Positions 1-64,000 of a DNA stretch of 64,000 nt are shown in pieces. A program made the position numbers and the translations under genes. The DNA lies in NCBI RefSeq assembly GCF_030013205.1, contig NZ_CP122648.1; one strand, given 5' to 3'. A model generated the notes under the pieces. The model saw only the letters and a program-made list of their open reading frames with translations. It made no database searches and was not told the origin of the DNA. The stretch comes from Escherichia coli. Lineage in GTDB: Bacteria > Pseudomonadota > Gammaproteobacteria > Enterobacterales > Enterobacteriaceae. Every line of letters starts with the position of its first letter. Positions within the stretch are counted from its first letter, which is position 1.

Positions 1-13672: not shown

Positions 13673-13920
13673 ATCGTATTCCCATTTGTAATAGACAAAA
13701 AAAAGAGAAAAGTAAGCCGCCCTTTCAGGTGGATTACTTTTCTCAGGTCTCTAGTAATTGCAATAAGAAATAACATGGAAAGTAGTGGTGTTGTGTGAGA
13801 GTAATCACGCTTCTGCTTTTTAAAATTATTTGACAATTCGAATATCACACTGTGATTACGATCACATTAGCGATTATGCCCTTATGATAAAAATTATCTC
13901 CAGTTACCAGAGATAATGAG

Positions 13921-13966
13921 AAAGGTAACTTCCCTCTCGCGGGGGAAGTTACCTTTCTTTTTTTTG
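13921..13966 (+). terminator. strong intrinsic terminator hairpin in the ygcW 5' leader
   Basis: perfect 14-bp stem aaaggtaacttccc / gggaagttaccttt with 8-nt loop, followed by cttttttttg; sits 24 nt upstream of the ygcW ATG. Confidence 0.6.
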
Positions 13967-13989
13967 CCTTACGGAAATTGGAGCTAACT

Positions 13990-14775
13990 ATGTCAATCGA
14001 ATCTCTCAATGCGTTCTCAATGGATTTTTTCTCCCTGAAAGGTAAAACCGCAATTGTTACCGGCGGGAATAGCGGTTTAGGCCAGGCATTTGCCATGGCG
14101 CTGGCCAAAGCAGGCGCAAATATCTTTATTCCAAGCTTCGTTAAAGATAACGGCGAAACAAAGGAAATGATTGAAAAACAGGGTGTTGAGGTGGACTTCA
14201 TGCAGGTGGATATCACCGCAGAAGGCGCGCCGCAGAAGATAATCGCCGCCTGTTGCGAACGTTTCGGTACCGTCGATATTCTGATTAACAATGCCGGTAT
14301 TTGTAAGCTGAATAAGGTGCTGGACTTCGGTCGTGCCGACTGGGACCCGATGATTGATGTGAACCTGACCGCCGCATTCGAGTTAAGCTATGAAGCTGCA
14401 AAAATTATGATCCCGCAGAAAAGCGGTAAAATCATTAATATCTGTTCATTATTCTCTTACTTAGGTGGACAATGGTCACCTGCATATTCTGCCACTAAAC
14501 ATGCTCTTGCCGGGTTCACCAAAGCTTATTGTGATGAACTAGGTCAATATAATATTCAGGTAAATGGTATTGCTCCGGGATATTACGCTACCGATATCAC
14601 TCTGGCGACCCGTAGTAATCCAGAAACTAACCAGCGCGTTCTTGATCATATTCCGGCAAACCGTTGGGGCGATACTCAGGATTTAATGGGCGCAGCCGTA
14701 TTCCTCGCAAGTCCGGCATCGAATTATGTCAACGGACATTTATTAGTGGTTGATGGCGGTTATTTAGTGCGCTAA
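13990..14775 (+). CDS. ygcW: short-chain dehydrogenase/reductase
   Basis: track ORF starts at a TTG at 13978; ATG at 13990 has RBS ggag 6 nt upstream; TGGNSGLG Rossmann motif and YxxxK catalytic pair. Confidence 0.8.
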   Translation: MSIESLNAFSMDFFSLKGKTAIVTGGNSGLGQAFAMALAKAGANIFIPSFVKDNGETKEMIEKQGVEVDFMQVDITAEGAPQKIIAACCERFGTVDILINNAGICKLNKVLDFGRADWDPMIDVNLTAAFELSYEAAKIMIPQKSGKIINICSLFSYLGGQWSPAYSATKHALAGFTKAYCDELGQYNIQVNGIAPGYYATDITLATRSNPETNQRVLDHIPANRWGDTQDLMGAAVFLASPASNYVNGHLLVVDGGYLVR

Positions 14776-14844
14776 TCCATAACGGTGGTTTCTGTTTTCT
14801 CTTATTAATGATTATTCCATTTTTATTATCAGGAAGGAATTACT

Positions 14845-16299
14845 ATGTCTTTATCTCGCGCAGCGATTGTCGACCAGCTAAAGGAAATTGTTGGTGCAGA
14901 TCGCGTAATTACCGATGAAACAGTATTAAAGAAGAACAGTATTGACCGTTTTCGCAAATTTCCGGATATTCATGGCATTTATACTTTGCCGATTCCGGCA
15001 GCGGTCGTAAAACTCGGTTCCACAGAACAAGTATCCCGTGTGCTGAATTTTATGAATGCGCACAAAATTAACGGTGTGCCTCGTACCGGTGCTTCCGCTA
15101 CCGAAGGTGGGCTGGAAACCGTTGTGGAAAACTCGGTGGTGCTCGACGGCTCTGCCATGAATCAAATCATTAATATTGATATTGAGAATATGCAGGCCAC
15201 GGCGCAATGCGGAGTTCCGCTGGAAGTGCTGGAAAACGCGTTGCGTGAAAAAGGTTACACCACGGGGCATTCTCCGCAGTCAAAGCCGCTGGCGCAGATG
15301 GGCGGCCTGGTAGCAACCCGCAGTATCGGGCAGTTCTCCACACTCTACGGCGCAATCGAAGATATGGTCGTTGGTCTGGAAGCAGTATTGGCTGATGGCA
15401 CCGTAACACGCATTAAAAACGTACCACGCCGCGCGGCAGGCCCGGACATTCGTCACATCATCATCGGCAACGAAGGTGCATTGTGCTATATCACTGAAGT
15501 AACAGTGAAAATCTTTAAGTTCACCCCGGAAAACAACCTCTTCTACGGCTATATCCTGGAAGACATGAAAACCGGCTTCAACATCCTGCGTGAAATCATG
15601 GTGGAAGGGTATCGTCCGTCGATCGCTCGTTTGTATGACGCTGAAGATGGCACCCAACACTTCACCCATTTTGCTGACGGAAAATGCGTGCTGATCTTTA
15701 TGGCTGAAGGTAACCCTCGCATTGCGAAGGCGACGGGCGAAGGGATTGCTGAAATCGTGGCACGTTACCCGCAATGCCAGCGAGTGGACAGCAAGCTGAT
15801 CGAAACCTGGTTTAACAACCTGAACTGGGGACCGGATAAAGTAGCTGCCGAACGTGTGCAGATCCTCAAAACCGGCAACATGGGCTTTACCACCGAAGTG
15901 TCCGGCTGCTGGAGCTGCATTCACGAAATCTACGAAAGCGTTATTAACCGTATTCGTACCGAGTTCCCGCACGCCGACGACATCACCATGCTGGGCGGTC
16001 ACTCCTCTCACAGCTACCAGAACGGCACCAACATGTACTTCGTTTACGACTACAACGTTGTTGACTGTAAGCCGGAAGAGGAAATCGACAAGTACCACAA
16101 TCCGCTCAACAAAATCATCTGCGAAGAAACCATTCGCCTCGGCGGTTCGATGGTGCACCACCACGGTATTGGTAAACATCGCGTTCACTGGAGCAAACTG
16201 GAACACGGCAGCGCGTGGACGTTGCTGGAAGGTCTGAAAAAACAGTTCGATCCTAACGGCATTATGAATACGGGTACTATCTATCCGATTGAAAAATAA
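14845..16299 (+). CDS. ygcU: FAD-linked oxidase
   Basis: 484-aa ORF with FAD-binding PCMH-type domain features. Confidence 0.8.
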   Translation: MSLSRAAIVDQLKEIVGADRVITDETVLKKNSIDRFRKFPDIHGIYTLPIPAAVVKLGSTEQVSRVLNFMNAHKINGVPRTGASATEGGLETVVENSVVLDGSAMNQIINIDIENMQATAQCGVPLEVLENALREKGYTTGHSPQSKPLAQMGGLVATRSIGQFSTLYGAIEDMVVGLEAVLADGTVTRIKNVPRRAAGPDIRHIIIGNEGALCYITEVTVKIFKFTPENNLFYGYILEDMKTGFNILREIMVEGYRPSIARLYDAEDGTQHFTHFADGKCVLIFMAEGNPRIAKATGEGIAEIVARYPQCQRVDSKLIETWFNNLNWGPDKVAAERVQILKTGNMGFTTEVSGCWSCIHEIYESVINRIRTEFPHADDITMLGGHSSHSYQNGTNMYFVYDYNVVDCKPEEEIDKYHNPLNKIICEETIRLGGSMVHHHGIGKHRVHWSKLEHGSAWTLLEGLKKQFDPNGIMNTGTIYPIEK

Positions 16300-16391
16300 T
16301 ATGTCAGGCAGCGTTCCGCTATGAGGGGCGTTGCCTTTTCGGCTTCTCAGGCGAGAAGCCGTTCTTATTACCGGACAATGAAGGGGTAAAG

Positions 16392-17729
16392 ATGAACACT
16401 TCACCGGTGCGAATGGATGATTTACCGCTTAACCGTTTTCACTGTCGAATTGCTGCGCTCACTTTCGGGGCGCACCTGACCGACGGTTATGTTCTCGGCG
16501 TCATTGGTTACGCCATTATTCAGCTTACACCCGCCATGCAACTGACGCCGTTTATGGCGGGAATGATTGGCGGCTCGGCGCTACTTGGCCTGTTTATCGG
16601 TAGCCTGGTTTTGGGGTGGATCTCCGACCATATTGGTCGGCAAAAAATCTTCACCTTCAGCTTTTTGCTGATTACGCTCGCTTCGTTCTTACAATTTTTT
16701 GCCACCACGCCAGAGCATCTTATTGGACTGCGCATTTTGATCGGCATTGGTCTGGGAGGCGATTACTCAGTAGGCCACACCTTGCTGGCTGAATTTTCTC
16801 CGCGCCGCCATCGCGGTATTTTGCTGGGCGCATTCAGCGTGGTGTGGACCGTAGGCTATGTGCTGGCAAGTATTGCCGGACATCACTTTATTAGCGAAAG
16901 CCCGGAGGCCTGGCGCTGGCTGCTGGCATCGGCAGCTCTGCCCGCATTGTTGATTACGTTATTACGCTGGGGAACGCCAGAATCGCCACGCTGGCTACTG
17001 CGCCAGGGGCGTTTTGCAGAAGCTCACGCTATCGTGCATCGCTATTTTGGTCCCCATGTTTTACTGGGCGATGAAGTGGCAACGGCGACCCATAAACACA
17101 TCAAAACCTTGTTCTCTTCGCGCTACTGGCGGCGCACGGCGTTTAACAGCGTCTTCTTTGTCTGCCTCGTAATCCCATGGTTTGTGATTTATACCTGGCT
17201 GCCAACTATCGCCCAGACTATTGGTCTGGAAGATGCGTTGACCGCTAGCCTGATGCTTAATGCGTTGTTAATTGTGGGTGCGCTGCTGGGATTAGTTCTG
17301 ACGCACCTGCTGGCACATCGCAAATTTTTGCTGGGAAGTTTTTTGCTGCTGGCGGCAACGCTGGTAGTGATGGCTTGTTTGCCTTCCGGCAGTTCATTAA
17401 CGCTGCTGCTTTTTGTTCTCTTCAGCACCACCATTTCGGCAGTCAGTAATCTGGTGGGCATTTTGCCTGCGGAAAGTTTTCCTACTGACATTCGCTCGCT
17501 GGGCGTCGGTTTTGCCACCGCCATGAGTCGGTTGGGCGCGGCAGTAAGTACTGGCCTGCTGCCGTGGGTGCTGGCGCAGTGGGGAATGCAAGTCACCTTA
17601 TTGCTCCTGGCGGCTGTGTTGTTGGTTGGTTTTGTCGTGACCTGGCTATGGGCACCAGAAACCAAAGCACTCCCGCTGGTGGCGGCGGGAAATGTTGGAG
17701 GTGCGAATGAACATTCTGTTAGCGTTTAA
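16392..17729 (+). CDS. ygcS: MFS transporter
   Basis: 445-aa hydrophobic ORF with sugar-porter-like motifs (GRQKIF). Confidence 0.75.
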   Translation: MNTSPVRMDDLPLNRFHCRIAALTFGAHLTDGYVLGVIGYAIIQLTPAMQLTPFMAGMIGGSALLGLFIGSLVLGWISDHIGRQKIFTFSFLLITLASFLQFFATTPEHLIGLRILIGIGLGGDYSVGHTLLAEFSPRRHRGILLGAFSVVWTVGYVLASIAGHHFISESPEAWRWLLASAALPALLITLLRWGTPESPRWLLRQGRFAEAHAIVHRYFGPHVLLGDEVATATHKHIKTLFSSRYWRRTAFNSVFFVCLVIPWFVIYTWLPTIAQTIGLEDALTASLMLNALLIVGALLGLVLTHLLAHRKFLLGSFLLLAATLVVMACLPSGSSLTLLLFVLFSTTISAVSNLVGILPAESFPTDIRSLGVGFATAMSRLGAAVSTGLLPWVLAQWGMQVTLLLLAAVLLVGFVVTWLWAPETKALPLVAAGNVGGANEHSVSV

Positions 17730-18486
17730 AGCCGAACCGGATGCCGGAATGCTGGCGGAAAAAGAGTGGCAGGCGGCGGCTCAGGGTAATAGCGGACCGG
17801 ATGTTTCGCTTCTGCGAAGTTTACTCGGTGCTGATGAACAGGCTGCCGCCGCGCTGCTGTTGACGCAGAGAAAAAACGGTACGTCGATGTCTTTAACCGC
17901 GTTGAGCATGGGGGATGAACGGGCGTTGCACTGGCTGCGCTATCTCATGGCTCATGGGTTTGAGGAAGCTGTATTGCTGGAGACGGCGGCAGATCTGCGC
18001 TTTGCGCCGGAATTTGTCGCTCGCCATATTGCCGAATGGCAGTACCAGAATCCGCTGGATCTGATAATTACCGGCTGCCAAAGCAGCGAAGGGCAGAATG
18101 GGCAAACGCCATTTTTGCTGGCGGAAATGCTGGGCTGGCCCTGCTTCACCCAGGTGGAGCGTTTTACTCTCGACGCGCCGTTTATCACCCTTGAACAGCG
18201 TACTGAAAACGGGCTGCGCTGTTGCCGGGTTCGCTTGCCTGCGGTGATTGCCGTGCGTCAGTGCGGTGAAGTGGCCTTGCCAGTACCGGGAATGCGTCAG
18301 CGAATGGCGGCGGGGAAAGCAGAAATTATCCGTAAAACTGTTGCTGCCGAATCGCCAGCGATGCAGTGTCGGCAACTGGCAAGAGCAGAGCAACAACGCG
18401 GAGCGACGCTGATTGATGGGCAAACGGTAGCAGAAAAAGCGCAAAAGCTATGGCAGGACTATTTACGCCAAAGGATGCAGCCATGA
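17707..18486 (+). CDS. ygcR: electron-transfer-flavoprotein beta-subunit-like protein
   Basis: internal ATG at 17707 gives 259 aa; ETF-beta/FixA-like sequence. Confidence 0.7.
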   Translation: MNILLAFKAEPDAGMLAEKEWQAAAQGNSGPDVSLLRSLLGADEQAAAALLLTQRKNGTSMSLTALSMGDERALHWLRYLMAHGFEEAVLLETAADLRFAPEFVARHIAEWQYQNPLDLIITGCQSSEGQNGQTPFLLAEMLGWPCFTQVERFTLDAPFITLEQRTENGLRCCRVRLPAVIAVRQCGEVALPVPGMRQRMAAGKAEIIRKTVAAESPAMQCRQLARAEQQRGATLIDGQTVAEKAQKLWQDYLRQRMQP

Positions 18487-19343
18487 ATCTCGCAATTGTG
18501 ACAATAAATCAGGAGAATGCCGCAATAGCGAGCTGGCTGGCAGAACAGGATTTCAGCGGTTGTACCCTGGCACACTGGCAGATTGAACCTCAGCCCGTAG
18601 TGGCGGAACAGGTGCTGGATGCGCTGGTGGAACAGTGGCAGCGAACGCCAGCGGACGTTGTTCTCTTTCCGCCGGGAACGTTTGGTGATGAACTGTCGAC
18701 CCGGCTGGCCTGGCGTTTACATGGTGCAAGCATCTGCCAGGTGACTTCGTTAGATATTTCAACCGTAAGCGTGCGCAAATCCCACTGGGGAAATGCGCTA
18801 ACGGCGACGCTGCAAACAGAAAAACGCCCGCTATGCCTTTCCCTGGCGCGTCAGGCGGGAGCAGCGAAAAACGCCACGTTGCCCTCTGGTATGCAGCAAC
18901 TGAAAATTGTCCCAGGTGCGCTTCCCGACTGGCTGGTTAGCATAGAGAATCTGAAAAATGTTAGCCGCGACCCATTAGCTGAAGCCAGACGGGTGCTGGT
19001 GGTGGGGCAGGGCGGAGAGGCAGATAACCAGGAAATCGCTATGCTGGCAGAAAAGCTGGGAGCCGAAGTGGGCTACAGTCGGGCACGAGTGATGAACGGT
19101 GGCGTTGATGCCGAAAAAGTGATTGGTATTTCCGGACATCTGCTGGCACCTGAGGTGTGTATTGTTGTTGGCGCTTCCGGCGCAGCAGCGTTAATGGCGG
19201 GCGTCCGCAATAGCAAGTTTGTGGTGGCGATTAATCATGACGCCAGCGCGGCGGTATTTTCACAGGCAGATGTTGGCGTGGTTGATGACTGGAAAGCGGT
19301 GCTGGAGGCACTGGTGACAAACATTCACGCAGATTGCCAATAA
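18483..19343 (+). CDS. ygcQ: electron-transfer-flavoprotein alpha-subunit-like protein
   Basis: internal ATG at 18483 gives 286 aa and overlaps the ygcR stop; ETF-alpha/FixB-like FAD-binding C-terminus. Confidence 0.7.
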   Translation: MNLAIVTINQENAAIASWLAEQDFSGCTLAHWQIEPQPVVAEQVLDALVEQWQRTPADVVLFPPGTFGDELSTRLAWRLHGASICQVTSLDISTVSVRKSHWGNALTATLQTEKRPLCLSLARQAGAAKNATLPSGMQQLKIVPGALPDWLVSIENLKNVSRDPLAEARRVLVVGQGGEADNQEIAMLAEKLGAEVGYSRARVMNGGVDAEKVIGISGHLLAPEVCIVVGASGAAALMAGVRNSKFVVAINHDASAAVFSQADVGVVDDWKAVLEALVTNIHADCQ

Positions 19344-19344
19344 C

Positions 19345-19460
19345 GTGCAGCCGGATGATCCTGCCTACGGTTCTGGGCTGGGGACTTGTAAGCCTGATAA
19401 GACGCGTCAAGCGTCGCATCAGGCGCTGAATGTCGGATGTGGCGTGCAGCCTACAAATCA
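19345..19460. repeat. REP/BIME palindromic elements
   Basis: gcctgataagacgcgtcaagcgtcgcatcaggc and flanking ggatg/catcc palindromes, typical enterobacterial REP sequence. Confidence 0.6.
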
Positions 19461-19489
19461 CACAAATTCAATTCGTTACGATTATCCCG

Positions 19490-20065
19490 TCAAAGCAATT
19501 TTTTCGCTAGCGTCCAGACCCCGGTATTCGTGGTGGAAAGCGCCACAACACCCGCGTTAATCGCATTACGCGCATCTTCTTCATCGCACACCAGCCCGCC
19601 GGCAATCAGCGGTTGGCGGATTTTCTCCGTCACCCAGCCCAGCACTTTGGGCATACAGCCTGGCAGGATCTCAATACAATCCGGATTCGATTGCGCAACT
19701 TGCTTATCAATGTTGTGAAACGAAATTGAATCAACAATAAACAGGCGATGAATACAGAAAAAACCTTCCGCTCTTGCCGCTTTCAACATTGAGGCTTTGG
19801 TACTGATAATGCCGTCCGCCTCAGTCACCAGTTTCAAAAACTGAATCACCACTTCTTTATTTGACGCGCCTTCCAGCAAATCAACATGAATAAAAGCATA
19901 TTTTCCGGCGTTCTTAATCTTTTTAACGATATTACTGATGGTGCAGATATTGCCGTACAACACGGAAATAAACTGGCATTCAGAGTCGATTGCCAGTTGC
20001 AGGCTGGCATTATCTTTAACGGCAGCAATCACCGGATTCTGGCGGAGCAGGTGTAAGAGGGGCAT
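19490..20065 (-). CDS. ygcP: GlpP-family glycerol-3-phosphate-responsive antiterminator-like protein
   Basis: 191-aa ORF with GlpP-like sequence. Confidence 0.7.
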   Translation of the reverse strand: MPLLHLLRQNPVIAAVKDNASLQLAIDSECQFISVLYGNICTISNIVKKIKNAGKYAFIHVDLLEGASNKEVVIQFLKLVTEADGIISTKASMLKAARAEGFFCIHRLFIVDSISFHNIDKQVAQSNPDCIEILPGCMPKVLGWVTEKIRQPLIAGGLVCDEEDARNAINAGVVALSTTNTGVWTLAKKLL

Positions 20066-20081
20066 AAATTATCCTTATTAT

Positions 20082-20342
20082 TTATCCAAAACGGTAGGTG
20101 ATGCCGAATCCGGAAGGCGGATAGCGCCACTGTTGTAGTGTTGATTCGTCGCACAGCAAACGGCAGGTGCCACACTCCAGGCAGCCGCGATAATCAACGC
20201 GTAAGTCACCTTCCGGTGTGAGCGAAAAAAGACCAGCCGGACAAGCGTTAATCAACCGTTGTACCGTCTGACGCTCAACGGAGTCAGCCGGAACAATGTG
20301 CGGCGCATCGGCAACGCGCCAGAGATTACGGGCTACAGACAT
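20082..20342 (-). CDS. ygcO: ferredoxin-like protein (FixX-like)
   Basis: internal ATG gives 86 aa; Cys motif CLECGTCRLLC. Confidence 0.65.
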   Translation of the reverse strand: MSVARNLWRVADAPHIVPADSVERQTVQRLINACPAGLFSLTPEGDLRVDYRGCLECGTCRLLCDESTLQQWRYPPSGFGITYRFG

Positions 20343-21604
20343 CGCAGACTCCTGATAACATCGCCCGCCAGATGCCACAGGCCGTGACGACGTAAATGAC
20401 GCCAGAATAACTGGCGCAGCGGTGGAACAGGTTTATCACCCTGATCCCATAAATCGCGGGAAATATCCTGCATTAACGCAGGCCACGCACGGTACCATCC
20501 AGGGCGTTGCAAAAGCGCCGGAACATGCTGATAACGTTGTAGAACATCCCATAGCAGGCTGCGCTCGACGTTGTGATGATAAAGCGCAAACAGATTTTGC
20601 GGCTCGCGGTGCTGGCAGGCGCTTATCAGCGTTTGTGCCGCCGCCTGCGCGCCAGTTAGCGCCATATCCATGCCGCGCACGGAAATTCCGGTATTGACGC
20701 AACTGCGCAACGTATCGCCCACCAGCAGCCAGCCGTTACCGGCGTATTGCACCGGCATACTGTGCAAGCCACCTTCTGGCACCAGATGCGCACCATACTC
20801 CAGTGATTCCGTGTTTTTGATAAGCGGGCGCACTGCCGGATGCGTTTTAAAGCGAGCCAGCAGCTCGCATGCCGGAGCACGACTTTGCGTAAGGGAGGAG
20901 AGCGGGCAAACAATCCCTAACGAGAGCGTTTGTTGATTAGTATAAAGAAATGCGCCGCCGGGTAAGTCATCACAGATCCCGCCGCTGAACAGCAACGCTG
21001 CGCCTTCGTTATTCTCCAGATGAAAACGTTCTTCAATAGCGGATGTTTCCAGCGACAGCACTTCTTTGATTCCTAACGCCATTGATTCGCCAGCAGGACG
21101 AGTCACTAACCCGTGACGTTCAGCCAGGACGCTGTTGGCACCTTCTGCCAGCACCACATAACGGGCGCGGAGAATATCGTCACCACAAATGACACCACAC
21201 ACCCTGCCGTTTTCTTCATACAGCGCATCCACCGTCGCACCAGGGATGCATTCGACACCTTCTTTTTCGGCTTCGGCAACCAGCCACGGATCGAACCGTG
21301 CACGTAATACACTCCAGGATTCACCGCCGGGCTGTAAGCTGGAAAACGTCGTTGCGCCATCCGGCGTTAGCAGAGAAAGGCTTTCGTGAGTGATGCGTCG
21401 TTCAAGAGGCGCGGTCAGATGAAATTGTGGGAGGAGTTCCGCGAGCGCCTGGGTATATAAACGCCCGCCGGAAAGATTTTTGCTGCCGGGGATTTCAGCG
21501 CGTTCCAGTAACAAAACGGATAAACCCGCTCGCGCGCAGCGTAACGCGCAAGCGGTGCCTGCAATACCGGCACCAATAATAATAATGTCGCAGTCGTCTT
21601 CCAT
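20333..21604 (-). CDS. ygcN: FAD-dependent oxidoreductase (FixC-like)
   Basis: internal ATG gives 423 aa; N-terminal dinucleotide-binding motif IIIGAGIAG. Confidence 0.75.
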   Translation of the reverse strand: MEDDCDIIIIGAGIAGTACALRCARAGLSVLLLERAEIPGSKNLSGGRLYTQALAELLPQFHLTAPLERRITHESLSLLTPDGATTFSSLQPGGESWSVLRARFDPWLVAEAEKEGVECIPGATVDALYEENGRVCGVICGDDILRARYVVLAEGANSVLAERHGLVTRPAGESMALGIKEVLSLETSAIEERFHLENNEGAALLFSGGICDDLPGGAFLYTNQQTLSLGIVCPLSSLTQSRAPACELLARFKTHPAVRPLIKNTESLEYGAHLVPEGGLHSMPVQYAGNGWLLVGDTLRSCVNTGISVRGMDMALTGAQAAAQTLISACQHREPQNLFALYHHNVERSLLWDVLQRYQHVPALLQRPGWYRAWPALMQDISRDLWDQGDKPVPPLRQLFWRHLRRHGLWHLAGDVIRSLRCL

Positions 21605-21681
21605 GTCATGCCCCAGATATCCAGAACACAACACCCTAACATAGCGTTACTTAAGGGAAATTGACCGCCGACACACTCTTA

Positions 21682-22047
21682 TCATTCGCCGCGATAGATG
21701 CAACCTGCGGTGCAGGTTTCTTTCACCATAACCGCACTTAACAGCGGAACAACCGGTTTAACCTGATCCCAAATCCATTTTGCTAAAACCTCGCTGGTCG
21801 GGTTTTCCAGGCCAGGAATATCATTGAGATAATAGTGATCGAGGCGCTCGTAGGTTGGCTTAAACGCCGCTTTTAGTTCAGCGAAATCGATAATCCAGCC
21901 CGTATGCGGATCGACTTCCCCGGTAATTTCCAGTCGCACCATAAAGGAATGCCCGTGCAGGCGACCACATTTATGCCCTTCCGGGACGTGTGGTAAGCGG
22001 TGAGCGGCTTCGAAGGTGAAATCTTTAAATAACGTGGTGGACATCAT
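21682..22047 (-). CDS. queD: 6-carboxy-5,6,7,8-tetrahydropterin synthase
   Basis: 121 aa from MMSTTLFKD; CxxxHGH motif (CGRLHGHSF); divergent from cysJ. Confidence 0.85.
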
Positions 22048-22362
22048 AATTTCTCTACATGACGATAAAACCGCCGTAGAGTACCGGAAAGGCTGTTTTT
22101 TCGCATTATCTAAAACGACTTTGTTGCGCAAAATCGCTGATTTATCTTAATGATTGGCTAAATTCATTTGTTTTTCATTGGGTTGGTTAATCTGTTTTGT
22201 TGTTAAAGACTATTGCTAAAACAGGTTAGTCGATTTGGTTATTAGTTATCGCTATCCCGTCTTTAATCCACACCGTTCACCCCGTTAACCTTACCTTCTC
22301 TTCTGTTTTATGGGCGCTGACAGGGCGCAGAAACAGCTTTGCTTACTGGAACATAACGACGC

Positions 22363-24162
22363 ATGACGACACAGGTCCCACCTTCCGCGTTGCTTCCGTT
22401 GAACCCGGAGCAACTGGCACGCCTTCAGGCGGCCACGACCGATTTAACTCCCACCCAGCTTGCCTGGGTTTCTGGCTATTTCTGGGGCGTGCTCAACCAG
22501 CAGCCTGCTGCGCTTGCAGCGACGCCAGCGCCCGCCGCAGAAATGCCGGGTATAACTATTATCTCTGCTTCGCAAACCGGCAATGCGCGCCGGATTGCTG
22601 AAGCATTACGCGATGATTTATTGACGGCAAAACTGAACGTTAAGCTGGTGAACGCGGGCGACTATAAATTCAAACAAATCGCCAGCGAAAAACTGCTTAT
22701 CGTGGTGACGTCAACGCAAGGGGAAGGGGAACCGCCGGAAGAAGCCGTCGCGCTGCATAAGTTCCTGTTCTCCAAAAAAGCGCCGAAGCTGGAAAACACC
22801 GCGTTTGCCGTGTTTAGCCTCGGCGATAGTTCTTATGAATTTTTCTGCCAGTCCGGGAAAGATTTTGACAGTAAGCTGGCGGAACTGGGCGGTGAACGCC
22901 TGCTCGACCGTGTCGATGCCGACGTTGAATACCAGGCTGCTGCCAGCGAGTGGCGCGCCCGCGTGGTTGATGCGCTTAAATCGCGTGCGCCTGTCGCGGC
23001 ACCTTCGCAATCCGTCGCTACTGGCGCGGTAAATGAAATCCACACCAGCCCGTACAGCAAAGACGCGCCGCTGGTGGCGAGCCTCTCTGTTAACCAGAAA
23101 ATTACCGGGCGTAACTCTGAAAAAGACGTTCGCCATATCGAAATTGACTTAGGTGACTCGGGCCTGCGTTACCAGCCGGGTGACGCGCTGGGTGTCTGGT
23201 ATCAGAACGATCCGGCACTGGTGAAAGAACTTGTCGAACTGCTGTGGCTGAAAGGTGATGAACCTGTCACCGTTGAGGGCAAAACCCTGCCGCTGAACGA
23301 AGCGCTACAGTGGCACTTCGAACTGACCGTCAACACCGCCAACATTGTTGAGAACTATGCCACGCTTACCCGCAGCGAAACGCTGCTGCCGCTGGTGGGC
23401 GATAAAGCGAAGTTACAGCATTACGCCGCGACGACGCCGATTGTCGACATGGTGCGTTTCTCTCCGGCGCAACTGGATGCCGAAGCGCTGATTAACCTGC
23501 TGCGCCCGCTGACCCCGCGCCTGTATTCCATCGCCTCCTCGCAGGCGGAAGTCGAGAACGAAGTACACGTCACCGTTGGCGTGGTGCGTTACGACGTGGA
23601 AGGCCGCGCCCGTGCCGGTGGTGCCTCCAGCTTCCTCGCGGACCGCGTGGAAGAAGAGGGCGAAGTCCGCGTCTTTATCGAACATAACGATAACTTCCGC
23701 CTGCCAGCCAATCCGGAAACCCCGGTGATTATGATTGGCCCAGGCACCGGCATCGCGCCGTTCCGCGCCTTTATGCAGCAGCGCGCTGCTGACGAAGCGC
23801 CGGGTAAAAACTGGTTGTTCTTTGGCAACCCGCACTTTACGGAAGATTTCCTCTACCAGGTGGAGTGGCAGCGCTACGTGAAAGAAGGCGTATTGAGCCG
23901 CATCGATCTTGCCTGGTCGCGCGACCAAAAAGAAAAAGTTTATGTACAAGACAAACTGCGCGAACAGGGCGCGGAGCTGTGGCGCTGGATCAATGACGGT
24001 GCCCGCATTTATGTCTGCGGCGACGCTAATCGCATGGCGAAAGACGTTGAGCAGGCACTTCTGGAAGTGATTGCCGAATTTGGTGGCATGGACACCGAAG
24101 CGGCGGATGAATTTTTAAGTGAGCTGCGCGTAGAGCGCCGTTATCAGCGAGATGTCTACTAA
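22363..24162 (+). CDS. cysJ: sulfite reductase (NADPH) flavoprotein alpha subunit
   Basis: 599-aa ORF with flavodoxin-like, FAD and NADPH domains. Confidence 0.95.
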
Positions 24163-25874
24163 TGAGCGAAAAACATCCAGGGCCTTTAGTGGTCGAAGGA
24201 AAACTGACAGACGCCGAGCGCATGAAGCTTGAAAGCAACTACCTGCGCGGCACCATTGCGGAAGATTTAAACGACGGTCTGACCGGCGGCTTTAAGGGCG
24301 ACAACTTCCTGCTGATCCGCTTCCACGGCATGTATCAGCAGGATGACCGCGACATCCGCGCCGAACGTGCTGAACAGAAGCTGGAGCCACGTCATGCAAT
24401 GCTGTTGCGCTGTCGTCTGCCGGGTGGGGTGATTACCACCAAACAGTGGCAGGCGATCGATAAATTTGCCGGTGAAAACACCATCTATGGCAGCATTCGC
24501 CTGACCAACCGCCAGACGTTTCAGTTCCACGGCATTCTGAAAAAGAACGTCAAACCGGTGCACCAGATGCTGCACTCGGTCGGTCTTGATGCGCTGGCGA
24601 CTGCTAACGACATGAACCGTAACGTACTCTGCACCTCGAACCCTTACGAGTCGCAGCTACACGCGGAAGCGTATGAATGGGCGAAGAAAATCTCTGAACA
24701 TCTGCTGCCGCGTACCCGCGCGTATGCGGAGATCTGGCTCGATCAGGAAAAAGTCGCCACCACCGATGAAGAACCGATCCTCGGTCAGACTTATTTGCCG
24801 CGTAAATTCAAAACCACGGTAGTGATCCCGCCGCAGAACGATATCGATCTGCATGCCAACGACATGAACTTCGTGGCAATCGCCGAAAACGGCAAGCTGG
24901 TGGGCTTTAACCTGTTGGTGGGCGGTGGGCTTTCTATCGAACACGGCAACAAGAAAACCTACGCCCGCACGGCGAGTGAGTTTGGCTATCTGCCGCTGGA
25001 GCATACGCTGGCGGTGGCAGAAGCCGTCGTGACGACTCAGCGCGACTGGGGTAACCGTACCGATCGTAAAAATGCCAAAACCAAATACACGCTGGAGCGC
25101 GTGGGGGTTGAGACGTTTAAAGCGGAAGTGGAGCGTCGCGCGGGGATCAAATTTGAACCGATCCGTCCATATGAGTTCACCGGACGCGGCGATCGTATTG
25201 GCTGGGTTAAAGGCATTGATGATAACTGGCACCTGACGCTGTTTATCGAAAATGGTCGCATCCTTGATTATCCTGGGCGTCCGCTGAAAACCGGCCTGCT
25301 GGAGATCGCGAAGATCCACAAAGGCGATTTCCGCATTACGGCGAACCAGAATCTGATCATCGCCGGTGTGCCGGAAAGCGAGAAAGCGAAGATCGAGAAG
25401 ATCGCCAAAGAGAGCGGGTTAATGAATGCCGTCACGCCGCAGCGTGAAAACTCAATGGCCTGCGTGTCATTCCCGACTTGCCCGCTGGCGATGGCGGAAG
25501 CGGAGCGTTTCCTGCCGTCTTTTATCGACAACATCGATAATTTAATGGCGAAACATGGTGTCAGCGATGAGCATATCGTGATGCGTGTAACAGGCTGCCC
25601 GAACGGTTGTGGTCGCGCGATGCTGGCGGAAGTGGGCCTGGTGGGTAAAGCGCCGGGTCGCTACAACCTGCATCTTGGCGGCAACCGCATTGGGACACGT
25701 ATCCCACGGATGTATAAAGAAAACATCACCGAGCCGGAAATCCTGGCGTCGCTTGATGAACTGATAGGGCGCTGGGCGAAAGAGCGCGAAGCGGGTGAAG
25801 GCTTCGGCGACTTTACGGTGCGTGCGGGCATCATTCGCCCGGTGCTCGATCCGGCGCGCGATTTGTGGGATTAA
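24162..25874 (+). CDS. cysI: sulfite reductase (NADPH) hemoprotein beta subunit
   Basis: 570-aa ORF with siroheme/4Fe-4S Cys ligands (TGCPNGCGR). Confidence 0.95.
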
Positions 25875-25879
25875 CCATC

Positions 25880-25930
25880 AGCCCGGTCTTGTAGGCCTGA
25901 TAAGACGCGTGAGCGTCGCATCAGGCAAGG
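25880..25930. repeat. REP palindromic element
   Basis: gtaggcctgataagacgcgtgagcgtcgcatcaggc between cysI and cysH. Confidence 0.55.
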
Positions 25931-25947
25931 CAAACTGTGAGGAACTT

Positions 25948-26682
25948 ATGTCCAAACTCGATCTAAACGCCCTGAACGAACTGCCGAAGGTAGATCGCAT
26001 TCTGGCGCTGGCGGAAACTAACGCCGAACTGGAAAAACTGGACGCTGAAGGCCGCGTTGCCTGGGCGCTGGATAATCTGCCCGGTGAATATGTACTTTCT
26101 TCCAGCTTTGGCATTCAGGCGGCGGTGAGCCTGCATCTGGTGAATCAGATTCGCCCGGATATTCCAGTGATCCTCACCGATACGGGTTACTTGTTCCCGG
26201 AAACCTACCGCTTTATTGACGAGTTAACGGACAAACTCAAGCTCAACCTGAAAGTGTACCGCGCTACCGAAAGCGCCGCCTGGCAGGAAGCACGTTACGG
26301 AAAACTATGGGAGCAGGGCGTTGAAGGCATTGAAAAGTACAATGACATCAACAAAGTCGAACCGATGAACCGGGCGCTGAAAGAACTGAATGCGCAAACG
26401 TGGTTTGCTGGCCTGCGCCGCGAACAATCCGGCAGTCGCGCCAATTTACCGGTGCTGGCAATTCAGCGTGGCGTATTTAAAGTGCTGCCGATTATCGACT
26501 GGGATAACCGAACGATATATCAGTATCTGCAAAAACATGGCCTGAAATATCATCCATTATGGGACAAAGGATATTTATCCGTCGGTGATACCCATACAAC
26601 CCGTAAATGGGAACCCGGCATGGCGGAAGAAGAAACGCGTTTCTTTGGCTTAAAAAGGGAATGTGGGCTGCACGAAGGGTAA
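25948..26682 (+). CDS. cysH: phosphoadenosine phosphosulfate reductase
   Basis: 244 aa from the ATG at 25948 ([12 protein letters not shown]); C-terminal ECGLH motif. Confidence 0.9.
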
Positions 26683-26947
26683 AATATCGTACCGCTTAAT
26701 AAACGTCTCTGTCTGAAAAGATGGGGGCGTTTTTATTTTGCGAGCAGCATTCCTGATTTTAAACGTGAACGCCGCTGGAAGAATTATCAGGTATAGAATG
26801 GCGTTGGGTGCTTGAGGCTGTCTGGCGTTAAGCATTCGCGAGGTTCCAGATGGACAAAAGCCCCAGGCGATATTTCTATCAACCTGAGGCCAGCGTTCGA
26901 ACCCAAACAACTCGAATGTTAGTCTCTTCTTTGCAGGGAGGCAAGAC

Positions 26948-27100
26948 ATGCTGACAAAATATGCCCTTGTGGCAATCATAGTGCTGTGTTTTACAGTACT
27001 GGGATTCACGCTGATGGTAGGCGACTCGTTGTGTGAGTTGAGTATCAGAGAACGTGGTATGGAGTTTAAGGCAGTTCTCGCTTACGAATCGAAGAAGTAG
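26948..27100 (+). CDS. Hok/Gef-family type I toxin (small membrane peptide)
   Basis: 50-aa [54 protein letters not shown]-terminal TM helix and conserved Hok C-terminal DSLCE and AYES motifs; below the length cutoff of the ORF track. Confidence 0.7.
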
Positions 27101-27105
27101 CCACC

Positions 27106-27127
27106 ACGCGGGGGTAAAACCCCGCGT
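27106..27127 (+). terminator. GC-rich hairpin immediately after the hok stop
   Basis: acgcggggg-taaaa-ccccgcgt; may be the 3' stem of the hok mRNA or a terminator. Confidence 0.4.
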
Positions 27128-27294
27128 ATTGAATTGTGATGGTTTGGTCTCCTGCACCCTTTTTTAATTTATATTGTTTATGTGAATATTATGCCTATGT
27201 TTATTATTCATATATATTACGGATGAAAATTATTTGATTATTCATAATGTAAATATTTTATTGAACGATATATGTCACAGATAATTTTTAATAT

Positions 27295-29994
27295 ATGCGT
27301 AAATATCCTTTAAGTTTACTGAAGGATAAAAATATTGTGACTTTTTTTGATTTCTGGGGAAAAACCCGACGCGGCGAGAAAGACGGGGGCGACGACTATC
27401 ACCTTCTTTGCTGGCATTCGCTGGATGTAGCCGCGATGGGCTATTTAATGGTTAAAAGCAATTGCTTCGGGCTGGTTGACTATTTTCGTCAACTAGGTTT
27501 CGCTGATACGGAGCAGGCAGCACAATTTTTCGCCTGGCTATTGTGCTGGCACGATACTGGAAAATTTGCCCGCTCTTTTCAGCAACTTTACCTGCACCCA
27601 CAACTCAAGGTTCCGGAAGGCGCAAGAAAGAATTACGAAAAGATCTCTCATTCAACGCTGGGCTACTGGCTGTGGCATCATTATTTAAGTGAATACGAAG
27701 AATTGCTTCCTTCATCTTCACTCTCTCCGCGCAAACTTAAACGGGTGATGGAGATGTGGATGCCCATGACTACCGGGCATCATGGTCGGCCCCCTGACCG
27801 TATTGATGAACTGGATAATTTTCTGCCTGAAGACAAAGCTGCCGCACGAGATTTTCTCCTTGAAATCAAGGTACTGTTTCCGCTCATCGAGATCCCCGCA
27901 TTCTGGGATGATGACGAGGGCATTGAACTTTTAAAACAACTTTCCTGGTATATCTCTGCAACCGTCGTACTCGCAGACTGGACGGGATCGTCAACGCGGT
28001 TTTTTCCACGCGTTGCACAGGCAATGGATATTAAAGATTACTGGCAGAAGGCTTTAGTTCAGGCTCAAAACGCCTTAACCGTCTTTCCTCCAAAAGCACA
28101 AACCGCGCCTTTCACCGGAATTAATACACTGTTTCCTTTTATTGAGCACCCGACACCGTTACAGCAAAAGGTGCTGGATCTGGATATCAGCCAGCCAGGA
28201 CCGCAGTTATTTATTCTGGAAGATGTGACTGGCGCAGGTAAAACAGAAGCGGCGCTTATCCTGGCGCACAGGTTGATGGCTGCGAGGAAAGCACAGGGTT
28301 TGTTTTTTGGCCTGCCAACAATGGCAACGGCCAATGCCATGTACGATCGGTTGGTCAAAACCTGGCTTGCTTTCTATTCTCCAGAATCTCGCCCCAGCCT
28401 GGTGCTGGCACACAGTGCCCGCACATTAATGGATCGCTTTAATGAATCACTCTGGTCCGGTGATTTAGTCGGGTCAGAAGAACCGGATGAACAAACGTTC
28501 AGTCAGGGATGTGCGGCCTGGTTTGCCGACAGTAACAAGAAGGCGTTGCTGGCTGAAATTGGCGTCGGCACTTTGGATCAGGCGATGATGGCGGTGATGC
28601 CGTTCAAACATAATAATCTGCGGCTTCTGGGGCTGAGTAATAAAATCCTGCTGGCTGATGAGATCCACGCCTGTGACGCTTACATGTCATGCATTCTTGA
28701 AGGGCTGATCGAGCGGCAGGCGCGTGGCGGAAACAGCGTCATTTTGCTTTCTGCCACGTTATCTCAACAGCAGCGCGACAAACTCGTTGCTGCCTTTGCG
28801 CGTGGTACAGAGGGCCAGCAAGAAGCTCCGTTCCTGGAAAAGGATGATTACCCCTGGCTGACGCACGTTACGAAATCCGATGTGCATTCACACCGGGTAG
28901 CGACGCGCAAAGACGTTGAGCGTAGCGTGAGCGTGGGTTGGCTTCATAGCGAACAAGAATGTATTGCGCGTATCGAATCGGCAGTAAGTCAGGGGAAATG
29001 CATCGCCTGGATCCGGAATTCTGTCGATGACGCTATTAAGGTTTATCGTCAGTTGCTTGCCCGCGGCGTCATTCCTGCTTCCAGCCTTTCTCTGTTTCAT
29101 AGCCGCTTTGCTTTTAGCGATCGCCAGCGAATTGAAACGGAAACGCTGGCACGCTTCGGTAAAAGTTGTAGTTTACAGAGATCATCGCAACTCATTGTTT
29201 TTACACAAGTAATTGAACAAAGTGTGGATATTGACCTGGACGAAATGATATCCGACCTGGCCCCTGTTGATTTGCTGATCCAACGGGCGGGGCGATTACA
29301 GCGGCATATCCGCGATATTAATGGTCAGTTAAAGCGTGACGGAAAAGACGAGCGTTCCCCTCCTGAATTGCTGATTCTGGCCCCCGTCTGGGACGACGCT
29401 CCAGGTGACGAATGGTTCGGCAGTGCCATGCGTAACAGTGCATATGTCTATCCCGATCATGGACGAATCTGGCTGACGCAGCGTGTACTGCGTGAGCAAG
29501 GCGCGATTCAAATGCCACACGCAGCCCGCCTTCTTATTGAATCAGTCTACGGTGAGGACGTGGTAATGCCGGAAGGATTTGCCCGCAGCGAGCAGGAACA
29601 AGTGGGCAAATATTACTGCGATCGCGCAATGGCTAAAAAGTTTGTGCTGAACTTCAGGCCCGGCTATGCCGCCAATATCAACGATTACCTCCCGGAAAAA
29701 CTGTCGACACGTCTGGCTGAGGAGTCTGTTTCCCTGTGGCTGTCTACCTGTATTGCCGGTGTGGTGAAGCCTTATGCCAACGGTGCTCACGCATGGGAAA
29801 TGAGCGTTGTCAGAGTGCGTCGAAGCTGGTGGAAAAAACATCGGGATGAGTTTTCTTTACTGGAAGGGGATGCGTTCAGGCAGTGGTGCATTGAACAGCG
29901 GCAAGAGCCGGAGATGGCAAACGTGATTTTAGTCACCGATGACGAAAGTTGCGGGTATTCGGCTATGGAAGGATTGACTGGCAAGGTTGGTTGA
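27295..29994 (+). CDS. cas3: CRISPR-associated nuclease/helicase Cas3 (type I-E)
   Basis: 899-aa ORF; HD nuclease motifs (HLLCWHSLD, WHDTGKF), helicase Walker A (VTGAGKTEAA) and DExH-like box (LADEIHACD). Confidence 0.9.
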   Translation: MRKYPLSLLKDKNIVTFFDFWGKTRRGEKDGGDDYHLLCWHSLDVAAMGYLMVKSNCFGLVDYFRQLGFADTEQAAQFFAWLLCWHDTGKFARSFQQLYLHPQLKVPEGARKNYEKISHSTLGYWLWHHYLSEYEELLPSSSLSPRKLKRVMEMWMPMTTGHHGRPPDRIDELDNFLPEDKAAARDFLLEIKVLFPLIEIPAFWDDDEGIELLKQLSWYISATVVLADWTGSSTRFFPRVAQAMDIKDYWQKALVQAQNALTVFPPKAQTAPFTGINTLFPFIEHPTPLQQKVLDLDISQPGPQLFILEDVTGAGKTEAALILAHRLMAARKAQGLFFGLPTMATANAMYDRLVKTWLAFYSPESRPSLVLAHSARTLMDRFNESLWSGDLVGSEEPDEQTFSQGCAAWFADSNKKALLAEIGVGTLDQAMMAVMPFKHNNLRLLGLSNKILLADEIHACDAYMSCILEGLIERQARGGNSVILLSATLSQQQRDKLVAAFARGTEGQQEAPFLEKDDYPWLTHVTKSDVHSHRVATRKDVERSVSVGWLHSEQECIARIESAVSQGKCIAWIRNSVDDAIKVYRQLLARGVIPASSLSLFHSRFAFSDRQRIETETLARFGKSCSLQRSSQLIVFTQVIEQSVDIDLDEMISDLAPVDLLIQRAGRLQRHIRDINGQLKRDGKDERSPPELLILAPVWDDAPGDEWFGSAMRNSAYVYPDHGRIWLTQRVLREQGAIQMPHAARLLIESVYGEDVVMPEGFARSEQEQVGKYYCDRAMAKKFVLNFRPGYAANINDYLPEKLSTRLAEESVSLWLSTCIAGVVKPYANGAHAWEMSVVRVRRSWWKKHRDEFSLLEGDAFRQWCIEQRQEPEMANVILVTDDESCGYSAMEGLTGKVG

Positions 29995-30091
29995 GATGCC
30001 TGCGACAGGGCTCTCTGAATAGTTGATACACCGAAAAGGATGGAATGATGGACAACCGACCAGGGATGGTCTTTTTTACGAGAGGATGCGT

Positions 30092-31654
30092 ATGAACTCG
30101 TTTTCACTTCTGACAACCCCGTGGTTGCCCGTTCGTTATAAAGACGGAACGACAGGCAAACTGGCGCCAGTCGATCTGGCGGATGAAAATGTTGTCGATA
30201 TCGCTGCGCCGCGGGCAGATCTCCAGGGGGCGGCATGGCAGTTTTTGCTGGGACTATTACAAACCAGCTTCGCGCCAAAAGATCAACGTCGTTGGGATGA
30301 TATCTGGGAAGACGGACTGGAAGCTGAAAAGCTACGGGAAGCATTGCTGTCATTAGACCATGCTTTCCAGTTCGGGCCAGATTCACCTTCATTTATGCAG
30401 GATTTTGAGGCGCTCACGGGAGATAAAGTTCCGGTCGCTTCGCTACTGCCTGAGATTCCCGGCGTTCAAACAACAAAGTTTAATAAAGACCACTTTATCA
30501 AGCGTGGTGTAACGGAATACCTGTGCCCACATTGTTCTGCGTTAGCTCTGTTCTCCCTACAGTTAAATGCGCCGGCAGGCGGCAAAGGCTATCGCACCGG
30601 TTTACGCGGCGGTGGGCCGATGACCACGCTGATTGAATTACAGGAATATCAGGGCAATCAACAAACTCCCTTGTGGCGCAAACTATGGCTCAACGTGATG
30701 CCGCAGGATGAAGCCGACTTACCGCTACCCAAAAAATTTGACGATCTGATTTTCCCCTGGCTAGGCCCGACGCGTACCAGCGAACTGGCCGGTGCGGTGG
30801 TAACCCATGATCAGGTCAATAAACTCCAGGCGTACTGGGGAATGCCGCGGCGTATACGTATTGATTTTAATACCACGACAGTCGGCAACTGCGATATTTG
30901 CGACGAGCAGAACGACGCGCTCCTGAGCCTGATGACGACCAAAAATTATGGTGCCAATTATGCCATGTGGCAGCATCCCTTAACGCCTTACCGTGTACCA
31001 CTTAAAGAGGGGGGCGAGTTTTACTCCGTTAAACCACAACCGGGCGGTTTAATCTGGCGCGACTGGTTAGGCCTTATCGAAACGGGTAAATCAGAAAACA
31101 ATACGGAACTTCCCGCGCTGGTGGTGAAACTCTTTAATGCCAGCAGTCTGAAACAGGCAAAAGTGGGCCTATGGGGATTTGGTTATGATTTTGACAACAT
31201 GAAAGCGCGCTGTTGGTACGAACACCATTTCCCGCTACTGCTCAATAAAAAAGAAGGCCAGATACCGAAGCTGCGGCTGGCTGCGCAAACGGCTTCACGG
31301 ATTCTGAGTCTGTTACGGAGTGCATTGAAAGAAGCATGGTTCTCCGATCCAAAAGGTGCAAGGGGTGATTTCAGTTTTGTGGATATCGACTTCTGGAACA
31401 AAACTCAGCATCGCTTCCTGAGGTTAGTGCGCCAAATTGAAGAAGGTCAGGATGCGGATGAATTACTCGGCAAATGGCAAAAGGAAATTTGGTTATTCGC
31501 GCGTCAGGATTTTGACGAGCGTGTATTCACTAATCCTTATGAGCCCGTTGATTTGAAACGCGTCATGACCGCGCGCAAGAAATATTTTACAACATCGGCG
31601 GAGAAGCAAAGTGCTAAAGCCGCCTGGGAGAAAAAGCAGGAGGCTGCTGAATGA
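30092..31654 (+). CDS. cse1: Cascade large subunit Cse1 (CasA)
   Basis: start chosen at MNSFSLLTTPWLPVRY (RBS gagagg 6 nt upstream); track ORF begins at 30023; about 520 aa, first gene after cas3. Confidence 0.8.
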   Translation: MNSFSLLTTPWLPVRYKDGTTGKLAPVDLADENVVDIAAPRADLQGAAWQFLLGLLQTSFAPKDQRRWDDIWEDGLEAEKLREALLSLDHAFQFGPDSPSFMQDFEALTGDKVPVASLLPEIPGVQTTKFNKDHFIKRGVTEYLCPHCSALALFSLQLNAPAGGKGYRTGLRGGGPMTTLIELQEYQGNQQTPLWRKLWLNVMPQDEADLPLPKKFDDLIFPWLGPTRTSELAGAVVTHDQVNKLQAYWGMPRRIRIDFNTTTVGNCDICDEQNDALLSLMTTKNYGANYAMWQHPLTPYRVPLKEGGEFYSVKPQPGGLIWRDWLGLIETGKSENNTELPALVVKLFNASSLKQAKVGLWGFGYDFDNMKARCWYEHHFPLLLNKKEGQIPKLRLAAQTASRILSLLRSALKEAWFSDPKGARGDFSFVDIDFWNKTQHRFLRLVRQIEEGQDADELLGKWQKEIWLFARQDFDERVFTNPYEPVDLKRVMTARKKYFTTSAEKQSAKAAWEKKQEAAE

Positions 31655-32187
31655 GTATTGTAAAAGAGGAGCACAAAGCCACGCTGCGTAAATGGCACGA
31701 AGAGTTGCAGGAAAAACGCGGCAATCGTGCCAGTCTGCGGCGTAGCACAACGGTTAATGATGTTTGTCTGTCAGAAGGGTTTCGTTCTCTGCTGATGCAG
31801 ACCCACACGTTGTGGAAAATTGAATCACAGGAGTGGCGTTTTACCGCACTGGCGCTGGTTGCCGCCGTTGCCGCCAATGTAAAAGCCATTGATGAACGGC
31901 AGCCTTTTGCCGCGCAGTTGGCGGCGGTAATGTCTGAGGGGCGTTTTACTCGCCTGTCGGCAGTCAAAACGCCGGATGAATTACTGCGCCAGTTACGTCG
32001 CGCGGTCAAATTATTAAATGGTTCCGTCAATCTTATCTCTTTGGCAGACGATATTTTCCGCTGGTGCCAGGAGAGCGACGATCTGCTCAATCATCACCGC
32101 CGCCAGCAGCGGCCAACAGAATTTATCCGTATCCGCTGGGCGCTGGAATATTACCAGGCTGGCGACGCCGATAACGAACAAAATTAA
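31651..32187 (+). CDS. cse2: Cascade small subunit Cse2 (CasB)
   Basis: 178-aa ORF, start overlaps the cse1 stop; position in the I-E operon. Confidence 0.8.
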   Translation: MSIVKEEHKATLRKWHEELQEKRGNRASLRRSTTVNDVCLSEGFRSLLMQTHTLWKIESQEWRFTALALVAAVAANVKAIDERQPFAAQLAAVMSEGRFTRLSAVKTPDELLRQLRRAVKLLNGSVNLISLADDIFRWCQESDDLLNHHRRQQRPTEFIRIRWALEYYQAGDADNEQN

Positions 32188-32201
32188 TAAAGGACTATCT
32201 C

Positions 32202-33257
32202 ATGACGACATTTATTCAGCTTCATTTGTTAACCGCTTACCCTGCTGCCAACCTTAACCGTGATGACACCGGTGCGCCAAAAACTGTGGTACTGGGTGGA
32301 GCAACGCGTCTGCGCGTTTCCTCACAAAGTCTGAAACGTGCGTGGCGCACTTCTGCACTTTTTGAACAGGCACTGGCGGGCCATATTGGTATTCGCAGTG
32401 GGCGTATTGCGCGTGAGGCGGCAACTATCCTGATTGAGAAAGGCATCGAAGAGAAAAAAGCCATCGAATGGGCGGCAAAAATTGCGGATTATCTTGGGAA
32501 AGCTAAAAACGACAAAAAACCAAAAGATCCGCTCACTAACGCCGAAACTGAACAGCTAGTCCATATCAGCCCGGCAGAATTTGACGCCGTAAAAGCGCTG
32601 GCCCATCAACTGGCCGAAGAAAAGCGCGCGCCAAAAGAGGAAGATCTCGCTTTGTTACGTAAAGATCGCATGGCGGTAGATATCGCTATGTTTGGTCGTA
32701 TGCTGGCGAATAAACCCGAATTTAATGTTGAAGCCGCCTGCCAGGTCGCGCATGCATTTGGTGTCAGTGAAACGATTGTCGAAGATGATTTTTTCACCGC
32801 CGTTGATGATTTGCGCCAGGCTTCTGAAGATGCCGGTGCCGGGCATCTTGGTGAAACCGGATTCGGTTCTGCGCTGTTCTACACCTATATCTGCATCGAT
32901 AAAGATCTGCTGGTCGAAAACCTCGGCGGTGACGAAGCGTTAGCTAATCAGACCTTGCGCGCCTTTACGGAAGCCGCACTTAAAGTCTCCCCAACCGGCA
33001 AACAGAACAGCTTTGCCAGCCGTGCCTACGCCTCCTGGGCGCTGGCAGAAAAAGGCACTGAACAACCACGCTCTCTGGCGGCGGCTTTCTATGAACCCAT
33101 TAATGGCACCCGGCAGTTAGATGTGGCGGTGCAGCGTATTACAACGCTTCGCGAAAATATGAATACGGTCTATGAACAGAAGACCGAATGCGCAAGCTTT
33201 GACGTGATGAACAAACAGGGAAGCATGAAGGACGTGCTGGACTTTATCTGCGCGTAA
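32202..33257 (+). CDS. cas7: Cascade backbone subunit Cas7 (CasC)
   Basis: 351-aa ORF in the third Cascade position. Confidence 0.85.
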   Translation: MTTFIQLHLLTAYPAANLNRDDTGAPKTVVLGGATRLRVSSQSLKRAWRTSALFEQALAGHIGIRSGRIAREAATILIEKGIEEKKAIEWAAKIADYLGKAKNDKKPKDPLTNAETEQLVHISPAEFDAVKALAHQLAEEKRAPKEEDLALLRKDRMAVDIAMFGRMLANKPEFNVEAACQVAHAFGVSETIVEDDFFTAVDDLRQASEDAGAGHLGETGFGSALFYTYICIDKDLLVENLGGDEALANQTLRAFTEAALKVSPTGKQNSFASRAYASWALAEKGTEQPRSLAAAFYEPINGTRQLDVAVQRITTLRENMNTVYEQKTECASFDVMNKQGSMKDVLDFICA

Positions 33258-33267
33258 GGGGCGGCTA

Positions 33268-34014
33268 ATGAGCCAATATTTGATTTTTCAGCTTCATGGG
33301 CCAATGGCATCCTGGGGCGTCGATGCCCCCGGCGAAGTGCGTCATACCCATGAACTGCCTTCGCGCTCAGCATTGCTGGGGCTGCTGGCTGCCGGGGTAG
33401 GGATTCGGCGTGATGATACCGAACGATTAAACGCGTTTAACCGCCACTATTCACTGGTGGTTTGCGCCAGCCGTAACCCGCGCTGGGCACGGGATTATCA
33501 CACGGTCCAGATGCCAAAAGAGGTGCGTAAAGCGCGTTATTTCAGCCGTCGCGAAGAGTTGAGCGCCCCTGATCTTCTGAGCGCGATTATCTCCCGGCGC
33601 GACTACTACACCGATGCCTGGTGGATGGTGGCGGTGGCAACAACCCCCGATGCGCCTTACAGGCTTGAACAGTTGCAGGACGGTTTACGTCATCCGGTTT
33701 TTCCGCTTTATCTGGGGCGAAAAAGTCATCCGCTGGCGTTACCACTTGCGCCGTTACTGCTCGAAGGCAACGCGTCTGATGTCTTACGTAACGCATACCA
33801 ACAGTATCAGGATAGTTTCCGCGAACTGAAAGTCTCACTCCCGAAACTTCAGGATGAATGCTGGTGGGAAGGGGAACACGACGGCCTGGTCGCGAGCAAA
33901 ATATTACGTCGCCGGGATGTTCCTTTAAATCGTCAGCAGTGGCTGTTTGGGGAACGCACCATCAATCAGGGGCCGTGGCTCAGCAAGGAGGAACCATGTA
34001 CCTCTCAAGAATAA
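33268..34014 (+). CDS. cas5: Cascade subunit Cas5 (CasD)
   Basis: 248-aa ORF; operon position. Confidence 0.8.
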   Translation: MSQYLIFQLHGPMASWGVDAPGEVRHTHELPSRSALLGLLAAGVGIRRDDTERLNAFNRHYSLVVCASRNPRWARDYHTVQMPKEVRKARYFSRREELSAPDLLSAIISRRDYYTDAWWMVAVATTPDAPYRLEQLQDGLRHPVFPLYLGRKSHPLALPLAPLLLEGNASDVLRNAYQQYQDSFRELKVSLPKLQDECWWEGEHDGLVASKILRRRDVPLNRQQWLFGERTINQGPWLSKEEPCTSQE

Positions 34015-34642
34015 CCTTACATACCGGCCAGCTTTCGCCTGCGCAGTTGCTGCATCTGGTGGATCGCGGTGAATATGTAATGCATCAGTGGCTGTGGGAT
34101 CTTTTTCCTGGCGGCAAAGAAAGGCAATTTCTTTATCGTCGGGAAGAACTCCAGGGGGCGTTTCGCTTTTTTGTCCTGTCGCAGGAACGCCCGGCGGAAA
34201 GTGATATTTTCACCATCGAATGCCGACCATTTGCGCCAGAGTTGCGTACCGGACAATCCCTTTGTTTCAACCTGCGGGCGAATCCAACAATTTGTAAAGC
34301 GGGCAAACGCCACGACTTGCTGATGGAGGCGAAACGGCAGGTGAGGGGGCAGGTGGAAGGAAGTGATGTCTGGTTGCATCAACAACAGGCTGCGCTGGAC
34401 TGGCTGGCAGCGCAGGGGGAGAGAAGCGGTTTTACACTGCTGGATACTTCGGTTGATGCCTACCGACAACAGCAACTGCGGCGGGAAAACTCCCGGCAAC
34501 TGATCCAGTTCAGTAGCGTGGATTATACGGGGATGCTTACGGTCACCGATCCTGGGTTATTTCTGCAACGTCTCAGTCAGGGGTATGGCAAAAGCCGGGC
34601 GTTCGGTTGTGGTCTGATGCTGATCAAACCCGGAGCAGAGGC

Positions 34643-34646
<4 letters not shown>
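33996..34646 (+). CDS. cas6e: CRISPR repeat endoribonuclease Cas6e (CasE)
   Basis: internal ATG at 33996 with RBS aggagg gives 216 aa (MYLSRITLHTGQ); C-terminal glycine-rich loop GCGLMLIKPG. Confidence 0.8.
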
Positions 34647-35856
<1,210 letters not shown>

Positions 35857-35952
35857 GTTATCTGTTCTTTAAAAATAAGGAAATGTTTTAATTTAGTTGG
35901 TAGATTGTTGATGCGGAATAAATTTGTTTAAAAACAGTTATGTATGCTTAGT
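35857..35952 (+). promoter_or_regulatory. AT-rich CRISPR leader, cas2-proximal
   Basis: AT-rich 96 bp between cas2 and the first repeat; contains tttagttggtagattgttg, conserved with the queE-side leader. Confidence 0.6.
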
Positions 35953-36408
35953 GTGTTCCCCGCGCCAGCGGGGATAAACCGCATAATCCCGGCTGGAAAC
36001 ATTGCGGGGGTAAGTGTTCCCCGCGCCAGCGGGGATAAACCGCGACCGATCCCGCTGTTGCAACTTTTATTGAGGTGTTCCCCGCGCCAGCGGGGATAAA
36101 CCGGTGATGAGGAAAAGCTAATAGAATGGCGACGCGTGTTCCCCGCGCCAGCGGGGATAAACCGGTCCACGGTTCGACGCCTACCGCCGCAGCTATGTGT
36201 TCCCCGCGCCAGCGGGGATAAACCGTTGTCGGGCTTGTTCGGCGCGGGTTGTTAACTGTGTTCCCCGCGCCAGCGGGGATAAACCGCCAGTCGAAGATCT
36301 GGACGCGTGGGGAAAAGCGTGTTCCCCGCGTCAGCGGGGATAAACCGGACGCACTGGATGCGATGATGGATATCACTTAGAATTCCCCGCCCCTGCGGTA
36401 GAACTCCC
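35953..36408 (+). CRISPR. type I-E CRISPR array, 7 repeats plus a degenerate terminal repeat, 7 spacers
   Basis: 29-bp repeats GTGTTCCCCGCGCCAGCGGGGATAAACCG at 35953, 36014, 36075, 36136, 36197, 36258, 36319 (the last with gcgTcag); 32-bp spacers between them; degenerate final unit gaattccccgcccctgcggtagaactccc at 36380. Confidence 0.95.
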
Positions 36409-36428
36409 AGCTCTCATTTTCAAACCCA

Positions 36429-37466
36429 TCAAGACGCCTTCGCCAACTCCTTCACCAGAGGTAGCATTATCCGCATAACGTCACGGCAGCGACGTTCTAT
36501 TCTTCCAGGAAGTGCCTTATCAATATGTTGTTGATTATCCAGTCTTACGTCATGCCAGCTATTTCCCGCAGGGAATGCAGCTGTTTTTGCGCGTTGCTGA
36601 TAACCATCCTTATTCCCAAGATTCCAATTTGTTGCTTCTACCGAAAGTACGGCAATACCGGCTTTGTCGAAAACTTCGGCGTCATTACAACAGCCAGTAC
36701 CCTTCGGATAATTTTTATTCAAACCCGGATTGGTCGTTGCGGCAATTCCATGACTACGCGCAATTGCCAGCGCCCTGTCGCGCGTTAATTTCCTTACTGC
36801 TTCAGGGGTTTTTACACCGCTGTTGAAATACAATTTATCGCCAACAATTAAGTTATCGAGATTAATCACCAGCAGCGTATTTTTCTTTTCGGTGTCACTC
36901 ATCCGCTTGAGTAAATTCTCAGCACCTAATTTCCCTTCCTCTTCACCACTGGTCGCCACAAATCGAATACCATACTCGGTAGGCGTATTTTTCAGGCGTT
37001 CTGCCAGTTCCAGCATGACACCTAAACCTGCGGCGTTATCATCCATTCCTTGTAACGTCAGCCCGCCGAGATTGGCATCGGCGTCAGCATCGCTCAGCGG
37101 GGCGTATGTATCCAGATGCGCCATAATGATGATCTGCTGCGGCGCTTTGCCTTCATGAGCGGCAATCACCGTACTTCCCGTCACGTTATGCCAGCTCTTG
37201 CGATTATCGCGGGCGGTATAAATATACCGACTATTAAATGTCCGAATATCACTGCGATAACCCATTTGCTGAAACTGTTGGCGAATATAATCGGCAGATA
37301 ACATTTCTGCAGGAGTTCCGGTCATGCGTCCCGGAAAGAAAGTAGCAATATGTCGTGCCTGAGTATTAGCAAAATCGCCAGGTTTAGGTGACGAGGCGTG
37401 TACGGGGAGAATAAAGCATACGCCGAGCGCCAGGGCAGCGGTACGGTGGCGCAATGCGGAAAACAT
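36429..37466 (-). CDS. iap: alkaline phosphatase isozyme conversion aminopeptidase
   Basis: 345-aa ORF with signal peptide and M28-type peptidase features; convergent with the CRISPR array. Confidence 0.85.
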   Translation of the reverse strand: MFSALRHRTAALALGVCFILPVHASSPKPGDFANTQARHIATFFPGRMTGTPAEMLSADYIRQQFQQMGYRSDIRTFNSRYIYTARDNRKSWHNVTGSTVIAAHEGKAPQQIIIMAHLDTYAPLSDADADANLGGLTLQGMDDNAAGLGVMLELAERLKNTPTEYGIRFVATSGEEEGKLGAENLLKRMSDTEKKNTLLVINLDNLIVGDKLYFNSGVKTPEAVRKLTRDRALAIARSHGIAATTNPGLNKNYPKGTGCCNDAEVFDKAGIAVLSVEATNWNLGNKDGYQQRAKTAAFPAGNSWHDVRLDNQQHIDKALPGRIERRCRDVMRIMLPLVKELAKAS

Positions 37467-37717
37467 AGTGAGTCCTTAAATACCATGCAAATTTTTTTAC
37501 CGCCATAGTATGAAACTGCCGCTGCGCTAAAACAATTTCAAATCTTCCTAAACGCCCGAAATCCGGTGCCTTAAGCACTTTTTGATATTAGCTTTGCCAA
37601 ATCGTTATTCCGTTAAGGAACTACTCATTCTAATTGGTAATTTCATTCGTTCTCTTACGCTCCCTATAGTCGAAACATCTGATGGCAAGAAAATAGCGGT
37701 ATTGCAAAGGAACGGTT

Positions 37718-38626
37718 ATGGATCAAATACGACTTACTCACCTGCGGCAACTGGAGGCGGAAAGCATCCACATTATTCGCGAGGTGGCGGCAGAATTCTC
37801 AAATCCGGTGATGCTCTACTCTATCGGTAAAGATTCCAGCGTCATGCTGCATCTGGCGCGCAAGGCGTTTTATCCAGGTACGCTGCCTTTCCCGTTGCTG
37901 CATGTCGATACCGGCTGGAAATTCCGCGAGATGTATGAGTTCCGCGATCGTACGGCTAAAGCCTACGGCTGCGAGCTGCTGGTGCATAAAAACCCGGAAG
38001 GCGTGGCGATGGGGATTAATCCATTCGTTCATGGCAGCGCGAAACATACCGATATTATGAAAACTGAAGGCCTGAAACAGGCGCTGAATAAATACGGTTT
38101 TGATGCCGCCTTCGGTGGTGCACGCCGCGACGAAGAGAAATCCCGCGCTAAAGAGCGAATCTACTCTTTCCGTGACCGCTTCCATCGCTGGGATCCGAAA
38201 AATCAGCGCCCGGAGCTGTGGCACAACTACAACGGGCAAATTAACAAAGGCGAAAGCATTCGCGTCTTCCCACTCTCTAACTGGACCGAGCAGGATATCT
38301 GGCAATACATCTGGCTAGAAAATATTGACATTGTTCCACTGTATCTCGCTGCGGAACGTCCGGTTCTGGAACGCGACGGTATGTTGATGATGATTGATGA
38401 CAACCGTATCGACCTGCAACCGGGCGAAGTGATTAAAAAACGGATGGTGCGTTTCCGTACGCTGGGCTGCTGGCCGCTGACCGGTGCGGTGGAGTCAAAT
38501 GCACAAACACTGCCGGAAATCATCGAAGAGATGCTGGTTTCCACCACCAGTGAACGTCAGGGCCGCGTGATTGACCGCGACCAGGCGGGGTCTATGGAGC
38601 TGAAAAAACGTCAGGGGTATTTTTAA
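37718..38626 (+). CDS. cysD: sulfate adenylyltransferase subunit 2
   Basis: 302-aa ORF with PAPS-reductase-like fold motif (SIGKDSSV). Confidence 0.95.
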
Positions 38627-38627
38627 G

Positions 38628-40055
38628 ATGAACACCGCACTTGCACAACAAATCGCCAATGAAGGCGGCGTCGAAGCCTGGATGATTGCGCAACAACATA
38701 AAAGCCTGCTGCGTTTTCTGACCTGTGGTAGCGTCGATGACGGCAAAAGTACCCTGATTGGTCGCCTGCTGCACGATACCCGCCAAATCTACGAAGATCA
38801 GCTCTCATCGCTGCATAACGACAGTAAACGTCACGGCACCCAGGGCGAAAAACTGGATCTGGCACTGCTGGTGGACGGCCTGCAAGCTGAGCGCGAACAG
38901 GGCATCACCATTGACGTGGCTTACCGTTATTTCTCTACCGAGAAGCGTAAATTTATTATCGCCGACACCCCAGGGCACGAGCAGTACACCCGCAATATGG
39001 CGACTGGCGCATCGACATGTGAACTGGCGATCTTACTGATCGATGCCCGTAAAGGCGTGCTCGATCAAACCCGTCGTCACAGTTTTATCTCCACACTGTT
39101 GGGGATCAAACATCTGGTCGTGGCGATCAACAAAATGGATCTGGTGGATTACAGTGAAGAGACGTTCACCCGTATTCGTGAAGATTATTTGACCTTTGCC
39201 GGGCAGCTGCCGGGTAATCTGGATATCCGCTTTGTGCCGCTCTCCGCACTGGAAGGTGACAACGTGGCTTCGCAAAGTGAAAGTATGCCGTGGTACAGCG
39301 GTCCAACATTGCTCGAAGTGCTGGAAACCGTGGAGATCCAGCGAGTGGTGGATGCCCAGCCAATGCGCTTCCCGGTGCAGTATGTTAACCGCCCGAATCT
39401 CGATTTTCGTGGTTACGCCGGAACGCTGGCATCCGGTCGCGTGGAAGTCGGGCAACGTGTAAAAGTGCTGCCCTCTGGTGTGGAATCAAACGTCGCGCGG
39501 ATCGTGACTTTTGATGGCGATCGCGAAGAAGCCTTTGCCGGAGAAGCGATCACCCTGGTGCTGACGGATGAGATCGACATCAGCCGTGGCGATCTGCTGC
39601 TGGCGGCAGACGAAGCGTTACCGGCTGTGCAGAGCGCGTCGGTGGATGTGGTATGGATGGCGGAACAGCCGCTTTCCCCAGGCCAGAGTTACGACATCAA
39701 AATTGCCGGTAAGAAGACGCGTGCTCGTGTTGATGGCATTCGTTATCAGGTTGATATTAATAACCTTACCCAACGCGAAGTTGAAAACCTGCCGCTGAAC
39801 GGCATCGGCCTGGTGGATCTCACTTTTGACGAGCCACTGGTGTTAGATCGTTATCAGCAAAACCCGGTTACCGGTGGGCTGATTTTTATCGATCGCCTGA
39901 GTAATGTGACCGTAGGTGCCGGTATGGTGCACGAGCCAGTTAGCCAGGCAACTACTGCGCCATCTGAATTCAGTGCATTCGAACTGGAATTGAATGCCCT
40001 GGTTCGCCGCCACTTTCCACACTGGGGCGCGCGCGATTTACTGGGGGATAAATAA
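38628..40055 (+). CDS. cysN: sulfate adenylyltransferase subunit 1 (GTPase)
   Basis: 475-aa ORF with GTP-binding motifs [18 protein letters not shown]. Confidence 0.95.
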
Positions 40056-40660
40056 TGGCGCTGCATGACGAAAACGTCGTCTGGCATAGCCATCCAGTCA
40101 CTGTACAACAACGCGAGCTACACCACGGTCATCGTGGTGTAGTGCTGTGGTTTACCGGCCTCTCCGGGTCCGGTAAATCAACGGTCGCCGGGGCGCTGGA
40201 GGAGGCGTTACATAAACTCGGCGTCAGTACGTATCTGCTGGATGGCGACAATGTTCGCCACGGATTATGCAGCGATCTCGGTTTTAGCGATGCCGATCGT
40301 AAAGAGAATATCCGTCGCGTCGGTGAAGTGGCGAATTTGATGGTTGAAGCCGGACTGGTGGTGCTGACCGCATTTATCTCGCCACACCGCGCCGAACGCC
40401 AGATGGTTCGTGAACGCGTAGGAGAAGGGCGCTTTATCGAAGTGTTTGTCGATACGCCGCTGGCGATTTGCGAAGCCCGCGATCCAAAAGGCTTATATAA
40501 GAAAGCGCGTGCCGGTGAACTGCGCAACTTTACGGGAATAGATTCCGTTTACGAAGCGCCTGAATCGGCAGAAATTCATCTCAATGGTGAACAATTAGTA
40601 ACAAATTTGGTACAGCAATTATTAGATCTGTTGAGACAGAACGATATTATCAGATCCTGA
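40055..40660 (+). CDS. cysC: adenylylsulfate kinase
   Basis: 201-aa ORF with P-loop GLSGSGKST. Confidence 0.95.
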
Positions 40661-40709
40661 GACACCACCGGGTTTCCAGGCCCGGTTCGTCAAAGTAACA
40701 GGATCAAAT

Positions 40710-41033
40710 ATGCGTAATAGCCATAACATTACACTAACAAATAACGACAGCCTTACTGAGGATGAAGAAACCACATGGTCACTGCCTGGTGCCGTGGTCG
40801 GTTTTATCTCCTGGTTATTTGCGCTGGCGATGCCGATGTTGATTTATGGCTCTAACACGCTGTTCTTCTTTATCTACACCTGGCCTTTCTTTCTGGCACT
40901 GATGCCTGTCGCGGTAGTGGTGGGGATTGCGCTGCATTCATTGATGGACGGAAAGCTACGCTACAGTATTGTTTTCACCCTGATGACAGTAGGCATTATG
41001 TTTGGCGCACTGTTTATGTGGCTACTGGGCTAA
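40710..41033 (+). CDS. ygbE: small inner-membrane protein
   Basis: 107-aa hydrophobic ORF; synteny between cysC and ftsB. Confidence 0.7.
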   Translation: MRNSHNITLTNNDSLTEDEETTWSLPGAVVGFISWLFALAMPMLIYGSNTLFFFIYTWPFFLALMPVAVVVGIALHSLMDGKLRYSIVFTLMTVGIMFGALFMWLLG

Positions 41034-41226
41034 TTTGTACTTTCTTGTCTCCTCTGTTCATAATTCAAACCGTAACTAATAATGAGATTATGTTCTGCAC
41101 GCCCTGGGTATACGTAACAATGGACAAATGTGGTACATTTGCCCGCGTTGTCGCGGTATCCCCAACAGAGGATGTAGAGTCGTCTTCGGATGCATGGGAT
41201 GAAGATGCCGTTTTTCAGGGGGCAGG

Positions 41227-41538
41227 ATGGGTAAACTAACGCTGCTGTTGCTGGCTATTCTGGTCTGGCTACAGTATTCGCTGTGGTTCGGTAAGAACGG
41301 TATACATGACTATACCCGCGTCAATGATGATGTGGCGGCACAGCAAGCTACAAACGCGAAACTTAAAGCGCGAAACGATCAACTTTTTGCCGAAATTGAC
41401 GATCTCAATGGCGGCCAGGAGGCGCTCGAAGAGCGTGCGCGTAATGAACTCAGCATGACCAGGCCGGGCGAAACTTTTTATCGTCTGGTGCCTGACGCGT
41501 CGAAGCGCGCACAGTCTGCGGGGCAAAACAATCGATAA
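41227..41538 (+). CDS. ftsB: cell division protein FtsB
   Basis: 103-aa ORF with N-terminal TM segment and coiled-coil region. Confidence 0.85.
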
Positions 41539-41556
41539 ATCAGCCCAGGAATTAAC

Positions 41557-42267
41557 ATGGCAACCACTCATTTGGATGTTTGCGCCGTGGTTCCGGCGGC
41601 CGGATTTGGCCGTCGAATGCAAACGGAATGTCCTAAGCAATATCTCTCAATCGGTAATCAAACCATTCTTGAACACTCGGTGCATGCGCTGCTGGCGCAC
41701 CCCCGGGTGAAACATGTCGTCATTGCCATAAGTCCTGGCGATAGCCGTTTTGCACAACTTCCTCTGGCGAATCATCCGCAAATCACCGTTGTAGATGGCG
41801 GTGATGAGCGTGCCGATTCGGTGCTGGCAGGTCTGAAAGCCGCTGGCGACGCGCAGTGGGTATTGGTGCATGACGCCGCTCGTCCTTGTCTGCATCAGGA
41901 TGACCTCGCGCGATTGTTGGCGTTGAGCGAAACCAGCCGCACGGGGGGGATCCTCGCCGCACCAGTGCGCGATACGATGAAACGTGCCGAACCGGGCAAA
42001 AATGCCATTGCTCATACCGTTGATCGCAACGGCTTATGGCACGCGCTGACGCCGCAATTTTTCCCTCGTGAGCTGTTACATGACTGCCTGATGCGCGCTC
42101 TAAATGAAGGCGCTACCATTACCGACGAAGCCTCGGCGCTGGAATATTGCGGATTTCATCCGCAGTTGGTCGAAGGCCGCGCGGATAACATTAAAGTCAC
42201 GCGCCCGGAAGATTTGGCACTGGCCGAGTTTTACCTCACCCGAACCATCCATCAGGAGAATACATAA
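41557..42267 (+). CDS. ispD: 2-C-methyl-D-erythritol 4-phosphate cytidylyltransferase
   Basis: 236-aa ORF ([10 protein letters not shown] nucleotide-binding motif). Confidence 0.9.
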
Positions 42268-42746
42268 TGCGAATTGGACACGGTTTTGACGTACACGCCT
42301 TTGGCGGTGAAGGCCCAATTATCATTGGTGGCGTACGCATTCCTTACGAAAAAGGATTGCTGGCGCATTCTGATGGCGACGTGGCGCTCCATGCGTTGAC
42401 CGATGCATTGCTTGGCGCGGCGGCGCTGGGGGATATCGGCAAACTGTTCCCGGATACCGATCCGGCATTTAAAGGTGCTGACAGCCGCGAGCTGCTACGC
42501 GAAGCCTGGCGTCGTATTCAGGCGAAGGGTTATACCCTGGGCAACGTCGATGTCACTATCATCGCTCAGGCACCGAAGATGTTGCCGCACATTCCACAAA
42601 TGCGCGTGTTTATTGCCGAAGATCTCGGCTGCCATATGGATGATGTTAACGTGAAAGCCACTACTACGGAAAAACTTGGATTTACCGGACGTGGGGAAGG
42701 GATTGCCTGTGAAGCGGTGGCGCTACTCATTAAGGCAACAAAATGA
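42267..42746 (+). CDS. ispF: 2-C-methyl-D-erythritol 2,4-cyclodiphosphate synthase
   Basis: 159-aa ORF ([12 protein letters not shown]), start overlaps the ispD stop. Confidence 0.9.
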
Positions 42747-43772
42747 TTGAGTTTGATAATCTCACTTACCTCCACGGTAAACCGCAAGGCACCGGGCTGC
42801 TGAAAGCCAATCCGGAAGACTTTGTGGTGGTGGAAGATTTGGGCTTTGAGCCTGATGGTGAAGGTGAGCATATTCTGGTTAGAATCCTCAAAAACGGCTG
42901 CAATACCCGTTTTGTGGCGGATGCACTGGCGAAATTCCTGAAAATTCATTCCCGTGAAGTCAGCTTCGCTGGGCAAAAAGACAAACATGCTGTTACGGAA
43001 CAGTGGTTATGCGCTCGCGTGCCGGGCAAGGAAATGCCCGATCTGAGCGCCTTTCAACTGGAAGGCTGCCAGGTGCTGGAGTATGCGCGGCACAAGCGCA
43101 AGCTGCGTTTAGGCGCGCTGAAAGGTAACGCCTTTACCCTGGTTCTGCGCGAAGTGAGCAATCGCGATGACGTTGAACAACGTCTGATCGATATTTGCGT
43201 AAAAGGCGTGCCTAACTATTTTGGTGCCCAACGTTTTGGGATTGGCGGTAGCAACTTGCAGGGCGCGCTGCGCTGGGCGCAAACCAATACTCCGGTGCGC
43301 GATCGCAATAAACGGAGTTTTTGGTTGTCGGCAGCCCGCAGTGCGTTGTTTAATCAGATTGTTGCTGAGCGCCTCAAAAAAGCAGACGTTAATCAAGTTG
43401 TTGACGGCGATGCGCTACAATTAGCCGGACGTGGTAGCTGGTTTGTCGCAACCACCGAAGAACTGGCGGAATTACAGCGTCGCGTCAACGATAAAGAGCT
43501 GATGATAACCGCCGCATTGCCGGGCAGTGGCGAATGGGGAACTCAGCGTGAAGCGTTGGCATTCGAACAAGCAGCTGTCGCCGCAGAAACTGAATTACAA
43601 ACCTTACTGGTGCGCGAAAAAGTTGAAGCCGCGCGCAGAGCGATGCTGCTGTATCCGCAACAATTAAGCTGGAACTGGTGGGATGACGTCACCGTAGAAA
43701 TCCGTTTCTGGCTTCCGGCGGGTAGTTTTGCAACCAGCGTTGTCAGGGAACTTATCAACACAACAGGTGATT

Positions 43773-43792
<20 letters not shown>
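42743..43792 (+). CDS. truD: tRNA pseudouridine(13) synthase
   Basis: 349-aa ORF downstream of ispF. Confidence 0.9.
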
Positions 43793-45154
<1,362 letters not shown>

Positions 45155-45293
45155 AACGTGAGGAAATACCTGGATTTTTCCTGGTTATTTTGCCGCAGGT
45201 CAGCGTATCGTGAACATCTTTTCCAGTGTTCAGTATGGTGCCTTGCACGGTAATTATGTCACTGGTTATTAACCAATTTTTCCTGGGGGATAA

Positions 45294-46433
45294 ATGAGCG
45301 CGGGAAGCCCAAAATTCACCGTTCGCCGCATTGCGGCTTTGTCACTGGTTTCGCTATGGCTGGCAGGCTGTTCTGACACTTCAAATCCACCGGCCCCGGT
45401 CAGCTCCGTTAATGGCAATGCGCCTGCAAATACCAATTCTGGTATGTTGATTACGCCGCCGCCGAAAATGGGGACGACGTCTACAGCTCAGCAACCGCAA
45501 ATTCAGCCGGTACAGCAGCCACAAATTCAGGCAACTCAACAACCGCAAATCCAGCCGGTGCAGCCAGTAGCTCAGCAGCCGGTACAGATGGAAAACGGAC
45601 GCATCGTCTACAACCGTCAGTATGGGAACATTCCGAAAGGCAGTTATAGCGGCAGTACCTATACCGTGAAAAAAGGCGACACACTTTTCTATATCGCCTG
45701 GATTACTGGCAACGATTTCCGTGACCTTGCTCAGCGCAACAATATTCAGGCACCATACGCGCTGAACGTCGGTCAGACCTTACAGGTGGGTAATGCTTCC
45801 GGTACGCCAATCACTGGCGGAAATGCCATTACCCAGGCCGATGCAGCAGAGCAAGGAGTTGTGATCAAGCCTGCACAAAATTCCACCGTTGCTGTTGCGT
45901 CGCAACCGACAATTACGTATTCTGAGTCTTCGGGTGAACAGAGTGCTAACAAAATGTTGCCGAACAACAAGCCAACTGCGACCACGGTCACAGCGCCTGT
46001 AACGGTGCCAACAGCAAGCACAACCGAGCCGACTGTCAGCAGTACATCAACCAGTACGCCTATCTCCACCTGGCGCTGGCCGACTGAGGGCAAAGTGATC
46101 GAAACCTTTGGCGCTTCTGAGGGGGGCAACAAGGGGATTGATATCGCAGGCAGCAAAGGACAGGCAATTATCGCGACCGCAGATGGCCGCGTTGTTTATG
46201 CCGGTAACGCGCTGCGCGGCTACGGTAATCTGATTATCATCAAACATAATGATGATTACCTGAGTGCCTACGCCCATAACGACACAATGCTGGTCCGGGA
46301 ACAACAAGAAGTGAAGGCGGGGCAAAAAATAGCAACCATGGGTAGCACCGGAACCAGTTCAACACGCTTGCATTTTGAAATTCGTTACAAGGGGAAATCC
46401 GTAAACCCGCTGCGTTATTTGCCGCAGCGATAA
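45294..46433 (+). CDS. nlpD: murein hydrolase activator lipoprotein NlpD
   Basis: 379-aa ORF: lipoprotein signal (LAGCS), Q/P-rich repeats, LysM and C-terminal LytM/M23 domain. Confidence 0.9.
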
Positions 46434-46495
46434 ATCGGCGGAACCAGGCTTTTGCTTGAATGTTCCGTCAAGGGATCACGGGTAGGAGCCACCTT

Positions 46496-47488
46496 ATGAG
46501 TCAGAATACGCTGAAAGTTCATGATTTAAATGAAGATGCGGAATTTGATGAGAACGGAGTTGAGGTTTTTGACGAAAAGGCCTTAGTAGAAGAGGAACCC
46601 AGTGATAACGATTTGGCCGAAGAGGAACTGTTATCGCAGGGAGCCACACAGCGTGTGTTGGACGCGACTCAGCTTTACCTTGGTGAGATTGGTTATTCAC
46701 CACTGTTAACGGCCGAAGAAGAAGTTTATTTTGCGCGTCGCGCACTGCGTGGAGATGTTGCCTCCCGCCGCCGGATGATCGAGAGTAACTTGCGTCTGGT
46801 GGTAAAAATTGCCCGCCGTTATGGCAATCGTGGTCTGGCGTTGCTGGACCTGATCGAAGAGGGCAACCTGGGGCTGATCCGCGCGGTAGAGAAGTTTGAC
46901 CCGGAACGTGGTTTCCGCTTCTCAACATACGCAACCTGGTGGATTCGCCAGACGATCGAACGGGCGATTATGAACCAAACCCGTACTATTCGTTTGCCGA
47001 TTCACATCGTAAAGGAGCTGAACGTTTACCTGCGAACCGCACGCGAGTTGTCCCATAAACTGGACCACGAACCAAGTGCGGAAGAGATCGCAGAGCAACT
47101 GGATAAGCCAGTTGATGACGTCAGCCGTATGCTTCGTCTTAACGAGCGCATTACCTCGGTAGACACCCCGCTGGGTGGTGATTCCGAAAAAGCGTTGCTG
47201 GACATCCTGGTCGATGAAAAAGAGAACGGTCCGGAAGATACCACGCAAGATGACGATATGAAGCAGAGCATCGTCAAATGGCTGTTCGAGCTGAACGCCA
47301 AACAGCGTGAAGTACTGGCACGTCGATTCGGTTTGCTGGGGTACGAAGCGGCAACACTGGAAGATGTAGGTCGTGAAATTGGCCTCACCCGTGAACGTGT
47401 TCGCCAGATTCAGGTTGAAGGCCTGCGCCGTTTGCGCGAAATCCTGCAAACGCAGGGGCTGAATATCGAAGCGCTGTTCCGCGAGTAA
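46496..47488 (+). CDS. rpoS: RNA polymerase sigma factor RpoS (sigma-38)
   Basis: 330 aa from the ATG at 46496 ([14 protein letters not shown]); sigma-70-family regions 2 to 4; no premature stop. Confidence 0.95.
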
Positions 47489-47503
47489 GTAAGCATCTGT
47501 CAG

Positions 47504-47540
47504 AAAGGCCAGTCTCAAGCGAGGCTGGCCTTTTTCTTTT
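47504..47540 (+). terminator. rpoS intrinsic terminator
   Basis: aaaggccagtctc-aagc-gaggctggccttt followed by ttctttt. Confidence 0.7.
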
Positions 47541-47607
47541 GGTTGGGGAGCCGGTGTGTTTGTGGGCTGGATAAGCCGCAATAGCGTCTCATCCGGCAAT
47601 TTGCACC

Positions 47608-48015
47608 CTATGTGTTCATCATCTTGCGCACTAGCTGCATAAACAGCTCCTGCTCTTCTCCACTCAAACGCCCCAAAAATTCCTCATCCACGCTGTCACC
47701 TATCGGTATCGCCGCAGCAAGTATCTTTTCGCCTTCGGCAGTCAGCCAGACAAAGCGTCGCCGCTTGTCAGCGGCGTCATGTTCACGTCTGACTAAGCCA
47801 CGATTTTCCATTCTTGCCAACATTTCTGCCAGCGTTGCTTTGGTGCTGACGGCTGCTTCCATCAGTGCCACCTGTTCGATACCAGGTTTATCAGCAATGG
47901 CGCGCATCACCGCGTACTGTGGTTTGGTCAGATCAGGTAACTCGTGCTGCCAGCGGGCCGTGTGTTGCTGAAAAAGCTGTCGTAACTGATGGAACGCTTT
48001 ATTTCGTAACGCCAT
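47608..48015 (-). CDS. MarR-family transcriptional regulator (SlyA-like)
   Basis: 135-aa ORF with winged-helix MarR region; divergent from the decarboxylase operon. Confidence 0.75.
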   Translation of the reverse strand: MALRNKAFHQLRQLFQQHTARWQHELPDLTKPQYAVMRAIADKPGIEQVALMEAAVSTKATLAEMLARMENRGLVRREHDAADKRRRFVWLTAEGEKILAAAIPIGDSVDEEFLGRLSGEEQELFMQLVRKMMNT

Positions 48016-48110
48016 GTAAACTCCGGGCTAATTCTCTGTCGCTATCATAGCGGTTTTTCAGTGACGAAGAAGATGTTGTTACTTTTCAATCCTTGCCGCT
48101 GTGGAAATGA

Positions 48111-48124
48111 AGGAGTATGTTAAT
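48111..48124. promoter_or_regulatory. perfect 14-bp palindrome, candidate operator
   Basis: gttcgtatacgaac is its own reverse complement; lies in the 146-bp divergent intergenic region, 38 bp upstream of the ecdB ATG. Confidence 0.45.
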
Positions 48125-48161
48125 AATAACGTTCGTATACGAACAATTAAGAGAGTAAGCA

Positions 48162-48755
48162 ATGAAACTGATCGTCGGGATGACAGGGGCTACCGGTGCG
48201 CCTCTTGGTGTGGCATTACTGCAAGCGCTGCGGGAGATGCCGAATGTCGAGACTCATCTGGTGATGTCGAAGTGGGCGAAAACCACTATTGAACTGGAAA
48301 CGCCTTACAGCGCTCGCGATGTTGCCGCCCTCGCAGACTTCAGCCATAACCCGGCGGATCAGGCGGCGACTATCTCTTCCGGCTCCTTTCGTACCGACGG
48401 CATGATCGTTATTCCATGCAGTATGAAAACGCTCGCCGGTATCCGCGCTGGTTACGCCGATGGCCTGGTGGGGCGCGCGGCGGACGTCGTGCTCAAAGAA
48501 GGCCGCAAACTGGTGCTGGTGCCGCGTGAAATGCCGCTTAGCACAATCCATCTCGAAAATATGCTCGCACTTTCGCGCATGGGCGTGGCGATGGTGCCGC
48601 CGATGCCTGCCTTTTATAACCATCCCGAAACGGTAGATGACATTGTCCACCACGTGGTAGCCCGCGTGCTGGATCAATTTGGCCTCGAACATCCTCACGC
48701 CAGGCGCTGGCAAGGATTGCCGCAGGCCCGGAATTTTTCTCAGGAGAATGAATAA
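48162..48755 (+). CDS. ecdB: UbiX-family flavin prenyltransferase, decarboxylase subunit B
   Basis: 197-aa ORF MKLIVGMTGATGAP, UbiX/Pad1 fold. Confidence 0.85.
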   Translation: MKLIVGMTGATGAPLGVALLQALREMPNVETHLVMSKWAKTTIELETPYSARDVAALADFSHNPADQAATISSGSFRTDGMIVIPCSMKTLAGIRAGYADGLVGRAADVVLKEGRKLVLVPREMPLSTIHLENMLALSRMGVAMVPPMPAFYNHPETVDDIVHHVVARVLDQFGLEHPHARRWQGLPQARNFSQENE

Positions 48756-50182
48756 TGGCATTTGATGATTTACGCAGCTTTTTACAGGCGCTTGATGACC
48801 ACGGCCAGTTACTGAAAATCAGCGAAGAGGTGAACGCGGAACCGGATCTGGCAGCCGCAGCCAACGCCACCGGGCGTATCGGCGACGGCGCGCCCGCGCT
48901 TTGGTTTGATAATATTCGCGGCTTTATCGATGCCCGCGTGGCAATGAACACCATCGGTTCCTGGCAGAACCACGCGATTTCCCTCGGCCTGCCGCCAAAC
49001 ACCCCGGTTAAAAAACAGATTGATGAGTTTATCCGCCGCTGGGATAACTTCCCCATTACCCCGGAGCGCCGCGCCAATCCAGCCTGGGCGCAGAACACCG
49101 TCGATGGCGACGAGATCAACCTGTTCGATATTCTGCCGCTGTTTCGTTTAAACGACGGTGATGGCGGTTTCTATCTCGATAAAGCGTGCGTGGTTTCCCG
49201 CGATCCGCTCGACCCGGATAACTTCGGCAAGCAGAACGTCGGCATCTACCGCATGGAAGTGAAGGGCAAACGTAAGCTCGGCCTGCAACCGGTGCCGATG
49301 CACGATATCGCTCTGCATCTGCATAAAGCGGAAGAACGCGGTGAAGATCTGCCGATTGCCATCACCCTGGGTAACGATCCGATCATCACCCTGATGGGCG
49401 CCACGCCGCTGAAATACGATCAGTCTGAGTACGAAATGGCGGGCGCGCTGCGCGAAAGCCCGTACCCGATCGCCACCGCCCCGCTGACCGGTTTTGATGT
49501 GCCGTGGGGCTCGGAAGTGATCCTCGAAGGGGTTATCGAAAGTCGTAAACGTGAGATTGAAGGGCCGTTCGGTGAGTTTACCGGCCACTACTCCGGCGGG
49601 CGTAACATGACCGTGGTGCGTATCGATAAAGTCTCTTACCGTACCAAACCGATTTTCGAATCGCTCTATCTTGGTATGCCGTGGACCGAAATCGACTACC
49701 TGATGGGGCCTGCCACCTGCGTGCCGCTGTATCAGCAACTGAAAGCCGAGTTCCCGGAAGTGCAGGCGGTAAACGCCATGTACACCCACGGCCTGTTGGC
49801 GATTATCTCCACCAAAAAACGCTACGGCGGCTTTGCCCGCGCGGTGGGCCTGCGTGCAATGACCACGCCGCACGGTCTGGGCTACGTGAAGATGGTGATT
49901 ATGGTCGATGAAGACGTTGATCCGTTCAACCTGCCGCAGGTGATGTGGGCGCTCTCCTCGAAAGTGAACCCGGCAGGCGACCTGGTGCAGTTGCCAAATA
50001 TGTCCGTGCTGGAACTCGACCCTGGCTCAAGCCCGGCGGGGATCACCGACAAGCTGATTATCGACGCCACCACGCCTGTCGCCCCGGACAACCGTGGTCA
50101 CTACAGCCAGCCGGTGGTGGATTTACCGGAAACCAAAGCCTGGGCTGAAAAACTGACCGCTATGCTGGCCGCACGTAAATAA
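48755..50182 (+). CDS. ecdC: UbiD-family aromatic acid decarboxylase, subunit C
   Basis: 475-aa UbiD-like ORF, start overlaps the ecdB stop. Confidence 0.85.
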   Translation: MAFDDLRSFLQALDDHGQLLKISEEVNAEPDLAAAANATGRIGDGAPALWFDNIRGFIDARVAMNTIGSWQNHAISLGLPPNTPVKKQIDEFIRRWDNFPITPERRANPAWAQNTVDGDEINLFDILPLFRLNDGDGGFYLDKACVVSRDPLDPDNFGKQNVGIYRMEVKGKRKLGLQPVPMHDIALHLHKAEERGEDLPIAITLGNDPIITLMGATPLKYDQSEYEMAGALRESPYPIATAPLTGFDVPWGSEVILEGVIESRKREIEGPFGEFTGHYSGGRNMTVVRIDKVSYRTKPIFESLYLGMPWTEIDYLMGPATCVPLYQQLKAEFPEVQAVNAMYTHGLLAIISTKKRYGGFARAVGLRAMTTPHGLGYVKMVIMVDEDVDPFNLPQVMWALSSKVNPAGDLVQLPNMSVLELDPGSSPAGITDKLIIDATTPVAPDNRGHYSQPVVDLPETKAWAEKLTAMLAARK

Positions 50183-50192
50183 GGAGAACAAG

Positions 50193-50429
50193 ATGATTTG
50201 TCCACGTTGTGCTGATGAACAGATTGAAGTGATGGCGAAATCGCCGGTAAAAGATGTCTGGACAGTCTATCAGTGCCAGCATTGCCTCTATACCTGGCGC
50301 GATACCGAACCGCTTCGCCGCACCAGCCGCGAACATTACCCGGAAGCGTTTCGTATGACGCAGAAAGACATTGATGACGCGCCAATGGTGCCGAGCATTC
50401 CGCCGCTGCTGGCGGAAGGTAAGCGTTAA
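50193..50429 (+). CDS. ecdD: small zinc-ribbon subunit D of the phenolic acid decarboxylase
   Basis: 78-aa ORF with CPRC ... CQHC motif; third gene of the UbiX/UbiD cluster. Confidence 0.7.
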   Translation: MICPRCADEQIEVMAKSPVKDVWTVYQCQHCLYTWRDTEPLRRTSREHYPEAFRMTQKDIDDAPMVPSIPPLLAEGKR

Positions 50430-50437
50430 TAAAAAGT

Positions 50438-50465
50438 GCCGGGTAGTGGCTTTGCTTTACCCGGC
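50438..50465. terminator. hairpin between convergent ecdD and pphB
   Basis: gccgggta / tacccggc 8-bp stem with 12-nt loop. Confidence 0.4.
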
Positions 50466-50718
50466 CTCATTACTTTATTTTATAAAATGACAGCCGCCCG
50501 CTTTTCGGCGATCCGGTATCAATATAAATCTGGTTTGCGAACGTCTGAATGTTATCAAACATCATATGTCCAAATATAAAATAATCAGCGCCGTTTATTT
50601 GTTGTAACTCGCCATTAAGCGATTTCTGCACACGATCAACAGGCCAGAGTAATTCTCTCTCCGCTATTTCTTTGCCAAAGAGATATTCACTCCCCGGATA
50701 ATCGGTAATGACTCCAAC

Positions 50719-51222
50719 TTACTGATAGTGTTTTATGTTCAGATAATGCCCGATGACCTTGTCATGCAGCTCCACCGATTTTGAGAACGACAGTGACTTC
50801 CGTCCCAGCCTTGCCAGATGTTGTCTCAGATTCAGGTTATGCCGCTCAATGCGCTGAGTATAACGCTTGCTGATAACGTGCAGCTTTCCCTTCAGGCGTG
50901 ATTCATACAGCGGCCAGCCATCCGTCATCCATACCACGACCTCAAAGGCCGACAGCAGGCTCAGAAGACGCTCCAGTGTGGCCAGAGTGCGTTCACCGAA
51001 GACGTGCGCCACAACCGTCCTCCGCATCCTGTCATACGCGTAAAACAGCCAGCGCTGACGTGATTTAGCACCGACGTAGCCCCACTGTTCGTCCATTTCA
51101 GCGCAGACAATCACATCACTGCCCGGTTGTATGCGCGAGGTTACCGACTGCGGCCTGAGTTTTTTAAGTGGCGGAAAATCGTGTTGAGGCCAACGCCAAT
51201 AATGCGTGCACTGGCGCGACAT
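50719..51222 (-). CDS. insB: IS1 transposase InsB reading frame
   Basis: 167-aa ORF overlapping insA; the InsAB' transposase is made by -1 frameshifting. Confidence 0.9.
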
Positions 51223-51416
51223 CCGACGCCATTCATGGCCATATCAATGATTTTCTGGTGCGTACCGGGCTGAGAGGCGGCGTAAGTGAACTGTAGTTGC
51301 CATGTTTTACGGCAGTGAGAGCAGAGATAGCGCTGATGTCCGGCGGTGCTTTTGCCGTTACGCACCACCCCGTCAGTAGCTGAACAGGAGGGACAGCTGA
51401 TAGAAACAGAAGCCAC
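51141..51416 (-). CDS. insA: IS1 protein InsA
   Basis: 91-aa [45 protein letters not shown]. Confidence 0.95.
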
Positions 51417-51708
51417 TGGAGCACCTCAAAAACACCATCATACACTAAATCAGTAAGTTGGCAGCATCACCGTCGGCTTCAGGGCAAAAAGAGAGTTGAT
51501 GTAAGCGGGATTGTAATAATTGATAGTCACCATGAATATCACCAACGGCCCATATATGGCGATAGTGATGGGCATTGATTTTTTGATAGCGTGTAGATGG
51601 CATGGTTTTACCCTGTAAAATAAGCTTTCCTATTATACAGGGTATTTTTATTTGATTCGTCAGTTGTCGTTAATATTCCCGATAGCAAAAGACTATCGGG
51701 AATTGTTA

Positions 51709-54270
51709 TTACACCAGACTCTTCAAGCGATAAATCCATTCCAGCGCCTGACGCGGGGTGAGTGAATCCGGGTCCAGGTTTTCCAGTGCCTCGACCGCAG
51801 GCGACGTTTCTTCTGGCACTGACAGCAAAGACATTTGCGTACCATCCACTTGCGTAGCGGCGGCGTTCGGCGAAATGCTTTCCAGCTCACGCAGTTTTTG
51901 CCGTGCGCGCTTAATAACCTCTTTTGGCACGCCCGCCAGAGCAGCAACCGCCAGGCCGTAGCTTTTGCTCGCCGCGCCATCCTGCACGCTGTGCATAAAG
52001 GCAATGGTGTCGCCGTGCTCCAGTGCATCAAGATGCACGTTGGCGACGCCTTCCATTTTCTCCGGTAACTGGGTTAGCTCGAAATAGTGGGTGGCAAACA
52101 ACGTCAACGCTTTAATCTTATTCGCCAGATTTTCCGCGCACGCCCACGCCAGCGACAGACCATCGTAAGTGGAGGTTCCGCGCCCAATCTCATCCATCAG
52201 CACCAGACTGTACTCGGTGGCGTTATGTAAAATATTGGCGGTTTCGGTCATCTCCACCATAAAGGTTGAACGCCCGGATGCCAGATCATCCGCTGCCCCT
52301 ACGCGGGTAAAGATGCGATCGATAGGTCCAATCTCGACTTTTTGTGCCGGTACATAGCTGCCGATGTAGGCCATCAGCGCAATCAGTGCGGTCTGGCGCA
52401 TATAGGTACTTTTACCGCCCATATTCGGACCGGTAATGATCAACATGCGACGCTGCGGCGACAGGTTCAGCGGGTTGGCGATAAATGGCTCGTTCAGTAC
52501 CTGTTCAACCACCGGATGGCGGCCTTCGGTGATGCGAATACCCGGTTTATCAATGAAGGTCGGGCAGGTGTAGTTCAGGGTATAGGCCCGCTCCGCCAGG
52601 TTAACCAGCACATCAAGTTCTGCCAGTGCGCTTGCGCTCTGTTGCAACGCTTCCAGATGCGGCAACAGCAGGTCGAACAGCTCTTCATAAAGCTGTTTTT
52701 CCAGTGCCAGTGCTTTGCCTTTTGAGGTGAGAACTTTATCTTCGTACTCTTTTAGCTCTGGAATAATGTAGCGTTCGGCGTTTTTCAGCGTCTGGCGGCG
52801 CATGTAGTTAATCGGTGCCAGATGGCTTTGTCCACGGCTGATCTGAATGTAATAACCATGCACCGCGTTAAATCCGACTTTCAGCGTGTCCAGGCCGGTA
52901 CGTTCACGCTCGCGGACTTCCAGACGCTCCAGATAATCGGTCGCGCCGTCAGCCAGCGCGCGCCACTCATCCAGCTCTTCGTTATAGCCCGATGCGATAA
53001 CACCACCGTCGCGCACCAGTACCGGCGGTGTGTCGATAATGGCCCGCTCCAGCAGATCGCGCAGTTCGGCAAACTCACCCATCTTCTCACGCAGCGCCTG
53101 TACCGGTGCACTATTGACAGTTTCTAACTGCGCGCGCAGCTCCGGCAGTTGCTGGAAAGCGTGACGCATACGGGCCAGATCGCGTGGGCGAGCAGTTCGT
53201 AAAGCCAGACGCGCCAGAATACGTTCCAGGTCGCCGACCTGACGCAGTACCGGCTGCAGCTCGGCGGTGAAATCCTGCAATGCGCCAATAGTTTGCTGGC
53301 GCTCAAGCAAGACGCGGGTATCGCGCACTGGCATATGCAGCCAGCGTTTCAGCATACGGCTGCCCATCGGCGTGACGGTGCAGTCGAGCACAGAAGCCAG
53401 CGTATTTTCCGCACCACCCGCCAGGTTCTGGGTGATTTCCAGATTACGACGCGTCGCGGCATCCATAATGATGCTGTCCTGCTCACGTTCCATGGTGATG
53501 GAACGAATATGCGGCAGAGTCGTACGTTGGGTATCTTTCGCATACTGCAACAGACAACCGGCAGCACAAAGTCCGCGCGGCGCGTTCTCGACGCCAAAAC
53601 CGACCAGATCGCGGGTCCCAAATTGCAGATTCAACTGCTGGCGCGCGGTGTCGATTTCAAACTCCCACAGCGGGCGACGGCGCAGGCCGCGACGGCCTTC
53701 AATTAACGACATTTCAGCAAAATCTTCTGCATACAGCAGTTCCGCAGGATTAGTGCGTTGCAGTTCTGCCGCCATCGTTTCCCGGTCAGCCGGTTCGCTC
53801 AGGCGAAAACGACCGGAACTGATATCCAGCGTCGCGTAGCCGAAACCTTTACTGTCCTGCCAGATAGCCGCCAGCAGGTTATCCTGACGCTCCTGCAACA
53901 GCGCTTCATCGCTGATGGTGCCCGGCGTAACGATACGCACAACTTTGCGCTCAACCGGACCTTTGCTGGTCGCTGGATCGCCAATTTGTTCGCAGATGGC
54001 AACGGACTCGCCCTGATTCACCAGTTTGGCGAGGTAGTTTTCCACCGCATGGTAGGGGATCCCCGCCATTGGGATCGGCTCTCCCGCCGAAGCACCGCGT
54101 TTGGTCAGTGAAATATCCAGCAGTTGCGACGCGCGTTTTGCGTCGTCATAAAACAGTTCATAAAAATCACCCATCCGGTAAAACAGCAGGATCTCGGGAT
54201 GCTGGGCTTTCAGCTTGAGATATTGCTGCATCATGGGCGTATGGGCATCGAAATTTTCTATTGCACTCAT
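51709..54270 (-). CDS. mutS: DNA mismatch repair protein MutS
   Basis: 853-aa ORF with Walker [10 protein letters not shown] and canonical MutS domains. Confidence 0.95.
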
Positions 54271-54516
54271 GGGGTTATGTCCGGTTCCCTGATATTAAAT
54301 GGGGTGTGATGGTTTTTATTTTCGTTGTAATCACATAAGGCGCACATGATACCGGAGTTAATCATTTCAGGGGAAGAAGCGAACGGCGAGTTCTTGATGG
54401 TGATTCCGGGAAAGATGCTGTTTTGCAGCTTTTGCGTGATGCTTATGAAGCAGGTACGCAAAATTGCGTCGGTTGAATAAACCTCCTCCTTCAGAGCCAT
54501 AGTCCCCTTTCAAATT

Positions 54517-54539
54517 AAGTTGTAATATAAATACACCTT
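54517..54539 (+). promoter_or_regulatory. possible NsrR-type operator upstream of ygbA
   Basis: aagttgtaatataaatacacctt resembles the 11-1-11 NsrR palindrome (AAGATGCATTT-N-AAATGCATCTT); centred about 30 bp upstream of the ygbA ATG. Confidence 0.35.
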
Positions 54540-54556
54540 AAGAGTATGGAGGCAGC

Positions 54557-54901
54557 ATGTCCGGCAAGCGTATCTCTCGTGAAAAACTGACGATTAAAAA
54601 AATGATCGATCTTTATCAAGCGAAATGCCCGCAGGCGTCAGCGGAGCCGGAGCATTACGACGCGCTGTTTGCCTACGCGCAAAAGCGGCTGGATAAATGT
54701 GTGTTCGGCGAAGAGAAACCAGCCTGTAAGCAGTGTCCGGTGCACTGTTACCAGCCTGCAAAGCGTGAAGAGATGAAACAGATTATGCGTTGGGCCGGGC
54801 CGAGAATGCTGTGGCGTCATCCGATCTTAACCGTGCGTCATCTCATCGATGACAAGCGTCCGGTGCCGGAGTTGCCAGAAAAATATCGTCCAAAGAAATA
54901 A
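54557..54901 (+). CDS. ygbA: nitrosative-stress-inducible protein YgbA
   Basis: 114-aa ORF with Cys-rich motif CKQCPVHCYQ; divergent from mutS. Confidence 0.8.
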   Translation: MSGKRISREKLTIKKMIDLYQAKCPQASAEPEHYDALFAYAQKRLDKCVFGEEKPACKQCPVHCYQPAKREEMKQIMRWAGPRMLWRHPILTVRHLIDDKRPVPELPEKYRPKK

Positions 54902-54905
54902 ATCT

Positions 54906-54930
54906 GCCGGAGAGCCATACTCTCCGGCAA
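54906..54930. terminator. hairpin between convergent ygbA and the Mop gene
   Basis: gccggagag-ccatact-ctctccggc. Confidence 0.5.
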
Positions 54931-54939
54931 ATAAGGCGT

Positions 54940-55368
54940 TTACGCTTTGGTGGCAATCAGGATGGCTGATGCTTTGATCAATGCAATAACGCGCGAGCCA
55001 GTGGTGAGTTTCATTTCATCCTGACTTTCATTTGTTACCACTGCCACAATTTCAAAACCCGCATCCGTTTTGATATGGACAGTGGCGTTCACTGCGCCTT
55101 CGGTGATTGTCGACACGCTGCCAGCAAACTGGTTGCGAGCAGAGAATTTCAGTCCACAGTCTTCCGTTGCCAGCGTTACCCACGGGGCTTTAATCAGGGC
55201 AATCGCTTCTTTCCCTTTCGCCAGACCCAGCGCTTGCTGGCTGCTGTGAGTCACAATTGCCACCAGCTTTGCACCACCTGCCAGCGTCAGTTCTACTTCA
55301 TCATTCACAGCGCCCATTGCTACTGCGCTAACTGTTCCGGTTAATTGATTTCTTGCTGAAACTGCCAT
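54940..55368 (-). CDS. tandem Mop/TOBE-domain molybdate-binding protein (molbindin)
   Basis: 142 aa from the ATG at 55368 with RBS aaaggagg 5 nt upstream; two about 70-aa repeats each starting SARNQ and ending IKA; 45 bp downstream of the fhlA stop. Confidence 0.7.
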   Translation of the reverse strand: MAVSARNQLTGTVSAVAMGAVNDEVELTLAGGAKLVAIVTHSSQQALGLAKGKEAIALIKAPWVTLATEDCGLKFSARNQFAGSVSTITEGAVNATVHIKTDAGFEIVAVVTNESQDEMKLTTGSRVIALIKASAILIATKA

Positions 55369-55412
55369 ACTGCCTCCTTTCATTGAATGTTGATCGAGTA
55401 TAACCACATCTG

Positions 55413-57491
55413 TTAAATCAATGCCGATTTATCAATTCCAAGCCGCTTCATCCGTGACAGCAGGGTCGTGCGTTTCAGCCCCAGACGTTGCGCAGCGCCT
55501 TTAGGCCCGGCAACCACGCCGTTGGTTTCTTTCAGCACGCGAACAATCAACTGATATTCATCTTCGCCCTCCTGGGCGACAACCGTTGCGGCGGGCGGCG
55601 TTTCTGGTTCCGGTAAAACAATATCTGGCAGTGACAGCTGCAGCACGTTGCCGCGTGTTAGCAATACCGCGCGCTCAATGACGTTTTCCAGTTCGCGTAC
55701 GTTACCCGGCCACTCCATGTTGCTCAGGATGCGCAGCGTCTCGGCAGGAATGCTGTCGATATTGCGCCCCAGACGACGGGCAATTTTGAAGGTAAAGGCT
55801 TTCGCCAGCAGCGGAATATCTTCCGGACGCTCGCGTAGTGGCGGCAGGTGAATCGGGAATACGTTCAGGCGGTAATAGAGATCGCTACGGAACTCACGGT
55901 CGGCGACCATTTTTTTCAGATCGCGGTTAGTTGCGGCGATTAGACGCACGTCCGTCTGAATGATTTTGTTGCTGCCGAGACGTTCAAACTCCTGTTCCTG
56001 TAATACACGCAGCAACTTCGGCTGTAACTCCAGTGGCATATCGCCCACTTCGTCGAGGAACAGGGAGCTTTTATCCGCCAGTTCAAAACGACCAATGCGC
56101 TGGGCGCTGGCACCGGTAAAAGCCCCACGCTCATGACCAAACAGATCGCTCTCCAGCAATCCGGCAGGCATCGCCGCGCAGTTCATTTTGACCATGCGGC
56201 GATTATTACGCCCACTGAGATTATGGATCGCGCGGGCAATCAGCTCTTTACCTGTACCAGTTTCACCGAGAATCAGCACGGTACTGTCGCTTTGCGCCAC
56301 CATTTCAACTTGTTTAAGTACGCTGTACATGGCTTCGCTGCGGCCAATAATCTCGCCAAATTCACTATCAACATTGTTGAGCTGCTCGGTCAGGGCGAGG
56401 TTTTCATCAACCAGCCGTTCTTTCAGACGATGGATTTCCTGATAGGCGAGGGCGTTATCGACAGCGATTGCCACACGTTCGGCAATCTGGCGCAGTAAAT
56501 TCAGATTGGTAGTGGTAAACACTTTCTCTTCGCATTGCGCCAGTTTCAGCACGCCCAGCATGGTGTCGCCAGACATCAGCGGTAACAGGCACAAGGTTTG
56601 AATCTGGTTGCCCCAGGTGTCGAACAACATACGTTCATAGGGGGCTAAATCGTCCCGCTCGTGGAGATTAATCAACAGCATCTCTTTACTTTTGAAGACG
56701 CGTTCGGTGAGGGTTCCGGCTTCATCGACTTCGCTCTGTTCGTGGGCGGGATGCTGTTTATCAAGATAGTGAGTGGAGTAGATGTTGAGTTTGTTTTTAC
56801 GGTGGCTGCGTAAGACGATGCTGATATCGTCAATGTCGAAGTAGTAATGGATTTCTTTGGCGACTTCGCTGACCAGTTCGTCCATATCCAGGCGGGAAAG
56901 CACCGCGTTGGTAATGGCAACCAGGATGCGGAAGTTATCGCGTTCCCGGCATAACAACTCATAGTCGACATTGTTAACGACGCGACTCTGGATTTGTTCG
57001 GTGACGACAGAAACGATCTGCGTAAATGTTTGCAGACGATTGAACTCTTTTTCGCTCCAGGGGCGATCGTCATAACGAATAAATTCACAGCCACCAAAAA
57101 TATGCCCTTCCGCCGCCAGTGGCATCAGGCAATAGTGACCAAATTTTGGGTATAGCCCACCTGCGGCCAGCTGCGGCCAGGTTTCACAAAATTCTTCGTA
57201 ACTGCAATGCAGCGTATCAGGGCGCGACAAAATGCTGCGTACCGGACCGTGTGCCAGAACAGTTTCGTCTTCATATTTAATGGGGGTGTCTTTTTCACGC
57301 GATGCGTAATAAGACGCACGTTGAGTCTGCGCTTGCCACAACACAATAGCCGCGTTGTCGGCGAGCGCAGAACGCTTTACCAGTTGCGAAAGAGCCTCAC
57401 ACAGCGAGGCCAGATCGGGCTGCTGCAATAGTGTCCGAGTGATGTCGAACAACCCTTGCTGTCCGAGATCACTCATCGGTGTATATGACAT
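55413..57491 (-). CDS. fhlA: formate hydrogenlyase transcriptional activator (sigma-54 enhancer-binding protein)
   Basis: 692 aa from the internal ATG (MSYTPMSDLGQQG); GAF domains, AAA+ sigma-54 interaction module (GETGTGKE, GAFTGA) and C-terminal HTH. Confidence 0.9.
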   Translation of the reverse strand: MSYTPMSDLGQQGLFDITRTLLQQPDLASLCEALSQLVKRSALADNAAIVLWQAQTQRASYYASREKDTPIKYEDETVLAHGPVRSILSRPDTLHCSYEEFCETWPQLAAGGLYPKFGHYCLMPLAAEGHIFGGCEFIRYDDRPWSEKEFNRLQTFTQIVSVVTEQIQSRVVNNVDYELLCRERDNFRILVAITNAVLSRLDMDELVSEVAKEIHYYFDIDDISIVLRSHRKNKLNIYSTHYLDKQHPAHEQSEVDEAGTLTERVFKSKEMLLINLHERDDLAPYERMLFDTWGNQIQTLCLLPLMSGDTMLGVLKLAQCEEKVFTTTNLNLLRQIAERVAIAVDNALAYQEIHRLKERLVDENLALTEQLNNVDSEFGEIIGRSEAMYSVLKQVEMVAQSDSTVLILGETGTGKELIARAIHNLSGRNNRRMVKMNCAAMPAGLLESDLFGHERGAFTGASAQRIGRFELADKSSLFLDEVGDMPLELQPKLLRVLQEQEFERLGSNKIIQTDVRLIAATNRDLKKMVADREFRSDLYYRLNVFPIHLPPLRERPEDIPLLAKAFTFKIARRLGRNIDSIPAETLRILSNMEWPGNVRELENVIERAVLLTRGNVLQLSLPDIVLPEPETPPAATVVAQEGEDEYQLIVRVLKETNGVVAGPKGAAQRLGLKRTTLLSRMKRLGIDKSALI

Positions 57492-57564
57492 TTTGTTCTT
57501 CCAGGAAAGCACCGCAAAGCGGTGCAAAAGGTCATTGACTAACTATAGGAGATTTAGAATTTTA

Positions 57565-58575
57565 TTAGCATATACGCGGAAGCGGTTCGGCGTGTGGTAA
57601 ATCGAGGGTTCGTTTCACGCCATACAGACCGGCAAGACGAACACCTTTACGTTCCACCACTTCACCAATCAGCGCCGCGTCTTTCCCCAGTGGATGGGAA
57701 TGTAACGCTGCCAGCACTTGCTCTGCCGCGTTGCGTTCAACGGCGATCACCAGTTTGCCTTCGTTGGCAAAGTTAAGGGCGTCCAGTCCCAGCAGTTCGC
57801 AAACGCCGCGCACAGCAGGTTTAACCGGCAGTGCCGCTTCTGAAATTTCAATACCGCAACCGCAGGCTGCCGCGAACTCATGAACTACCGCGTTCACACC
57901 ACCACGGGTGGCATCACGCAGCGCTTTCACGCCGGGAATGTCACGCAGCGTCTGAATAAGCGGCGTTAGTACCGCACAGTCGCTGACCAGTTCGCCATCC
58001 AGCCCCAGCTGCTCACGCAGGTTAAGGATAGTCGCCCCGTGATCGCCGAGCGTGCCGCTCACCAGCAATACATCGCCTGCGGTTAGCGTCTGTGCGCCCC
58101 AGTGAATATTCGCCGGAATTGCGCCCATGCCAGCGGTGTTGATAAACAGTTTATCTGCCGCGCCGCGCTGCACCACTTTAGTATCGCCAGTAACGATGGC
58201 AATGCCTGCCGCGCGGGCGGTTTCTGCCATGCTGGTCACTACGGCTTTCAGTGTCTCCATCGGCAATCCTTCTTCGAGGATAAAGCCACAGGAGAGATAG
58301 CGCGGAATAGCGCCACTGACCGCAACGTCATTCGCGGTGCCGCAAATCGCCAGCTTGCCGATGTTACCGCCAGGAAAGAACAGCGGGTCAATGACGTAAC
58401 TGTCGGTGGAGAACGCCAGACGGTCGCCTTCCGCTACCAGCTGCGCCAGATCAAGACGGGCCTGATCTTCCTGCTCTGCCAACCACGGGTTGGCAAAGGC
58501 TTCCATAAACAGGCTGTTGATTAATTGCTGCATCGCCTGGCCGCCGCTGCCGTGGGCGAGTTGGATATTATTCAC
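57565..58575 (-). CDS. hypE: hydrogenase maturation protein HypE
   Basis: 336-aa ORF, AIR-synthase-like fold, C-terminal PRIC. Confidence 0.9.
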   Translation of the reverse strand: MNNIQLAHGSGGQAMQQLINSLFMEAFANPWLAEQEDQARLDLAQLVAEGDRLAFSTDSYVIDPLFFPGGNIGKLAICGTANDVAVSGAIPRYLSCGFILEEGLPMETLKAVVTSMAETARAAGIAIVTGDTKVVQRGAADKLFINTAGMGAIPANIHWGAQTLTAGDVLLVSGTLGDHGATILNLREQLGLDGELVSDCAVLTPLIQTLRDIPGVKALRDATRGGVNAVVHEFAAACGCGIEISEAALPVKPAVRGVCELLGLDALNFANEGKLVIAVERNAAEQVLAALHSHPLGKDAALIGEVVERKGVRLAGLYGVKRTLDLPHAEPLPRIC

Positions 58576-59693
58576 GCTTCACTCTCCTGCTGACGATACT
58601 GATACCACGCGGCGCACGCTCCTTCGGAGGAGACCATCAGTGCACCAAACGCGGTTTGAGGATTACAGGTGTTACCAAACAGCGGGCATTGATGCGGCTT
58701 ACATTTGCCCGTTAATACTTCGCCACAACGCGCACGCGGGTCATCGCAGACCTGCTGCGGTGCCGGGCGGAAATGCGCTTCGGCATCGAATCGTTGATAA
58801 TCCGGCGTCAGGTGCACACCAGAAGATTCAATCACGCCTAAGCCGCGCCATTCGCTGTCGCCGTTGACACAGAACACATCGGCAATCGCCTGTTGCGCCA
58901 GCAGGTTACCGGCATCCGGCACCACCCGACGATACTGATTCTCCACCTTGCTGTGGGCCGCTATTTTCTGCTCCACCAGCATGACCACGCCTTGCAGTAG
59001 ATCAAGCGGTTCGAAACCAGCCACCACCAGCGGACGATGAAAATCGCTGGCGATAAAATTATAGGCATCAGTGCCGATCACCATACTGACGTGGCCGGGC
59101 GCGAGGAACGCGTCGATACCGTTATCCGGCTGTTCCAGCAAACTGCGCAGTGTTGGGATGAGCGTAATGTGCTGGCAGAAGAAGTAAAAATTCTGCACAT
59201 CGCGGGCTTTTGCCTGTTGCAGAGTGATGGCCGTCGTCGGCATGGTGGTTTCAAAACCTAAGCCGAAGAATACCACTTTACGGGTTGGATTCTCCTGCGC
59301 CAGTTTCAACGCATCCATTGGCGAGTAAACGATGCGCACATCGGCACCGCGTGCTTTTGCCTGCAACAGCGATCCCTGTTTCCCCGGCACGCGCATGGCG
59401 TCGCCAAAGGTACAGAAGATGACTTCCGGATGGCTGGCAATCTCCACGCAGGTGTCGATTCTACCCATCGGCAGTACACACACCGGGCAACCGGGACCGT
59501 GGATAAACTCAACGTTTTCCGGCAGCAACTGATCGAGGCCGAATTTAAAAATGGCGTGGGTATGACCGCCACACACTTCCATAATCCGCAGAGGGCGTTC
59601 GGCGGTGTAAGAGAGATATGAAGCACGTTCGCGCAGATGCTCAATTAACTGCATCACCTGTTCCGGCGCGCGATATTCATCAACAAAACGCAT
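58572..59693 (-). CDS. hypD: hydrogenase maturation protein HypD
   Basis: 373-aa ORF with CGxH and GPGCPVC motifs. Confidence 0.9.
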   Translation of the reverse strand: MRFVDEYRAPEQVMQLIEHLRERASYLSYTAERPLRIMEVCGGHTHAIFKFGLDQLLPENVEFIHGPGCPVCVLPMGRIDTCVEIASHPEVIFCTFGDAMRVPGKQGSLLQAKARGADVRIVYSPMDALKLAQENPTRKVVFFGLGFETTMPTTAITLQQAKARDVQNFYFFCQHITLIPTLRSLLEQPDNGIDAFLAPGHVSMVIGTDAYNFIASDFHRPLVVAGFEPLDLLQGVVMLVEQKIAAHSKVENQYRRVVPDAGNLLAQQAIADVFCVNGDSEWRGLGVIESSGVHLTPDYQRFDAEAHFRPAPQQVCDDPRARCGEVLTGKCKPHQCPLFGNTCNPQTAFGALMVSSEGACAAWYQYRQQESEA

Positions 59694-59965
59694 TATTTTT
59701 CCTCGCCATACAACAGCGCGCCGACATCTGGCTCAACGTCAAACATGTTTTGTAAGGCGTCGAGAGTGTCGCGTGCTTCGGCTTCATTAATTACGCTCAT
59801 GGCAAAGCCAACGTGAACCAGTACCCACTGGCCTACGCGTGGCTGACCGTTTTCATCGCAGCTGCCGACTAACGTTAAATCGACATCGCGCTGAATGCCG
59901 CAGACGTCGACTTTCGCCTGGTTGCCGTCAATGGTGCGGATCTGGCCGGGAACGCCTATGCACAT
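59693..59965 (-). CDS. hypC: hydrogenase maturation chaperone HypC
   Basis: 90 aa from [10 protein letters not shown] (N-terminal Cys2). Confidence 0.85.
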
Positions 59966-60828
59966 CGCTGTGTCTCCAGCCAGTTCAGCCACTGGTCCAT
60001 CCCTTCGCCGCTGGTGGCGGAAATAAGGATGATTTCAATTTCTGGATTGACTTCGCGGGCGCAGGCGATGCACTTCTCAACGTCAAAGTTGAGATACGGC
60101 AGCAGGTCAACTTTGTTGAGCAGCATCAGTGAGGCGGCGGCAAACATATGCGGATATTTCAGCGGTTTGTCTTCACCTTCGGTAACGGAAAGCACCGCCA
60201 CTTTGTGTTTTTCACCGAGATCGAAGCTGGCCGGGCACACGAGGTTGCCGACGTTTTCGATAAACAGAATACCGTTATCGTCCAGTGGCAGGCGCGGTGC
60301 GGCGTCGGCAATCATCTGTGCGTCAAGATGGCAGCCTTTACCGGTATTCACCTGAATCGCTGGTGTGCCGGTAGCGCGAATGCGTGCGGCATCGTTCACG
60401 GTTTGCTGATCGCCTTCAATAACCGCGCACGGAACGCTGTCTTTCAGGCGCATTAAGGTTTCCGTCAGCAGGGTGGTTTTACCGGAACCAGGGCTGGAAA
60501 CCAGGTTGAGCACCAGTTGCTTGCGGGCAGCAAAGCGCGCGCGGTTGCGTTCAGCCAGACGGTTATTTTTGTCCAGCACGTCAATTTCGACTTCCAGCAT
60601 CCGACGCTGGCTCATGCCCGGCGCGTGAGTACCCGCTTCGCCATGACCGTAATGCAGGTCGCCTTCTTCAGTCTGGCTGGGGGTAAATTCAGGCGCTTTA
60701 ATGCCGGTGATTTTCATCTTCGGGCGTGCCGCCGGGGCAAATGGCGCGCTACGAAACGCGGAATGAGGGTTATGTTCATCACCCTCGATATACAGGTTGC
60801 CTTCACCGCAACCGCATGTTGTACACAT
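59956..60828 (-). CDS. hypB: hydrogenase nickel incorporation GTPase HypB
   Basis: 290-aa ORF: N-terminal CxxCGC metal site, GTPase P-loop GSPGSGKTT. Confidence 0.9.
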
Positions 60829-60831
60829 CGC

Positions 60832-61182
60832 TCACTCCTGGTCTATTTCTATCCGCCGAATCTGTAAACCGTCGTCTGCCACAATCTGTAGCATGTCACC
60901 ATGACACTGTGGACAGCGGCGGACGCGCTGGGTCAGTAGCGTCACATACTGTTGGCATGTTTCACACCAGCATTCGGCCTCTTGTTCTTCGAGGTGCAGT
61001 TTACAACCTTCCGCCACGCTGCCGCGGCAAACCAGATCAAAACAAAAGGCAAGAGAGCGGGTTTCGACACAAGAAAATGCGCCAATTTTGAGCCAGACCC
61101 CAGTTACGCGTTTTGCGCCGTGTTTTGCGGCCTGCTGTTCGATCAATTCCAGTGCCCGTTGGCAGAGGGTTATTTCGTGCAT
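60832..61182 (-). CDS. hypA: hydrogenase nickel insertion protein HypA
   Basis: 116 aa from MHEITLCQ; zinc motif CxxC ... CPQC. Confidence 0.9.
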   Translation of the reverse strand: MHEITLCQRALELIEQQAAKHGAKRVTGVWLKIGAFSCVETRSLAFCFDLVCRGSVAEGCKLHLEEQEAECWCETCQQYVTLLTQRVRRCPQCHGDMLQIVADDGLQIRRIEIDQE

Positions 61183-61212
61183 ATCGCCTCCCATTAACTA
61201 TTGCCAGCTACA

Positions 61213-61228
61213 AGCAATAATTGTGCCA
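61213..61228 (-). promoter_or_regulatory. sigma-54 -24/-12 promoter element for the hyp operon
   Basis: reverse complement reads TGGCACaattaTTGCT, about 30 bp upstream of the hypA start. Confidence 0.7.
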
Positions 61229-61341
61229 GTGTTGATTATCCCTGCAGTGAATAATGTCGATGATGTCGAAATGACACGTCGACACGGCGACGAAATTCAT
61301 CTTTAGCTTAAAAATCGCCTTAATAACAATGAATTAAAAGT

Positions 61342-61357
61342 TGGCACAGAAAATGCT
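61342..61357 (+). promoter_or_regulatory. sigma-54 -24/-12 promoter element for the hyc operon
   Basis: TGGCACagaaaaTGCT with GG and GC at canonical spacing, 37 bp upstream of the hycA ATG. Confidence 0.65.
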
Positions 61358-61393
61358 TAAAGCTGGCGTCTCTGTTAAACGGGTAACCTGACA

Positions 61394-61855
61394 ATGACTA
61401 TTTGGGAAATAAGCGAGAAAGCCGATTACATCGCACAGCGGCATCGTCGCCTACAGGACCAGTGGCACATCTACTGCAATTCGCTGGTTCAGGGGATCAC
61501 GTTATCGAAAGCGCGCCTGCATCACGCCATGAGCTGCGCGCCGGACAAAGAACTCTGTTTCGTCCTTTTTGAACATTTTCGTATTTACGTCACCCTGGCG
61601 GATGGCTTTAACAGCCACACCATCGAGTATTACGTCGAAACAAAAGATGGTGAAGACAAACAGCGGATTGCGCAGGCGCAACTGAGCATTGACGGCATGA
61701 TTGATGGCAAGGTCAACATCCGCGATCGCGAACAGGTTCTGGAACACTATCTCGAAAAAATCGCGGGCGTTTACGACAGCTTATACACCGCTATTGAAAA
61801 CAATGTGCCGGTGAATTTAAGCCAACTGGTAAAGGGACAAAGCCCGGCAGCATGA
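61394..61855 (+). CDS. hycA: formate hydrogenlyase regulatory protein HycA
   Basis: 153-aa ORF, first gene of the hyc operon, divergent from hypA. Confidence 0.85.
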   Translation: MTIWEISEKADYIAQRHRRLQDQWHIYCNSLVQGITLSKARLHHAMSCAPDKELCFVLFEHFRIYVTLADGFNSHTIEYYVETKDGEDKQRIAQAQLSIDGMIDGKVNIRDREQVLEHYLEKIAGVYDSLYTAIENNVPVNLSQLVKGQSPAA

Positions 61856-61979
61856 GCTGAGGCTTTGCCCGTTTTGCAGGCGTTACGCCTGTTTGGGGAT
61901 GGGCGTGTCGATGAGTGTCGAAAATGACATTTCATCGGCATGTTTTCGTCAAAAATGACAATCACCTGAGGAATGCCTG

Positions 61980-62591
61980 GTGAATCGTTTTGTAATTGCT
62001 GACTCCACGCTCTGTATCGGCTGCCACACCTGTGAGGCCGCCTGTTCAGAGACGCATCGCCAGCACGGCCTGCAATCAATGCCGCGCCTGCGAGTGATGC
62101 TCAATGAAAAAGAATCTGCGCCGCAGCTCTGTCACCACTGTGAAGATGCGCCCTGTGCGGTGGTTTGCCCGGTTAACGCCATCACCCGCGTTGATGGGGC
62201 CGTGCAGTTGAATGAAAGTCTGTGCGTAAGCTGCAAACTGTGCGGCATCGCCTGCCCGTTTGGCGCAATTGAATTTTCCGGCAGCCGTCCGCTGGATATT
62301 CCGGCAAACGCCAATACCCCGAAAGCGCCACCGGCACCGCCTGCTCCGGCGCGTGTCAGCACATTGCTTGACTGGGTGCCAGGTATTCGCGCGATTGCCG
62401 TCAAATGTGACCTTTGTAGTTTTGATGAACAAGGTCCGGCCTGCGTGCGGATGTGCCCGACTAAAGCCCTGCATCTGGTGGATAACACCGATATCGCCCG
62501 CGTTAGCAAACGTAAGCGTGAGCTGACCTTTAACACGGACTTTGGCGATCTCACCTTGTTTCAGCAGGCTCAAAGTGGAGAGGCTAAATGA
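61980..62591 (+). CDS. hycB: formate hydrogenlyase 4Fe-4S ferredoxin subunit HycB
   Basis: 203-aa ORF with four CxxCxxCxxxCP clusters. Confidence 0.9.
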   Translation: MNRFVIADSTLCIGCHTCEAACSETHRQHGLQSMPRLRVMLNEKESAPQLCHHCEDAPCAVVCPVNAITRVDGAVQLNESLCVSCKLCGIACPFGAIEFSGSRPLDIPANANTPKAPPAPPAPARVSTLLDWVPGIRAIAVKCDLCSFDEQGPACVRMCPTKALHLVDNTDIARVSKRKRELTFNTDFGDLTLFQQAQSGEAK

Positions 62592-64000
62592 GCGCAATTT
62601 CCCTGATCAATAGCGGCGTGGCGTGGTTTGTCGCCGCCGCTGTTCTGGCATTTCTCTTTTCTTTTCAAAAGGCGCTAAGCGGCTGGATAGCCGGAATTGG
62701 CGGCGCGGTGGGTAGTCTGTATACGGCAGCCGCGGGCTTCACTGTACTGACTGGCGCGGTTGGCGTGAGCGGTGCGCTGTCGCTGGTAAGCTACGATGTG
62801 CAAATCTCTCCGCTTAACGCGATTTGGCTGATTACGCTCGGCCTGTGCGGTCTGTTTGTCAGCCTCTACAACATTGACTGGCATCGCCACGCGCAGGTGA
62901 AATGCAACGGCTTGCAGATCAATATGTTGATGGCTGCCGCCGTCTGTGCCGTCATCGCCAGCAACCTCGGCATGTTCGTGGTAATGGCTGAAGTCATGGC
63001 CTTGTGTGCGGTGTTCCTTACCAGCAACAGCAAAGAGGGCAAACTGTGGTTTGCGCTGGGGCGTCTTGGCACTCTGCTGCTGGCGATTGCTTGCTGGCTG
63101 CTGTGGCAGCGTTACGGCACGCTGGATCTGCGCCTGCTGGATATGCGTATGCAACAGCTGCCGCTCGGTTCCGATATCTGGCTGCTCGGTGTGATTGGCT
63201 TTGGCCTGCTGGCCGGGATTATTCCGCTGCACGGCTGGGTGCCGCAGGCACATGCTAACGCCTCTGCGCCAGCTGCCGCGTTGTTTTCTACGGTGGTGAT
63301 GAAAATCGGCCTGCTGGGCATTTTAACCCTGTCGCTGCTGGGCGGTAATGCACCGCTGTGGTGGGGGATCGCGCTGCTGGTGCTCGGTATGATCACCGCG
63401 TTCGTCGGCGGTCTGTATGCGCTGATGGAGCACAACATCCAGCGCCTGCTGGCTTACCACACCCTGGAAAATATCGGCATTATCCTGCTGGGGCTGGGCG
63501 CTGGCGTAACGGGTATCGCGCTCGAACAACCGGCGCTGATTGCCCTTGGTCTGGTCGGTGGTCTGTACCATCTGCTTAACCATAGCCTGTTCAAAAGCGT
63601 ACTGTTCCTCGGGGCGGGGAGCGTCTGGTTCCGTACCGGTCATCGCGATATCGAAAAACTCGGTGGTATAGGCAAGAAAATGCCGGTTATCTCCATCGCC
63701 ATGTTGGTCGGGTTGATGGCAATGGCTGCGCTGCCGCCGCTGAACGGGTTTGCCGGGGAATGGGTTATCTATCAATCCTTCTTCAAACTGAGCAATAGTG
63801 GCGCGTTTGTTGCCCGTCTGCTGGGGCCGCTGCTCGCAGTGGGTCTGGCAATTACCGGTGCGCTGGCGGTGATGTGTATGGCGAAAGTCTATGGTGTCAC
63901 GTTCCTCGGCGCGCCGCGTACCAAAGAAGCCGAAAACGCCACCTGTGCGCCGCTCCTGATGAGCGTAAGCGTAGTGGCACTGGCGATTTGCTGCGTAATT
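62588..64000 (+). CDS. hycC: formate hydrogenlyase membrane subunit HycC (NuoL/ND5-like), 3' end outside the window
   Basis: ATG at 62588 overlaps the hycB stop (ATGA); open hydrophobic frame runs to the window end; not in the ORF track because no stop is reached. Confidence 0.85.
   Translation, partial: MSAISLINSGVAWFVAAAVLAFLFSFQKALSGWIAGIGGAVGSLYTAAAGFTVLTGAVGVSGALSLVSYDVQISPLNAIWLITLGLCGLFVSLYNIDWHRHAQVKCNGLQINMLMAAAVCAVIASNLGMFVVMAEVMALCAVFLTSNSKEGKLWFALGRLGTLLLAIACWLLWQRYGTLDLRLLDMRMQQLPLGSDIWLLGVIGFGLLAGIIPLHGWVPQAHANASAPAAALFSTVVMKIGLLGILTLSLLGGNAPLWWGIALLVLGMITAFVGGLYALMEHNIQRLLAYHTLENIGIILLGLGAGVTGIALEQPALIALGLVGGLYHLLNHSLFKSVLFLGAGSVWFRTGHRDIEKLGGIGKKMPVISIAMLVGLMAMAALPPLNGFAGEWVIYQSFFKLSNSGAFVARLLGPLLAVGLAITGALAVMCMAKVYGVTFLGAPRTKEAENATCAPLLMSVSVVALAICCVI

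Follow-up and report, generated by a model that had tools for sequence, protein, structure and literature searches.

The divergent sigma-54 promoter pair between hypA and hycA in an Escherichia coli genome

Which promoters drive the divergent genes hypA and hycA of Escherichia coli in the genome analyzed here, and which activator would control them? In the 64,000-nt stretch of DNA that we examined (the window), the two genes face away from each other across a 211-nt spacer, with the hypA ATG at 61182 (minus strand) and the hycA ATG at 61394 (plus strand). We found a sigma-54-type element on each strand of this spacer, and with a probability of about 0.95 these elements are the promoters from which sigma-54 (RpoN) polymerase transcribes two divergent operons of the E. 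coli formate regulon, hypABCDE-fhlA leftwards from PhypA and hycABCDEFGHI rightwards from PhycA. Divergent NtrA (sigma-54)-dependent hyp and hyc promoters were reportedly described by Lutz et al. in 1990. The promoter pair is thus already known: it is the classical NtrA-dependent pair of 1990, found again by every genome-wide sigma-54 study since. The present analysis itself establishes the elements, how significant they are, where they lie and how far they are conserved; the occupancy by and dependence on sigma-54, the control by FhlA and formate and the role of IHF are taken from the literature.

The hypA-hycA locus

The coding sequences that define the locus are the following.

60832..61182, minus strand: hypA, first gene of hypABCDE-fhlA (NCBIfam HypA, 240 bits, cut-off 121; annotated hypA in E. 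coli genomes)
61394..61855, plus strand: hycA, anti-activator of FhlA and first gene of the hyc operon (NCBIfam HycA, 301 bits, cut-off 180)
61980..62591, plus strand: hycB, second gene of the hyc operon, open reading frame with a GTG start
55413..57491, minus strand: fhlA, last gene of the hyp operon, encoding an enhancer-binding activator for sigma-54 promoters (FhlA equivalog of NCBIfam, 1547.6 bits, cut-off 830)

Of 5426 complete E. coli genomes, 5425 contain the hypA/hycA stretch, every time annotated as hypA and hycA, and the stretch is 100% identical to that of strain ETEC4079. The FhlA reading frame encodes 704 amino acids, the alignment to the NCBIfam profile beginning at residue 13. 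The gap between hycA and hycB is 124 nt, equal to that of the K-12 annotation. The composition of the two operons, hycABCDEFGHI and hypABCDE-fhlA, is that given in PMC8743547, and the gene identities of the initial annotation are upheld, HypA, HycA and FhlA all exceeding the curated NCBIfam cut-offs. The promoter pair is of use as an annotation anchor, since it fixes where the hyc and hyp-fhlA operons of the window start and in which direction they run.

Two sigma-54 elements and their significance

The two elements and the transcription starts predicted from them are located as follows.

61229..61213, minus strand: hyp sigma-54 element (PhypA), CTGGCACAATTATTGCT, with the -24 GG at 61227-61226 and the -12 GC at 61215-61214
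61202, minus strand: hyp transcription start predicted by the rule of PMC4591121 Table 1 (motif centre plus 19 nt), with a leader of 20 nt
61341..61357, plus strand: hyc sigma-54 element (PhycA), TTGGCACAGAAAATGCT, with the -24 GG at 61343-61344 and the -12 GC at 61355-61356
61368, plus strand: hyc transcription start predicted by that rule, again 19 nt past the motif centre, with a leader of 26 nt; the base is G here and A in K-12

The hyp core (61228..61214, minus strand) is TGGCACAATTATTGC, that is TGGCAC-N5-TTGC, and the hyc core (61342..61356, plus strand) is TGGCACAGAAAATGC, that is TGGCAC-N5-ATGC; both carry the required GG-N10-GC. The C of the -12 GC lies 32 nt from the ATG in hyp and 38 nt from it in hyc. 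The initial annotation had proposed elements of the type TGGCAC-N5/6-TTGC on both strands of the spacer, at the expected distance from each start codon. Both elements are indeed there, and positions 61213 and 61357, the limits it had given, are the outer ends of the two 17-mers. Its motif has to be narrowed: a spacing of N5 is right for both elements and N6 for neither, and TTGC describes hyp only, the hyc element having ATGC. As for the distance to the start codons, the predicted leaders of 20 nt (hyp) and 26 nt (hyc) equal the values tabulated for K-12. From position 61203 to 61228 and from 61342 to 61367, the two promoters also form a 26-nt inverted repeat (77% complementary), which runs past the -12 box to a common AGCTGGC before the predicted +1. 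This repeat was given no weight because it is not conserved beyond Escherichia and close relatives.

Counting matches to the plain consensus was abandoned as uninformative, since TGGCAC-N5-TTGC with at most one mismatch occurs 8 times in the window for 7.6 expected, and scoring with matrices was used instead. Our own sigma-54 matrix was built from 40 other intergenic ChIP-seq-validated sites of E. coli K-12 (PMC4591121 Table 1), the hyc and hyp sites being excluded, and an independent matrix based on 186 promoters was taken as printed in PMC7658346. The hyp element matches the consensus at 10 of 10 positions and is the sole exact match to TGGCAC-N5-TTGC in 64 kb (0.21 expected). It ranks first in the window with both matrices, at 20.9 bits (own) and 18.7 bits (PMC7658346); the score of 20.9 bits is higher than those of all training sites and was equalled by none of 12.8 million shuffled positions. 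The hyc element, with one mismatch (9/10), scores 15.1 bits with our matrix (rank 4 in the window) and 15.4 bits with that of PMC7658346 (rank 3). A value of 15.1 bits is close to the median of the training sites (15.9) and, taken alone, only marginally above what chance yields in 64 kb, where the mean shuffled maximum is 14.3 bits. In the window, 4 sites reach at least 15 bits with our matrix, for about 0.59 expected from the shuffles. For such a site to lie by chance in the correct orientation and 10-100 nt from one particular start codon, the probability is about 4e-4. The distances from start to ATG, 20 and 26 nt, are short but within the range of the 42 validated intergenic sites (median 44.5, quartiles 32 and 83).

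Other sites of sigma-54 type were noted elsewhere in the window. The second best match, ATGGCACGCCAGCTGCA (12075-12091, minus strand; 16.0 and 16.5 bits), sits in the sense orientation within a 492-aa sugar-kinase-like open reading frame (10890-12368, minus strand) and does not appear in the published high-stringency set of K-12 sigma-54 sites. The sense motif GTGGCACATCTACTGCA (61462-61478, plus strand; 16.0 bits), which lies within hycA at a distance of 121 nt from the hyc promoter element on its downstream side, was considered as an internal promoter and rejected, as it is most likely a by-product of the W-H-I-Y-C codons. Across genera, the His is Arg or Gln in many sequences, TGT accounts for 13 of 57 Cys codons, and the Cys is replaced in others. 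The same sequence is present in K-12, yet it is absent from the K-12 sigma-54 ChIP-seq peak list. Two further sequences are identical to weak intragenic sites of the K-12 sigma-54 ChIP-seq: GTGGCGCGTTTGTTGCC (63798-63814, plus strand) to IS31 in hycC, and CTGGAACGCTTTTCGCA (676-692, plus strand) to IS32 in rlmD. The latter identity places the beginning of the window in rlmD; in K-12, IS32 has been linked to a transcript induced by nitrogen limitation.

Binding of sigma-54 at both promoters is documented in the literature. In the K-12 sigma-54 ChIP-seq, the hypA site OS28 has a fold-above-threshold (FAT) value of 201, the top of 42 gene-oriented intergenic peaks, and the highest motif score too, and the hycA site OS27 comes third of the 42 with a FAT of 91; EcoCyc has the two as promoters with experimental confirmation (PMC4591121). 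By gSELEX, a peak of the RpoN holoenzyme was obtained within the hycA/hypA spacer (PMC8743547). In Salmonella Typhimurium, ChIP-chip revealed sigma-54 bound at both orthologous sites, and sigma-54-dependent induction was 26-fold for hyc and 5.6-fold for hyp (PMC3844500). The initial annotation had related the two elements to the known FhlA- and sigma-54-dependent control of these operons, and this relation is borne out: the elements are the sites OS27 and OS28 of K-12, and the literature gives both operons to FhlA. The comparison with mapped promoters that it had called for likewise leads to these same two sites, the agreement with mapped starts being drawn from secondary sources.

A sigma-70 scan of the hyp-hyc spacer gave 1 promoter-like match for 0.9 expected, and none beyond chance. 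Also, an FNR ChIP study found no sigma-70 peak at hyc and cited hyc as sigma-N-dependent. The single terminator-like match of this spacer (1.5 expected) was rejected as a terminator, as it is the palindrome of the enhancer. A published FNR ChIP-seq summit (Myers et al. 2013, who assign it to hyc; coordinate 2,848,688 of U00096.2) corresponds to about position 61163, some 20 nt inside hypA. Near this summit, within hypA (about 61130-61165), there is a TTGAT half-site, TTGATCGAACAGCA (61146..61133, minus strand). The summit and the half-site fit the FNR-dependent expression of the hyp operon (PMC3149613, PMC7658346).

FhlA-type enhancers and the IHF-like site

A search for upstream activating sequences of FhlA was made with a matrix derived from 13 characterised sites, TGWC-RAWRAT-GWCA (PMC7658346 Table 2). 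The two best matches of the window fall in the hyp-hyc and hycA-hycB spacers, within the two clusters UAS-1 and UAS-2, which are listed here together with an IHF-like site.

61252..61297, no strand assigned: UAS-1, FhlA-type enhancer cluster ATGTCGATGATGTCGAAATGACACGTCGACACGGCGACGAAAT in the hyp-hyc spacer, recognized by its matrix match and its density of TGWCR units
61324..61336, plus strand: IHF-like site TAACAATGAATTA, A/T-rich in its 5' flank and located between UAS-1 and the -24 box of hyc
61905..61960, no strand assigned: UAS-2, FhlA-type enhancer cluster GTGTCGATGAGTGTCGAAAATGACA...TTTTCGTCAAAAATGACA in the hycA-hycB spacer

The best match, at 61916-61929 in UAS-2 (16.6 bits), is above every shuffle, the shuffled maxima having a mean of 12.9 bits and a highest value of 15.5; UAS-2 contains another match at 61947-61960 (12.2 bits). 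The second best match of the window is at 61255-61268 in UAS-1 (15.4 bits). These scores are partly circular, because the 13 sites probably include the K-12 versions of the UAS-1 and UAS-2 sites; they represent an agreement with known sites and not an independent discovery. The clusters also stand out by their density of TGWCR units: UAS-1 has 5 matches in 47 nt for 0.38 expected, one TGACA being counted on both strands, and UAS-2 is the densest cluster in the window. The first half of UAS-2, TGTCGATGAGTGTCGAAAATGACA, almost duplicates UAS-1. The UAS-1 core TGWCGAAATGACAYGTC is nearly invariant in 22 genera. UAS-2 is conserved in all genera for which the hycA-hycB spacer was recovered, with TTTCGTCAAAAATGAC close to invariant; it is better conserved across genera than UAS-1, and no other non-coding element of the locus is conserved as well.

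An idealised 16-mer palindrome for FhlA, CATTTCGTACGAAATG, has been proposed (Leonhartsberger et al. 2000, quoted in PMC4987338). In the hyp-hyc spacer its best match is 9/16, which is the background level, and only the half-site CGAAAT(G) is encountered, at 61267 and 61291. Against UAS-2, the best match reaches 11/16. Thus, the idealised palindrome fails to discriminate natural FhlA sites.

Measured from the T of the hyc -24 box, UAS-1 is 57-87 nt away on the upstream side, in accordance with the usual enhancer distance of roughly 60-120 nt and with the distances in fdhF (58-110 nt) and hydN (60-91 nt). It lies only 27-57 nt from the hyp -24 box, which is short of the usual distance. Relative to the predicted starts, it extends from about -113 to -83 for hyc and from about -53 to -95 for hyp. 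As UAS-1 is at an fdhF/hydN-like distance from the hyc start and close to the hyp start, it looks built for PhycA, and PhypA, with an enhancer so near to its -24 box, may rely on UAS-2, about 730 nt away. No sigma-54 element was found by the matrix scan between UAS-2 and the hycB start (61980). Upstream of UAS-2 and 22 nt after the hycA stop, there is a hairpin CAGGCG-TTA-CGCCTG followed by TTTGGGG (61877-61897, plus strand). It is also present in E. albertii, most other genera having a shorter hycA-hycB spacer without the hairpin, and it was not called by the terminator scan.

The IHF-like sequence TAACAATGAATTA departs from the IHF core WATCAANNNNTTR at a single position (12/13), a match that is not significant alone (56 in the window for 52 expected). 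Most orthologues present the exact IHF consensus, AATCAATGAATTA or AATCAATAAATTA, at the aligned position in the 22-genus alignment. Also, IHF has been reported as an activator of the hyc and hyp genes (PMC2636881).

Taken together with the literature, these elements can be arranged in the following mechanism. Sigma-54 RNA polymerase on each -24/-12 element would form a closed complex, unable to start transcription alone. Formate-activated FhlA would bind the TGWC-N6-GWCA-type units in UAS-1, between the promoters, and in UAS-2, between hycA and hycB, and would reach the polymerase through DNA looping, the opening of the promoter being powered by ATP. A bend of IHF type just upstream of the hyc -24 box may help to bring UAS-1 to PhycA. 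As fhlA is the last gene on the hyp transcript and hycA, the FhlA antagonist, the first on the hyc transcript, a positive and a negative loop would act on the same activator.

Conservation, competing readings and related systems

Conservation was evaluated on one genome per species, the loci being anchored on the codons of the HypA N-terminus MHEITLCQ (120 loci). This anchor carries no information on the upstream DNA, so the sample is unbiased in that respect. Counts were made on the 101 non-Proteus loci of Enterobacterales for which 300 nt or more of upstream DNA was available. A hyp-type element was present in all of them (101/101), 29-63 nt from the hypA ATG, against 0.8% of shuffles, and a divergent element was found further upstream in 96 of the 101, against 6% of shuffles. 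The gene 3' of the divergent element encodes HycA in most Enterobacteriaceae and a remoter homologue in Serratia and Rahnella; the element is followed directly by the gene of a HycB/HyfA-type ferredoxin in a few lineages. In the nine Proteus loci, no sigma-54-type element was found on either strand within 420 nt upstream of hypA; the hyf-type gene order of Proteus (PMC7658346) suggests a different operon wiring. The alignment of 22 genera shows sharp footprints over the hypA ribosome-binding site, the hyp -24/-12 element, a central block (UAS-1), an A/T-rich block that adjoins the hyc -24 box on its upstream side and contains the IHF-like sequence, and the hyc -24/-12 element. The divergent sigma-54 architecture with FhlA-type enhancers is thus kept across Enterobacterales, even without hycA. 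We regard these comparative data as a tidy confirmation, not as a discovery.

Such conservation bears directly on the reading in which a short degenerate motif would have turned up twice by chance, neither match being a promoter. This reading could draw on the consensus counts, which are at the level expected by chance, and on the two equally good matrix matches inside genes (12091-12075 and 61462-61478). However, the hyp site tops every shuffle, both sites are correctly oriented with a predicted start 20-26 nt from the ATG, both elements are conserved across Enterobacterales, and sigma-54 is bound at both sites in K-12 (ChIP-seq) as well as in Salmonella, so that coincidence is hardly credible as an explanation. 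It is also very unlikely, if somewhat less so, that the promoters are genuine sigma-54 promoters served by another enhancer-binding protein, either HyfR, a paralogue of FhlA, or NtrC. A point for this alternative is that the related hyf operon is activated by HyfR, a protein similar to FhlA. Another is the increase of hypA transcripts under nitrogen limitation, but ChIP found no NtrC binding upstream of hypA (both in PMC4591121). Moreover, the enhancer units fit the FhlA site matrix and resemble the fdhF and hydN enhancers, fhlA is encoded in cis, and both operons are assigned to FhlA in the literature. The classical literature also reportedly describes a loss of formate induction of both operons when fhlA is deleted and hyfR and ntrC are left in place. 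We therefore retain two divergent sigma-54 promoters controlled by FhlA.

For this FhlA-controlled pair, we infer from the sequence which enhancer would serve which promoter. The enhancers may be separate, PhycA using UAS-1 and PhypA using mainly the remote UAS-2, about 730 nt upstream of the hyp start; we consider this division of labour tentative, with slightly less than even odds. It would account for the position of UAS-1, which has the fdhF/hydN distance to the hyc -24 box but lies 27-57 nt from the hyp -24 box, and it agrees with UAS-2 being the best match to the FhlA matrix, better conserved than UAS-1, and with the lack of a sigma-54 element between UAS-2 and hycB. The Böck laboratory presumably placed the hyp enhancer, as an FhlA site, between hycA and hycB, which is the position of UAS-2. 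On the other hand, the basis of this division is the geometry of the sequence, UAS-1 reaches 61297, about -95 from the hyp start, and loci without hycA have both clusters in one spacer, so that either cluster could serve either promoter. That UAS-2 would be an enhancer that has escaped description, reaching PhypA from a position about 730 nt upstream or, from within the transcribed region about 560 nt past the start, PhycA, appears improbable.

The divergent pair described here closely resembles that of K-12 (PhypA/PhycA, sites OS28/OS27, Bonocora et al. 2015). The hyp 17-mer is identical to that of OS28, and the hyc 17-mer differs from that of OS27 by a single spacer base (61349), the -24 and -12 boxes being identical. 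The 211-nt spacer, the 113 nt between the TGGCA boxes and the predicted leaders of 20 and 26 nt are also the same in K-12. Compared with K-12 MG1655, the spacer has six substitutions (61246, 61317, 61319, 61331, 61349 and 61368). Of these, 61349 belongs to the spacer of the hyc element, 61331 occupies an N position of the IHF-like sequence and 61368 is the predicted hyc +1; the other three fall in unconserved stretches. None of the six (0/6) affects a specified consensus position; with so few differences, their placement is descriptive and is not a test. The regulatory circuit is thus kept intact in this strain, the six differences avoiding the specified positions of promoters, enhancer and IHF-like site. 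In Salmonella Typhimurium, hycA (STM2853) and hypA (STM2854) are likewise separated by a divergent sigma-54 pair, whose TGGCA boxes also stand 113 nt apart. Its -24 boxes differ in being TGGCAT instead of TGGCAC, and the spacer bases are others (TGGCATGGAAAATGC and TGGCATAAATATTGC).

Within E. coli, fdhF, hydN-hypF and hyfA present the same combination of a -24/-12 element and a TGWCR cluster (TGTCG, TGACA, CGTCA). Counted from the T of the -24 TGGCA box, the TGWCR units of K-12 fdhF, hydN and hyfA begin 58-110 nt upstream. These three, however, are single unidirectional promoters, without a second enhancer downstream of the first gene. The zraP and zraS promoters lie about 150 bp apart, and their activator is encoded in one of the two operons, as in hyp/hyc; they differ from the present pair in their activator, the zinc-responding two-component response regulator ZraR, and in their enhancer sequence. 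In the K-12 sigma-54 ChIP-seq list, where they appear as OS38 and OS39 (PMC4591121 Table 1), they form a back-to-back sigma-54 promoter pair, as PhypA and PhycA do.
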